IMG/VR virus record: IMGVR_UViG_3300037515_000067
Location: 1 to 41,895 of that record
Source of the DNA: a virus
Taxonomy: Duplodnaviria; Caudoviricetes
Length of the DNA stretch: 41,895 nucleotides
Direction: 5' to 3' (one strand)
Shown: one piece after another, positions 1 through 41,895 of the stretch
How the letters are laid out: each line of letters opens with the position of its first letter
Position numbering within the stretch: the stretch's first letter is position 1
Notes under the pieces: generated by a model
What the model was told of the DNA's origin: nothing
Databases searched by the model: none
The model's input: the letters and a program-made list of their open reading frames with translations, nothing else
Position numbers and translations under genes: made by a program

Positions 1-224
1 ATTGCAACGTTCCGTTTGTACTCCACGTTCGAATCGTCGATACCGTACAGGTGAAGGTATCCTTCAAATTTAGCCTTGTGGTCACTCTCGGCAATCTCCA
101 AAACTTTACGGAGGCTGATTTCCTCTTTCCGGGAACAGAAAGCAACTACCATTAAAATTATTGGTATGTATACGATGGCTAGCAGGATTTTCAGCCATGT
201 TGGTACGGCGCGCCATGTTTTCAT
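1..224 (-). CDS. Hypothetical membrane-anchored protein, N-terminal part (runs off window start)
   Basis: Manual translation: ATG at 224 after GGGG RBS, MKTWRAVPTWLKILLAIVYIPIILMVVAFC..., open to position 1; may continue in 41744-41895. Confidence 0.6.
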   Translation of the reverse strand, partial: MKTWRAVPTWLKILLAIVYIPIILMVVAFCSRKEEISLRKVLEIAESDHKAKFEGYLHLYGIDDSNVEYKRNVA

Positions 225-238
225 TGTGTCCCCTTTGA

Positions 239-1198
239 TTATAATAAATCTAACGTTTGTTGCTCTTGAACAATATTCCCAGCCTCTGAAACATTTTTGA
301 CAGCCTGTCGGAAATATGACGGTTTAAGCTCGAACCCTATCCCTCGCCGACCCAACTCAACCGCCTTGTATACCTCGGAACCTACACCCATAAACGGGGT
401 CAAGACGGTCTCTCCCGGGTTGGTCCTCAACTCAACAAACCGGTGGATAACGTCAAGTTGCAAAGGATGAACGTGTTTTTCGTCGTCTTCGTCACGTCCC
501 TCTTTGTACGGCAAAACATGGCTGATTCTGATATCGTCCCAAAAGCAAGAGGCGTATTGACGCCATATCCAATGACTGTACCTGTTTTCGGTTTGTTTCC
601 CTTCATACCCTTTGTAATGCAGAATATCTGCTGGCATTTCACGTTCCCCGGCATAATCAAACATCCCATTCGGATGGGTTACAGGAACAGGATTCTCCCC
701 CTTATTTCGGAACAAAAGCAGCTGATCCATTGAAGCCACCCCACATAGAGTGGAATCCAGCGTCAAGGTCTGGTGCGCCAGGTTTTTCTGCATGGTCCGC
801 AAACGAACGGCAAGCGGCTCCTTCCATATTCCATGACGGCCCATGAACTGAAACCCGCATTTTTCATGAAGTCGGATGATATCGCCGGGAAAATCAGAAA
901 GGCTGTCCCTGCCGCTGTTACTATTCGGGGTATCCATGCAGTGGACAGCGGTAATCCTCCCAGGCATTGTTATCCTTGCGATTTCTTCAACCACAAATTT
1001 ATAGTGTTCAAAAAATTGGTCGTAACTGTCGCAATTCGAAAGGTCTTGTTCGTGGCTGGAATATTGGTATAACCCGCAAAATGGCGGAGAATAAATGGTC
1101 GCGTGTACCGAATCGTCTGGCAACTCACGCATGCCTTGAATGCAATCTCCATTGTATATTGCGTAACGGTCAGTTATCTCTTGGTCTATTACAGCCAT
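239..1198 (-). CDS. DNA methyltransferase, N6/N4 family (beta-type motif order)
   Basis: Catalytic-type SPPF near N-terminus, SAM-binding TPFMGVGSE near C-terminus, IGFELK. Confidence 0.9.
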   Translation of the reverse strand: MAVIDQEITDRYAIYNGDCIQGMRELPDDSVHATIYSPPFCGLYQYSSHEQDLSNCDSYDQFFEHYKFVVEEIARITMPGRITAVHCMDTPNSNSGRDSLSDFPGDIIRLHEKCGFQFMGRHGIWKEPLAVRLRTMQKNLAHQTLTLDSTLCGVASMDQLLLFRNKGENPVPVTHPNGMFDYAGEREMPADILHYKGYEGKQTENRYSHWIWRQYASCFWDDIRISHVLPYKEGRDEDDEKHVHPLQLDVIHRFVELRTNPGETVLTPFMGVGSEVYKAVELGRRGIGFELKPSYFRQAVKNVSEAGNIVQEQQTLDLL

Positions 1199-2550
1199 GA
1201 AGGTACCTCCTGTTTTTTTGTATAAAGATTATTGCGGTCAATTTTCAATACATTGTTCATTTCGTGTACCAGGTTGCCGAACATCTTGTCTGCCTGTTCA
1301 GCTTTCCTTTGTAGATTTTTCAGTACTCTTGATTCTCCTTCGGTCGTTATCACGTCGATATGTACCGGCCTTTTTTGACCGAATCTCCAACATCTACGAA
1401 CACCTTGATAATATTGCTCAAACGAATGAGACGGGAAAAACGTCATGTGATTACAATGCTGGAAATTTAAACCCCATGCGCCGATCACAGGTTTTGTGAT
1501 AAGAACCCGCGTCTGATTGTTGGAGAATGACATTAGCTTTTCTTCCTTGCGGTCGTCACTGTCCTTACCGCTAACCTGAACCGCGTCAGGTATCAACCTT
1601 TGGAGAAGGTCGCCTTCGTCGTTCATGTGGCACCACACGATAGCCGGTTGTCCTGTGCCGTTAACCAAAGATGCAGCTCGTTCGCAACGTTCGGCTATAG
1701 TTCTCCGTCTCTCCTCCCTCTGTTCTTTCATACCTACCGCTGGCATAGCAAACAACATACCCTCGGCTGGTGTGTTTGTTTCAACCATGTGTTCCTTCTC
1801 CGACAACGGCGGTAGAATAAAATCGGTATCGTCGAAACCAATATCAGACGGCTTCCTTATTGCTCTCGACCACGAACAAACCCACCGCCAAAAAGGAAGT
1901 TCCGCATGGCCCTTTAACCGCCACTTGATGGTCTGTCCGCCGTGCCTACCGGTTGAACTGTTGTTCATGTCGTTCTTGAAAAACTTGTTGAGCATGTCCA
2001 TGTGCCCGAGATATCCCAGCGCCTCGCTTGATGTGCCAAGCTCTGGAAAATCATTAGGCGAAGGGGTCGCAGTTGCAAGGAGACGGTAGGGAATTTTCCG
2101 CATGAAAATCGTTATTTCGTTTTTGGTCTTGCCTTTGAAGTTTTTCAGTATACTAGATTCGTCGCATACTACCCCGATAAAATCATCAGGGTTTAGAAGG
2201 TGGAGCCGTTCATAGTTGGTAACGGTTATCCGGTAGACTTCCCCGTGGTGAGAACGCTTGGCCTCTATGCCGAACTTTTCACCCTCGGAAACTATCTGAT
2301 AAGTTACCGCCAGGGGGGTCAGGATAAGGACGTTTTTGCCTGTGTGTCGTGCCACGTTTTCAGCCCACACTAGCTCCATCAGAGTTTTACCTAATCCGCA
2401 GTCGGCATATATTGCCGCCCTACCTTTGTTAACCGCGTATTCAACTAGGCTTTCTTGGAAATCAAATAAACAATCCGGCATGAAGAGCGGCTTGAATCCG
2501 TGCGACCCTCCGAGCTGTTGTTTGTTCATTATGAACTCTTGGTAATCCAT
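1189..2550 (-). CDS. SF2 (SNF2/DEAD-like) helicase
   Basis: Walker A DCGLGKT, DESS, TAT motif III, QGVRRCWRFGQ motif VI. Confidence 0.9.
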   Translation of the reverse strand: MDYQEFIMNKQQLGGSHGFKPLFMPDCLFDFQESLVEYAVNKGRAAIYADCGLGKTLMELVWAENVARHTGKNVLILTPLAVTYQIVSEGEKFGIEAKRSHHGEVYRITVTNYERLHLLNPDDFIGVVCDESSILKNFKGKTKNEITIFMRKIPYRLLATATPSPNDFPELGTSSEALGYLGHMDMLNKFFKNDMNNSSTGRHGGQTIKWRLKGHAELPFWRWVCSWSRAIRKPSDIGFDDTDFILPPLSEKEHMVETNTPAEGMLFAMPAVGMKEQREERRRTIAERCERAASLVNGTGQPAIVWCHMNDEGDLLQRLIPDAVQVSGKDSDDRKEEKLMSFSNNQTRVLITKPVIGAWGLNFQHCNHMTFFPSHSFEQYYQGVRRCWRFGQKRPVHIDVITTEGESRVLKNLQRKAEQADKMFGNLVHEMNNVLKIDRNNLYTKKQEVPSWL

Positions 2551-2675
2551 TAAACCTCCTTGCGCTGCGTCCCAAAATTAAAGATAAAATATCAACCGCG
2601 ATGTTTTGGCAGTATACCATTTTTCAAGTTGAGCGGTATGGAAAAATAATTAAATTGTTATTTTCATACTGGCCG

Positions 2676-3095
2676 CTAAAATGGGATTGAAGAATCGTCG
2701 AATGTGTCATACGGAGAATCCTGCGTTCCGGCACTTACCGGCGATGGCTTGCCATGTGCGCCGCGTTCGGTTGATTGTGCAGACGCTGCCCCGCCTGGCA
2801 CAAAGTGAAGCTGAGAAACACGAATTTCGGTAATGTACTTTTTCTCGCCGTCCTTCGTGTCATAACTCCGATATTCGATTTCCCCCTCGACGGACAGCGG
2901 ATCTCCTTTTTTGAAATATTTGGCCGCAAGTTCGGCGGTCTTGTCCCAAAATACAAGGTTGTGCCATTGCGTTACCTGCTCACCTTTGATTTTCTTGCTG
3001 GTCGCAAGCGAGGTGTTAGCAACGGCGGTCCCTCCTGCGGTGTAACGAAGTTCCAAATCCTTGCCAATCCTTCCCAAAAGTATAACCTTATTCAT
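2676..3095 (-). CDS. ssb: Single-stranded DNA-binding protein
   Basis: MNKVILLGRIGKD N-terminus, WHNLVFW, acidic C-terminal DDSSIPF. Confidence 0.95.
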   Translation of the reverse strand: MNKVILLGRIGKDLELRYTAGGTAVANTSLATSKKIKGEQVTQWHNLVFWDKTAELAAKYFKKGDPLSVEGEIEYRSYDTKDGEKKYITEIRVSQLHFVPGGAASAQSTERGAHGKPSPVSAGTQDSPYDTFDDSSIPF

Positions 3096-3303
3096 CGTTG
3101 TTCCCCCTGCACTCGTTAATATCTCTTTTCATCACCCGGACTAGCGCCGGATATTCCCTCAACAACCCCTGGATATACCTCGCAGGGTCCAGTGACGCGA
3201 TAAGTTTCCACCCTACAGTTTTCAGTGTGTGCGCTTCGTCGTGCATGGATAAAACCTGTATAACTCCGTCCTTTTCGTAAACAAAAACAGGATCGTTAGC
3301 CAT
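3088..3303 (-). CDS. Hypothetical protein
   Basis: ORF in tightly packed operon, GAGG RBS before ATG 3303. Confidence 0.55.
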   Translation of the reverse strand: MANDPVFVYEKDGVIQVLSMHDEAHTLKTVGWKLIASLDPARYIQGLLREYPALVRVMKRDINECRGNNDE

Positions 3304-3556
3304 GTTGCCTCGCATCCATGAAAGTTAAGTTCAACACGATGTTTTTGTTCAAATGTTCAGACCATGTAAACCCCTTGCGCCCCGCAAGTTTTCCCCGCCA
3401 GTATGGCCGCACAGTCCCGGTATAAATCCGCAATAGGCAGAGTCCGCAGGTTACAGCGTCCGGCGAGTTTGTAGCATCCCCGAGCTTCCCGCAATCCCCA
3501 CCGGCTACCTTTTTGTGCCGGTCGTATCTCTGCAAATGTATCGCCGCCATAGTCAA
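3296..3556 (-). CDS. Hypothetical protein (VTCxxC motif)
   Basis: Overlapping start/stop with neighbours. Confidence 0.55.
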   Translation of the reverse strand: MTMAAIHLQRYDRHKKVAGGDCGKLGDATNSPDAVTCGLCLLRIYTGTVRPYWRGKLAGRKGFTWSEHLNKNIVLNLTFMDARQHG

Positions 3557-3951
3557 ACCTTCCTGCCGTCAATATAGCCGATGTTATTTTCTGCCCAGCG
3601 GAGGATATGATTCGGCGGATACGCGATATTCGTTATTTCGCGAAGGGGTTTTACACTTTGGGCTATCTCGGAAAATTCAGGGTCGCTTTGATTGTAAACA
3701 CGATCCCACCCGTTAAGCGGCTCAAAATTCGCATCACCGGGAACAGCTTTCCGCCATCCGCTGCGTTTTGTTTTCTTCACGTCTTCGCGGGTTAACAGAC
3801 GTTTGTTCCCTGATTCCTCCCCGATGTTGGACTTGCATTCCCGGCAGAACTTCCACCTTGGCAATTTGTCCCCGTGCTGGAGATGGATATTTATCGGATC
3901 TCCGCATCTTGAACACTCAACTTTAACCGTCCTCAATTCAAACGATTCCAT
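3553..3951 (-). CDS. Hypothetical zinc-ribbon protein
   Basis: CSRC and CREC pairs; GGGGG RBS before ATG 3951. Confidence 0.6.
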   Translation of the reverse strand: MESFELRTVKVECSRCGDPINIHLQHGDKLPRWKFCRECKSNIGEESGNKRLLTREDVKKTKRSGWRKAVPGDANFEPLNGWDRVYNQSDPEFSEIAQSVKPLREITNIAYPPNHILRWAENNIGYIDGRKV

Positions 3952-4131
3952 TGCAACCCCCTGGCATTGATATATACTATCGAACAGTGTCTGTAGATGT
4001 AAGCGGCAACCAATATCCTTCACTGTCTTCGTTGGGCCATTCTCTGTCAGCGTCGATCATTGCCCACCCCTGCTCAGCTGTTATCGTGTGGTCATAAACC
4101 GCATCTAGTATTTCTTTCAATTCTTTGATTT

Positions 4132-4464
4132 CTATTTCCCCCTCACTTTCGCCAGCAGGTTGCCGAGGGCGCAATCGTCTGAATGCCCGTCATATCCGTA
4201 ATCACATGTCGGACAAAAGCTAATACATTCCTCGTCTGAGATTTGTGAAATTCCGCACCACTCCAACCCTTCCAGCATGGCGAACATTTCTTTGTTTTGT
4301 TCTTCTTTTTCCGTTGCGGCCATTTCCAGACTAAGAATTTTATCTTCCGCTTTTTCGGCACGTTCAATAGCCTTCAAATAACAGCTCCAACAGGCGAGCA
4401 TTGTCGCGCCCGGTTCGTTATAGCTTCCTGCGCCACATTTTTTGCATATAACTGGATCGCTCAT
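4132..4464 (-). CDS. Hypothetical protein (Cys-rich, coiled segment)
   Basis: ORF track; ATGA overlap with upstream gene. Confidence 0.65.
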   Translation of the reverse strand: MSDPVICKKCGAGSYNEPGATMLACWSCYLKAIERAEKAEDKILSLEMAATEKEEQNKEMFAMLEGLEWCGISQISDEECISFCPTCDYGYDGHSDDCALGNLLAKVRGK

Positions 4465-4664
4465 TTCTCCGCTCCGATCATCCTTGTCGTCTGGTCTTTC
4501 GCTTTAGCTGAAATCCACATACCTAAATTCCCGGCAAAATATCCCAAAAGCATCCAATAGGCTGGATGGACATCAATGCCGCTATGCGCGAATGCTCTAC
4601 CTATTGATGTCCATATAAAGCAAAACACAAATAACTCCACCATGTAGGGCAATATAGCCTTCAT
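4461..4664 (-). CDS. Hypothetical membrane protein
   Basis: Two hydrophobic segments; ATGA overlaps on both sides. Confidence 0.65.
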   Translation of the reverse strand: MKAILPYMVELFVFCFIWTSIGRAFAHSGIDVHPAYWMLLGYFAGNLGMWISAKAKDQTTRMIGAEK

Positions 4665-4945
4665 TTTTCCCCCACTTTCATCATCCCTTCCAGCCGTTTC
4701 AGTTTCCTATCAACCGCCTCCTGAATTACATCGTCACCGAATATCAGCCGAGGGTAAGCGGTGCAGATTTCAGCGTCCGCCAGTTCGTCTATCATGGCCG
4801 TGTAGCTTTCGTCTGTTGGTATATTGAGCCACCGCATTATTGATGCAGCGGCCTCCGCGAATTCTTCCGCTGTTTTCATCATCTGTCGGCGGGAACCCCA
4901 CTCAAGTAGCGCCTTTCCCTGTGTTGTCATTTTTCTAGCAGCCAT
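4661..4945 (-). CDS. MazG-like nucleotide pyrophosphohydrolase
   Basis: QxxKxxEExxE ... DELAD motif; GGAGG RBS. Confidence 0.7.
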   Translation of the reverse strand: MAARKMTTQGKALLEWGSRRQMMKTAEEFAEAAASIMRWLNIPTDESYTAMIDELADAEICTAYPRLIFGDDVIQEAVDRKLKRLEGMMKVGEK

Positions 4946-5130
4946 CTTGTAAATGCCTCCCAAGTTTTTTTAGACGGTGTCTTAATCGGATTTAGTGCTG
5001 ATTCACTCCGGTAAAATGTCGGCCCGTGGTAGTTGTGCCACTCCATCCAAACGCAAGCGCCGTATGGTTTCATGTTTACCCAGTAATCAGGCCCGCAGAT
5101 GAAACCGTGTTCAATTCTCATGCATGCCAT
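4927..5130 (-). CDS. Hypothetical protein
   Basis: ORF track, GGGGG RBS. Confidence 0.6.
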   Translation of the reverse strand: MACMRIEHGFICGPDYWVNMKPYGACVWMEWHNYHGPTFYRSESALNPIKTPSKKTWEAFTRWLLEK

Positions 5131-5281
5131 TTACCCCCCTTTTTATTTTCGGAAAATCCCATTCCTTTTCAAGGTAATTTCCTAAGCACTCCGGGCAATA
5201 ATATCCTTCTCTGTTCACTTCAAGAGGGGTGCCGCACTCCTTGCACCGATAACCTTGTTTGCGTGCTTCCGGTTCTTTCAT
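5111..5281 (-). CDS. Small zinc-ribbon protein (56 aa, not in ORF track)
   Basis: Manual translation MKEPEARKQGYRCKECGTPL...YYCPECLG; fills gap between genes. Confidence 0.55.
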   Translation of the reverse strand: MKEPEARKQGYRCKECGTPLEVNREGYYCPECLGNYLEKEWDFPKIKRGVNGMHEN

Positions 5282-5689
5282 TTATCCCCCTATCACCAGC
5301 AAGGCGGCATCCCTACCGTGTTCATTCGTCCGCCCCTGCCATTTGGTTACGGTGCGGAAATACTCCGCCGTCCATTTTGTAGCGCCCCTTTGTGGGGCAA
5401 TTGCGCGGGACTTGATGCCGTGGAACTGGCAGAATTCCGCCCAGATATTGCAGTCGCGTTTGACCGATCCGACACCCTGCAATACCTCTGCCCCCTTGCT
5501 CCCATACCACCGTCTTAAATTAGCGTCCTCGTATCTCAACTCGATTATTTCAAGTGGCCCGAGTTTTACTATTTTGTCCATTGCGGCGACTATGGACAAT
5601 GATGTCACCTCCAACAGTTTGCCAGTTGGTTTGTGCCAGATGGCAAACCCAGTGTTGACTCCGGGGTCGATACCGATGATAAATTGCAT
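5282..5689 (-). CDS. RuvC-like Holliday junction resolvase
   Basis: IIGIDPG...TGFA N-terminus, central Glu, C-terminal EHGRDAA. Confidence 0.8.
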   Translation of the reverse strand: MQFIIGIDPGVNTGFAIWHKPTGKLLEVTSLSIVAAMDKIVKLGPLEIIELRYEDANLRRWYGSKGAEVLQGVGSVKRDCNIWAEFCQFHGIKSRAIAPQRGATKWTAEYFRTVTKWQGRTNEHGRDAALLVIGG

Positions 5690-5715
5690 TTGCCCTCGAT
5701 GTTGTGACGCATTAA

Positions 5716-5758
5716 AATATGGGTTTATACAGGGGGGTCTATATAAGCCTTGTTAGAT
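5716..5758 (+). repeat. Array-head element copy 1 (attI-like candidate, G6 tract)
   Basis: AATATGGGTTTATACAG..TATAAGCCTTG|TTAGAT, near-identical to 37512-37557; ends in a GTTRRRY box. Confidence 0.7.
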
Positions 5759-6043
5759 GCTATCTGCTATTTCTCGCAGCCTGACAGCCATATCCTTGAG
5801 ACGCTCTGTTTGTTTTTCGATCTCTCGCAACACCACTTTCGGAATGTTTCCCGGCCAATCTTCCGAGTATTCCGACAGCGGCAATACAGTTAAACAGCGT
5901 GCTGCCTGAAAAATCAGCTTTCCCTTGGCGGCTTCAACTCTTTTCAACCTCGCATCTAACCCGGCGCTCAACTCGGACTTGCTACGCAAGTCGCGAATTT
6001 CGACTCCTGTGCAGTCCTTGAACATTTCGCTTTTTTCCATCAT
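5753..6043 (-). CDS. Hypothetical protein, cassette 1
   Basis: AAGGAG RBS and ATG lie inside the attC-like site; TAA stop is the TTA of the R' box at 5752. Confidence 0.7.
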   Translation of the reverse strand: MMEKSEMFKDCTGVEIRDLRSKSELSAGLDARLKRVEAAKGKLIFQAARCLTVLPLSEYSEDWPGNIPKVVLREIEKQTERLKDMAVRLREIADSI

Positions 6044-6086
6044 CTCTACTCCTTGGGCCGCAAGCCCGTTAGCTCAATCGTTGTAT
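5954..6086 (+). mobile_element. attC-like site (133 nt)
   Basis: R'' ATCTAAC, 5-nt spacer, L'' GCTCAACT (extra C), L' CGTTAGC, 6-nt spacer, R' GTTGTAT; GCATCTAAC complements GTTAGATGC at 5752. Confidence 0.8.
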
Positions 6087-6088
6087 TG

Positions 6089-6319
6089 CTAACCAAGGTG
6101 CAAATAAATCATCTTGTCTGGGGTCGATGAATATAGCGCATCATCTTTGCCGGAATAGCCACGGGGTTCCAACGGGTCTTTCTCATAGTACGAAACGCTA
6201 AAAACGGTTCCCTGGCTTTCCCCGGCAGAGTTGTCATGAGCCAAGACATGCACCGCTAATTTCCCACACCCATTTTTCTGTAGTTGCCTGAGTCTGGCTA
6301 TCAGTTTGTTGAGGTTCAT
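6089..6319 (-). CDS. Hypothetical protein, cassette 2
   Basis: AAGGA RBS before ATG 6319; lies wholly between two attC-like sites. Confidence 0.7.
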   Translation of the reverse strand: MNLNKLIARLRQLQKNGCGKLAVHVLAHDNSAGESQGTVFSVSYYEKDPLEPRGYSGKDDALYSSTPDKMIYLHLG

Positions 6320-6344
6320 CGTTTTGTCCTTTTTAAAAATCGCA

Positions 6345-6403
6345 ATACAACCAGTCAATCAACCGGATTCTCTACGCTCTCCCGGTTATTTCGGTCGTTA
6401 TGC
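6345..6403 (+). mobile_element. attC-like site (59 nt)
   Basis: R'' ATACAAC, L'' AATCAACC, L' GGTTATT, R' GTTATGC; GCAATACAAC complements GTTGTATTGC at 6080; near-identical to 37907-37964. Confidence 0.85.
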
Positions 6404-6407
6404 TTTG

Positions 6408-6641
6408 TCATTCCTTTACACGAAACCGGGTAAATCGTCGCTGGTCATCCGTTTCGGTTATCTCCATCTTTCCTAAGGTTTCGCCTTTTTCTTTGCCGAT
6501 GTATTCGCCGACAATGCGGCAGAGTTCGTCATCACTTAACTCAATTTCATTTGTTTTCACGCGAACCTCCTTGTCATGAGGGAGGATATGAACACAGGTG
6601 GAAATCCTACATCTTTGAGCCCCGCTGCATTGTACTTTCAT
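6408..6641 (-). CDS. Hypothetical protein, cassette 3
   Basis: GGAGG RBS; a second internal AAGGAGG+GTG start near 6560. Confidence 0.65.
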   Translation of the reverse strand: MKVQCSGAQRCRISTCVHILPHDKEVRVKTNEIELSDDELCRIVGEYIGKEKGETLGKMEITETDDQRRFTRFRVKE

Positions 6642-6653
6642 GGCACCTCCGAA

Positions 6654-6703
6654 AAATAACCACCCATCGAACCCGATAGGCGGGTTAATTTAATCCGTTA
6701 GCG
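6654..6703 (+). mobile_element. Short, partly degenerate attC-like site (50 nt)
   Basis: R'' AAATAAC, ATCGAACCCG/CGGGTTAAT stem, R' GTTAGCG; 7-nt right spacer and only 5/7 match to upstream R'. Confidence 0.6.
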
Positions 6704-7075
6704 AGAAACCGAAATAATTGATTCTGGGTGCTCGATACAGGACTTTAAATACTTCTCGATCCATGGCACAAAATGAATGTAAAGGCCCCACCCGTTGGGG
6801 GAATCAAACTTTTTATAGTGTTCGGGGCTATCCTTCATCTTCTGGAGGCCATCCGCCAACGGAGCAATAAGCTCTTTGGCGCTAATCAGGCCGAGTTCGT
6901 CAGGCCTCCAAAGGTGCATATATATCCCTGCTTCCTCCGCCATGTCGCCCAGATTATGGGTAATATTGGCATAAAAAAGCGTTTCTCGGTAAGTATGCTC
7001 GTGCTCATTATCGCATTTGCCACAACAACATCTTTCAGTTATTTCATCGCCGTGCAGGGTTACGTCTAAGCTCAT
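6698..7075 (-). CDS. Hypothetical protein, cassette 4
   Basis: GAGGT RBS; NITHNL...SPNGWG motifs I associate with phage hypotheticals; TAA stop is the TTA of R' at 6697. Confidence 0.8.
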   Translation of the reverse strand: MSLDVTLHGDEITERCCCGKCDNEHEHTYRETLFYANITHNLGDMAEEAGIYMHLWRPDELGLISAKELIAPLADGLQKMKDSPEHYKKFDSPNGWGLYIHFVPWIEKYLKSCIEHPESIISVSR

Positions 7076-7103
7076 AAGGCACCTCTATAATTTATCGTGA
7101 AAT

Positions 7104-7192
7104 CGCTAACAAACAGGTCAACCAGACCGCGTGAAGCGGCGGGTTTTCAAGGGTACCTCAGTGGCGCGGGCTGGTTACCCTTGGCGTTATCC
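7104..7192 (+). mobile_element. attC-like site (89 nt)
   Basis: R'' CGCTAAC, L'' GGTCAACC (extra C), CAGACC/GGCTG with second unpaired base, L' GGTTACC, R' GTTATCC; TCGCTAAC complements GTTAGCGA at 6697. Confidence 0.85.
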
Positions 7193-7199
7193 ACCCCAA

Positions 7200-7361
7200 T
7201 CATAGCCGGTACTTCTTGATAAGATCTGCAACCGCGATTGATTGCTGTAACGCCGTGTTGTCAGCTTCGACAAGTTTCAGCGCCAGGTATTTTATGACGC
7301 CATCTTTTTCTTCCCCTGCCGATTTCAGCGCGGCAATGATTGACCTGCATTCTTCGCACAT
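7200..7361 (-). CDS. Hypothetical protein (53 aa, not in ORF track)
   Basis: GGAGG RBS, MCEECRSIIAALK... Confidence 0.55.
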   Translation of the reverse strand: MCEECRSIIAALKSAGEEKDGVIKYLALKLVEADNTALQQSIAVADLIKKYRL

Positions 7362-7616
7362 TTAAACCTCCGTATCTATCATCCAATAAAACCAAATGTC
7401 TTTAAACCGTGCGCATCCGATATCAAACCCGTTTGCCCGTAGTTCAGATATGCACGAAGAAACGGCGCACACATTCGCCAGCCTGATTATATCCAACGTG
7501 CTGTAACATACGCCGCTAGATAGAAGATTCGCTACTCTTTGCAAACGTGGGCTTCTGTCTATCGAAGCGGCGTTTATTCTACCATGAATGCGGTGCTGCG
7601 GGTTGTTTTTTCTCAT
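7362..7616 (-). CDS. Helix-turn-helix DNA-binding protein
   Basis: STLDII...AVSSCISELRANGFDI winged-HTH-like pattern. Confidence 0.65.
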   Translation of the reverse strand: MRKNNPQHRIHGRINAASIDRSPRLQRVANLLSSGVCYSTLDIIRLANVCAVSSCISELRANGFDIGCARFKDIWFYWMIDTEV

Positions 7617-7888
7617 GTCTCCCCCAACATAAGACGATCCATTTTCTTGAGAAAGCACCGTGACCATTTGTTATCCATCGCCACTTTATCGTGCTGCGTA
7701 TCAGCGTAAGCACTGGCAGCATTGATAAAAGAGTTTCTCCGTTTAACATACGATGTGCATTTTTTGCACCGCACAACGGATACGGCGTGAATTTTCTTCG
7801 GCGGACCGTTCGCGACTACTATTGTTTCTACTGGATCAAGCCGCGTTATTTTGCACCCGCAAGGCGCGGTTTTAGTTGCGTGGTTCAT
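7613..7888 (-). CDS. Hypothetical protein
   Basis: ATGA overlaps, GGAGG RBS. Confidence 0.6.
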   Translation of the reverse strand: MNHATKTAPCGCKITRLDPVETIVVANGPPKKIHAVSVVRCKKCTSYVKRRNSFINAASAYADTQHDKVAMDNKWSRCFLKKMDRLMLGET

Positions 7889-8142
7889 TTACCCTCCATC
7901 ATTTCATTGGTTCGGTTGATTAACTCTTCCTGCGTGATAAATCTGCGCTCCCATTCTTTTTTCCCTAAATGGTGGATACCCTCCGTTCCTTGGTGATGAA
8001 GATAACATAGCGGGGAAGTTTTCCAGTTGTCGCGCTTTTCCCCGAACCGCCGGATATGGTGGACCGATACGGGCCTTGCCCCGCAGATCGCGCAAGGAAG
8101 GGAAGCAATAGCGGCAAGGTGCGACTTTTCCGCATTGGTCAT
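7885..8142 (-). CDS. Ref/DUF968-like HNH-fold nuclease
   Basis: LPCAICG...VHHIR...PLCYLHH...GIH pattern. Confidence 0.75.
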   Translation of the reverse strand: MTNAEKSHLAAIASLPCAICGARPVSVHHIRRFGEKRDNWKTSPLCYLHHQGTEGIHHLGKKEWERRFITQEELINRTNEMMEGK

Positions 8143-8525
8143 ATATCAACCCTTTCCCAAGTAACGCCCCGTTCCGATCCAAATGAATATACAAGCTCAA
8201 TCAGGTCTCTGAATTCGGTCTTACTCATCTTCGAAGTGTGCGCCCCGATGACTACAAAGCCTCCATCGATTCCGGGAACCGCCTTCTGTTTTTTGAGCCC
8301 TGCGGTCATCAGGTCTTTCCACTCTTCTGGAGTCAGTTTATTGCCGTACCATTCAACCTGATTCGATAGCTCGGTGAGTAGCGGCCAAAGCAATGCGTTT
8401 TGATCTAGGGACCGGCTAGGAGGCTTGATAATCACCTCCGTTCCGTCCTGCGCTTCTTTGACCGCTTGCATGGCGCGCTGCCGGATGAATCTATCCTTGA
8501 TGATGAAAGTGATTCGCCATTCCAT
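8139..8525 (-). CDS. ninB: NinB (lambda Orf)-family recombination protein
   Basis: RSLDQNALLW, WYGNKLTPEEWKD, TSKMSKTEFRDLIE. Confidence 0.9.
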   Translation of the reverse strand: MEWRITFIIKDRFIRQRAMQAVKEAQDGTEVIIKPPSRSLDQNALLWPLLTELSNQVEWYGNKLTPEEWKDLMTAGLKKQKAVPGIDGGFVVIGAHTSKMSKTEFRDLIELVYSFGSERGVTWERVDI

Positions 8526-8547
8526 TCAACCCCCCGCTGTTAAATTA

Positions 8548-8569
8548 CCCGCCCCGTTATTGGGGCGGG
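8548..8569. terminator. GC-rich hairpin, possible terminator
   Basis: CCCGCCCC-GTTATT-GGGGCGGG in the ERF/ninB gap; second hairpin at about 8579-8615. Confidence 0.45.
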
Positions 8570-8629
8570 TTTGCCTATCCCCCGGCCACCGTTGGCTGAC
8601 CAAATGGCCAGGGGTTTAGCGTAACTGGA

Positions 8630-9232
8630 TTATGCTCCGCCGAGTGCTTCACGTCTCGACTTAGCGGCCTTGTTGATTGCTGCCCTGCCAGCGTCCGGCA
8701 TGTTTGCTACCCATGCGGCGCGGTTGGATAGGATGTTGTCCACGTCTACCGGGTACATTGCGCCGTCGATTTCGGCCATGACGGTTTTATAGTGCGCCCT
8801 TTCTTCTGACGTGGTGTCAACCGGTTTCGCCTTGGCCGATGGTTCCTTGCCGTGGTTGTTCGTTGCATCCGCATCTTTGGTGTCATCTATCAGGAATAGA
8901 CCGTTAAGCGCGTATTTCCGGCTATATGAGCTTGTCGCGCCGGTAATCTGACTATCGTCCATTCCCTTGCGGTCTTCTGCCTCCCTTGCGTAGGCCGTCA
9001 CAACTGCTCTGCATCCGTCACCTCCCTCAAATGTGGCGGTGGCTTTAACGTAAATCCTCCCGCCGATTTCCTCCACCGTGTCGGAAATGGTCAATGTAGA
9101 GTCATACTTTTTTAGCAAAGGCTTGACCGCTTCGAAGATGTCCTCGCATGACCTGTAATGGTATTTACCGAAAGTGTTGTGCTGATTTTTCGGCGCTTTC
9201 AACTCCGACTGAATATTCCCCAATGCATTCAT
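8630..9232 (-). CDS. ERF-family ssDNA annealing protein
   Basis: ELKAPKNQHNTFGKYHYRSCEDI and GATSSYSRKYALNGLFLIDD. Confidence 0.9.
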   Translation of the reverse strand: MNALGNIQSELKAPKNQHNTFGKYHYRSCEDIFEAVKPLLKKYDSTLTISDTVEEIGGRIYVKATATFEGGDGCRAVVTAYAREAEDRKGMDDSQITGATSSYSRKYALNGLFLIDDTKDADATNNHGKEPSAKAKPVDTTSEERAHYKTVMAEIDGAMYPVDVDNILSNRAAWVANMPDAGRAAINKAAKSRREALGGA

Positions 9233-9718
9233 CTATTTAATCCTCAGTGATGTTCCCCTTACCAGCTTCGCCCCCGGCACTTCCTCCCCTTTTTTTAGTA
9301 CGTCCGCAATCGCTTTTTTGTCGATGCGGAAAGTCTCAGGGATAATCACGTTGTACCGTGGAGGGATCAGCCATTCGGCTTCTATCTCGACCGATGGCGG
9401 GTTGTTCTGGATGGTTACCTTGTGAGTCCCGGCGCTTACCTCCATCCGTTCGGCTTGTTCAAGGCATTGCTTCATGTATGCCTTGAGCTTCGCAATCCGA
9501 GCTTCCGCCGTCTTCCGCCGTGCCGAAATGCGTTCTTCCTCCGCTTTCGCCGCCGAAGTGAAAGCCTCCAACGTTGCGCAAAACTTCACGATGTTTTCCG
9601 CTTTGGCCTCAAGCGCCAGTTCCAGCTTTTCAAGACGGGATTCAGTTTCTTCGGTCCATTCTTCCTCCCCGAGGATTTGTGCTATCCCGTGGGATATTTC
9701 GTACAGATGCAGTTCCAT
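9233..9718 (-). CDS. Siphovirus Gp157-family protein
   Basis: LYEI N-terminus, coiled coil, NPPSVEI, IDKKAI..LKKGEEVPGAKL. Confidence 0.85.
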   Translation of the reverse strand: MELHLYEISHGIAQILGEEEWTEETESRLEKLELALEAKAENIVKFCATLEAFTSAAKAEEERISARRKTAEARIAKLKAYMKQCLEQAERMEVSAGTHKVTIQNNPPSVEIEAEWLIPPRYNVIIPETFRIDKKAIADVLKKGEEVPGAKLVRGTSLRIK

Positions 9719-9831
9719 CGACTTCCTCCGTTATTCCCCCGAAAATTTCCCGGTATCGTTCATCATCCGCCAGATCGTCGGCCCATGAGTCGTCCGCCGC
9801 TTCCCGTTCCATCCAGTTGCCAACCGGCCAG

Positions 9832-10092
9832 CTAGGCATGGTCTGGCTCTTCGTAGTCGGGGCCTTGTGTTTCGTCGTAATCGCTTTTTGATTCATCCTT
9901 GTTGAGTGCATCAGAAAGCAACACGAAAGACCCTTCCCACGTTGAAGCGGTATGATGCCCATATCCGTCAACGTATGTTATACACTCGACTTCGTGGTCC
10001 CCGTTGTGGAATTCAGTCAACCCGAAAATTAACTTGTGGAAACGTCCCCCGGCCAATAATTTCAACCTTTTTTTAGCTTCGGCGAATGTCAT
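9832..10092 (-). CDS. Hypothetical protein
   Basis: GGAGG RBS, ATGA overlap. Confidence 0.6.
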   Translation of the reverse strand: MTFAEAKKRLKLLAGGRFHKLIFGLTEFHNGDHEVECITYVDGYGHHTASTWEGSFVLLSDALNKDESKSDYDETQGPDYEEPDHA

Positions 10093-10241
10093 TGTCTGCC
10101 CTCCAAAATGGCCAACCTTGCGGCTCTGACTTCTGCTGTAGCCTCTTCTTCAATCGCTTCCACCGCTGCGAACGACAGGAACGCGAATATTGCCAATATT
10201 GCCAATATTGCTAGCGTTGTATCAACCACACTGTTTGCCAT
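10089..10241 (-). CDS. Small membrane protein (50 aa, not in ORF track)
   Basis: MANSVVDTTLAILAILAIFAFLSFAAVE... Confidence 0.5.
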   Translation of the reverse strand: MANSVVDTTLAILAILAIFAFLSFAAVEAIEEEATAEVRAARLAILEGRQ

Positions 10242-10392
10242 AATGTTTCACCGCCTCCCGTGTAAGAAATTCGGATAGTGCTTGGTCGAAAAGGTCAGAG
10301 GCTTTAACATCCTCCCCGGCTTGCTGCTTGCTGATTGCAAGCGCCCTGATCGACAGAATATGTTTTTCGTCGACGTAAATCGGTTTTCTCAT
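10222..10392 (-). CDS. Probable ribbon-helix-helix regulator (56 aa, not in ORF track)
   Basis: MRKPIYVDEKH...ASDLFDQALSEFL; GAGG RBS; first ORF after promoter at 10523-10551. Confidence 0.55.
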   Translation of the reverse strand: MRKPIYVDEKHILSIRALAISKQQAGEDVKASDLFDQALSEFLTREAVKHYGKQCG

Positions 10393-10522
10393 TATATATA
10401 CCTCTATTGATTATTTATTTTAGTTTGTCTCCCTGCCCCCCGTATCAGACGCGAGCGCGACAGTGTGGGAGGCTTTACGGGCTATTTAGTTGTCAATGAG
10501 CGGCTTCCTTGTTCGTGAAACA

Positions 10523-10551
10523 ACTATAAATTAACATGGCGTGGCAGTCAA
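10523..10551 (-). promoter_or_regulatory. Sigma70-type promoter for recombination/accessory operon
   Basis: TTGACT-17 nt-TATAGT with AT-rich upstream tract. Confidence 0.75.
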
Positions 10552-10646
10552 GATAAATAAATAAAAAAAGAAATATTTATTTCAGGCGGATATTTGTTTT
10601 TTGGATGGTGTTGTTTTTGTTTGGTTTTTCGGATGTTTGCGAAAGG

Positions 10647-10676
10647 ATACCCCCACCTGTGTCAGCATGGGGGTAT
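10647..10676 (-). terminator. Probable terminator ending the late operon
   Basis: ATACCCCCA...TGGGGGTAT inverted repeat just after last lysis-region gene; weak U tract. Confidence 0.5.
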
Positions 10677-10709
10677 TGTGTGACGTGATTTGTAGCGGTG
10701 TTTTGATCG

Positions 10710-11075
10710 TTAAAAATTGGAGCCGATGCCGAGGTTTGCACCTATGCGCACCCCGAGATACCCGAACTGTTCAGTTAACCACCATGACGTAGTTGCAACA
10801 TCCTTGCGGAATTCATCGTCCGCAAACTTTCTGTCCCTGGAGTTCCGTGCATGCTTGCACCGCCAGTCATGTCTGCATGTCGCGATAGGATGGTTGTGCC
10901 TGGGGAATAGACATACCAGGGGCCAGGGGACCGTTGCCCCGTCCCACTCGAATCCTGCCGGGATAGTCTCGATATGTCCGGCCATTGTCTTGTACGGAAG
11001 GCCAGCGGTTAAGGCTCGTTTTTTTGGCTTGCCTGGTACGTTGCGCATTCGGATAACGGTGCCACTATGGGCCAT
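10710..11075 (-). CDS. DUF1353-family protein
   Basis: IPAGFEWDGATVP, HDW, ADDEF motifs. Confidence 0.8.
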   Translation of the reverse strand: MAHSGTVIRMRNVPGKPKKRALTAGLPYKTMAGHIETIPAGFEWDGATVPWPLVCLFPRHNHPIATCRHDWRCKHARNSRDRKFADDEFRKDVATTSWWLTEQFGYLGVRIGANLGIGSNF

Positions 11076-11527
11076 TATTTCCCCCTTTTCTCTTGCCCCC
11101 TGTGCCATGCAGTCACGCCAAGGATAGCGCCTGGTATGGCAAAAAGGCCGGTGAATGATGCTACGAGTTGAGGTATCATATTCATTGCTTCCGGTACGCC
11201 TCCGACAACGGCCTTATATGCCAGCAAACAGCATAGAGCCGCAACGGCTACGAATGCCAGAGCCGAAGTAAACCCCCAAAAAGGACGCCATGACCATTGC
11301 GGCCAGTGTTCGCTTTTGGCCTCTGTCTGCATGGTTGCGTTTACGGCATGGACGATTGACTGTTCTCCTACCTCCAACTGATTAGCTATTTGTTCAATTT
11401 TAAGTCTTGTTTCGTCGCTTAGAATTTCTTTTCCAGTGATGGCCGAGCGCAGGTCGGTCGCCAGTGTGCCTAGACCTTTAGCCGCCCCCTCTATGCCGCT
11501 GCCTAGAAAGTTATCCCAGAATGCCAT
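11075..11527 (-). CDS. Holin (3TM gene-transfer-release holin-like)
   Basis: VNATMQTEAKSEHW...WRP followed by hydrophobic segments; adjacent to endolysin. Confidence 0.75.
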   Translation of the reverse strand: MAFWDNFLGSGIEGAAKGLGTLATDLRSAITGKEILSDETRLKIEQIANQLEVGEQSIVHAVNATMQTEAKSEHWPQWSWRPFWGFTSALAFVAVAALCCLLAYKAVVGGVPEAMNMIPQLVASFTGLFAIPGAILGVTAWHRGQEKRGK

Positions 11528-11611
11528 GATTATTCCTTTTTCTGTGGGCATTGTTCGCAGGTCGGTCCGTACGATTTACCGCAAGATTTGCACACTGTAT
11601 AATCTAGCATT

Positions 11612-11983
11612 TCACCCCTCTATTTGAATGTGGGGACCGTCGAAAAAAGATTCCCAGTCTCCACCCCATGTGATAGTAAGACCGTATTCTAGAGCCGCCG
11701 TCTTGAATGCTGCCGACACTGTTTTATAGTATGCCGCTTCCCATGTTATCTTCCCGTCGATGAAAACGGCGAAGTCCACCGCAGCCCCCCTCAAATGGTA
11801 GCTTTTCATGGTTGTTGACTTGCCGTCCGCCAATAGTTTCCGCTGACGTTCTTCGGTTCGCAGACCCTCGGTGATGCCGAAATCATGGGGAGACAACGAC
11901 AGGGCACGGTAGCAGATGCCAATCAATGGCGGATAAACGCCCCGCATATTGTCGACGCTGGATTTGCCGAATTTGTAACCCAT
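11612..11983 (-). CDS. Endolysin, M15 family peptidase
   Basis: EGLRT..RQ, SYHLRGAAVD, WGGDW..FFDGPHIQ. Confidence 0.9.
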   Translation of the reverse strand: MGYKFGKSSVDNMRGVYPPLIGICYRALSLSPHDFGITEGLRTEERQRKLLADGKSTTMKSYHLRGAAVDFAVFIDGKITWEAAYYKTVSAAFKTAALEYGLTITWGGDWESFFDGPHIQIEG

Positions 11984-11984
11984 G

Positions 11985-12221
11985 CTACCCACCTCCTAAC
12001 ATCTTCGTTGCAATCAGCTTCAGCCCCTCGGCTAATCCCATCTGCTGGATAATCAACATGGCGATAGCTCCGATAAGCCAGTTTTTCATATCGGTTGTTG
12101 ACTTCACAACTTTTCCCAATTGCTCAGATATTCCAATCAGTAACTCACCGTGATTTTTAACAGTGGTTTCGAGTTTCGACATACGCCGCTCATGTTCGAA
12201 GATGAAATTCTGATCGTGCAT
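11985..12221 (-). CDS. Small coiled-coil plus TM protein (holin/XhlA-like)
   Basis: HERRMSKLE coiled coil, C-terminal hydrophobic segment, upstream of endolysin. Confidence 0.55.
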   Translation of the reverse strand: MHDQNFIFEHERRMSKLETTVKNHGELLIGISEQLGKVVKSTTDMKNWLIGAIAMLIIQQMGLAEGLKLIATKMLGGG

Positions 12222-12297
12222 ATTCTCCGGTTCCTATCGGTTGTTATAGGTTAAAATTGATGCAGTCTGCTCCGGAGTATAACTGCACATGCGGATA

Positions 12298-12816
12298 TTA
12301 TTCAGGCCAGGTTATTGATTCTGGGTCGTCTGATTCGCATAATTCGGCGCACAGTGTACGGTACGTTTCGAAGGATTGCATCTTCCTCAATGTGTACTCA
12401 TTCTCTATATTGATGAGGTCTTGCTTGCTCATCAATTGGACGCTGTTATCTTCCATAATCCAGGGGATCGACGTAGGATTGCCGAGCAATTCCCATTTAT
12501 CAATCGCGCCTTTGATGTTTTCCTTGTCGTCAGAGTTGCGGACCTGGACGCCGGATACCGGCGAAGAGATGAAAGCCTCTCGTTGCCTTTTTAGCTCTGT
12601 GCGTTGTGAAATCCTGCGGTTTTCGATGGTCGGCCCTGGCGGCGTATATTCAACCGGAATTCCGTTTTCGATCCGCAAACGGCCAGCGCATGACAGTTGC
12701 CATTGTTCGTCGGTTATAGGGACGGCACCGTCAGGGATTGTTGAGTGTACATCGTCTGAATAGTGCCCGGTTACGTTGCACCCTGATGCTGAATGTTCGT
12801 ATGTTGTGTACTTCAT
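12298..12816 (-). CDS. Tail fibre assembly chaperone (DUF4376-like)
   Basis: IPDGAVPITDEQW, WIMEDNS, C-terminal ITWPE; follows fibre gene. Confidence 0.75.
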   Translation of the reverse strand: MKYTTYEHSASGCNVTGHYSDDVHSTIPDGAVPITDEQWQLSCAGRLRIENGIPVEYTPPGPTIENRRISQRTELKRQREAFISSPVSGVQVRNSDDKENIKGAIDKWELLGNPTSIPWIMEDNSVQLMSKQDLINIENEYTLRKMQSFETYRTLCAELCESDDPESITWPE

Positions 12817-12818
12817 AA

Positions 12819-13766
12819 TTACACCCCCACCGCTATATATTTAATTACCGTTCCGGTTATTACTGTCGACCCGGTAGGGTTGTCATTCATCAATACAGCC
12901 TGTGTCAACGTCGGAGTGCCTTGGACCGTAGCCGATGAATTGCTGCCGCTAACAGATGTATTAGTCGCTACAGTGATTACAGCGAATACGGCCGCCGTGA
13001 ACGCGACCGGGAACGTCACAGTCTTGACTTCGTTGTCCACTGTACCGTACGCAGTAGTTAACCCCCACTGGAATATCAAACCCCCTGGTATTTTTTGATA
13101 TCCGCTCTCGGTTAGGGATTGGTTGGCACCCCCTAGCGCAGTTGCAAGCCTAAGGGGGGTTATTGCCTTGGTGTTATCCGCCCAGCCCCGGGACTCGGCT
13201 TCGCTTGCAATCTTAATCAGCCCGGAGGTTGTTTGTGTAGCGGCAACTAGCAACCCGTCAACGTACCCCTTTGGAGCCGTCTGGAAGTCGGTGGTAGGAG
13301 TCGGAACAACCGGACTTTCTGTAAATGTTTTTACTCCGTCAATCGACTGGTTTCCGGCCAACTCGACAAAATCACCTAACTCATCATTCCAGTTGACGGC
13401 ATCTCCAACCGGATCATTGCCAACATTCGGGGTTATATCATCTCCGGTCAAGGCACGATAAAGCCGCCCATCACTGCCAATCACGCGGCTGTGTTCGAAA
13501 TACTCCTGCGCTGAATCCCATTCAGGTACGCCTACCTGGTGAAGATATGACACAAGTTGTGCCGCCGTGAACATCGCGCCGTTAAAATCTTCGCGGGTCG
13601 GGAAGCCGGAAGCGGGTACAATCCCCCAACCCCGTAGATAATTGGCGTTTATGTTGTCGTCCAGGTCGTCCGACTCCACCACGTCACCAAATATCGTCCG
13701 TTCGTTCGCGAGAGCATCGGCAGCGAATGCCCTCAAATTCCCGGTAAATCTTGTTATTTTCGCCAT
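12819..13766 (-). CDS. Tail fibre protein
   Basis: YLHQVGVPEWD..QEY N-domain; SGYQKIPGGLIFQWG...VTFPVAF...YIAVG C-domain. Confidence 0.85.
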   Translation of the reverse strand: MAKITRFTGNLRAFAADALANERTIFGDVVESDDLDDNINANYLRGWGIVPASGFPTREDFNGAMFTAAQLVSYLHQVGVPEWDSAQEYFEHSRVIGSDGRLYRALTGDDITPNVGNDPVGDAVNWNDELGDFVELAGNQSIDGVKTFTESPVVPTPTTDFQTAPKGYVDGLLVAATQTTSGLIKIASEAESRGWADNTKAITPLRLATALGGANQSLTESGYQKIPGGLIFQWGLTTAYGTVDNEVKTVTFPVAFTAAVFAVITVATNTSVSGSNSSATVQGTPTLTQAVLMNDNPTGSTVITGTVIKYIAVGV

Positions 13767-14483
13767 TTAGATCACCTTTCTTGCGAATATCCCGCCATCG
13801 TATGCGGTGTCGAATTTGCTACTGAATCCTTTTGCGTCAACGTTGTTCGAAAATCCGAATGTTTCCCCCGGTTCGGCTTGGACTACGAGCGAGTATCCAA
13901 CGCCCACACCATGAGGGATTAAATCAAGCCGCAAGATTAGCGATATACGGTCAGCGTCTATAATAGGGCTAATGTATATCGTTGACGTCATGTTGTAGTT
14001 GTCTAAGATATAAGCACGGCCTCCAAATGCGGCAATAACCGCGTCTTGGATCGTTACGTTTACCCCGTCAACCATGTAGGCGTGAGCAACGTTTTTTGCT
14101 ATCTTGACGCGTATAAATAACCTGTAGTCGTTATCGTCTAGCTGTAGGTCTGTGAAGTCCGGTGCAAATTTGCTGCTGAACGGACCTCCGTCAAATAGTA
14201 CGCTGAATTTACTTGAGAATCCTTTCGAGTTTGGATTGTCTGCGAATCCGAAAAGTTCTTTTATTAACGCTTGCGGAACGTTCCTGCTAACCCCAACTAT
14301 CCGCCCGATGATGTCAAGCCTGTCGCCGGTTGCATGGTCAAGATCAAACTCCATCGGGAAAGAGTTGAGCCAGTCAAACGTTTTCCGCCACGTTGTGGCC
14401 TGTAGACCTATTTCGGCGGACGCTTTCGGCCTGTCATAGTATTGTTTTATAACCAGGTCTTTGTATTCAGATTCGAAGCTCAT
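13767..14483 (-). CDS. Baseplate wedge protein (DUF2612-like)
   Basis: FDLDHATGDRLDIIGRIVGVSR, LDDNDYRLFIRVKI; gene order. Confidence 0.85.
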   Translation of the reverse strand: MSFESEYKDLVIKQYYDRPKASAEIGLQATTWRKTFDWLNSFPMEFDLDHATGDRLDIIGRIVGVSRNVPQALIKELFGFADNPNSKGFSSKFSVLFDGGPFSSKFAPDFTDLQLDDNDYRLFIRVKIAKNVAHAYMVDGVNVTIQDAVIAAFGGRAYILDNYNMTSTIYISPIIDADRISLILRLDLIPHGVGVGYSLVVQAEPGETFGFSNNVDAKGFSSKFDTAYDGGIFARKVI

Positions 14484-15658
14484 TAGGCAACCTCGGTGAT
14501 ATCTATGTCAGCAACGTCGATTTCGAAAATCTCATCATAGAAGGCGTCAAGGCGTCCATCGGTCCATGCCATACCGTCAAGGCTGATTTCTAAATCGGTG
14601 GCTATAAAAGTGTTTCCTGATTCGTATACGCTACGGTACAGGTCAGAGGCTATGCAGTCTTCGTTGATATCGAATGATCTTGCAACCAACCTCTGTTCAA
14701 TCATCGTTTCGTCAATCGGAACCAATGGATCTTTACGCAACACATTGAGACGAATAAACAGTGGTACGTATGTTGGACGGTCAAATTTCATAACGTGAAC
14801 GATGGTGAAAGTTGACCCGTCAGGTTTTGTTAGCGTCTCCGTGTAAGACCCTTCAATGTCACCTTTTCTGTCGCAACCTTGCGTTTTATTTTTCGCGATA
14901 GTCTCGATGATATCGTCAACCGCCCCACCTTCGACAACACACCAAATTGAATGAGGCGGCATATCGCGTTCGGTGTCTGTTATTGATGTATCGTTTTCAT
15001 ATACCGCTACTTTCGTGACATTCAACATGTTAGCAAGTGACGCGAACAGACTCCCGGTTGTGCTGAATGCGGGATTCTCGGTAGATAGGTTGCGCCTGAT
15101 CCTTAGCTCTTCATCTGTTTCCTCTTCAACCCCTACTGTTGCGGCAATGGGATTCGTCACGGACAGAACGCCAATAACAAAAGTTACCTGTTCCGTTATC
15201 GTCTCGGCATCCGCTTCAACTGCTCCGAAGTCCTGCGAAAACAGGGTTACGATATTCGCCCCGGCTGAAAGGTTAGCGCTGGTCAGCGTTATCCATGATT
15301 GCCCAATAGTGTCTTCTACCGCGTAACCGGCAGGGATAGTCAATATCCTGTCTGTGGTTATCGTCGCATCAACCTGAGACCTAGTTGCAACTCTGCGGAC
15401 AATACCGGCAAGTTTTATGATCCGGTTTAGAGACTGCCCGAAGGAGAAATCGGGGTCCATCTGTTGATACAGCGTTAGCCCGAATGTCTGCAAGTCAAGC
15501 CGAGCCTGGGCCTCGATAGCCACCCGTTGCCCGTCAGGGCTATCAGGATCAAGGTTGATATCAACCCCGTATATTGCGCGGTATCCATCTGCAAGCTCTG
15601 CGTATATTTCATCAAAGGTTTGTACCTGGATTCCGGCAGGCGTAAAAACTGGTTTCAT
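14483..15658 (-). CDS. Baseplate J-like protein
   Basis: SPDGQ, GVEEETDEELRIR, YEND, PPHSI. Confidence 0.9.
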   Translation of the reverse strand: MKPVFTPAGIQVQTFDEIYAELADGYRAIYGVDINLDPDSPDGQRVAIEAQARLDLQTFGLTLYQQMDPDFSFGQSLNRIIKLAGIVRRVATRSQVDATITTDRILTIPAGYAVEDTIGQSWITLTSANLSAGANIVTLFSQDFGAVEADAETITEQVTFVIGVLSVTNPIAATVGVEEETDEELRIRRNLSTENPAFSTTGSLFASLANMLNVTKVAVYENDTSITDTERDMPPHSIWCVVEGGAVDDIIETIAKNKTQGCDRKGDIEGSYTETLTKPDGSTFTIVHVMKFDRPTYVPLFIRLNVLRKDPLVPIDETMIEQRLVARSFDINEDCIASDLYRSVYESGNTFIATDLEISLDGMAWTDGRLDAFYDEIFEIDVADIDITEVA

Positions 15659-16014
15659 ATGGATAACTCCAGGGTTTGGTCATTGGGTAAGCCGAAAATG
15701 TCCGTGTACTCGATTTCTATTCTAATGCCGCGCTGTTTGCTTCGGCTAACCACTTCAATTCTTTGTACGGAAATAACGCCTTCTGTCTGTAATACGGTCC
15801 GCTCAACGGCTCTAATGATTTGCGGCGCCGTGTTGTACTGCCCGAGCAAATTGAACCAGTCGATACCATGCCCGATATCTAAAAACCAGTCGTTTGTGAA
15901 TGATCGAAGCCGCGTGAAAACGTTCTGGGCAATGGCTTTCGATTCGCGTTTGTACGAAGCCTTACCCCTTCCGAAAGTCCAATCGTTGTTTTTATCCAGC
16001 CCTGCTACCCTCAT
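15655..16014 (-). CDS. Baseplate wedge/sheath initiator (gp25/W-like)
   Basis: DWTFGRG, AIAQNV.TRL..F..DWFLD..HGIDW. Confidence 0.8.
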   Translation of the reverse strand: MRVAGLDKNNDWTFGRGKASYKRESKAIAQNVFTRLRSFTNDWFLDIGHGIDWFNLLGQYNTAPQIIRAVERTVLQTEGVISVQRIEVVSRSKQRGIRIEIEYTDIFGLPNDQTLELSI

Positions 16015-16712
16015 ATAGGCACCCCTGTATTACCTCCGCCAGTCTGTACCCCGCCATGAATATGGTTAACGAGGCTTACGCCCTGCGCCACGATATCCGA
16101 AGTGCTGGTCATTGTTCCGCCGCCTAGGCCGGTGAAGTTCCCCGCTGAAATAGTGCCGGTGCAAACTATGTTGCCATCGACAAGAACATCACCCAATATC
16201 TGCATGTCACCGGTCTGCGTATAATTGCCGGTTATCGTATAGTTTCCGGTTTGTATCCGGTTCCCTTGGTGCGTGTAATTTCCGTCCTGGTTCGTGTCTC
16301 CGGTCTGCTGGATAACAATCGGTATGGTTAGCGCCCCAGCCCTCGGGTTTATGCCGACAATGGCTATACCATCGCTGTAATCGTGCATCCTGAATTCTGC
16401 CGGTTGCTGGAAGTCTTGGCCTTCGTACCAACGATCAAAGCAACGCTCTGTTAGAATCAGTAGGCAATAGTCGCCAACGGCTATCGGGTGCGCTGTGTAT
16501 GATCCGCCACCCTGCAAGAACAACGGCGGAACCTCAATGAACAACGGAAGTTTAATTGATACCCCATTAACCACTCGGTTGATTACCGGCTGAACGTCAA
16601 TGGTTGTAGCTGCAACTGCAACGACTTTTGCAACTGTAGCCGTATGCAAATTTGCAAGTGCCTCGAATATAGAAAACTCTATTGTGTCGATAAGCTGTTT
16701 TTTGTCGCTCAT
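16011..16712 (-). CDS. Baseplate spike (gp138/gpV-like)
   Basis: PIAVGDYCL..ERC, RMHDYSDG, beta-helix repeats, C-terminal HIHGGV. Confidence 0.9.
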   Translation of the reverse strand: MSDKKQLIDTIEFSIFEALANLHTATVAKVVAVAATTIDVQPVINRVVNGVSIKLPLFIEVPPLFLQGGGSYTAHPIAVGDYCLLILTERCFDRWYEGQDFQQPAEFRMHDYSDGIAIVGINPRAGALTIPIVIQQTGDTNQDGNYTHQGNRIQTGNYTITGNYTQTGDMQILGDVLVDGNIVCTGTISAGNFTGLGGGTMTSTSDIVAQGVSLVNHIHGGVQTGGGNTGVPI

Positions 16713-17530
16713 AAAACCACCGCGTCAGGGGAAAGCAATCCCGTGCAAGTCTGGCTCCATTCCGATCCGTAGTTGTCTCCTTGGTAGCTTATCGTATTGA
16801 TCTTATAAACCCCGTTTAAATGCGGTGCCGTTGTGCTGATAAGATTAACTCGCCGCCCTATTTTAACGGCAGGATTCATCAACGTTTGGAAAGTCACCTT
16901 TGAAAATGTCCTTTCAGGCGTACTTATTAAACCGGTGTCCGAGCTTACGAGAGGGACGAACCCTGTTGTTACTTCGTTGTCCGCTATGATGTATAGTTTT
17001 TCATCGTCGATATACCATGACTCACCTGGTTTGATTGTTTCTTCGATCAGACGTACAGAGTTCCCAACTAATATTTTTGGCCTTGATAGGACCGGACGTT
17101 CGTTCGTTTTCCCGATTGTCGTATTAGCCATGTCTGACATTACCGAATCAAGCGCTCTTTGTCCACCCTTTACCGTGCGACTTGTGAAGCTGTTTAGTAA
17201 ATCGAACCCACCGTCAAGCCCTTCAATGGTTGTGATTATATCGGGGCCTTGCCTTGAGTTTCCGCAACGGTGAATAGTTCCTTTGAACATCAATTCAAGG
17301 CGTCCTTGATATCCCACTGAAAGGCTCAACGGTATGCGTCTTACCTCTTCAGAATCCTTCACAATAGCTAAGCGGTTCTTTTCCGCCAGGTTGTATATTT
17401 TAAGCTGCAACTTGTTCAACTGTCCACTAACGGACTTATCGGCTTGGAATGATATCCGTATCGGAGGAATGATTGTAACCTCGCCTCCACGTACTTCAAT
17501 TTTCAATTCGTAGTCGCGGTTAAATCTCAC
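16709..17530 (-). CDS. Baseplate hub protein
   Basis: IYNLA, LSVGY, TGLISTP; position before spike. Confidence 0.8.
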   Translation of the reverse strand: MRFNRDYELKIEVRGGEVTIIPPIRISFQADKSVSGQLNKLQLKIYNLAEKNRLAIVKDSEEVRRIPLSLSVGYQGRLELMFKGTIHRCGNSRQGPDIITTIEGLDGGFDLLNSFTSRTVKGGQRALDSVMSDMANTTIGKTNERPVLSRPKILVGNSVRLIEETIKPGESWYIDDEKLYIIADNEVTTGFVPLVSSDTGLISTPERTFSKVTFQTLMNPAVKIGRRVNLISTTAPHLNGVYKINTISYQGDNYGSEWSQTCTGLLSPDAVVL

Positions 17531-17868
17531 AGCGGGACCTCGTCGCCTCTAATTTCTACCATGTCATCCGATTCCAGCATGTACAAATTACAGCGCCCGG
17601 TGGAAAAGTCAGACAGTTGAAAAGGGTCAATCCCGCTGCCTGATTCGTCGGTAACGAAAAAATCAAAAGGTTTGTTCTGGCTTCGTATGTGTAAAACTCC
17701 AACGCTACACTTGATCCCATACACGGCCCATTCACCAAACTCCACGTCAAAGCACCATATCTGCGTCCGTGGATAGAATCGAAGTGTTAGCGTTATCTCC
17801 GATTCGTCGAAGAATATCGTATGGTCCTGGATTGGGTCGGTTGTTATATTCTCGATTTGTCTCATCAA
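17527..17868 (-). CDS. Baseplate small subunit
   Basis: Gene order between Dit-like gene and hub. Confidence 0.65.
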   Translation of the reverse strand: MMRQIENITTDPIQDHTIFFDESEITLTLRFYPRTQIWCFDVEFGEWAVYGIKCSVGVLHIRSQNKPFDFFVTDESGSGIDPFQLSDFSTGRCNLYMLESDDMVEIRGDEVPL

Positions 17869-18635
17869 TCCACCAATAGCGGTAAGAAACGATTTTTAAG
17901 TTTTGTCGCTAGAGATTCAAGGACTTTCTTTCCGTCCTGCGCGCCCTTATTCGTCTTTCCTTTTGTCTGCCCACCAGTTGCTGCCGCTGGTTTTGGTGCG
18001 ATCTGCGATAACGCGATAACCACAAAGCGGAACTGCTGCGCTTCGATAGTAAATTCTAAACTATCCGTTTGGTTGTTGCGCTCCCATTCAAATGACGTTA
18101 CGCACATCTTGTCGTATTTTTTGTGCGGCATGTCTATGTCAATGAGCGCATCGCTGTTGTATGTCGATTCAATGAAGTCGATAAACTTCTGAATGTTCGT
18201 CTTTCCTTCTTCTCCGGTAAATCCAAGAAAGGATGCCGCTTGTTTCCCGCTGGAAATGATAGCGTCTGCGCTGTCAACCAGCGCCGAAGCGTCACCTATG
18301 AGGCCAGTTATGCGGCTAATTTGTGATTGCGTCCTTGTCGGCGCATATTGGGTTATATTACCCACCTGAGCCTGCACTCCCTGCAACCGTTTGACATCGG
18401 GGGATGGGAGTTGAAAAACGTTCGAAACGGTCCCCTGTATTCTGATCGATAGCGGGTTTCTGATTATGTGGTCATTGACGTGGCTTCCGTCCTCAAGAAA
18501 CGTTGTCGGGATTTCGCGGGTCATGGTTACGCTTTCAGAAACCCTTGACGCGGTTTTGAAACCTCCGATGTCTACAACCTCAACCCCTGGATCGTTTTTG
18601 AATGCGCCGTTTATGAAATCGCGGATAACTGCCAT
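17865..18635 (-). CDS. Tail tube initiator/Dit-like baseplate protein
   Basis: LEDGSHVNDHII.NP..I.IQG.VS; follows tape measure. Confidence 0.7.
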   Translation of the reverse strand: MAVIRDFINGAFKNDPGVEVVDIGGFKTASRVSESVTMTREIPTTFLEDGSHVNDHIIRNPLSIRIQGTVSNVFQLPSPDVKRLQGVQAQVGNITQYAPTRTQSQISRITGLIGDASALVDSADAIISSGKQAASFLGFTGEEGKTNIQKFIDFIESTYNSDALIDIDMPHKKYDKMCVTSFEWERNNQTDSLEFTIEAQQFRFVVIALSQIAPKPAAATGGQTKGKTNKGAQDGKKVLESLATKLKNRFLPLLVD

Positions 18636-20065
18636 TACATTCCCCCGCGTCTGGATTGCGTCTGTGCGTCTTCCATCTGTCTCTGCAAAGAATCCGCCGC
18701 AACCTGCCCGGCTCTTTCGGGGTCAGAGGTGCGTATATTCTGTTGGACATTGACCTCTGTTCGGTTAACGCTGCCAAGTTCTGAAAGCCTGGCGTGAGGT
18801 CTGGCAACGCTGGAATCTGGCATTACACCGGTTGTCTCGGTTGTCGGTTGATCTTTCATCATCAGGTTTTTTGCCCAATCTGGCAGGATGTTTATTAGTT
18901 CCAGTTTCATCCAATCAAAAATAGCGGCGAATATTTCACGGAATTTCTCGCCCAATTTAAACGCCATTATGATGAAGCTGGACTTGATATCTTCCCAAGC
19001 CCCGGCAAAATCTAGTTTTATAAATTTGACGATTGCCCGTAATATAGGGAGGATATCAACCCCTGCGAACTCAAGCCAAAAATTCCTAATCACGGATTGT
19101 CCGCCCTGAAATGCTACAACCAAATCTTCCACGGCTAGGAACAGGGCGACGACAAGCGCCGCGATAAGGATTGCAGGGATAGATAAAAAACTCAATGCTC
19201 CCGCAAGCCCTAGCGTTGCGACTTTGAACGCGACGAATCCAACAACAGCCGCCCCGATGAATGGTGCCATCCTAACAAGCGCGTCGATTATGTCCCCGAT
19301 AACTTCTATCGTCGACTTGGCCGCGTTTATGATCCAATCTTTGTTCTTGGCTATCAGGTCGGTGAATTTCTCCGTCAATTCAACCATCGACGGCGCAAGC
19401 CCTACCGCTATCAACCGACGAACCGAATCAAGACCAAATTTCAGAGTTGTCATAGCGTCATTGTACGCTAGCGCCTGTCCAGTTTGTTCACCAGTCAGCA
19501 CGCCCATTTCCCTGGCTTTGTCTCGCAAGCCGGAAATCTCGGACGATGTTTTATTAAGCATGGTGATGAGCGAAGCGTCTATGCCGAGGGACGAAGCAAA
19601 AGACCTCTGTTCGCTTAGCGATAGATTCAACTGGCGGAACCTGCTGCCGACTTCGCCTAATATCTTGTCTGCCGTTTTTACGTGACCATTTGAATCTCTA
19701 ACGGATATCCCCAGCCGTGCAAACTCTGCGGAACCCTTCTGAGCTGCGTCACCGATCTTCTGGGACAGGCCGCTAAGTGTTGATTGTAGCGCCCCGGCAG
19801 ATGAATTTGAAACGCTGGCAACGTACCCTAGTTCCTGTATTGCTTCGACTGCTACCCCGGTTTGTGCTGCCAAATCCCCGAGAGGCTGGATTGATTGCAG
19901 GACGTTCGACGCCCATTTGCCGATTGCAATTGACGCGGCAATGCTGGCAGTCGCGAACCCAGCAACCAGCCCAATCCCTTTAACAAGCGAGGCGTTATAC
20001 TGGTTAAGTGGCGACGATGAACCTTGAAAGCTGAATTTTGTAATTAGTTCGGTCGCAATTGCCAC
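18635..20065 (-). CDS. Tape measure protein
   Basis: Ala/Gly-rich helical protein with hydrophobic segments after tail chaperones. Confidence 0.85.
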   Translation of the reverse strand: MAIATELITKFSFQGSSSPLNQYNASLVKGIGLVAGFATASIAASIAIGKWASNVLQSIQPLGDLAAQTGVAVEAIQELGYVASVSNSSAGALQSTLSGLSQKIGDAAQKGSAEFARLGISVRDSNGHVKTADKILGEVGSRFRQLNLSLSEQRSFASSLGIDASLITMLNKTSSEISGLRDKAREMGVLTGEQTGQALAYNDAMTTLKFGLDSVRRLIAVGLAPSMVELTEKFTDLIAKNKDWIINAAKSTIEVIGDIIDALVRMAPFIGAAVVGFVAFKVATLGLAGALSFLSIPAILIAALVVALFLAVEDLVVAFQGGQSVIRNFWLEFAGVDILPILRAIVKFIKLDFAGAWEDIKSSFIIMAFKLGEKFREIFAAIFDWMKLELINILPDWAKNLMMKDQPTTETTGVMPDSSVARPHARLSELGSVNRTEVNVQQNIRTSDPERAGQVAADSLQRQMEDAQTQSRRGGM

Positions 20066-20066
20066 G

Positions 20067-20315
20067 TTACCCCCTATTGTTTTCCGCTTTCCATCTCAAG
20101 TGCCGCTCGATGGCGTTTTCTATGGCCTCGTATTCCATGAGGTCCAAGAAGTCCTTGGTATCTAAAGCCCTGATCTGACTGACCGTGCCATACCCCTGCT
20201 TAGAGAGATACACCACGGCCATATCGTCATCCGTCAGATTCGTTTGCCCTATGTAGTCGTTGTCCGATACTGGGCAATGGACTTTCAGCCGCCAAGGTTT
20301 CCGCGCAAAAAAGGG
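20067..20315 (-). CDS. Tail assembly chaperone frameshift extension (gpT-like)
   Basis: CCCTTTT slippery heptamer at 20309-20315; -1 frame open to TAA at 20067, just before the tape measure start. Confidence 0.75.
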   Translation of the reverse strand, partial: PFFARKPWRLKVHCPVSDNDYIGQTNLTDDDMAVVYLSKQGYGTVSQIRALDTKDFLDLMEYEAIENAIERHLRWKAENNRG

Positions 20316-20650
20316 TAAGACAATGCCCCCAACATGGACGGAATGAAAATCAAGTAGTCTTCGGGATATTCATCCCAGTGGTTCGGCAGCTTGGAAAGCA
20401 AACTGCCTTCGAAAGTTACAATGTTGCTGATGACCTTTTCCACGTCTGCAAATTCTGGCGTGGTGAGAAACCAAAAGTCTCCGCGCTGAATGTCTGACCC
20501 GAAGCGGCTGTAGAACGCGAATACCTTGCGGCGCTTGTCATGCGTTACTGCGGTGATCTTGTATTCACGGCCATTGATTTCTGCACATCGGTCTTCGTCG
20601 ATTGCTTTCAACATTGACAGTGCGTTTGATTGTAGATCTTTGTCTTCCAT
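20285..20650 (-). CDS. Tail assembly chaperone (gpG-like)
   Basis: Between tube and tape measure; slippery site near 3' end. Confidence 0.75.
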   Translation of the reverse strand: MEDKDLQSNALSMLKAIDEDRCAEINGREYKITAVTHDKRRKVFAFYSRFGSDIQRGDFWFLTTPEFADVEKVISNIVTFEGSLLSKLPNHWDEYPEDYLIFIPSMLGALSYPFLRGNLGG

Positions 20651-20658
20651 ATTCCCTC

Positions 20659-21093
20659 TTACAGATTACGGCTACAGTTACGGAAACGAACCACGTATTC
20701 GGAAAGTGCGTTACCGTCTGTGCTGTTTTTGGTCCCGGTCGGCTGGGTGGTGATGCTGCCATTTTCCAGCACCCACGATTCTACCCCGCCGATCCCGTCA
20801 CGGATAAAGTTTTCCTTTGCGCTTCCGTTAATCAGAACTGGCGGCGACTGACGGAGAAGGTTGTTCATGAAACCGTCCGAGCCGCTGAATCTCTGGACCC
20901 TGACAGTTACGTCATATACTCCCCGGTCGGAACGCTCGTTGATAGATACGCCCCCGCCAATGGCGTTTACGTGGCTGGTTGCCGGGTTTACAGGTGCAAG
21001 AGTGATAGTGTCACCCTCTACCAAATCGGTGATAGCGGTCCCGTTGAGGATGAGGGTAGTGCTATCTGCTGCTAGTGTGATTGCTGATGCCAT
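20659..21093 (-). CDS. Tail tube protein
   Basis: 144 aa beta-rich protein directly after sheath. Confidence 0.75.
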   Translation of the reverse strand: MASAITLAADSTTLILNGTAITDLVEGDTITLAPVNPATSHVNAIGGGVSINERSDRGVYDVTVRVQRFSGSDGFMNNLLRQSPPVLINGSAKENFIRDGIGGVESWVLENGSITTQPTGTKNSTDGNALSEYVVRFRNCSRNL

Positions 21094-21104
21094 TTTCTAC
21101 CCCT

Positions 21105-22604
21105 TTAACGATTGATGAAAACGATCATGTCTACGGAGTGAACTGCCCCGGCCAGTTTGACCGCCCCTTGAAGTACGGGAGACTTCCGAGCTTCGCGGTC
21201 AGATTGCGGTTGATCCGCCAGGCTGCCGGAAATCCAATAGAACCCGTTGTCAAAAATGTTCTGCTCGAAAGTTGCACGGTCACCGAAATAGTCAGGGCTT
21301 GACCATGTGCCGGGAGCGAACACTCCGGCTCGGACGAAGCCGCGAGTCGTCTTCTCGGCCTGGTCGATCAATTGGTTAACCCCTCGTTGCGTCTGCGGGA
21401 TTTTGGTTCCTGTGAGCTTCAATAGGTTGTACATATCAGTCTGTAGCGCGTCTTCGTATGCAATGAAATTGTACCGGTTATCGGTGAAGTCATTAGCCCC
21501 GCTGGTCAGGATGCAAGCAGTCCGCTTGATAGTGGTGTAGATATCCAAACCAACGTTCTTTGCTGCCGTTACTTCGGTTTGTGTGTAAGCCTCTGCTGCA
21601 ACGGAAAGCTCCTTGAGGTGCATCGTCAACGCTGAATTCTCGGCATTGAAATTGACCGTATGGGCACGGGCCATGTAGCTAGCTGCCATCTTCCGGTTGT
21701 TGGCTTTGCTGTACAGCATCCGGTAGTTAGTCAGGCCAGAAAGCTTAATATCCCAAACCACGTTAGCCGGATCAATCAACAGGTTACTTGCCGAGCTGAA
21801 AACATCATATTGCAGGATACTGTTGGCCTGGCCCCATTCGGCTAGGTCTTTCGATTCAATGTCGGTCGGGTTGTCGATGAAAACCAGACCGCGAAATTTG
21901 ATCAACGCCCGGAGTGCGGATACTGCGTCAACCTTGGTTTCTACTGCCAGCGTATCAGCTGCCGCGCCTTGCGTAGCAACTGCGCCGGTCCCTGTGGACA
22001 GGGCCAGGATAGCGCCGATGAAGGTACCGGTCCCGGGAGACGTTGCTAAGGTGATAGTGCTAAGTGCGCCGGTAGTATCCGAAGTGATGATTACCCTCTG
22101 ATCGTCAAAGGATGCGGTGCCACCGGTCAGTGCCGTGTTCAGCACATCAACAACGCCGTCAATATCAATCACCGATTGAAAGTCAAGGGCGGTGAGGTTT
22201 TCAGCCGAACCATCAATGGTAATATCAAGCGTTCCATCGGAGATAGATTGAAGCTGCCCAATTACGGTAGCCTCTGCAATCTGCGCCCCGGTAAGGGCTG
22301 CCGCCGTTGCTGCCACGTCCTCGGATGCCCCTCGCCAGTAACCGGCGACAAGGACGCCCCCGGCATTGGTAGGGTTAGGCTGTGTGCCGAAGAACGCATT
22401 TGCGAAGTCTGCCATATCCGAGGCGGTGCCGAAGTCCTGCGCCACGGTATTAGCGTCACTGTAAAGCGCGTAACGGTTCGCAGACGAAAGCGGCCCGTCC
22501 TGCTGGCTGGTCATGATGACAACGGTGTTGGGATTGTCCCTTGCTGCAAGCTCGCCGCCTTCAATTAGCGCAACGTTCACAACGTTGTTGATGTTAACCG
22601 ACAT
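21105..22604 (-). CDS. Tail sheath protein (DUF3383-like)
   Basis: INNVVNV N-terminus, KIPQT..G, QSDREARKSP..KLAGAVHSV. Confidence 0.9.
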   Translation of the reverse strand: MSVNINNVVNVALIEGGELAARDNPNTVVIMTSQQDGPLSSANRYALYSDANTVAQDFGTASDMADFANAFFGTQPNPTNAGGVLVAGYWRGASEDVAATAAALTGAQIAEATVIGQLQSISDGTLDITIDGSAENLTALDFQSVIDIDGVVDVLNTALTGGTASFDDQRVIITSDTTGALSTITLATSPGTGTFIGAILALSTGTGAVATQGAAADTLAVETKVDAVSALRALIKFRGLVFIDNPTDIESKDLAEWGQANSILQYDVFSSASNLLIDPANVVWDIKLSGLTNYRMLYSKANNRKMAASYMARAHTVNFNAENSALTMHLKELSVAAEAYTQTEVTAAKNVGLDIYTTIKRTACILTSGANDFTDNRYNFIAYEDALQTDMYNLLKLTGTKIPQTQRGVNQLIDQAEKTTRGFVRAGVFAPGTWSSPDYFGDRATFEQNIFDNGFYWISGSLADQPQSDREARKSPVLQGAVKLAGAVHSVDMIVFINR

Positions 22605-23103
22605 ATGAAATCTCCTGTCCTTTTTCTGAAATTACGGTGATTTGCTCTTGATCTATCCGCTTGGTTGCGACTTCAACAGAGATGCTGTATTGAACGTTTA
22701 TCTGTATTTCATACCGTTCCCCGTATTGCTGGCCGGTCAATATTTTCACGTCCATGATTGCGCTTGTCTGATAAACCCCAATGCCAAGAGATGTTTGCAA
22801 CTCAAGGGACTTTTGAGACCTTACCAGCAAGCTGAAAACGTTTGCCCTCGCCCATGCTCCGTCACCGTAAAATGACAGGATTACCGGCTCGATATATTGC
22901 TGTTGATACCCCATTGATTCGGCTACAGGGTCGAACCTCTCACCTGATGCGAGACGCACAGCCAGGCCCAAAGAATCAACCCCGATATATCCGACGGTGA
23001 AGTCTGTTATCTCGTCGCCCTGGCGTCCGATCTTTACCAGCGCCTCGTTGTATGCCAGAAGATCACGAACAAAAATTGCCGTCTTTACGAGGGAATCATT
23101 CAT
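22594..23103 (-). CDS. Neck/tail terminator protein
   Basis: Position immediately upstream of sheath. Confidence 0.65.
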   Translation of the reverse strand: MNDSLVKTAIFVRDLLAYNEALVKIGRQGDEITDFTVGYIGVDSLGLAVRLASGERFDPVAESMGYQQQYIEPVILSFYGDGAWARANVFSLLVRSQKSLELQTSLGIGVYQTSAIMDVKILTGQQYGERYEIQINVQYSISVEVATKRIDQEQITVISEKGQEISYVG

Positions 23104-23453
23104 GGAACCACCGTTTCAACCAACAACGGACGCTTGGTTTCCTCTGCAATAACATCGTCAAAGCCGTACCCCCTCCATGCACCGCGATTGATAACTTTGT
23201 AATCCATGCCTGAGAATTCTACATACTCGCCAATAAGGACCGGCACAGAAGAATGCACCATAATATATTCCAGGGACCAATCAATCGTTGCTGGATTAAG
23301 TTTCTCCTTGTCGGCTACTTGCACAACACACAACTGATTACGGATCGTAACCACTTCCGTCTCAACAAAATTCATCGTTGTTTTAGTGACCGTCTTTATC
23401 GGCACCAATCGTTCCCAACGCCGTAGGGCGCTTGACATGTTAGGCAACATCAC
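23100..23453 (-). CDS. Head closure/adaptor protein
   Basis: Gene order; GMDYKVI..W..YGF. Confidence 0.65.
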   Translation of the reverse strand: MMLPNMSSALRRWERLVPIKTVTKTTMNFVETEVVTIRNQLCVVQVADKEKLNPATIDWSLEYIMVHSSVPVLIGEYVEFSGMDYKVINRGAWRGYGFDDVIAEETKRPLLVETVVP

Positions 23454-23920
23454 AGCCCCCTTACAACGTAGGTGATAGACCCTCGCAAGATACCAGTGTT
23501 AATCAACACCTGCGAGCTGCCTTTTCTGTCCTTGGTTCTCTGTTGTATGTCAGGCCACTGTCCGAAACCCCTGGTCGTGAAAGCCTCTTGAACAACATTT
23601 ACGGCCGCCGTCCCTACCAGCCCCAATGCCTGACTGACAATTTTCCCTTTTTCGAACACTTCTTGAAACTGCAAAGTTATTACCTTGTCCATCGTGTTTT
23701 TCTTGATGATAAACGGCATCCTGAGGAATGATCGTTTCGGCATACCAGCCGCCCCGTATTCATGCACGGACCCGACAGATACAACCGTTTCTCCGTACTT
23801 GTAAACTTTGCTACTGGCTTTTTCAACTGGTAGCCCGACCGCGACATATCCGCTTTTCACCTGGTCGATTGATTTAGCCATCGCCATCGTTTTCTTTAGC
23901 ATCTCTTCCGGTTTTATCAC
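23450..23920 (-). CDS. Neck/virion morphogenesis protein
   Basis: VHEYG, PKRSFLR, KGSSQVLINTG.LRGSITY. Confidence 0.75.
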   Translation of the reverse strand: MIKPEEMLKKTMAMAKSIDQVKSGYVAVGLPVEKASSKVYKYGETVVSVGSVHEYGAAGMPKRSFLRMPFIIKKNTMDKVITLQFQEVFEKGKIVSQALGLVGTAAVNVVQEAFTTRGFGQWPDIQQRTKDRKGSSQVLINTGILRGSITYVVRGL

Positions 23921-24264
23921 ACGAACACCCCGCCTTGCCGGTGCCTGGTAAGCAACGAATACCGCGCCCCGTATTTAGTGGAAAGTAGCCATGTGGTGCG
24001 CTCACCTGCTGATGCGTCAACCGCGAAGGATTGTGATACATTGCCAACAGATTGACTTGTTATCTGCTTTAGCGGGTCGGTTCCTGCGCTGATTTCTGCT
24101 GTCAGCAGGTGAGCTACCAAGTTGAGGACGATCTCTTCCCCGCATCCCTCGTATGTCCATCCCGTGTAGCAAGGCCATACTTGTTCAAGTATCGGCAAGT
24201 ATTGGTCAACAATTGCCGTTTCGAATTCGGGAAAACGAGATTTGAAATCGTCGATGAATGCCAT
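23917..24264 (-). CDS. Head-tail connector (DUF4054-like)
   Basis: FKSRFPEF, LVAHLL, SVGNVSQSF, TKYG. Confidence 0.8.
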   Translation of the reverse strand: MAFIDDFKSRFPEFETAIVDQYLPILEQVWPCYTGWTYEGCGEEIVLNLVAHLLTAEISAGTDPLKQITSQSVGNVSQSFAVDASAGERTTWLLSTKYGARYSLLTRHRQGGVFV

Positions 24265-24533
24265 TATACGCGCTCCAATTTACCTAGACGGATTGAGTTT
24301 TCGATCCTGGCCGTTCCTTGTTTGTTTTCTTTGTCGCCTGAGGTAACCGGTCTCGATTCACCAGAGGCAAGAGGTTTGCCGTACACATATTGGACGGTTG
24401 TCCCGATGTTCTTGATGCTAGACTTCGCCACGTGTTCGGGTGGTAATGGAACAGCGGTGGAGTTTTCCCCCACCGCTGCAACAGTTTCATCCAATGGTGC
24501 GGCTACCTTTCTGCGGTACGCTCGCTTAGCCAT
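24264..24533 (-). CDS. Hypothetical head-region protein
   Basis: Small ORF between capsid and connector genes. Confidence 0.55.
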   Translation of the reverse strand: MAKRAYRRKVAAPLDETVAAVGENSTAVPLPPEHVAKSSIKNIGTTVQYVYGKPLASGESRPVTSGDKENKQGTARIENSIRLGKLERV

Positions 24534-24534
24534 A

Positions 24535-25515
24535 TTACAGGCCGGTGAGGGTCTGGGCTGCGTCAGTCTCGATAACATCCAGTCCAGCTACAGCGAAGAA
24601 GGATTCAACATAATATTTGAACCCTCTCTGGTCAACGCTGGAAACATTCAGCGGAACCGGAACCCGCATTTGCATGGCACGGCGGTTGGAGCTAAATGCA
24701 ACGGTAATCGAAGCATCTCCAGCTCCAGCGGTTTCGGCCTTGGTGGTCATGCCGAAAGTAACGGTCGGGAAGTTAGCTTCCAAAGCGCGCATTACCGACA
24801 TTTCCGAACCGGCAGAATTGAGAATCTTGCTGGTACAGATGTTGTATACACGGGACGGCATTACAACGCGGTCGGCTTTGTAAGTGTCGATATTCAGAAC
24901 GCCTGTCCACTGCCGAACGATGAGGTCTGCAATCTCCTGATACAGCTCAGCGCCGGTAGACAGTTCGGCGGTTGTCGTGCTGGTATCGTCAGCCCAACCG
25001 AAGTTGAGAAGGCCTGTGGTTTTCTGACTGCCATCGGTGCGGACCTGGCCGAGGTACCCGAGGTCATCAATCTTGCGGTTGTACAGTTCCGCGTGACCTT
25101 CGAAAAACCGGCTCGGCAAGTTGATATTCTGCAACTCCGCCTGTTTCAGCTCGATCTCCGACCAATCGGATTCACCTTCCATCGTGAAAACCGGGATACT
25201 GTCCTCTTCGCCGGAAAGGGTAATCTTGCCGGTAGTGTTGGTAAGGGAACCGGATTCGCGGAAACCGCCTTCGACTCGAAGTTTCAGCTTCTTGATGGAG
25301 GTAGCGTATCCGCCTTCGTTGTTAACGTCGATACCCTGGTTCAGGAAAGTCAGGCCAGCAAATTCCTGGGTAAAGATTTCTGCGGATACATGCTCAAGGT
25401 TACGGGCAAGGATAATACCGCCAGCGTCCTTGAATTGCTTCTTGGCATACCCTGCGGCATCCTCAAAAGAGCCGATATTGTAAATACTTTTCACAAACTT
25501 TTCAGTGCGTTTCAT
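24535..25515 (-). CDS. Major capsid protein (DUF2184-like)
   Basis: 326 aa, WSEIEL..A, GLLN; position after decoration/scaffold genes. Confidence 0.85.
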   Translation of the reverse strand: MKRTEKFVKSIYNIGSFEDAAGYAKKQFKDAGGIILARNLEHVSAEIFTQEFAGLTFLNQGIDVNNEGGYATSIKKLKLRVEGGFRESGSLTNTTGKITLSGEEDSIPVFTMEGESDWSEIELKQAELQNINLPSRFFEGHAELYNRKIDDLGYLGQVRTDGSQKTTGLLNFGWADDTSTTTAELSTGAELYQEIADLIVRQWTGVLNIDTYKADRVVMPSRVYNICTSKILNSAGSEMSVMRALEANFPTVTFGMTTKAETAGAGDASITVAFSSNRRAMQMRVPVPLNVSSVDQRGFKYYVESFFAVAGLDVIETDAAQTLTGL

Positions 25516-25529
25516 TCTTTATCGCTCCT

Positions 25530-26369
25530 TTATGCGGTTACGACGATAGCGCCGAGGGGGAAGATATTGCCGCCGATTTCCGCCCATGCGTAGGTAGTGC
25601 CGCCACCCGCAACGCTCAGGGTAATTTCAGCAAGGCCGGTTGCATCGGTGATAACAAGCTCAGCCGCGTTTGCAGTTTCTTCGCGGAACAGCGTACCGGT
25701 CGGGACCAGGATATCGGTGATAGCGTCAATCAGGAAGTCGTCTGCTCCACCAACCCAGAAGCGGAAAAGAACGTTATCCGCGTAATCGGTGCCGTCTGCC
25801 GATTTGGCCTGAACCGTTACGGTTGCGGTAGCGTCTTCGTTGTCAACTGCGCTGACTTCCATAGTCGAAGGAGTGCCGACATAGCTAGTCGAAGTCTCGA
25901 CGCCCATCATGATACGGACAAGCCATACGTTAGATGCTTTCTGCTCCCAGAAGATAGCACCGGGAACGATCAACTGGCCGGAATCGTCGGTTGCCTTGCC
26001 AGCGTCAGCGGTAGCTGCGTTGACGGTGTATACCTGGTCAAATTTAACCGGGGTAGCTGCTGCGGTAACGGTGACGGTAGCGAAGCCGAAGTTGATAACC
26101 TCTGCAACTTGGTCGATCGTCGCGCCGGTAGTGCTGTAAATACCGGTACCAATTTCGCCGGTCAGTTTGCGCCGGACGATACCAGCCAGGACCGGGGTTG
26201 CCGAAGCATCCAGGTTGTCAATGCTGCCGGAATCGTATTTACAAAAGCGCCCCTCGATAAGGCCATTCTCGAAAATCTCAAAGGCGCTTACGTTGTTGGG
26301 AGACGCGGCAATGACCTCGCCAGCGGGAAGGTCAGGATTGTCTTGCAGTGCGGTGTTTGCGAAAGCCAT
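25530..26369 (-). CDS. Head decoration/cement protein with extra C-terminal beta domain
   Basis: Between protease/scaffold and capsid; C-terminal TDATGLAEITLS Ig-like pattern. Confidence 0.65.
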   Translation of the reverse strand: MAFANTALQDNPDLPAGEVIAASPNNVSAFEIFENGLIEGRFCKYDSGSIDNLDASATPVLAGIVRRKLTGEIGTGIYSTTGATIDQVAEVINFGFATVTVTAAATPVKFDQVYTVNAATADAGKATDDSGQLIVPGAIFWEQKASNVWLVRIMMGVETSTSYVGTPSTMEVSAVDNEDATATVTVQAKSADGTDYADNVLFRFWVGGADDFLIDAITDILVPTGTLFREETANAAELVITDATGLAEITLSVAGGGTTYAWAEIGGNIFPLGAIVVTA

Positions 26370-26374
26370 CTGTA

Positions 26375-27511
26375 TTACTCCTTTTCGATAGTCTGTTTGA
26401 TTCGTTCGGTAAGGCTACCAGCGGTCTTAGTGCCCCCGAAGTTACTGTAATCGGAACCTGCCTTGCGAAGCAGTTTAAATGCTACTGCAAGCTCGTTGTC
26501 GGCAAATTTTTCCGTTGACTGAGTCGCCAGACAATCGCGCATAACCTGATTAATAGACTTGTCTTCAAAACTGTAACTCTCCCCGACGAAGGCCCGAGCC
26601 TTGGTTACTACGCCGCCGAAACGTTTAACCGCTTCGTCTGCAAACGATTTCTTTTCCTTGGCAAGAGCTTTGCGGAAGTCGGCATCGGTGAACTTCTTCT
26701 TGTCTTCCTCTTCCATGTCTTCGTCTTCGACCGGCTTTTCTTCCATATCTCCAACCGGTTTTTCTTCCATGTCTCCTTCGGGCTTTTCTTCCGTCTCTTC
26801 TGCCGGGATTTCGACGCCCTGCTCTTTCGAGTAGGAAATGATTTCTTGCATTGCCGGGATCAACTCGCCCAGCTTATCAACCGGGACTTTCTTGATTGCG
26901 TCAGGGAGCGCCATTGCAATCTCGACGATCTGTTCAAGATTGACTGCCCCCTCTTCATCCAGGAAAAACTTGTTAATCTTGCCTTTCTTCATCTCTCCGA
27001 TTCCTTCCGTGATTGATTTTCTGTCTAAGAAACTGCATAGCGGTCCACAACGGCCAGACGGGACAGCCGCGAGATGGTGCGGGATTATATTGACCTGCTC
27101 ATAATCCCATTTCGAATGCTCGATTAAATCGGCCATGTATCCTAAGGACATTTGCTTTTTATCTGCAAGCAATGCCGTCATGGAGTCGTTAACCACTAAG
27201 GTGTTTTTAACCGCAAGCCTTGTGTTGGTTGCTTCGTCGATCTGGTCGATAACCTCCGATACAGTTACGCTGCTGCCGGTGTTCGGTGCCATCACCTCGA
27301 TACTTACGTGCTCATTTGTAAGCGGTATCCCCGGCATTTTGTACGCGGCATTGGCGATAGTCGCCGGGGAACGATACACGGTAAAGACTTTATCCGGAGG
27401 ATCAAGCCCCAACTCGATACCAAGATACTCAAGTACCCCATCACGGATGCTGAGCGCCGTCCGGTCTGCGTTTGAATACTCCGCGATATCTCTGAATTGT
27501 TTTTTTATCAT
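26375..27511 (-). CDS. Head maturation protease/scaffold (DUF2213-like)
   Basis: GVLEYLGIELG, VYRSP, PLTNEH, MSLGY, HLAAVPSGRCG; acidic C-terminal half. Confidence 0.85.
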   Translation of the reverse strand: MIKKQFRDIAEYSNADRTALSIRDGVLEYLGIELGLDPPDKVFTVYRSPATIANAAYKMPGIPLTNEHVSIEVMAPNTGSSVTVSEVIDQIDEATNTRLAVKNTLVVNDSMTALLADKKQMSLGYMADLIEHSKWDYEQVNIIPHHLAAVPSGRCGPLCSFLDRKSITEGIGEMKKGKINKFFLDEEGAVNLEQIVEIAMALPDAIKKVPVDKLGELIPAMQEIISYSKEQGVEIPAEETEEKPEGDMEEKPVGDMEEKPVEDEDMEEEDKKKFTDADFRKALAKEKKSFADEAVKRFGGVVTKARAFVGESYSFEDKSINQVMRDCLATQSTEKFADNELAVAFKLLRKAGSDYSNFGGTKTAGSLTERIKQTIEKE

Positions 27512-28881
27512 ATGGTCTGCTCGTTCCAGTTGATTGCTGCCCTGGCTGTTCCTGAACCTGTCAACGGCGTCAAAACTATGGCGTTCTCTATCTGCCGCGC
27601 TGCGTATGCGTCTATCTGCGACAAGATAAACGGTGTCCTAGGGTCTCCTACAACCTCCGCCAATAATCCGCCCTGGCTCCCGACCCCTGCCACGGCGAAC
27701 CCGCCCCGGATCGTCTCCCCGCCAGATATTGCCGTTCCTGTTATGTTGTATTCGACGGTGCTGTTTGCGCCCCGGCTAACCCATGTCCCACCCGTGACTG
27801 TACCGCCCAATACCACGGCAACCAAACAATCTACCAGTTGCACGTCTATCGAGTATCCCACTAACTCAACATGCGAACGATTGGTTATGCCGTTGTGCGC
27901 CGATTTCGGCCTTATGGCGATTACGGGAAGTTCTCCGCTTATGGCCCTTCCAGCCAAGCTAGTTGCGGCGCTTAGCTGAAACCCTCTAGCCTCTTCGCCT
28001 CCTTCACTTTGTACTGTACAGCAGATAAACTGCAATGTCCCGCCAGGGGAAGGAGTGCGGGCCTTTAGAAATACGCCGTTTGCCGAGTCGTAATACCCCG
28101 CGATCAGATTAGTTCCTGTGGCATCCGTTTTTGCCTCAGCCCTAACTGGTAGGTTGAATGTCTGCGTATAGGGGACCGTCAATTGATTGGCGTTATCGAA
28201 CTCATGCGCAACCCGGAAGATTCCGCCGATATCAAACCCGATCCTGACCTTACCGACGGATAGCCACTGCGCATCCATGATTAGGATTTGCGTCTTGGTG
28301 AAATCAATGGCTATGCCGCTTTCGCCTGTCCCGTCGAACTTATCAACCGTCCATTCTTCTTGCTTGGCTACCCTATCAACAACCGATCCGCTGGTACTTG
28401 ACCGGACAACAATTGACATTTCACTGCCGGATGTTGCAAATATCCCGGTCATGGCTATAAATTGCGACTTGCCGGGGATGTATCTGACATACTGGCGGCT
28501 TTGAAGGATTGCTTCTGAACCGTCAACCGCGCTTGCTGTTATTGGCGTCATCCGCGTGTTGATATTGCGAGGTCCTACCAGCGCCCCGGCATCTGACACA
28601 CTGCCATTGCTCGATTCGGCTGCATAGTTTCCGTTTGCAGTGGCGTCCCATATCATCCGGGTATCCAGGCCGTATTCCTGTTGCGCATCAAACAGGGTGG
28701 TCGGTGAGGATATGCGCTGTCTCCCGAATGCGTCCAAGTTTGTACCGTTTGCCGGTCTGGTGTATATGCCGCGTCTGTCGTTTGACATATAATCGGCGGT
28801 GTTGACATATCCGCCGTCTTCGGTCATCACACGGCCAGTCTTCGGGAGTAGGTCTGTCAAGTACTGGCTGAATCTTCCCAT
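27508..28881 (-). CDS. Putative virion structural protein (457 aa)
   Basis: DAFGRQRISSPTTLFD, YIPGKSQ, QWLSVGKVRIGF; beta-rich; within head module. Confidence 0.6.
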   Translation of the reverse strand: MGRFSQYLTDLLPKTGRVMTEDGGYVNTADYMSNDRRGIYTRPANGTNLDAFGRQRISSPTTLFDAQQEYGLDTRMIWDATANGNYAAESSNGSVSDAGALVGPRNINTRMTPITASAVDGSEAILQSRQYVRYIPGKSQFIAMTGIFATSGSEMSIVVRSSTSGSVVDRVAKQEEWTVDKFDGTGESGIAIDFTKTQILIMDAQWLSVGKVRIGFDIGGIFRVAHEFDNANQLTVPYTQTFNLPVRAEAKTDATGTNLIAGYYDSANGVFLKARTPSPGGTLQFICCTVQSEGGEEARGFQLSAATSLAGRAISGELPVIAIRPKSAHNGITNRSHVELVGYSIDVQLVDCLVAVVLGGTVTGGTWVSRGANSTVEYNITGTAISGGETIRGGFAVAGVGSQGGLLAEVVGDPRTPFILSQIDAYAARQIENAIVLTPLTGSGTARAAINWNEQTI

Positions 28882-29703
28882 CTAATCCTCCATGCCGGGG
28901 ATGATGAAACGACTAACGCAGCGGCATTGGAAATCCGTGCCGGGGATTAAATGCTGCCCGTCAATGCTGGAATAAAGCCCTTCGGCCAGATCGAATTCTT
29001 TTCCGTCCCTGTCAATATGCGCCGCTCTAACTCTTTCGTCTTTGCTGGTCACCCATACGGCCTTGGTAATCCCGAGATTCTGCGCTCTGGCTTTTGCGGT
29101 CAGGCTGTTGAATGTGCCAATCTGCGTTCTGGCCACCATTTTAGCGTGACCCTTGCGCGTCTCGACCATGTTGTCGAATTCGGATGTTATTTCCTCTATG
29201 CCTTTTCCTTCCGCCATCTGCCTAAGCGTGTTAGCGGTCCATTCCTGCAATGTGTCGTTGCGAAGTTTCTTTATCCACTGTGACGTCTCTTCGGTAATGG
29301 CGTTTATCTGTGCCGTTAGCCCTTCTGTTGATTCAAGCTCTTTGCGGCTAACTCCGATTATACTTTCTATTTTCTCATAGAATTCTTTTTGGTTGCGTCG
29401 GTCTGCTCTCTTGGTGTACAGCTTGGCAAGCTCTTCAATCCGCTTGTCATCGAATCTGGATACCAAGCTTTTGTTAACTCGCTTGGCGATAGTCAGGAAC
29501 ACTTTAGAAAAGTTACCGGTCTGTGCGTCTTCAAACTTCTCAACGGTTGACCTGTTCAGCGCCTTCAAAACCTGCGACTTCCAGAGCTTGCCCATTTGTT
29601 CGACTATATACTCAACCGCGCTTGCGAACTTGCGTACCTCCGTCTTTGGCTCAGTTGCTCCCTTGACGAACGTTGGCTTGCTGGCTGTGATTTCACGCTT
29701 CAT
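28882..29703 (-). CDS. Minor head protein (SPP1 gp7/Mu F-like)
   Basis: VARTQ, WVTSKDERVRAAH..RDGKEF, PGTDFQCRC. Confidence 0.9.
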   Translation of the reverse strand: MKREITASKPTFVKGATEPKTEVRKFASAVEYIVEQMGKLWKSQVLKALNRSTVEKFEDAQTGNFSKVFLTIAKRVNKSLVSRFDDKRIEELAKLYTKRADRRNQKEFYEKIESIIGVSRKELESTEGLTAQINAITEETSQWIKKLRNDTLQEWTANTLRQMAEGKGIEEITSEFDNMVETRKGHAKMVARTQIGTFNSLTAKARAQNLGITKAVWVTSKDERVRAAHIDRDGKEFDLAEGLYSSIDGQHLIPGTDFQCRCVSRFIIPGMED

Positions 29704-30955
29704 CGTCGCCGCCGAATATCGAGCCGATATCTATCTGACCGTCAAGGCTTTCATCTTCTTGCGTTTCTTCTTTCACAGCCGGGAACATAAGGTCAAACGG
29801 GTCTTCCGTTGTTACCCCGTTGTCGTTCAGATATTTCCCGTAATCCTCGCCCATCTGCCACAATGCCAACGCGTTTTTGATTGCCTCTGTTTCAAACGCC
29901 ATGCGCTCGGTAGGTGACTCCCCTTGGTTGTCCTTGAAGCAAACCGGCCCTCGACCGTGCATTGCCATGATCCGGTTGATAGGCTGAAGAAGGTAGTCGG
30001 ATTGCAGCGTCTCGATGGTTGCCATCAGGACTTGCCGCTCACCTTCCCCTGTGCTGTTCAATCCACGCGCCGCTTCGCCTACCAGCCACGAAAGAGGCAG
30101 ACCGGTTACCATTGCTAGCCGCCGAAGAGATATCATGTCCGATTCGGCCAAGTTGGTGAGCGTCTGTGATATCGACTCTATTTCGTCTTCCTGGTCGATG
30201 ATCCCGGCACCGTAGATGCTGCGGAGATTCTCAAGCGCCTGGAAGTATTGCAGCAACTCGCCCTCTTTCTTGTCGGCCAGTAATTCCTTGAATCCCTTTA
30301 TTTTATAGAAGATCGTCGCGCATTTCTCAAGCATCTGCGGAACGGCACGCTGTATGATCTGGTCGGAAAGGATCTCACCGCGAATCAATTCAAATTCTGA
30401 TATGCCCCCGTATTGATAGGTCGGCGCGTCAAACTCGGTAGGCTCTATGTATTTGAAATCCGCAATACGCGAGGGATGGATACTGAAACCCCGCACGCTG
30501 AAAGACCTCGGTGCCAGGTAATCGACACTTGCGAGGTCGAGGTTGACACTTGATACATAAACCATGTCTCCGCTAAAAACGTGATACCGGACGTTCGTCC
30601 AGTCGTTGATAGTTTTCAACGGTTGCGACAGGTCCGCCCCAGGCTCATGGATAACAAACAAGCACCGCCCGAACGCCAGCATGAATTTAACGGCGCGTTT
30701 AATGTTGGCCTGTATCCGCGATTCGTAGAACTCTTGATCTCCGGTCGTATCAAATTGGAGCGTATCGTCAAGCGCAATCCCGGCCTTTAACCGGATGATC
30801 TTGTTACCCATGCCGGACCGGTACATTGCCCGAAGCTCGTCCCAATCAACACGGCAACTGGTAAGTCTGTTGTTGCTGTGGGAGTTGCGGCTATTGGCAA
30901 GTTTGTTGGTGAGGCTGGTTATCCCATCTGCAAACCGTTCGGCTATTGTCGCCAT
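29693..30955 (-). CDS. Portal protein (DUF1073-like)
   Basis: IHPSRI, TGLPLSWLVGE..GLNSTGEGE; follows terminase. Confidence 0.85.
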   Translation of the reverse strand: MATIAERFADGITSLTNKLANSRNSHSNNRLTSCRVDWDELRAMYRSGMGNKIIRLKAGIALDDTLQFDTTGDQEFYESRIQANIKRAVKFMLAFGRCLFVIHEPGADLSQPLKTINDWTNVRYHVFSGDMVYVSSVNLDLASVDYLAPRSFSVRGFSIHPSRIADFKYIEPTEFDAPTYQYGGISEFELIRGEILSDQIIQRAVPQMLEKCATIFYKIKGFKELLADKKEGELLQYFQALENLRSIYGAGIIDQEDEIESISQTLTNLAESDMISLRRLAMVTGLPLSWLVGEAARGLNSTGEGERQVLMATIETLQSDYLLQPINRIMAMHGRGPVCFKDNQGESPTERMAFETEAIKNALALWQMGEDYGKYLNDNGVTTEDPFDLMFPAVKEETQEDESLDGQIDIGSIFGGDDEA

Positions 30956-30964
30956 TGGTTATCC

Positions 30965-32182
30965 TTAAAGCAGTCTGCTGTAGTCGAATACTCCGCCGCC
31001 CATTAGGGGCCTTGTGGCGTAGCGAACTGAGTCTATGTAGTGGTTGTTGGCATCCAGTGGAACTGGCAATATATCCCCACTGAGTCGGTCTGTCTTGTAA
31101 CTGTAAAGCCGGAACTCGTTCAGCGTCCCCTTGCACCTGGGATGGATCACAACCTGACGATAGCTCTTAATGTGTGCTATCCCGTCTTCAACGCTGCCCT
31201 TGCCCTTCTCAACACCCTCAATAAAAGGTAGGCCGTGCCGTGCTAAGTAGCTGATCGACTCCGGCCTTGCGCTGTCTGCTCTAACCTTGTACCGGTTGAT
31301 ATCTGGCACCCTCTCGGTAAGGAACTGTGCTGTATCGTCAAGCTCAAGCCCTACCGCCCCGGCGTCATGCTCAATCCATAGGCAGTCATCCCATACCCAG
31401 CATTTTACCGCCGTTGTCGGGTCTTGCGAAAAGCCGAAGTCCATACCGAAGTACGGACCCTTCCACATTTTCGTCGGCTCGAACTCTTCAACCGTGTATT
31501 TGTTGCGAAATATCTGCGCGTCCGACAGTTCGTAATAGTGACCGCCCCATATGTGATTGTATAGGGCATCGTCCATCACCCGCTGTGCGTGGGCGCGCTG
31601 TTCTTCAAGTACCGCAGGGAACCACGGGTTGTCGGAGTAATTCATCTCCACCATCATGGACCGGGGAGGCTGGTTGATCCTGAACCGCGTATCAGTCGGG
31701 CTACCCTTCTTGCCGGGATTCCATATCGGCCATATCTCCGACTTCGGCGCTCGGATCGTCGGTTCCAATACCTGCCAACTTGATTCCGGTATGTCCTCCG
31801 CTTCCTCAACTATGCAAAGGTCAATGTGGGCGAGTGACTTAATATTGCCCTGGTTGTTACGCAGTCCACGAAAGATAAACTCCGTTCCGTTGCGCCCCTT
31901 GATATAATCAACCCCAACATCGTACGCAGCATCAAGCCACGGTTCGGATGCAATGGAGTTTTTCACTTCGGCATGGAATGAATCCTTGATCGAACACTGG
32001 AATTCCCGCGTGCATAATATCCGTAGTGGTTCGGCGTATCCCCACACAGCGGCCATCTTTGCGAAGGTGAATGACTTGGCGCTTCCCCTGCCCCCGTATG
32101 ACCCCCGATACCGTAGCGCCCCCCTTGGCGGTGCGAACAATGGAACCAATTTTGGAGGGAGCTTTATGATAGCGGTGGACAT
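30965..32182 (-). CDS. Terminase large subunit, PBSX family
   Basis: YGGRGSAKS Walker A, VEEAE Walker B, GMDFGFSQDP, NHYIDSVRY. Confidence 0.95.
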   Translation of the reverse strand: MSTAIIKLPPKLVPLFAPPRGALRYRGSYGGRGSAKSFTFAKMAAVWGYAEPLRILCTREFQCSIKDSFHAEVKNSIASEPWLDAAYDVGVDYIKGRNGTEFIFRGLRNNQGNIKSLAHIDLCIVEEAEDIPESSWQVLEPTIRAPKSEIWPIWNPGKKGSPTDTRFRINQPPRSMMVEMNYSDNPWFPAVLEEQRAHAQRVMDDALYNHIWGGHYYELSDAQIFRNKYTVEEFEPTKMWKGPYFGMDFGFSQDPTTAVKCWVWDDCLWIEHDAGAVGLELDDTAQFLTERVPDINRYKVRADSARPESISYLARHGLPFIEGVEKGKGSVEDGIAHIKSYRQVVIHPRCKGTLNEFRLYSYKTDRLSGDILPVPLDANNHYIDSVRYATRPLMGGGVFDYSRLL

Positions 32183-32557
32183 CTATTCGCCTTTGTTGTC
32201 TCCAGCTTGGATGATGATCTTCGTAGGGGTCATGGTACCATCCGATGAAGAATGGTCTACCTCATGCTTGTCCCGCCACTTGAAACGGTTCTTCATGTTC
32301 ATGTAAAACAGCGTGGCGCTGAAGTCTCTATTTTGGAGCTGGATGCGTCCTTGCTTTACCCACCATGATAGGGATAACTCTTCGCCTCTTTTTTTGGCGT
32401 TCATAAACTCTTCGTGTGCTTCGGCCCAGTTGTACAGAGTGGTCTTAGATATATCAAGGTCTGCGGCGACTTCCTCGATTGATGCACCTTCGCGCATTAT
32501 CTCTATTAGTCTATCGCAATATTCGACCCTGTAATCTGTTGGTCTTCCACCTGCCAT
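32183..32557 (-). CDS. Terminase small subunit
   Basis: MAGGRPTDY, HTH, MKNRFKWRDK; adjacent to large subunit. Confidence 0.85.
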   Translation of the reverse strand: MAGGRPTDYRVEYCDRLIEIMREGASIEEVAADLDISKTTLYNWAEAHEEFMNAKKRGEELSLSWWVKQGRIQLQNRDFSATLFYMNMKNRFKWRDKHEVDHSSSDGTMTPTKIIIQAGDNKGE

Positions 32558-32560
32558 AAC

Positions 32561-32674
32561 TCACCATCCGAATATTCTGCAAACTACCCACTGTCCTGCG
32601 AGGCTTGCGGCTGTCATTGCTAAGCCAATGGCTCCGAGCATTGCCCAACCTTTTAGGCGCTGCATCCTGCTCAT
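32561..32674 (-). CDS. Small membrane peptide (37 aa)
   Basis: MSRMQRLKGWAMLGAIGL...; ATGA-coupled to upstream ORF. Confidence 0.5.
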   Translation of the reverse strand: MSRMQRLKGWAMLGAIGLAMTAASLAGQWVVCRIFGW

Positions 32675-32787
32675 TGGTTGTATATTGCTCGAAACGCTAT
32701 TGCCACGAACCATCCTAAGGTGAACCCCACCGACATTGAAAGTATTACCGCCAATGTTCCTAGTTTTAATCTTTCCCATATGCTCAT
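32671..32787 (-). CDS. Small membrane peptide (38 aa)
   Basis: MSIWERLKLGTLAVIL...; ATGA-coupled on both sides. Confidence 0.5.
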   Translation of the reverse strand: MSIWERLKLGTLAVILSMSVGFTLGWFVAIAFRAIYNQ

Positions 32788-32948
32788 TGTGTGCCTTTCC
32801 CGTCCATCGTCCACCTGGATTTGCATACCGGGCAATATCTCACCATGTCCGGTCCTTCGCCTGTGGTGTATGTCACCCCTTGACAGGACGCCGGGACTTT
32901 CCATCCGTTTTTATCTGTCGTGATGTTTTGTCCGCATTTCATTGTCAT
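32784..32948 (-). CDS. Small Cys-containing hypothetical protein
   Basis: MTMKCG...YCPVCK; ATGA overlap with next ORF. Confidence 0.45.
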   Translation of the reverse strand: MTMKCGQNITTDKNGWKVPASCQGVTYTTGEGPDMVRYCPVCKSRWTMDGKGTQ

Positions 32949-32953
32949 ACCAT

Positions 32954-32990
32954 AAAAAAGTCCCCCGATGCAGGAGGGTACACCGGGGGC
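32954..32990 (-). terminator. Intrinsic terminator downstream of tRNAs
   Basis: CCCCCG...CGGGGG stem followed by T6 on - strand. Confidence 0.6.
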
Positions 32991-33115
32991 ATGTGGGAAT
33001 ACTTCCGTTCTGGTTATACGCAAGGTCCGCATGTTCCACCGGCCATAAGGATGCCAGTTCTTTGAGACTAAGGAACTACTGACCGGGGACGCTCCCCGGC
33101 TCTTAACAACAACAT

Positions 33116-33190
33116 TGGAGCCGCCGATAGGACTCGAACCTACATTGTTCTCGTTACAAGGGAGATGCCCAACCATTAGGCGACAGCGGC
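33116..33190 (-). tRNA. tRNA-Thr(UGU)
   Basis: Cloverleaf GCCGCTG...CGGCGGC-T-CCA, loop CTTGTAA, TTCGAGT T-loop; one C-C mismatch closing the anticodon stem. Confidence 0.9.
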
Positions 33191-33201
33191 GTAACTTTCA
33201 T

Positions 33202-33247
33202 GCCGGTCTCTCCCGGCTTGTCACCTTTGTTGTGCGGACAGGTCCCG
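33202..33247 (-). repeat. 46-nt structured element upstream of tRNA-Thr
   Basis: CGGGACCTG...AACAAAGGTGACA-AGCCGG-GAGAGA-CCGGC; second copy at 33447-33492. Confidence 0.7.
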
Positions 33248-33337
33248 TTTGTTCGCTCCGAATGATGCCTTTGGCAATCCATCCGAGCATATTTGCCAAT
33301 GCACCCGCAAAAGTTCATGGCAAAACTTGCTTATCTA

Positions 33338-33425
33338 TGGTGGGGCCGCGAGGATTCGAACCTCGAACATCTTTTCAGTACCGCAGGGTTACAGCCTGGT
33401 GCCTTAGCCGTTCAGCCACGTCCCC
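33338..33425 (-). tRNA. tRNA-Tyr(GUA)
   Basis: GGGGACG...CGGCCCC-A-CCA, loop CTGTAAC, long variable region, TTCGAAT T-loop; single mismatches in acceptor and anticodon stems. Confidence 0.85.
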
Positions 33426-33446
33426 AGTAACAAAATGGTTATTGTC

Positions 33447-33492
33447 GCCGTCTCTCCGGCTGTCACCCTTGTTTTCGCCCTGTCAGGTCCCG
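33447..33492 (-). repeat. 46-nt structured element upstream of tRNA-Tyr
   Basis: CGGGACCTG...AACAAGGGTGACA-GCCG-GAGAGA-CGGC. Confidence 0.7.
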
Positions 33493-33499
33493 GCGTAAG

Positions 33500-33760
33500 C
33501 CCCCGCACCCGCTACGCAGTTGCGCGGCAAACTTGAAACTTCGTCGGTTTAATAGCGTAGTGACTCCGACAAACACTCTACCGATATGCGCGCTTTCTCG
33601 GTATCGCTGGTTGAGTATAGCTTAGAGGCTTGCGGCTAGTTAGCTGGGGACGCATAATACCTATGTTTTATACGGCCTCGTAGCTCCTTCCGCGCTTGGC
33701 GGATGAGATGTATTTTGCCGTCACCGCAGGGTAACGGCACCGCCTGGATATGGCGGGATG
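33500..33760 (-). ncRNA. Candidate structured non-coding RNA
   Basis: No ORF >=60 aa; several hairpins, one with a G-U pair only on the - strand (33716-33739). Confidence 0.35.
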
Positions 33761-33763
33761 ATT

Positions 33764-34288
33764 TTATTGAAGCCACGGCCAATCTTCGCGAAGAAAGATT
33801 TCATTGACTTGTGCGGGTGTTATTTTGTGCGCTTCTGCTATTTCCCACCAGTCGACACCGCGGATCCTTGCAGCCCTTATTTCTAATGTCTCTTCTTTTT
33901 TAAACTTTTCTGGGTTTCTGGTTTCGCCTTTTCTCTGCTTTATCTTACGGCCCATGTCTTGGCCGTTGTCTTTGTACGTCCCGAGGAATAAATGGTCCGG
34001 ATTTACACAAGACGGAGTATCACAAACGTGGCATATACACATTCCAACAGGAATGCTCTCGCCATGTTTTAACATCCATGATACACGGTGAGCCCCTGTC
34101 TGCTTACCATGTACGGTGAATTGACCGTACAAACCAGATTTCGTCCCGTCCCACAACCAGCAACCGGTATTTTCTTCGACGACAACATGGCGCAAGAATT
34201 TAGTTAATTCTTTTTCGTCAAGGCACATATCACTTTTATGCCTATCATGATAGAAAGTTCGGCAGATGCTTGCTTTCGTCGGTTTCAT
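33764..34288 (-). CDS. HNH homing-type endonuclease
   Basis: GCWLWDG, AHRVSW, CHVCDTPSCVNPDHLFLGT..DN. Confidence 0.9.
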   Translation of the reverse strand: MKPTKASICRTFYHDRHKSDMCLDEKELTKFLRHVVVEENTGCWLWDGTKSGLYGQFTVHGKQTGAHRVSWMLKHGESIPVGMCICHVCDTPSCVNPDHLFLGTYKDNGQDMGRKIKQRKGETRNPEKFKKEETLEIRAARIRGVDWWEIAEAHKITPAQVNEIFLREDWPWLQ

Positions 34289-34317
34289 CAGACCCCACCC
34301 TGTTTAATGCCCCACGT

Positions 34318-34376
34318 TTGTGCGGCGGCAGGGCGCTGGGGATTCGCCTCTTCGGTTGGCCGACCTAGCCGCACAA
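34318..34376 (-). promoter_or_regulatory. Structured 5' leader of the HNH gene (three-way junction)
   Basis: 9-bp outer stem TTGTGCGGC/GCCGCACAA enclosing TCGG-CCAA-CCGA and GGCG-AATCCCCAG-CGCC hairpins. Confidence 0.55.
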
Positions 34377-34446
34377 CATAAAAACACGTCATTTACGGTG
34401 ACAAGTTCCATGTGTTTTGTTTTTGGCGCAAGTGTACTTTTGCCTG

Positions 34447-34475
34447 ACTTTACAACTTCTCTAACGCTTTGTCAA
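34447..34475 (-). promoter_or_regulatory. Sigma70-type promoter
   Basis: TTGACA-17 nt-TAAAGT. Confidence 0.7.
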
Positions 34476-34493
34476 CAGGTAATCAACATGTTT

Positions 34494-34865
34494 TCATTCA
34501 TCTTCCATTATCCCTGAATCGAACAATTCTCTGGGGCTTTGGTATAGCAGATCGACAATCCTCAACCCGTCTTGATCCAGCTTCCTTTCTCTGACGCTCT
34601 TCCAAAACTTGCGAAGCTCTGCGCTAAGTTTCCCCGTCACCGGTTCATACTCCGCCCCATTGTCCCGTAGATAGTACCGCTCAATATCCGGCGTGGAATG
34701 TAACAGCACGTCAATGGCCCACTCAAGGAAGCATCTCCCGCCGCCACGCCCGCCAGTCTGTACCCTGTCGCCATTCATTGGTGCGGCGCTGGCGTAGATC
34801 TCTTTTTCGTTCTTGAGTATGTACGCCGTTTTGTACAGCTTGACCTTCTCTGACCAGTTCAACAT
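34494..34865 (-). CDS. Hypothetical protein (position typical of a late-gene regulator)
   Basis: GGGGGAG RBS, own promoter; function only positional inference. Confidence 0.6.
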   Translation of the reverse strand: MLNWSEKVKLYKTAYILKNEKEIYASAAPMNGDRVQTGGRGGGRCFLEWAIDVLLHSTPDIERYYLRDNGAEYEPVTGKLSAELRKFWKSVRERKLDQDGLRIVDLLYQSPRELFDSGIMEDE

Positions 34866-34901
34866 ATCTCCCCCTTGTTAGTCCATCCCGCCATTGTTAA
34901 A

Positions 34902-34930
34902 AACATACCGGAAACATGGAGTTTTTGCAA
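34902..34930 (-). promoter_or_regulatory. Sigma70-type promoter
   Basis: TTGCAA-17 nt-TATGTT, divergent from 34991-35019. Confidence 0.55.
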
Positions 34931-34990
34931 GATGCCCATACCTGCCTGGGATTTATTTTGCATAATGCGTTATTTTCTTCCTTTTTCTTG

Positions 34991-35019
34991 TTGACGCCTA
35001 CCTCGTTTTGCGGTATAGT
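34991..35019 (+). promoter_or_regulatory. Sigma70-type promoter for the + strand operon
   Basis: TTGACG-17 nt-TATAGT. Confidence 0.8.
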
Positions 35020-35059
35020 TTAGACACAAACAGGGAACAACTAACTAAGGGGAACGGAA

Positions 35060-35251
35060 ATGAGCAAATACGAGCCGCGCTTTTCGAAATGTGACGACGG
35101 AACTTTTTATACCTTAATTGTCAGAATCGACAGGGACGGAGAGTCAAACGTTATTCACGGTTACAAGGGACGGTTCTTCAAGTCTCTTGCCACCGCAGAG
35201 AAGTCAACATCTAGCCATATAGCGAAGATTGCCGCTAGATTGACAGCGTAA
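35060..35251 (+). CDS. Hypothetical protein
   Basis: AAGGGG RBS, first ORF after promoter. Confidence 0.7.
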   Translation: MSKYEPRFSKCDDGTFYTLIVRIDRDGESNVIHGYKGRFFKSLATAEKSTSSHIAKIAARLTA

Positions 35252-35296
35252 CCCCAACCAGCCCCGCCCGTGGCACGTAACGGGCAAGGAGGAAAC

Positions 35297-35392
35297 ATGG
35301 AACCGCAACGGATAGACTTGGCAGACGTTGGCTTAACATTAATCATGGCAGCAATTTTAGCAACTGTGGTTATATGGTTCGGAACAATTTGA
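35297..35392 (+). CDS. Small single-TM peptide (31 aa, not in ORF track)
   Basis: AAGGAGG RBS; MEPQRIDLADVGLTLIMAAILATVVIWFGTI. Confidence 0.6.
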   Translation: MEPQRIDLADVGLTLIMAAILATVVIWFGTI

Positions 35393-35408
35393 TATTACGG
35401 AGGATGGT

Positions 35409-35603
35409 ATGACGAAGGAAGAATTGAAAGAACATCTCAAGTCTCTTGGCTGGTCACAGGGGCAACTTGCAAAAACCCTCGGTGTAGATATATCAACAGT
35501 CAACCGTTGGGTTAATTCTGACGCTGAAATCCCGGGTCCGGTTGTCGCCTATGTTGAACTGGCGATTGATGTTCTCGGATTGTACAAAAGGCATATTGGG
35601 TGA
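35409..35603 (+). CDS. XRE-family helix-turn-helix regulator
   Basis: LGWSQGQLAKTLGVDISTVNRW; GGAGG RBS. Confidence 0.85.
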   Translation: MTKEELKEHLKSLGWSQGQLAKTLGVDISTVNRWVNSDAEIPGPVVAYVELAIDVLGLYKRHIG

Positions 35604-35610
35604 TATTGTC

Positions 35611-35886
35611 ATGATAAGAAAATATTGCGAATATAGGAAATCTCTTCGTAAGCACTTCACGATTTTTACATGGAGAAGGTGCGCCACATGTGGAAAAGAG
35701 TTTCGAAGGGAGATAGGATGGTTTCTTGATAATCACAGTATGGTCACGAATGCCGGTTATAGATTTTATATTGCTGATACATTCTTTTGTAGACGTTGCG
35801 CTCCTACACGAAACGATGCTATATGTTTAATTGAAAACCAAAAAAAATATGGCAGGCCGACAGTTATGCCGCCAAAATCAGAATAG
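35611..35886 (+). CDS. Hypothetical zinc-binding protein
   Basis: CATC and CRRC pairs. Confidence 0.6.
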   Translation: MIRKYCEYRKSLRKHFTIFTWRRCATCGKEFRREIGWFLDNHSMVTNAGYRFYIADTFFCRRCAPTRNDAICLIENQKKYGRPTVMPPKSE

Positions 35887-35897
35887 GAGTGATCTAA

Positions 35898-35993
35898 ATG
35901 TTTGAACACGACAACCCAACATCAGGCGAATACTCCGCAAACATCTGTTGTATCGCGGTCGCGGTAATAATCGCCATCATTTATTTCCTGTAG
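35898..35993 (+). CDS. Small single-TM peptide (31 aa, not in ORF track)
   Basis: AGGAG RBS; MFEHDNPTSGEYSANICCIAVAVIIAIIYFL. Confidence 0.55.
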   Translation: MFEHDNPTSGEYSANICCIAVAVIIAIIYFL

Positions 35994-36000
35994 CATAATG

Positions 36001-36026
36001 AAGGCCCCTGGTTAAAGGGGCCTTTT
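36001..36026. terminator. Terminator between convergent operons
   Basis: AAGGCCCCT-GGTTAA-AGGGGCCTT then T-rich run. Confidence 0.8.
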
Positions 36027-36031
36027 CTATA

Positions 36032-36211
36032 TTAATTTGATTCTACCTCTGATCCGTCTGGAAGCAATATGTAACAGTAGCTATTGACGTGTCAGCATGG
36101 CGCGGCGAATATGACTAAAGTCTGTCCGTCACTAAACGTAAAGTTAAATTCTCCATCATTGCTTGAAATACCTGATATCGTTTTCCCTATGTACTCGTTT
36201 AATTTTTCCAT
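36032..36211 (-). pseudogene. 59-codon ORF with in-frame TGA at codon 40 (pseudogene or read-through)
   Basis: GGAG RBS; MEKLNEYIGK...LVIFAAPC*HVNSYCYILLPDGSEVESN ends next to the terminator. Confidence 0.45.
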
Positions 36212-36220
36212 ATCGTCTCC

Positions 36221-36601
36221 CTATCCGAAGTACGGCCCATCTTTTTCAGCTTGCTCACGTCTCAAGATAACAGCCGCCGCCAAGTAGTTAATTGCGCCTA
36301 GCATATCCTGAATCGCCCGTCCATCATCTTCGCAGTTCAGCGCCTCAAGGGCCTTCTTCCTGGCTTGAAATATCAACCCACCTGCGCCGCATTCCCTTCC
36401 GCCGGTCATTATCGGCTGTTGGAGAAATGGCAGGCCGTTTGAATGCCGGATAGCACCTTTCCCGTGCTGCGCCTGGTCTAGCGCCTGGTACAATACTTCG
36501 GCTAGCGGTTCATAGCCTTGAGAAACACTTATGGTGTAATCGTCTTCGCTTGTGTCTTTCCATCCGCCAGGTATGTGCGTTCTTACTCCCATAAAACTCA
36601 T
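36221..36601 (-). CDS. Hypothetical protein
   Basis: QAQHGKGAIRH...LGAINYLAA; GGAG RBS. Confidence 0.7.
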   Translation of the reverse strand: MSFMGVRTHIPGGWKDTSEDDYTISVSQGYEPLAEVLYQALDQAQHGKGAIRHSNGLPFLQQPIMTGGRECGAGGLIFQARKKALEALNCEDDGRAIQDMLGAINYLAAAVILRREQAEKDGPYFG

Positions 36602-36783
36602 TGCACTTTCTCCTTTCGTTTATCCCACCAATTCCCCATATACCACATTTCGTCCTGTGTTGTTCCAAATGATCCAGGTATGGTTATCCCGTTGTGCCGC
36701 ATATATACCACCTGGTCAACATAATCACCCTTGCACTCTTCGCAGTGGCACGGAACTTTTAGCGGTGCGTTTTTGTTTGCCAT
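36598..36783 (-). CDS. Hypothetical protein
   Basis: GGAGG RBS, coupled to neighbours. Confidence 0.6.
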   Translation of the reverse strand: MANKNAPLKVPCHCEECKGDYVDQVVYMRHNGITIPGSFGTTQDEMWYMGNWWDKRKEKVQ

Positions 36784-36939
36784 TTATTCCTCCACGAAGA
36801 TAAAATTGCCGCCCTGGGAGCACTCTATTTTGATTTTGTGCGGTGCATAGCATACAGGACGAATGTTGTTGTAGAAATAGCAACCGTCGCACAATTCAAA
36901 TTCAGCTACCTCAACCTTCCTTAGCTTCGGCTCTTCCAT
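36784..36939 (-). CDS. Small Cys-rich protein (51 aa, not in ORF track)
   Basis: GGAGGAATAAATG coupling at both ends; LCDGCYF. Confidence 0.6.
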   Translation of the reverse strand: MEEPKLRKVEVAEFELCDGCYFYNNIRPVCYAPHKIKIECSQGGNFIFVEE

Positions 36940-37302
36940 TTATTCCTCCCATTCCGGATCAATCGCCGCCACCGCGTCCCGAAGCTCCCTCAGTGTGCAA
37001 TCGTCGCCATCGGTTAAATGCAAATTCTCCACCAGAGTGTTGCGAGCCGCATACAACAATTTCCCAAGTTTTGGTGATATATCTTTAGCCCGTTGCGCCA
37101 ATTGCACAGCGTCTCTGATCGTCGCGGGTATCTCGCCGTCACTTGTGAAACAATCCTGGTAGTCGGCATCTTTTAGGATTTTCCGGATAGTAGAATAAAC
37201 ACTTGACTGCCCGGCATCGAACGATATTTTACAGTATCCGAGCGCAGAAAGCGGCGTACCTTTTGACTGCATTTCCGCTGAAACTTCATCCCAGTTTTTC
37301 AT
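36940..37302 (-). CDS. Hypothetical protein
   Basis: ORF track, ATGA overlap. Confidence 0.65.
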   Translation of the reverse strand: MKNWDEVSAEMQSKGTPLSALGYCKISFDAGQSSVYSTIRKILKDADYQDCFTSDGEIPATIRDAVQLAQRAKDISPKLGKLLYAARNTLVENLHLTDGDDCTLRELRDAVAAIDPEWEE

Positions 37303-37496
37303 TCATCTTCCTCCTTTATGATGCCTATCTGCACGATACTACCACCCGGCCCGACATACGCTGCCGCCTGTTCTTTGGTAGCGAAAACCAGCATACATCC
37401 GGTGCAACCATCGGCCATGCCTGAAATTTGCAGGGTTCTTTTTATCCCCATGGTTTCGATTTCAGCTTCTTTTTTCAATGACATCGCAGCCCACAT
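37299..37496 (-). CDS. Hypothetical protein
   Basis: GGAGG RBS directly beside the array-head element. Confidence 0.6.
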   Translation of the reverse strand: MWAAMSLKKEAEIETMGIKRTLQISGMADGCTGCMLVFATKEQAAAYVGPGGSIVQIGIIKEEDE

Positions 37497-37511
37497 TTCA
37501 TCCTCCGCTTA

Positions 37512-37557
37512 AATATGGGTTTATACAGGGGGGGGGGCTGTATAAGCCTTGTTATCG
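37512..37557 (+). repeat. Array-head element copy 2 (attI-like candidate, G10 tract)
   Basis: AATATGGGTTTATACAG..CTGTATAAGCCTTG|TTATCG; TTATACAG/CTGTATAA inverted repeat. Confidence 0.7.
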
Positions 37558-37890
37558 CTCAAACCAAAATATCACCGGTTTCCCGGTTGCCTCGACCAGC
37601 CCGTAACGCTCTGCCATGCGGTAATTTGCGCTCCGCAGTCTCAGCCGCTCTACCTGCGCCGTCATTTCGGCCCGGAACTGTTCCAGCGGATGCACCGATT
37701 TCCAGAGATTGCAAGCACGGCAGGCTGGCATCATGTTATCAATCGTGTCCGCGCCCCGGTATTTAGGGTTTACGGTAGGGTTGCCGCGCCATATTGGTTT
37801 CAGGTGGTCAACGTGCATCTGTTTCAGGGTGATTTCCTGACCACAATATGCACATCTGCCCCCGTATTTTGCATGCACCGTTTTTCTCAT
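37552..37890 (-). CDS. HNH endonuclease carried as a cassette
   Basis: KYGGRCAYCG, MHVDH, NMMPACRACNLWK; TAA stop is TTA of R' at 37551. Confidence 0.85.
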   Translation of the reverse strand: MRKTVHAKYGGRCAYCGQEITLKQMHVDHLKPIWRGNPTVNPKYRGADTIDNMMPACRACNLWKSVHPLEQFRAEMTAQVERLRLRSANYRMAERYGLVEATGKPVIFWFER

Positions 37891-37906
37891 TCTGCAACCT
37901 CGATTG

Positions 37907-37964
37907 CGATAACCAGTCAATCAACCGGATTCGCTACGCTCTCCGGTTATTTCGGTCGTTATAC
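37907..37964 (+). mobile_element. attC-like site (58 nt)
   Basis: R'' CGATAAC, L'' AATCAACC, L' GGTTATT, R' GTTATAC; GCGATAAC complements GTTATCGC at 37551. Confidence 0.85.
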
Positions 37965-38141
37965 GTGCTCGTACCCATCACGCATTCTGGAGGCTATGGA
38001 TTCCAGCTTCTCTGCCATGTACCACATATCATTGTTGTCTTGTCGAGAGACCACGCGGCAGCGGGTGGCATTGCGTCCCCTCAGAATTTTTACCGCCAGC
38101 ATCACCATGGTCGCTTCCAAATGTTTACGAATCCGGAGCAT
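37959..38141 (-). CDS. Hypothetical protein
   Basis: AGGAGG RBS within intergenic repeat; stop overlaps R' at 37958. Confidence 0.6.
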   Translation of the reverse strand: MLRIRKHLEATMVMLAVKILRGRNATRCRVVSRQDNNDMWYMAEKLESIASRMRDGYEHV

Positions 38142-38174
38142 AATTTTGCCGCCTCCTGTTAATTTGCCCCACAA

Positions 38175-38387
38175 TCAACTTAATGGCCGTAATCGCAAAC
38201 CATCTACAATCTCGCATGGCGTTAGAGATCCTATCCCATAGTGTCCACACACATCGCAGAACCACGACTCAACCCCACTATCCGCTGGCACCTTAGGTAT
38301 CCAACCTGCACTCCTGGAGCACCTATCGCAACAATGAATATTGACAACGCCATTCTTATGCTTTGAGAAGTCAACCATCTTAGCCAT
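38175..38387 (-). CDS. Hypothetical Cys-rich protein
   Basis: CCDRC, CDVC; start chosen just after repeat copy. Confidence 0.55.
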   Translation of the reverse strand: MAKMVDFSKHKNGVVNIHCCDRCSRSAGWIPKVPADSGVESWFCDVCGHYGIGSLTPCEIVDGLRLRPLS

Positions 38388-38439
38388 ACCTTCCATTAAT
38401 TTGCCACACAATCCATTACCAATCACCCCTCGTGGCACG

Positions 38440-38661
38440 CTAAAACAACTCATCATACTCGCGGCACGTCCCTTTTTTCTTCACCGCGAATCCTCCTAAA
38501 CAGCAACGCATGTTTTTCTCCTCGCGATATACTCCCACTTTATTACACTCCGGGACCGGTTCGGTAAACTCGGACCTGAAGTTTGCGCAATTTCCGCAGG
38601 TGCGCGGTATCGGTTTCTGGTCGTACCCTTGCCTGATTTTAGCCTCTCCTTGTTTGCTCAT
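38440..38661 (-). CDS. Hypothetical Cys-rich protein
   Basis: AGGAGG RBS; TCGNCANF...RC.LGGFAV. Confidence 0.65.
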   Translation of the reverse strand: MSKQGEAKIRQGYDQKPIPRTCGNCANFRSEFTEPVPECNKVGVYREEKNMRCCLGGFAVKKKGTCREYDELF

Positions 38662-38691
38662 CTTTCCGCCTCCTGTTAATTTGCCCAAAGT

Positions 38692-38925
38692 TCAGCAAAC
38701 GTACCAACATTTAAGATATTTACCTTTCCCGATTGGTATGTAAATTTCCCCGTAATAGTCGTCTTCACAAACCCCGGAACGTTGCTCAACATAGATATGG
38801 TCGATCAACCCCGTAAGGTCTTCTCTCCCCCCTTTTGGACGATCCACAATATCGACAAGACCACATGACCCGCCATCCTCTTTCATAATTTCTATCACTG
38901 CCTTCAAAAACTCTTCCATCTCCAC
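38692..38925 (-). CDS. Hypothetical protein
   Basis: Follows repeat copy; DDYYGEIYIP. Confidence 0.65.
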   Translation of the reverse strand: MEMEEFLKAVIEIMKEDGGSCGLVDIVDRPKGGREDLTGLIDHIYVEQRSGVCEDDYYGEIYIPIGKGKYLKCWYVC

Positions 38926-38957
38926 CCCCGTTGTTAATTTGCCCCACTGTTATACGT

Positions 38958-39161
38958 CTACCACTCAACGCCGGTAAGTTCGATATCTTCCCCGCATTCA
39001 GGACAGGTCAATTCACAACCGATCAATTTGTCCCATCCGTTGTTGAAAATAGGATTCATAATATTGCCGCCATCATCCTGGTCAAAAGCGTCGAACATGT
39101 TTTCACATTTCGGACATTCGACATCGAGAGATGCCCTTAGCGTCGATATAACTCTTTCCAT
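38958..39161 (-). CDS. Hypothetical zinc-ribbon protein
   Basis: AGGAG RBS; VECPKC, LTCPECG. Confidence 0.65.
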   Translation of the reverse strand: MERVISTLRASLDVECPKCENMFDAFDQDDGGNIMNPIFNNGWDKLIGCELTCPECGEDIELTGVEW

Positions 39162-39268
39162 TTCATCTCCTGCTGAATTTGCCCCATAATCAATTCCTAA
39201 CCATCCGCCATGCCGTATCCCTTCGCGCTGTTCCGTTCGTGTCTCCTGACCGGCAAGGCGTTCCATTT

Positions 39269-39514
39269 TTACGGATTCACGAACATCGTGACGGCCCGCT
39301 TTAGGACCAGTGCCCTAGCTTTACCGATAAAAGACAATTCTACGTCTGACGAAAACCACCGCTTGCCACGCAATATCCTTACCCAGTAAAATATATCCTT
39401 TTCGCTGGATATCGCCGATGGCCCTAAATCGTAAAACATCCCCCGTCCTTTGGTTTTGTCGTGGAATTCAATCGAATCGCCAATCAATTTAACCTCTATC
39501 ATCGTGTCCCCCAT
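39269..39514 (-). CDS. Hypothetical protein
   Basis: ORF directly downstream of DnaB. Confidence 0.55.
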   Translation of the reverse strand: MGDTMIEVKLIGDSIEFHDKTKGRGMFYDLGPSAISSEKDIFYWVRILRGKRWFSSDVELSFIGKARALVLKRAVTMFVNP

Positions 39515-40772
39515 TGTCTACATTTGCAAACCTCGCTTGCTCTCCAAGCCAAACAACCGGCACTGAAATATTACGCTCACCTTGTCTTTGTTTGCCGATT
39601 ATTATCTCTGCTTTAGACTGGTGAACTGCAACATTATGCTCCTGGTCGTTTATATTTTCCTGGCACTTGTCGCAATACGCCGCTTCACGCCACGGGAGAA
39701 GTATAACATCTGCATGGTTCTCAATTGTTCCGGAACCTCGAAGGTCATGGATAGTCGGCTTTCGTTTCTCCCTTTGGTTTCCCCTGTTTAGCTGCGATAG
39801 TAGCACGACACATAAATCTAAATCCTTAGCGATTCCCTTCAATGCACAACATATCACGTCGAGTTCTCTGTTCTCGTTGTCCTTATCATAATTCATAATT
39901 TGCAGATAATCAATAAATATATATTTAACTCCCATCTTTGCATATCTGCGTATTTTGTTTAATGCTTGCGATAAAGACAACCCTGACGGATCGTCAATAA
40001 ACATTTCTGACTTCTGCATTTTATTGAATGCGTTAGACATTCTTGACCAGTCGGCAGTCTCAAACCTTGCGGCTCTGATTTTTCCTAATGGGACTTTTGA
40101 ATGATAGGATACAGTTCTTGATAATACCTGATGCGTTTTCATTTCGAATGAAAACATAAGAACTCCACCATTTCCGGCGAAAGATACCGCGTCAGCCATC
40201 CCCAACGCCATAGCGGTTTTCCCCATACTCGCAGGTGCGGCGATTATAACTAGGTCTCCAGTGTGTAGACCTTCGGTTTTAATGTCTAGAAGGTCAATCC
40301 CTGTGGAAACTCCAAGCATCTTGCCGCCTTGAAGATGTTTCCGTTCAAGCTCATTGGCGAAGTCTTGGAGCGCTTGCTTTATCCCGACCGGCTCAGTGGT
40401 ATCAACCCCGGCAAGGGACGCCTGGAATCGGTCAATTAGGCTGTTAGCTTCATCCAGTCCGCTAACCTTGTTTAACTGCGCCGATAGGAATTTGATCTTC
40501 CTGGCCGTCGATTCTGTTTCGAGCCGTTCGATATGCCCGGAAAGGAACCCTGGTGAAAACTCCGAAGCTGCCCATTCCATCACCGTGTCAACCGGGATGG
40601 TGCATGCCTCGGATAGAGCGATTATGTCCGCACCTGGATTGTCTGTCAGATACCGGAAGGCTCGTTTGAAATCGCCGGTCAGCCATCCTTCATCAATCGC
40701 ATGGGAGTGAGATCCGACACTGTCAGGGAAAAGTAAAAGTGTCCCGATTACAGCCTTTTGTGTTTCACTCAT
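39489..40772 (-). CDS. dnaB: Replicative DNA helicase, DnaB family
   Basis: AAPASMGKT, FSFEM, IDYLQ, LSQLNR, DLRGSGTIENHAD, KQRQG. Confidence 0.95.
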   Translation of the reverse strand: MSETQKAVIGTLLLFPDSVGSHSHAIDEGWLTGDFKRAFRYLTDNPGADIIALSEACTIPVDTVMEWAASEFSPGFLSGHIERLETESTARKIKFLSAQLNKVSGLDEANSLIDRFQASLAGVDTTEPVGIKQALQDFANELERKHLQGGKMLGVSTGIDLLDIKTEGLHTGDLVIIAAPASMGKTAMALGMADAVSFAGNGGVLMFSFEMKTHQVLSRTVSYHSKVPLGKIRAARFETADWSRMSNAFNKMQKSEMFIDDPSGLSLSQALNKIRRYAKMGVKYIFIDYLQIMNYDKDNENRELDVICCALKGIAKDLDLCVVLLSQLNRGNQREKRKPTIHDLRGSGTIENHADVILLPWREAAYCDKCQENINDQEHNVAVHQSKAEIIIGKQRQGERNISVPVVWLGEQARFANVDNGGHDDRG

Positions 40773-41529
40773 ACAACCCCCTGGCCTTGTCTAGCGAACG
40801 TTGCCAAACTTCGTCAGGGATGGCGCTGGTTGTTGATGAAGTCGATGATGCTATGGTTTGGGTTTTTTGGGAAGATGTTTGTTTTTTGTTTGTTATCTCC
40901 CATGTCCTTATGGTTGCTTTCCAGTCCTTCATCGGGGTTTTATTCCGGCCTACGAGCCATCCACGCGATTTGTTTGAATCAATAAAATATTCCGGATCGA
41001 TTCCATTGTTACGCTCTTTGCAGTAAGCGGCCACTTCTTCAATGGTCGGATGTTTAAATCTCTTGGATGGTTTTCCCTTGTCGGCATCGGAAGATGCACA
41101 AAGGTTTTTATCTGTATCTGTATCTGTATCTGTATCTGTATTCTGTATTCTTACGCCGTTACTGTAACGTTTCTGTAACGTTTCATCTCCGTTACATGGT
41201 TGTTTTTTGTTTTTATCTCTCCAGTTTTTGACCCTTTCAGAACTGCTGTCGCCCTTGAATTGGCGCTTGTCCCATTGCAATGGCTCCATAGTTTCCCTAT
41301 CGGTCAGACCTACGTCTGACAACCTCCTTGCAACCTCGTCCATCTCCCTAACGCTAAGACCAAGTTTGACGGCTAATTTCCTTTTACCCAGTTCTGTTCC
41401 ATCGTCAAAAAGCCCCATATTTTTACAACACAGAATGGCGATAAAGTGCCATCTATCTTCAAAAGCTAAAAGCCTTAACTTTTCATCGTCTACCGCTTCG
41501 CTGTAAAGTCTGAACCACGGATTAGCCAT
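40765..41529 (-). CDS. Phage replication initiator
   Basis: MANPWFRLY N-domain, DTDTDT linker, PTIEEVAAYC...GW..G..PMKDWKA C-domain; upstream of dnaB. Confidence 0.85.
   Translation of the reverse strand: MANPWFRLYSEAVDDEKLRLLAFEDRWHFIAILCCKNMGLFDDGTELGKRKLAVKLGLSVREMDEVARRLSDVGLTDRETMEPLQWDKRQFKGDSSSERVKNWRDKNKKQPCNGDETLQKRYSNGVRIQNTDTDTDTDTDKNLCASSDADKGKPSKRFKHPTIEEVAAYCKERNNGIDPEYFIDSNKSRGWLVGRNKTPMKDWKATIRTWEITNKKQTSSQKTQTIASSTSSTTSAIPDEVWQRSLDKARGLYE
41111..41195. repeat. Repeats inside initiator gene, candidate origin
   Basis: TCTGTA x5 (41111-41140), CTGTAACGTTT x2 (41162-41183), CCGTTAC x2. Confidence 0.5.
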
Positions 41530-41564
41530 TTATTTCCCATCCTTTCCATTCCTAAAATTTAAAC

Positions 41565-41638
41565 AAAAAAACCCGGCCCATTGGTTTTCACTCTGCGGTT
41601 GTCGAGACCAGCGGAATAAAGTCATCCAATAAGCCGGG
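41565..41638 (-). terminator. Terminator-like hairpin in the initiator leader
   Basis: CCCGGC..ATTGG/CCAAT..GCCGGG stem followed by T7 on - strand. Confidence 0.65.
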
Positions 41639-41714
41639 ATATATTCAACGCTTTGTTTGCGTCAGATTCCCTTATTTCTAAAACACTTCATTCCATGCTA
41701 GTCTCGACGCGCAC

Positions 41715-41742
41715 AGAATACCAAACTACATGGAAATGTCAA
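41715..41742 (-). promoter_or_regulatory. Sigma70-type promoter for replication operon
   Basis: TTGACA-16 nt-TATTCT with TG extension. Confidence 0.7.
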
Positions 41743-41743
41743 G

Positions 41744-41895
41744 CTAACGCGCAACAATCGAAACCCGAGAAGTTGTGAAATCCCCGCTAGGAAACCGGAC
41801 CTTCGTGACATATCGCGCCGTGTATTCCTGCGTAACTCCGAAAGCATTCCTACCGGAAAACTGGTGATCGTAAACATACGTTGTGCCGTTAATCC
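41744..41895 (-). CDS. C-terminal fragment of a hypothetical protein (enters from window end)
   Basis: Open frame INGTTYVYDHQFSGRNAFGV...SIVAR*. Confidence 0.5.
   Translation of the reverse strand, partial: INGTTYVYDHQFSGRNAFGVTQEYTARYVTKVRFPSGDFTTSRVSIVAR

Follow-up and report, generated by a model that had tools for sequence, protein, structure and literature searches.

Organization of the Phage Genome and Its Cassette Arrays

The DNA analyzed here (hereafter, the window) spans an entire virus record (IMGVR_UViG_3300037515_000067; 41,895 bp), which is linear, has a CheckV completeness of 100%, and contains sequences that occur in sediment and soil runs. The two record ends were compared and do not overlap, so a short piece of the genome may be missing. 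A PHROG scan of 84 proteins revealed a contractile-tailed phage in which the minus strand carries all genes with PHROG recognition. The early genes are ordered Gam-like, Erf, NinB, a cassette array, Holliday junction resolvase, SSB, helicase, and methyltransferase, and are followed by the initiator, DnaB, HNH genes, terminase, head, tail, and lysis genes.

The array consists of four cassettes, each running from one G|TT to the next and lying on the plus strand, behind a putative attI-like landing motif (5712..5754, plus strand; crossover 5752/5753). Cassette 1 (5753..6080, 328 bp) carries ORF 1 (5753..6043, minus strand; 96 aa, no family), whose ribosome-binding site and start are inside attC A (5954..6086; top strand on plus). 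Cassette 2 (6081..6397, 317 bp) carries ORF 2 (6089..6319, minus strand; 76 aa from an ATG, or 89 aa from a TTG at 6358) and attC B (6345..6403, plus strand). Cassette 3 (6398..6697, 300 bp) has probably decayed; it contains ORF 3 (6408..6641, minus strand; 77 aa, no family) and the short, degenerate attC C (6654..6703, plus strand), the transcribed strand of which also scores as a terminator-like hairpin. Cassette 4 (6698..7186, 489 bp) carries ORF 4 (6698..7075, minus strand; 125 aa), a member of the common viral family PHROG 4019 (annotated as of unknown function), and attC D (7104..7192, plus strand), where G7186|TT marks the end of the array. A preliminary description of this DNA had read the array as single-ORF units separated by attC-like sites. 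The array holds, whereas the separation fails for ORF 1, whose ATG at 6043 lies inside site A with an overlap of ~90 nt.

A second copy of the landing motif (37509..37553, plus strand; crossover 37551/37552) precedes cassette 5 (37552..37958, plus strand, 407 bp), which carries an HNH endonuclease gene (37552-37890, minus strand) and attC E (37907..37964, plus strand), a near copy of attC B. This fifth site and cassette (37552-37964), the inversion of the genes, and the common array-opening motif had not been part of the preliminary description.

Detection and Structure of the attC Sites

A covariance model was built from the aligned bottom strands of 25 canonical attC sites, with the structure set by hand; a box heuristic served to select them from plasmids and bacterial contigs and from those viral records whose arrays look canonical (12 + 13). 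Run with filters off and with E-values that are rough, the model returned 22 matches in the window, and the five attC sites were its top five: E (39.8 bits), B (39.4 bits), D (32.8 bits), A (23.6 bits), and C (17.9 bits). The sixth, the best match outside these sites, scored 14.2 bits. All five sites share one polarity, with the bottom strand on minus. The four sites called earlier were returned by this independent model at exactly the same coordinates and on one strand, and the six 8-10-mers quoted with them are all present at the positions given. At a stricter threshold, a simple box scan recovered three window sites (B, D, and E) and none in each of 10 shuffles. That the four attC sites of the first array are real is thus confirmed. 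Sites of the attC A family also occur in loci L026, L114, L187, and L188, and sites near-identical to attC B, besides attC E, in L018, L019/L107, L020, L021, and L118.

Each of the five sites has R'' (RYYYAAC) and R' (GTTRRRY) boxes with the conserved AAC and GTT; the R' of site A reads GTTGTAT and the R'' of site C reads AAATAAC. In A, B, D, and E, and doubtfully in C, the L'' box of the L''/L' pair contains an extrahelical base, which is a G in the bottom-strand sequence. An extra unpaired C in L'' had been claimed before, correctly for A, B, and D; in C, which is degenerate and 50 bp long with an R'' complement of 5 nt, the standard register leads instead to an extra G or a mismatch. In the integrated form, the bottom-strand fold of attC B pairs the R and L boxes. 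Minimum-energy bottom-strand folds of the circular forms have L boxes that are partly or wholly unpaired, with structures other than the recombinogenic hairpin for A and D and a weak fold for C.

In every cassette, R'' and the left edge of that same cassette are complementary; the match is 9, 10, 5, 8, and 8 nt long for cassettes 1–5, respectively. Such offset complementarity had been described for three cassettes and is reproduced here, with 9, 10, 5, and 8 nt for cassettes 1–4 versus 3, 3, 4, and 4 nt when R'' is compared with the R' of the integrated form. On their own, GTT..AAC pairs of 8 nt are not rare (14 in the window versus 1–9 in 10 shuffles), so the case depends on the location of these complements at attC edges.

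Four same-strand attC sites within 1.24 kb, and no PF00589 match genome-wide, agree with the definition of a CALIN, namely at least two same-strand attC sites close together and no integron integrase nearby. The PF00589 search covered six frames of the genome and gave 0 matches to tyrosine recombinases (control 14/14), which bears out the earlier remark that none was visible, and the same search for serine recombinases (PF00239) also gave 0 (control 13/14). By the PHROG scan and the PF00589 search, intI, which a complete integron has in cis, is absent, and by the latter no small Xer-like recombinase adjoins the array. An Rfam scan of 4500-8500 produced only two matches, both judged to be chance, blastn of 5200-7700 against GenBank phages produced none, and a promoter scan found 4 versus 3.9 expected. 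Relatives of the resolvase gene were found at 17 loci (43–54%), and no attC matches lie near those in the four loci run through the attC model (L001-L003, L005).

Inversion of the Cassette Genes

All five cassette ORFs are antisense to the attC top strand, opposite to the orientation of genes in canonical cassettes. Plus is the attC top strand because the position of the extrahelical base marks polarity; according to PMC2727003, the first extrahelical base sets strand choice and recombination takes place at R'. Offset complementarity is symmetric, and polarity was therefore taken from relatives. Purines resembling a ribosome site precede the starts of the five ORFs, and the stop codon of ORF 1, ORF 4, and the HNH gene is the TAA of the left R' box.

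Orientation was scored by a crude ORF rule for 102 of 123 model matches (those of at least 20.3 bits, the 21 weaker ones being left out). At bacterial-type loci, a set that includes a Shewanella prophage integron and in which 7 of the 43 sites are training sites, 27 sites were canonical, one was inverted, six were ambiguous, and nine had no edge. At viral loci other than the window (n = 59 sites), 38 were inverted, four canonical, six ambiguous, and 11 without an edge; these loci were picked by their likeness to the window or to one IntI, so that 38/59 is no frequency for phages generally. Two of the four canonical viral sites are those of TJE1, a CALIN of Qi et al. In the window, the automatic call was inverted for four cassettes and ambiguous for one, that of the PHROG 4019 gene, which is on the minus strand. 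An origin of the inversion by insertion of the top strand in one step is rejected, since the attC would then be flipped along with the gene.

A Common Motif at the Start of the Arrays

The same ~40-bp motif opens both arrays of the window, and is composed of an 11-bp inverted repeat around a run of 6–11 G followed by TAA-GCCTT-G|TT. Five copies are known in four contigs: two in the window, one in L026, found by pattern scanning in one metagenome contig, and one each in L187 and L188, the two matches of a looser pattern in viral contigs, where a stricter pattern gave 0. All five copies are followed by a different cassette at the same G|TT base, each with an 8–11-nt far-end complement and an attC, and a variable first cassette at G|TT is what marks a fixed entry point of the attI type. 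None of the five has intI beside it, the L026 contig being covered in part. The motif is kept over 40 bp across different gene contexts and is absent from the 22 attC-model matches.

As a hairpin, the motif has a variable loop, with TTAA upstream where R'' would lie, and no compensatory changes were seen among the five sequences. Its TAA-N5-GTT spacing recurs in L115, L117, L119, L126, L130, and genome G004; 3 of 10 intI-adjacent sites of the phage IntI clade described below have it (the other seven differ), and these sites are otherwise unlike the window motif. An attI site has an inverted L box 5 bp ahead of its R box, and attI1 reads AAA-N5-GTT. A role as a promoter is unlikely, as the G run varies in length from 6 to 11. 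From these comparisons we infer that the motif is a putative orphan attI.

Cassette Cargo

The HNH nuclease encoded by cassette 5 (PF01844, 38.3 bits) is the only cargo in the window with an assigned role, and the cargo consists of phage-type accessory genes. Members of the ORF 4 family were found in L022-L025 without attC in their flanks (4/4 loci). ORF 1 has no relatives in viral contigs, and ORF 2, which like ORF 3 has no family, matched only itself there; the atlas matches of ORF 2, at 0.90 to viral clusters, are weak. ORF 1 splits at R'': protein P0003 is alike in the body (79% over 76 aa) but differs in its N-terminus, and P0004 has the attC-encoded N-terminus of ORF 1 on a different body. 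Several unrelated genes are headed by one attC sequence, and attC-encoded N-termini swap at R''. The cassettes of relatives include DNA methyltransferases (L117, L120) and a PAPS-reductase-like gene, and their cargo suggests that DNA modification and counter-defence may be one use of the cassettes.

Exchange of Cassettes among Relatives

Comparison with related phages revealed differences located exactly at G|TT. Genome G002 (L188/L214) matches window positions 36932-37555 at 88% over 624 bp and diverges after G|TTAT; it then has six other attC-ended units, the last attC (of the attC A type) being cut in half, and rejoins the window at 39155. Loci L018 and L021 have one cassette and attC B in common (82%, 462 bp) between differing neighbors, in a block whose two ends lie 2 nt ahead of G|TT and within the spacer of the R''-side attC. 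L112 and L120 have one cassette with its attC in common (96%, 338 bp) with the same boundaries, ending at G|TT, and this cassette is the first after the intI-adjacent site in one locus and mid-array in the other. The boundaries of these two blocks indicate that the attC moves ahead of its gene, and the cassettes common to relatives carry the R''-side attC and begin at G|TT. L117, which has IntI, and L187, which has the window-type motif and no IntI, have a common flank of 1,138 bp (94%) that ends at the distal crossover of the arrays. In G004 the design recurs, with a repeated motif unlike that of the window at the start of each of two arrays, and there is no PF00589 match; G002 likewise has none, and G003 has one non-IntI tyrosine recombinase, ~12 kb from its array (completeness 81%, 100%, and 77% for G002, G003, and G004, respectively). 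No relative with cassettes 1–4 in another array was recovered as DNA.

The preliminary description had proposed exchange at G|TT from offset complementarity, which alone is symmetric and does not give the side of the crossover. Its proposal holds by way of the relatives, in which the search that it had named, for cassette differences exactly at G|TT, found them in G002, L018/L021, L112/L120, and the five motif copies. Overall, these comparisons support that the units are integron-type cassettes exchanged at G|TT.

Contigs from 4 of the 8 runs listed for this sequence contain no joint across exactly one missing cassette. Run X1, which may be the source of the record, gave a contig unbroken over 5726-8325, and X2 gave pieces of cassettes 2–4. 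As contigs drop rare variants, such data neither show nor exclude current activity. A joint of 6074 to 6342 in run X2 was set aside, having one side of 30 nt and unknown letters between, and loose ends at 5755 and 6082, which fit other cassettes after G|TT, were left uncounted since these are mixed consensus lines, derived from other organisms or the second locus.

Possible Sources of the Integrase

The exact attC B pattern was found in four viral contigs and 0 GTDB contigs. In L019/L107, attC B lies 1.5 kb from an IntI gene (TIGR02249, 398.5 bits; cut-off 265) beside the terminase. Relatives of this IntI in viral contigs (63–87% identity) adjoin terminase, portal, primase, or head genes, and loci of this type have a common intI-adjacent site followed by variable first cassettes. 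In a quick tree, made with 56 of 74 rows after motif and length filters, 11 viral rows and one protein of a Geopsychrobacter MAG form a clade with an SH-aLRT of 100.

Among bacteria, G001 is a Desulfobacteraceae MAG, and IntI (47–56% identity) occurs in 48/401 sampled genomes of its phylum. This candidate host phylum is only suggested, through these relatives. A looser attC pattern was found in 5/401 of these genomes, with a loop that differs, and the phage capsid protein had 0 matches in the same 401 genomes and hence no prophage. As the phage-borne IntI clade works with attC sites of the same family and has the inverted layout too, the host, named as the probable source in the preliminary description, is not the only conceivable one. 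It is likely, judging from the sequences, that IntI would be supplied in trans, with host and phage as its source being about equally probable.

Proposed Mechanism of Cassette Insertion and Alternative Explanations

We propose that the window holds two inverted attC-cassette arrays at a reused 40-bp motif, and that cassettes were inserted at G|TT by an IntI acting in trans, from the host or a co-infecting IntI-bearing phage (probability ~0.7). The sites, their polarity, the inversion, and the lack of a recombinase gene are direct observations, as is the fact that relatives have different cassettes starting at one and the same base. By analogy with integron biology, IntI would bind the folded bottom strand, which is here the coding strand, and cut at G|TT; it would excise cassette circles and insert them at the motif acting as an orphan attI. 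The newest cassette would then be the one furthest downstream. The early transcript (Erf, NinB, array, resolvase) could read the cassette genes without a Pc promoter because the genes are inverted, and attC A would provide the ribosome site and N-terminus of ORF 1. Of six phage attC sites assayed with IntI1 in E. coli, five recombine (PMC9892861). The inversion would also make the recombinogenic strand the non-template strand of transcription and, were replication to proceed in the direction of transcription, place it on the lagging-strand template, which may favor folding; we offer this only tentatively and think it somewhat doubtful. Loot et al. (PMC5371416) show that excision is limited when the bottom strand lies on the template of leading-strand synthesis.

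The arrays could instead be frozen relics, built by the IntI of an ancestor from which the intI beside the motif has since been lost, and altered now only where Erf and NinB recombine homologous attC repeats or flanks. The decay of site C, the halved last attC A of G002, and the contigs of four runs without an exact-cassette joint are in keeping with such a history, as is the presence of intI at the equivalent place in relatives of integrase-less arrays (L117 versus L187) and of matches to the C-terminal part of IntI only in L138, L140, L184, and L185 (a contig end accounts for L138 and L140). A frozen ancestor predicts common first cassettes, however, and the five motif copies have five different ones and intI beside none; B and E, moreover, are near-intact copies, with complements of 8–10 nt. 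We therefore consider a relic unlikely. We think it quite unlikely, too, that the motif is a degenerate terminal attC, an attG-type hotspot, or a regulatory hairpin that tolerates cassettes, an explanation in which the cassettes are real and which differs from our proposal in the class of the site only. The motif does form a hairpin with a variable loop and TTAA at the place of R'', and IntI inserts cassettes at many GWT sites (10.1101/2022.09.11.507474), but the motif is not among the matches of the attC model, is preserved along its 40 bp across different contexts, and is the array opener in 5/5 cases.

A recombinase other than IntI, such as the host XerC/D or a Xer-like enzyme of a phage, might recombine attC-like sites. 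The core of the motif has two AT-rich arms and a 6-bp spacer, which we take to be the geometry of dif and count in favor of XerC/D, and G003 has its one non-IntI tyrosine recombinase. That enzyme is ~12 kb away from the array, however, and the window, like G002 and G004, lacks any such enzyme; a model of canonical attC sites recognizes the sites, which have the extrahelical base, and an attC B identical to that of the window adjoins a true IntI. This makes Xer-type recombination very improbable. Hairpins arising by chance, or terminators, in the gaps between small phage genes are another conceivable account of the sites, for which the terminator-like score of site C could be cited. The comparisons already refute it, given the model scores, the single polarity, the offset complements, and the G|TT-exact differences among relatives, and its probability is negligible.

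Implications for Phage Evolution

Integrons are regarded as bacterial devices in which strand choice keeps the genes facing Pc. Our data may point to sediment phages keeping an integron system of their own, with a mirror-image cassette pool derived from phage genes, a phage IntI clade, and integrase-free phages, the present one among them, that carry a portable orphan attI (two copies in the window) and borrow IntI in co-infection. The adaptive value of the inverted layout would be to expose the recombinogenic strand during phage transcription or replication, and the pool would show new cassettes arising from non-cassette genes. We put this forward as a speculative scenario that is somewhat more apt to be wrong than right. 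If true, a phage pool that follows the opposite strand rule and has docks, and possibly integrases, of its own would be a site-specific route to phage mosaicism. The creation of cassettes is stated to be unknown (10.1101/030866). An attC-less family (4/4 loci) found in a cassette, the reuse of attC, and the swaps of N-termini at R'' are substrates for this question, and the 40-bp landing motif is a candidate testable by one standard assay.

Comparison with Known Integron Systems

Clusters of attC sites without an integrase are already known from virulent phages and have been tested with IntI1: Qi et al. (2023) reported 17 CALINs among 10,705 phages and recombination of 5/6 tested sites (PMC9892861). 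These resemble the window in having at least two attC sites, no intI, a virulent-looking phage, and small single-gene cassettes. The arrays of TJE1 and PH101 were, however, described as typical bacterial arrays (PMC9892861), and both TJE1 sites scored here as canonical, while the genes of the window are all inverted. The main text and one supplement of that study mention neither a repeated landing motif nor cassette exchange between relatives (PMC9892861), both of which were found here.

Complete integrons (10.1101/030866; PMC2727003) have in common with the window the R''-L''-L'-R' architecture, the extrahelical base, the G|TT crossover, an R''-side attC that moves with its cassette, and a newest cassette at one fixed site. 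The window differs in having no intI, no Pc, and genes on the bottom strand, so that the attC precedes its gene. Insertion at attG sites and SALINs is similar in that IntI, acting in trans at GWT, inserts cassettes at a distance from the gene that encodes it; attG sites are numerous and of low information (10.1101/2022.09.11.507474), whereas the window has one 40-bp motif, which occurs twice in its genome and is reused across phages. In inverted-integrase integrons, intI may share a strand with the cassette genes, which is a likeness, but there it is intI that is flipped relative to attC (PMC13323075), while in L107-type loci intI and attC have the usual polarity and the genes are flipped. The integrons with phage-borne IntI (L107-L120) share the attC families, the inversion, and exchange at G|TT with the window, and differ in encoding IntI and in having another landing sequence. 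A literature search, with most subscription journals outside its range, found no reports of phage cassettes that are inverted, of a phage landing site used more than once, or of an IntI clade in phages.

Overall, the window is by definition a CALIN and not a canonical cassette array, and the comparisons partly support that it would work like an integron run in trans. What it adds to published phage CALINs is the inversion of the genes, a reused landing motif with different cassettes, and a phage IntI clade with the same attC family.

Repeat-Bounded Small ORFs and Other Repeats in the Window

Directly behind the second array of the window, a 25-nt repeat is present in five copies (72–100% identity; 38152–39191). 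Single small ORFs alternate with these copies, and the repeat includes a ribosome site and the sequence GTTAA. In the phage genome G002, which shares the attC-A family with the window, the right half of one attC-A site was found to be replaced by a copy of the same 25-nt repeat. Based on this replacement, the repeat-separated units at 38152–39191 may represent domesticated cassettes whose attC sites have been lost.

Two units, at 37958 and 38952, open with the identical sequence GTTATACGT, and the stop codons of both fall in or beside it. No attC was detected at their far ends when the window was searched with the covariance model. Other repeats were also observed elsewhere in the window. These were a 33-nt repeat in two copies (73% identity) in small-gene regions at 10003–10035 and 39458–39490, each copy closing in TTAAC, and three repeats at 24-nt spacing within the head protease gene (26723–26812).

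In the sediment run X2, the depths of contigs covering the attC B region (6342–6475) add up to 60, compared to 3.5 on either side, which indicates that the attC-B family is present on many other contigs of that sediment.

Arrays and Integrases in Other Phages

In the phage genome G004, one short motif terminating in TAA-ACTAT-G|TT stands at the start of both of its arrays (L020, 3285–3300; L213, 1085–1105). No integrase was detected in this genome, which is 77% complete, by a PF00589 search. In phage TJE1, the last ORF ahead of the published CALIN (L194, 48902–49186) is related to ORF 4 of the window (44% over 95 aa).

In an IntI clade carried by phages (L107–L120), the site next to intI is conserved and the cassettes are inverted. 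A second viral IntI group has four members (L123, L124, L126, and L130; SH-aLRT 99 in a quick tree of 56 rows), and its cassettes are mostly inverted, with six of eight scored as inverted and two as ambiguous by a crude ORF rule. An IntI-like gene whose annotation reads xerD is also present in the GenBank virus KX853513, which came from an enrichment culture (43.6% over 98% of the query); the covariance model found no attC match in 10.6 kb of this virus.

Within the phage integron of L117, a reverse transcriptase gene (4880–6790) whose ends resemble those of group II introns is located immediately behind an attC-like hairpin and shares its strand with the inverted genes. This element looks like an IIC-attC intron, a class that has been proposed to create cassettes (PMC7923331).

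Follow-up and report, generated by a model that had tools for sequence, protein, structure and literature searches.

A set of small phage genes interspersed with attC sites raises the question of whether integron cassettes can carry their genes in reverse, and how such cassettes could be recombined and read in a genome devoid of integrase. An attC site is an imperfect palindrome of four boxes (R''-L''-L'-R') with an extra-helical base in L'' and a crossover at G|TT, and this asymmetry gives the question a definite meaning.

The window, i.e. the whole stretch of 41,895 bases that was analysed, is the entire viral record IMGVR_UViG_3300037515_000067, linear and 100% complete according to CheckV. 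A PHROG scan of its 77 ORFs described a contractile-tailed myovirus of ~41.9 kb, with matches to terminase, portal, capsid, sheath, baseplate, lysis, DnaB, Erf, NinB, resolvase, SSB, helicase and methyltransferase genes, every phage gene with a PHROGs match being on the minus strand. No tyrosine recombinase was found in the record (PF00589 search, no match at E ≤ 1), from which we infer a lytic lifestyle. The best read matches to the phage came from sediment metagenomes, one of which may be its source, an attempted host assignment could name none, and no RNA run containing the stretch was listed, a null result that carries no information on expression. An Rfam scan of the window returned two tRNAs and no attC-like family. 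These tRNA genes (33119-33190 and 33341-33425, both on the minus strand) are located upstream of the terminase genes, and a sub-threshold int-alpA RNA match lies at 34325-34372.

Sites and genes of the two arrays

Scanning the window with a script based on attC box rules revealed four sites, all on the plus strand, and a fifth, degenerate site was read from the sequence. The rules were anchored on the contig L027, a canonical array whose intI points away and whose Pfam-positive genes lie on the presumed top strand. Together with two attI-like sites, hereafter S0 and S1, these sites delimit two small arrays:

5715..5755, plus strand: S0, attI-like, left end of array 1; stem-loop, 5-nt spacer, crossover G5752|T5753, no attC model match
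5954..6086, plus strand: attC A, long type, 133 bp; scan and covariance model, crossover G6080|T
6345..6403, plus strand: attC B; scan and covariance model, crossover G6397|T
6654..6703, plus strand: attC C, degenerate; read from the sequence, no model match, crossover G6697|T
7104..7192, plus strand: attC D, right end of array 1; scan and covariance model, crossover G7186|T
37511..37554, plus strand: S1, second attI-like copy, left end of the second array; crossover G37551|T37552
37907..37964, plus strand: attC E; scan and covariance model, crossover G37958|T

The sites attC A, B, D and E share a 5-nt R''-L'' spacer, a 6-nt L'-R' spacer and an extra C in L''. They were also matched on the plus strand (E 6.8e-6 to 1.6e-3) by a covariance model trained on 15 attC sites from outside the window, 9 of them from the canonical array L027, the best minus-strand match being a partial one (E 0.04) inside a virion gene. 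The polarity of attC C, which displays a 7-nt spacer, a mismatch in L'' and no covariance-model match, rests on its neighbouring sites. Three sites of the window scored at least 13, against a mean of 0.05 (maximum 1) in 40 approximate dinucleotide shuffles. Constrained folds of the attC sites gave the expected stems at 0.8-5.1 kcal/mol above the minimum, and recombination would proceed through IntI acting on their folded bottom strand.

The ends of each cassette are complementary, the left-end GTT box pairing with the right-end R'' at 7, 7, 5, 7 and 7 of 7 positions, against only 5, 4, 4, 5 and 5 of 7 when the same comparison is made within single attC sites. This complementarity by itself leaves polarity unfixed, and it is the array ends that fix it: the left end is a non-attC site, the right end a full attC. 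Array 1, with three model-matched sites, a degenerate one and no integrase, falls within the definition of a CALIN (at least two attC sites and no intI). No intI lies beside it, as it would in a complete integron, and whereas a canonical cassette gene lies on the attC top strand and ends at R'', all five genes here are on the bottom strand:

5282..5689, minus strand: Holliday junction resolvase gene (PHROG match), translated right after S0, in the position held by intI in IntI-bearing phages
5753..6043, minus strand: ORF A, 96 aa; ribosome site and ATG inside attC A, crosses L'' and R'', TAA in the S0 core
6089..6319, minus strand: ORF B, 76 aa; TAG 9 nt from the crossover, 6 relatives
6408..6641, minus strand: ORF C, 77 aa; TGA 11 nt from the crossover, identified by its ORF and ribosome site
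6698..7075, minus strand: ORF D, 125 aa, phrog_4019, a common phage protein; TAA in R' of attC C
7200..7361, minus strand: flanking gene, 53 aa; ends 14 nt from the last crossover of array 1
37552..37890, minus strand: ORF E, 112-aa HNH endonuclease (family match); TAA in the S1 core
37959..38141, minus strand: flanking gene, phrog_23588; TAA in R' of attC E

An initial reading of the sequence alone had placed the attC top strand on plus and all five cassette ORFs on minus, along phage transcription, with stop codons at 5753, 6698, 37552 and 37959 formed by the R' box. The site polarity is borne out for four sites by the covariance model, attC C being degenerate, and the gene strand by homology: ORF D has 3,229 homologues and the rival plus-strand ORF at 6773-7069 has none, ORF E is an HNH endonuclease, and ORFs B and A have 6 and 2 relatives, respectively. 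ORF C had no match in PHROG/Pfam-type family scans. The four stops are indeed the TTA that immediately follows the crossover G, and the remaining three gene ends are TAG or TGA codons at 9, 11 and 14 nt from a crossover. Among the five cassette and two flanking genes, four of seven end in TAAC, against 2 of the 64 other genes; since the crossover box itself provides the TAA, the closeness of all seven gene ends to a crossover is better evidence than this count. The gene at 7200..7361 could be resident at the empty site, or else derive from a cassette whose attC has been lost, and the covariance model found no attC to its right.

The family of ORF D counts more than 3,000 members with conserved N-x-T-H-N and N-G-W-G motifs, and its structure, predicted with confidence (pLDDT 96.9), resembled no PDB entry at E ≤ 0.001.

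The attI-like sites S0 and S1 (~40 nt) are near-identical up to G|TTA and divergent immediately after it. On the mRNA strand, both display the order stop-AAC, 5 nt, stem-loop, ribosome site and next ATG. In run X5, from another study, a 130-nt contig matches S1 apart from 5 changes and 2 gaps and switches to a different sequence right after GTTA, and run X1 provides one more S1-like variant. This switch right after GTTA, seen in few copies, may reflect an attI-like behaviour of S0 and S1. Their layout, but not their sequence, is shared with the site that precedes phage intI genes. The S0 pattern had no match in IMG/VR or JGI metagenome contigs, and the resolvase homologues (17 loci at 43-54% identity, 6 of them inspected) had diverged too far to reveal an empty S0. 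Promoter-like sites in 5000-10800 were at chance level (7, versus 6.5 in shuffles), and one weak plus-strand site occurs at 5690-5718, the cassette genes facing the other way.

Other repeats were observed in the genome. A ~25-nt box occurs five times at gene junctions between 38152 and 39191, spaced by 237-280 nt, each copy directly preceding a ribosome site and ATG on the minus strand and having no attC model match; these boxes could be promoter or regulator boxes, or att-site relics. In addition, a 76-aa ORF spans the joined genome ends, and if the genome is circular, S0 and S1 would be direct-repeat docks ~10 kb apart, flanking the replication genes.

Orientation of cassette genes in viruses and bacteria

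Using an orientation-blind attC pattern, we retrieved 88 viral loci and defined cassettes as adjacent site pairs with at least 6/7 end complementarity. First-pass longest-ORF calls (21 reversed, 29 canonical, 40 undecided) were rejected as too noisy in GC-rich viral cassettes, the longest-ORF call alone giving 43 bottom and 28 top, and were replaced by family matches and ribosome-site counts. PHROG matches were obtained for 16 of the 72 bottom-strand viral cassette ORFs against 1 of the 75 top-strand ones, this single match being 10 residues long; 15 cassettes of the L027 contig were set aside as a control, and 3 bottom-strand ORFs below 25 aa were left unscanned. An ORF covering over half of the cassette together with a ribosome site was found on the bottom strand only in 38 of 72 viral cassettes, on the top strand only in 1, on both in 2 and on neither in 31, these cassettes being drawn from 39 of 122 loci and non-independent when they belong to one contig or to related phages.

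By contrast, the same criterion applied to 45 bacterial cassettes (6 of 26 loci, 3 genomes) gave 5 on the top strand only, none on the bottom strand only and 40 on neither, with the longer ORF on the top strand in 44 of 45. A Pfam control, covering 46 of 56 cassettes after omission of likely repeats and one L027 cassette, matched 9/46 top versus 0/46 bottom ORFs. This control comprised 3 genomes of one bacterial order and three isolate-derived viral loci; because the broad attC pattern matched a single genome among 401 from one phylum, it was drawn from one integron-rich order.

The mirror-image cassette class proposed from the sequence alone thus extends from this phage to others, viral cassettes being mostly reversed and the bacterial controls canonical. 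Reversal is not universal among phages: under our own model, TJE1 has three attC matches and its genes on the plus strand, and M16-3 has attC matches and genes on the minus strand. Both are canonical, so that phages hold both polarities.

DNA methyltransferases or a Mom-like protein were observed in many reversed cassettes (L114, L122, L146, L147, L170, L183 and L019), which suggests an anti-restriction cargo.

Integrase-bearing phages and shared cassettes

Searching with attC B/E as a seed led to the contigs L002 (=L009) and L004 (=L020), which carry an integron integrase, the IntI of L002 scoring 398 bits against TIGR02249 (cut-off 265). In L009 and L020, intI lies on the gene strand, downstream of opposite-strand attC sites and upstream of the terminase. 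Similarly, L016, L018 and L022 contain runs of plus-strand genes ending in TAAC before a minus-strand attC or before the site that precedes intI, and the last gene of these runs ends at the hairpin preceding the intI ribosome site. Sites are shared with this group: attC E is identical to an L009 site over 52/52 nt, and attC A has 79% identity with an L016 site over 120 nt. In a tree of 44 IntI rows, 11 phage IntIs form one clade (support 99/99) with no bacterial IntI among its members, while the viral rows L023 and L027 nest among the 17 bacterial IntIs. L017 and L022 are absent from this tree, and since its bacterial rows come from one order, the exclusivity of the clade is limited to that sample. 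Another virus, Rctr41k, carries an IntI-like gene with no convincing attC within 10 kb around it.

A conserved CCGCC/GGCGG hairpin was also observed between the last cassette TAAC and the intI ribosome site in L009, L011 and L014-L022, and terminase genes follow in five of these phage integrons.

Comparison between phages documents the movement of a unit with breakpoints at G|TT for one cassette of the five. Two further phage contigs, L237 (93% aa) and L238 (82% aa), carry the HNH cassette among different neighbours. L237 keeps the upstream hairpin arm and breaks at R', and L238 retains only R'' of the upstream site. DNA homology with the complete phage G458, in which no IntI was found, starts at the crossover G (37551) and ends at 37929, inside attC E. 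Just after the HNH stop in L238 (~937-990), a hairpin, ribosome site and ATG reproduce the S0/S1 layout with another sequence, possibly another attI-like dock.

Of the loci retrieved with the attC B/E seed, 6 were viral, 2 came from genomes and 8 from metagenomes. The loci whose neighbours could be identified are phage-like, three short loci were unplaceable and no locus belongs to a canonical array; the two MAGs with this attC type have no IntI above the cut-off. No attC was found beside IMG/VR homologues of ORF D (4/4 loci) or beside 2 distant HNH (ORF E) loci, and the nearest Atlas clusters of ORF D are 76-100% viral. Homologues without attC and viral Atlas clusters make the cargo look like ordinary phage genes that have since been packaged.

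One small-gene attC B/E cassette was observed to recur in several unrelated phage contigs (L001:687-896, L004-L008, L232 and L235), mostly preceding a second small gene. Array 1 had no blastn match among GenBank phages, and no precise cassette excision joint was present in the assembled contigs of six runs. One joint (6074-6342) was considered as an excision product and rejected, with a 30-nt side and a position off the crossovers.

The long attC A raises a further point, as ORF A starts inside it behind AGGAG and its frame remains open across L'' and R''. The type-A motif occurred at 31 viral loci, of which 24 were duplicates or lacked a full attC by the rule, leaving 7 distinct full sites. 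In 8/8 sites (these 7 and the window), an ORF starts inside the site and crosses R'', with a ribosome site in 7/8 (6/7 related sites plus the window) and a TAAC end in 6/8. The pairs L246/L265 and L250/L255 have common N-terminal peptides on unrelated bodies. At the protein level, the first 30 residues of ORF A stand on a different body in P0123, and the body of ORF A stands behind a different attC-like N-terminus in P0122. Since standard R' recombination keeps gene and attC joined, these switches at R'' point either to cassettes having been created repeatedly from one attC family or to a second route of exchange.

Mechanism, alternatives and known systems

We consider it probable that the locus consists of two small arrays of reversed cassettes, recombined at G|TT by an IntI acting in trans, entering at S0 or S1 and read by the leftward phage transcript. 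IntI would cut the folded bottom strand at the R' box, so that a cassette would have the form TT-[gene, reversed]-R''-hairpin-G, and new cassettes would enter at S0 or S1, i.e. at the promoter-distal end. The mRNA would correspond to the attC bottom strand, in the order hairpin, ribosome site, gene and stop in the next TAAC, long type-A sites supplying the ribosome site, the start codon and the first ~30 codons. The integrase could be supplied by a phage of the IntI-bearing clade with the same attC types, either resident as a prophage or co-infecting, or by the host. The bottom-strand selectivity of IntI on attC is covered in PMC8946536, and phage attC sites are described as IntI1 substrates in section 3.4 of PMC9892861. 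This selectivity sets the polarity of the hairpin, not the direction of the gene. Given this orientation, the genes would be expressed from the phage operon and would stay silent if placed behind a host Pc. Cassettes silent behind Pc would likely circulate among phages, with ordinary phage accessory genes as cargo, and the recurrence of cassettes and hairpins in other phages likely reflects a phage-kept cassette pool.

The attC-derived sites could instead serve now as short homology linkers, through which the Erf-like annealing protein, NinB and the resolvase would swap genes with no role for IntI. The genome has no tyrosine recombinase, the genes for Erf, NinB and the resolvase lie on the flanks of array 1, attC B is nearly a copy of attC E, attC C has decayed and switches at R'' do occur. 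We nevertheless regard this as unlikely, given that homology stops at the G|TT base, beyond which the sites are unrelated, that complementary ends are kept at 7/7 in four cassettes and that the extra base is preserved in four sites. An origin in the chromosomal arrays of an unsampled host lineage with reversed or self-promoted cassettes, of which the phage would keep the transcript-facing ones, seems quite unlikely: all placeable attC B/E loci are phage-like and none is in a canonical array, the two MAGs lack an IntI above the cut-off, the ORF D Atlas clusters are 76-100% viral, and D and HNH homologues have no adjacent attC. It would accommodate a host assignment that named no host, a bacterial control that spans one order and an integrase that has to come in trans.

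A more radical alternative is that cleavage by a divergent IntI falls on the other strand, at R'', the cassettes being then functionally canonical on the minus strand. Such an activity would agree with one attC-encoded N-terminus on different bodies, with one body behind another attC-like N-terminus and with L238, which retains only R'' of the upstream site. It is highly improbable in view of the non-attC site and intI on the R' side, of the break at R' with the upstream hairpin arm kept in L237, and of an L009 IntI that scores as an ordinary integron integrase. Finally, ordinary cassettes might have been inserted backwards by rare recombination of top strands, which recombine at a lower rate according to PMC9892861. 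In that case, gene and attC would invert together, whereas here attC points away from the attI-like site as usual and the gene alone is reversed, and we give this explanation practically no credence.

For the origin of the reversed cassettes, which plausibly bear on cassette creation, a question named as open in PMC8618304, we can only tentatively propose that phages make and trade their own. Their attC hairpins would be joined at R'', at the DNA level, to phage genes or gene fragments, type-A sites acting as portable start modules, while the phage IntI clade would shuffle the products and the docks of integrase-less phages would borrow that enzyme. If this were true, it would argue against an origin by reverse transcription, as the mRNA corresponds to the bottom strand and its cDNA to the poorly recombining top strand. 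Ordinary phage genes, with homologues devoid of attC, are here found in cassettes of reversed polarity, and members of one attC family are joined to different bodies precisely at R''; these cassettes and fusions provide concrete substrates for testing how an attC becomes attached to a gene. They further suggest that integrons act as a variation module of phages, the counterpart of anti-phage cassettes in hosts. In practical terms, tools pairing a gene with its downstream attC would pick the wrong site in this phage.

We found no description of phage cassette genes antisense to attC in the accessible literature, including PMC9892861, PMC8876359, PMC8618304, PMC13323075 and bioRxiv 10.1101/2022.09.11.507474. 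The closest system is that of the phage CALINs and integrons of Qi et al. 2023 (PMC9892861), with which this phage shares integrase-less attC arrays, predicted IntI substrates and genes along phage transcription. Their arrays in TJE1 and M16-3 are canonical and the consulted parts do not describe genes antisense to attC, whereas here two arrays start from a shared attI-like site and one attC contains a gene start. As outlined in PMC8946536, regular bacterial integrons have in common with our loci the attC anatomy, the complementary cassette ends and, for L009-L022, the attI/intI layout relative to attC polarity. Unlike in those integrons, the genes here read toward attI/intI rather than away from Pc, with the stop in R' and not in R''; intI comes next on the same transcript in related phages, and this phage has none. 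Integrons with an inverted integrase (PMC13323075) also have intI and cassette genes on one strand, but their intI and attC are on the same strand, while here intI is opposite attC as usual and it is the gene inside each cassette that is turned around. Insertion at genomic attG sites (bioRxiv 10.1101/2022.09.11.507474) likewise places cassettes outside a full integron platform; by contrast, the left junction is here conserved, repeated and used by several cassettes, and is not a chance site. Compared with these systems, this phage contributes a pair of docks in a genome without integrase, the tracing of one cassette through three phages, and the type-A site as a start module.

Follow-up and report, generated by a model that had tools for sequence, protein, structure and literature searches.

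A probable integron attI site of compact phage type at the head of two attC arrays in a phage genome without intI

Integron receptor sites and cassette arrays in phages

Integrons have been treated as bacterial devices, and the attC arrays found in phages as captured fragments of them. The receptor attI1 is described as a simple site, with boxes L and R, together with direct repeats named DR1 and DR2; it is used double-stranded and attC as a folded bottom strand, one strand being exchanged and the junction resolved by replication, with the direct repeats favouring attI × attC events (PMC8946536, PMC2727003). Non-cognate pairs of attI and IntI are reported to be generally inefficient (PMC8946536). 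The dif site consists of a pair of 11-bp half-sites with a 6-bp central region (PMC5357621). Qi et al. 2023 reported phages with attC arrays but no intI, found that phage attC sites work with IntI1, and described the Shewanella prophage M16-3, in which attI stands at the start of an integron array and of a CALIN (PMC9892861). Integrase-free arrays and duplicated attI sites in phages are thus already published.

The DNA analysed here, referred to as the window, is a whole virus genome of 41,895 nt, linear in its record and 100% complete by CheckV estimate. It belongs to a contractile-tailed myovirus with essentially all annotated genes on the − strand. At the head of both of its attC arrays stands an element of 44 nt (about 5715-5755 and 37511-37554) that, judged from its sequence, is very probably an integron attI site of a compact, phage-borne type. 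The fuller proposition, that a compact phage attI occurs twice in a genome with no integrase of its own and is served by IntI in trans, is considered probable; whether the sites are used in trans at the present day is evenly poised.

Like attI1 (PMC8946536, PMC2727003), the element heads an attC array with a G|TT crossover and has a degenerate inverted L box and an upstream direct repeat; in complete relatives, the position is likewise beside the 5' end of intI. It differs from attI1 in being compact (~45 nt), with one clear repeat, a homopolymer spacer and two copies, and in lying inside a phage operon, without Pc-driven expression, in a genome that has antisense cassettes and no intI. In M16-3, by contrast, the attI type is that of the host (Shewanella) chromosome, and IntI is encoded by the prophage itself (PMC9892861). 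There is also a likeness to attG sites, where IntI inserts cassettes outside the integron at G|WT (Loot et al., 10.1101/2022.09.11.507474); as presented there, attG sites share GWT only, whereas the element is a conserved, duplicated, three-box sequence like intI-adjacent attI. With dif the element has in common a 6-bp centre and inverted arms (PMC5357621), but it lacks a fixed 11-bp right arm, its partners are attC hairpins and its look-alikes adjoin IntI. The main text of PMC9892861 contains no phage-type attI family, cassette ORFs antisense to attC or phage IntI branches beside terminase or int genes, and in mostly non-subscription literature no paper was found on a phage-type attI family or antisense phage-integron cassettes.

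The two copies and their arrays

The preliminary description correctly placed the sequence AATATGGGTTTATACA-G(n)-...TATAAGCCTTG at 5716, with six G, and at 37512, with ten, and correctly noted that identity between the copies ends after TTA (TTAG versus TTAT). Over 44 nt the copies align with 2 mismatches and one 3-nt gap. An exact 23-nt repeat within 42 kb is estimated here to have a chance of about 1e-5; TATAAGCCTTGTT has exact matches at these two places only, and allowing 2 mismatches adds one more, against 0.78 expected. Both copies have a GTTRRRY-type core with a G|TT crossover heading an attC array and a degenerate inverted L box in the register of IntI-adjacent sites. They also carry an accessory repeat, which is expected of attI1 only: TTATAC lies at -30 in copy 2, against a family mode of -31/-30, and in copy 1 at -27. 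The spacer of copy 1 is 3 nt shorter and there are two changes near its L box; from their sequences, copy 2 looks usable and copy 1 partly decayed. The coordinates of all features are collected in Table 1.

Table 1. Coordinates of the two candidate sites, the attC sites and cassettes that follow them, and the neighbouring genes in the window
Feature	Position	Strand	Remarks
Candidate attI-type site, copy 1 (apparently decayed)	5715..5758	+	Rank 26 (general matrix) and rank 3 (clade matrix) of 1,640 GTT sites
Copy 1 boxes	TTATAC 5725-5730; G6 5732-5737; crossover G|TT 5752/5753	+	
Candidate attI-type site, copy 2 (apparently intact)	37511..37557	+	Rank 1 of 1,640 GTT sites, both matrices
Copy 2 boxes	TTATAC 37521-37526; G10 spacer 37528-37537; L box GTATAA 37540-37545	+	
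Copy 2 core	Crossover G|TT 37551/37552	+	6-nt centre follows L box
attC closing cassette 1	5954..6086	+	Long, overlapped by cassette ORF; R'' 7/7 complementary to 5752-5758
attC closing cassette 2	6345..6403	+	Near-identical to array 2 attC
attC closing cassette 3	6654..6703	+	Short, imperfect; R'' 5/7 complementary, by eye; missed by pattern finder
attC closing cassette 4	7104..7192	+	Last site of array 1
attC closing sole cassette of array 2	37907..37964	+	R' GTTATAC completes inverted repeat of empty site
Cassette 1 ORF	5753..6043	-	96 aa, no family; stop codon is TTA of R box
Cassette 2 ORF	6089..6358	-	89 aa, no family; no ribosome-binding site found
Cassette 3 ORF	6408..6641	-	77 aa, no family
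Cassette 4 ORF	6698..7075	-	125 aa, phrog_4019; stop codon in R box
Array 2 cassette ORF	37552..37920	-	HNH-nuclease family, phrog_2118, 4e-43; stop in R box
Holliday junction resolvase gene	5282..5689	-	phrog_1770; start codon 65 nt from copy 1 crossover
65-aa ORF	37299..37496	-	Ribosome-binding site present; start codon 57 nt from copy 2 crossover
Phage gene upstream of array 2	37959..38174	-	Stop codon is TTA of last R' box

Array 1 holds four cassettes and array 2 one. Four of the attC sites (5954, 6345, 7104 and 37907) were found by pattern and the weaker one at 6654 by eye. The cassette directly after each copy of the element ends in a canonical attC, with an R'' that is an exact 7/7 complement of the bases after the G, and in 4 of the 5 cassettes R'' is the exact complement of the first seven bases of its own cassette. 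In free folding the attC of cassette 1 does no better than shuffles. The attC family of array 2 also occurs in phage contigs L018, L019, L021-L025, L037 and L038. With four attC sites and no nearby intI, array 1 fits the definition of a CALIN (at least two attC, no intI nearby); array 2 is the single-site case. The ORF of cassette 1 begins within its own 133-nt attC and runs through it, and L025 and L126 have similar long attC sites with a gene start.

The empty sites had been reconstructed earlier by removing the cassettes in silico, which left an inverted repeat, and these reconstructions are correct: the last attC of array 2 ends in GTTATAC and that of array 1 in GTTATCC. No folded-attC pattern was found after the last site of either array. 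An exact R'' complement is absent within 2.5 kb of the last site of array 1, and past that of array 2 the first lies at 1.7 kb, inside a helicase gene. The empty site reconstructed for array 2 therefore holds three TTATAC boxes that match.

The top strand of the attC sites is the + strand, and all five cassette ORFs are antisense to it, three of them stopping on the R-box TTA. Ribosome-binding sites were found for four cassette ORFs on the − strand and for none on the + strand, so the arrays lack the sense orientation expected of Pc-driven cassettes. No tyrosine recombinase was found in the record, by PHROGs on 67 ORFs or by a six-frame PF00589 search; the record is linear, and some gene may be missing from it. 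No intI adjoins either site, and the position that intI holds in complete phage integrons is occupied by the resolvase gene at copy 1 and the 65-aa ORF at copy 2. The latter is missing in a contig of run X2 (joint 37299-37494), and the gene in the position of intI thus also varies among relatives.

Several further features of the genome were noted. An Rfam search of the 41,895-nt record returned two tRNAs (33119-33425) and nothing else. A TCTGTA hexamer repeat lies at 41113-41140, within the replication initiator gene. Between small ORFs at 38152-39191 (− strand) there are five copies of a 25-nt leader with a fused ribosome-binding site, spaced 237-280 nt apart, with a weaker sixth near 8535; their order is unlike that of attC. 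A run X2 contig lacks 38181-39212, so that the leader-linked modules vary too, and possibly they constitute a second, non-integron module system. Among cultured phages blastn gave weak HNH and short matches only, and no RNA datasets carrying the sequence were among the matches listed. The best-matching sequencing run, perhaps the source, comes from a sediment metagenome. Relatives of the resolvase gene were found at 17 loci (43-54% identity), the closest two of which, by eye, have no site or array.

Kinship with sites beside phage integron integrases

A receptor site of attI type had been proposed for the element; the case is now stronger, as it belongs to a family of sites beside phage TIGR02249 integrases. 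Alignment scans with IntI relatives covered the best 80 of 116 and the best 80 of 321 viral loci, and filtering (score at least 250, at least 500 nt upstream, non-redundant) left 96. A heuristic attC finder made for this work chained 45 of these to attC and left 51 unchained, and chained 11 of 30 cellular loci. There were 37 chained viral loci with a 7/7 match, and 36 after removal of a near-duplicate. Large downstream ORFs, one or two at each of 35 of the 37 loci (45 proteins), matched terminase large subunit at 12 loci and phage integrase at 16, primase only at one and methylase at one, with no match at five. Most of these IntI loci are regarded as phage-embedded because of their downstream terminase and phage integrase genes.

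Between TAA and TTA there are 7 nt in attI1. Among the IntI-adjacent viral sites A at -7 is invariant (36/36), and AA at -7/-6, giving a 6-nt AA..TT spacing, is found in 30 of 36; the 6-nt register is present too, judged by eye, in 4 of the 10 cellular attI regions that could be read. Other preferences are G-14 (92%), C-13 (64%) and G-11 (78%; n = 36), and a [G/T]TTA-like upstream repeat is commonest at -31 (12/36). Copy 2 shows T-8, A-7, A-6, G-11, C-13, G-14 and TTTA at -31. From the array-head site to the start codon of intI the family median is 62 nt, which compares with 57 nt (copy 2) and 65 nt (copy 1) to the start codons of the genes found there instead. In seven loci (L053, L056, L060, L181, L182, L184 and L190) the distance from the attI region to the intI start is 83-84 nt, and by eye there seem to be two upstream repeats about 21 nt apart, like DR1/DR2.

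A general matrix trained without this phage placed copy 2 first among the GTT sites of the window at 11.8 bits, a score reached by 4 of 42,995 simulated sites; since the top score in 4 of 30 simulated windows was at least as high, the rank of copy 2 alone is modest evidence. Copy 1 scored weakly, with 833 of 42,995 null sites as high. A clade matrix ranked the copies first and third, at scores that were reached by 2 and 99 of 57,153 null sites; it was built from 18 of 21 sites linked to one IntI branch after the likeness had been seen, and is therefore partly post hoc. Run blind over nine other loci, this matrix gave its best match (17.5) in L021, at a site that proved to lie 55 nt before an intI start.

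A scan with the shared attC matched nine viral loci, seven of them real. In L023, IntI lies directly before the terminase genes, with antisense cassettes upstream and an attC near-identical to that of this phage; the protein scores 407 bits against TIGR02249 (cut-off 265), 153 against XerC and 145 against XerD, and the head site reads TAA-CGCTTG-TTA with an upstream GTTAA repeat. The arrangement recurs in L042 and L043, where the spacer holds a G5 run. Their intI (1008-1939 in L043) aligns piecewise, leaving a gap around residues 50-90; a deletion or frameshift may have disrupted it. L024 and L025 have attI-like array heads and no intI in the retrieved DNA. Beside intI in L137 is a site for which a loose test over 1.7 kb gave no matching attC; it may represent an empty attI site.

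In a tree of 133 IntI sequences (a quick IQ-TREE run with SH-aLRT support only), viral IntIs overall are not confined to one side of a branch. One viral branch of 19 (support 96), nested in a looser 23, holds the closest look-alikes. Examination of 23 branch-linked loci left 21 once two mis-picked sites had been dropped; 17 of the 21 chain to a folded attC, and six carry TATACAG at -29..-23, the register of copy 2. These six fall in two sub-branches and include one near-identical pair. One IntI phage of the look-alike branch shares the attC of this phage.

The exact element pattern was absent from viral contigs, and six exact-pattern matches in metagenome contigs were rejected as chance, having neither G-run nor cassette. 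A relaxed pattern gave 74 viral matches, two of them the known IntI contigs of L139/L140, with none chained to attC by a finder that also misses the attC of the L139/L140 branch. L210 was similar and was rejected, as it lies inside an ORF with no cassette (clade score 5.0). In GTDB the attC pattern matched five times, three by chance and two genuinely, on phage-like contigs, and the MAGs of these two had no IntI above cut-off. No exact relative of the element was found beside any intI. Among 50,697 GenBank phage records, seven encode an IntI-like protein (E <= 1e-60), all at most 46% identical to that of L023. The GenBank phage L313 (KX853513.1, Virus Rctr41k) has at 4495-5493 an IntI-like gene annotated xerD (44% identity to L023 IntI over 93%), with GTT right after its stop codon; small genes and methylases follow. 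A separate viral IntI branch of 18 rows (support 100; L074, L149, L157-L159, L161-L165, L174, L177, L178, L191-L193, L196 and L197) has a GTT core at or just past the intI stop in most members, and the heuristic finder placed same-strand attC downstream in 2 of the 18. From its sequences this branch may have a second layout, one that would also co-orient cassette genes with intI.

Antisense cassettes are frequent beside viral IntI. Among 37 viral first cassettes, ORFs backed by a ribosome-binding site were antisense in 21, sense in 2 and undecided in 14, and the longest ATG ORF was antisense in 27 and sense in 10. These tests replaced an earlier one on the longest ORF with any start codon (25 antisense and 20 sense of 45). 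In cellular controls from a sample of one phylum, all 11 chained cassettes among 30 loci were sense and none antisense. Of 22 antisense ORFs backed by a ribosome-binding site, 6 take their stop codon from the R-box TTA, and five more end within 10 nt inside the cassette.

The junction itself varies among relatives. A contig about 89% alike, with the same left gene and site, reads TTACCC in place of TTATCG after the G, a variant resting on six letters of one low-depth (2.1) contig. In a run X2 contig carrying the HNH cassette the match begins exactly at G37551, with 23 unmatched letters upstream, and among the matches listed the attC is joined to at least eight other downstream sequences. Cassettes thus vary at junctions in the community, with neither the timing nor the enzyme indicated by the contigs.

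Competing readings, proposed mechanism and significance

The strongest competitor, possible though doubtful, is that the sites are relics: phage integrons lost intI, the attI sites fell out of use, and cassettes now move by homologous exchange between the conserved attI and attC boundary sequences, through Erf and NinB. The phage does encode Erf-like, NinB and Gam-like recombination proteins, copy 1 has drifted from consensus, and the geometry of start codon, ribosome-binding site and attI is kept at both sites with another gene in the place of intI; attI/IntI pairs are, moreover, usually cognate in the account of PMC8946536. Copy 2 is nevertheless a near-perfect family member with three matching boxes. 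Breakpoints of relatives fall at the G itself, as site-specific exchange predicts, and homologous exchange would give such breakpoints only by reusing old junctions. This alternative agrees with the attI reading on the identity of the site, and differs from it only on present activity.

It was suggested earlier that the element could fold as a single-stranded hairpin with a G-run loop; in this form a minimal or decayed attC-like site might be recombined. This is quite unlikely. For copy 2 the fold does beat its shuffles (-6.6 kcal/mol and z -3.7 on the top strand, -4.8 and z -2.5 on the bottom), in a geometry loosely R''-L''-L'-R' with AAT replacing AAC. However, the top strand folds better than the bottom, copy 1 folds no better than its own shuffles (z -0.5), and the element has neither the R'' RYYYAAC, with AAC for pairing to GTT, nor the extrahelical L'' base of an attC. 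Pairing across the 36 family sites (131) was not above that of shuffled partners (123.9 +/- 6.7; 806 of 5,000 shuffles reach the observed value), in a test that is blunt, since its one fixed register fits only 15 of the 36 sites. Any repeat facing its own inverted copy yields such a stem, and that of copy 2 can be read as a by-product of two inverted binding boxes. With no pairing beyond column composition, the hairpin suggestion is not supported.

At contig level, G-run lengths are 6 and 10 in this phage and two fewer than 10 in a contig of run X3. The family spacer is itself G-rich (41% G, 14% C), with GGGG in 6 of 36 sites against 39 of 1,757 background windows; the register of copy 2 (-36) is the modal one, and that of copy 1 (-33) falls at the margin of what the family usually shows. 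The pure G-run is an extreme case of a G-rich, variable spacer between two predicted binding boxes, and it may be hypothesised that its length tunes activity.

That the element is a duplicated promoter, operator or terminator, beside which cassettes landed at a chance GWT (attG-type) site, is very unlikely. The element is an inverted repeat with a stop codon on one side and a ribosome-binding site on the other, and many GWT sites can receive cassettes through IntI, as reported in 10.1101/2022.09.11.507474. Yet copy 2 has no sigma-70 promoter or terminator pattern, no + strand promoter is shared by the copies, and the sole weak promoter match, in copy 1, is at chance level. No LexA box was found by eye, the two half-sites facing the wrong way. 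Chance is unlikely to have brought two independent insertions to the same G of this element, which also matches sites adjacent to intI.

Recognition as a dif-like site by host XerC/D or by another Xer-like recombinase is most improbable. The 6-bp centre (TAA-GCCTTG-TTA) between inverted TATAA/TTATA arms is as in dif but not diagnostic, being the norm beside TIGR02249 integrases, and the enzyme of L023 scores much higher on the IntI model than on XerC or XerD. Two fixed 11-bp half-sites are absent, as judged among the copies and relatives; beyond its first 3-4 nt the right arm differs from cassette to cassette, and the partners are canonical attC sites with an extrahelical base at L'' position 4. 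The usual 6-nt centre beside IntI, the register match in cellular sites and the unfixed right arm make IntI much the likelier enzyme. Of the original interpretation the attI-like receptor is supported, the doubt between IntI and Xer is largely settled in favour of IntI, and the hairpin lacks support.

In the mechanism proposed for the attI reading, IntI would bind the L box (GTATAA) and the R box (GTT with the first cassette bases), as expected from integron biochemistry, and the third box, TTATAC at -30, would act like the accessory site DR1 of attI1. The double-stranded element would be recombined with folded attC cassettes by IntI acting in trans, with one strand exchanged at G|TT and the junction resolved by replication. 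The G-run would act as a spacer from accessory box to L box, its length probably varying by slippage. The IntI would most likely come from a phage of the L023/L124-L147 branch that is resident or infects at the same time, the ancestor of the present phage having probably lost intI or acquired the site alone. Because the cassette genes are antisense, read-through of the operon is predicted: a leftward phage transcript would pass through the array and across attI into the next phage gene, which in complete phage integrons is intI, and no Pc would be needed for cassette expression. With the R-box TTA available as a stop codon, the operon need not be disrupted by an insertion.

It is attractive to consider, as a tentative extension, a phage cassette economy in which full-integron phages, with intI before terminase or int genes, a compact attI and antisense cassettes, exist alongside bare-attI phages served in trans, and a slipping spacer tunes uptake. 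Bare attI sockets would sit in several operons of integrase-free phages, and slippage (G6, G8 and G10 have been seen) would bring the accessory box now into phase with the core, now out of it. In practical terms the analysis yields a short substrate, named candidate enzymes and a matrix that found an unseen phage integron. For phage biology, attI sites of phage type, with or without intI, and inverted cassettes suggest that phages likely add small accessory genes site-specifically, which would provide a concrete, testable source of phage mosaicism.
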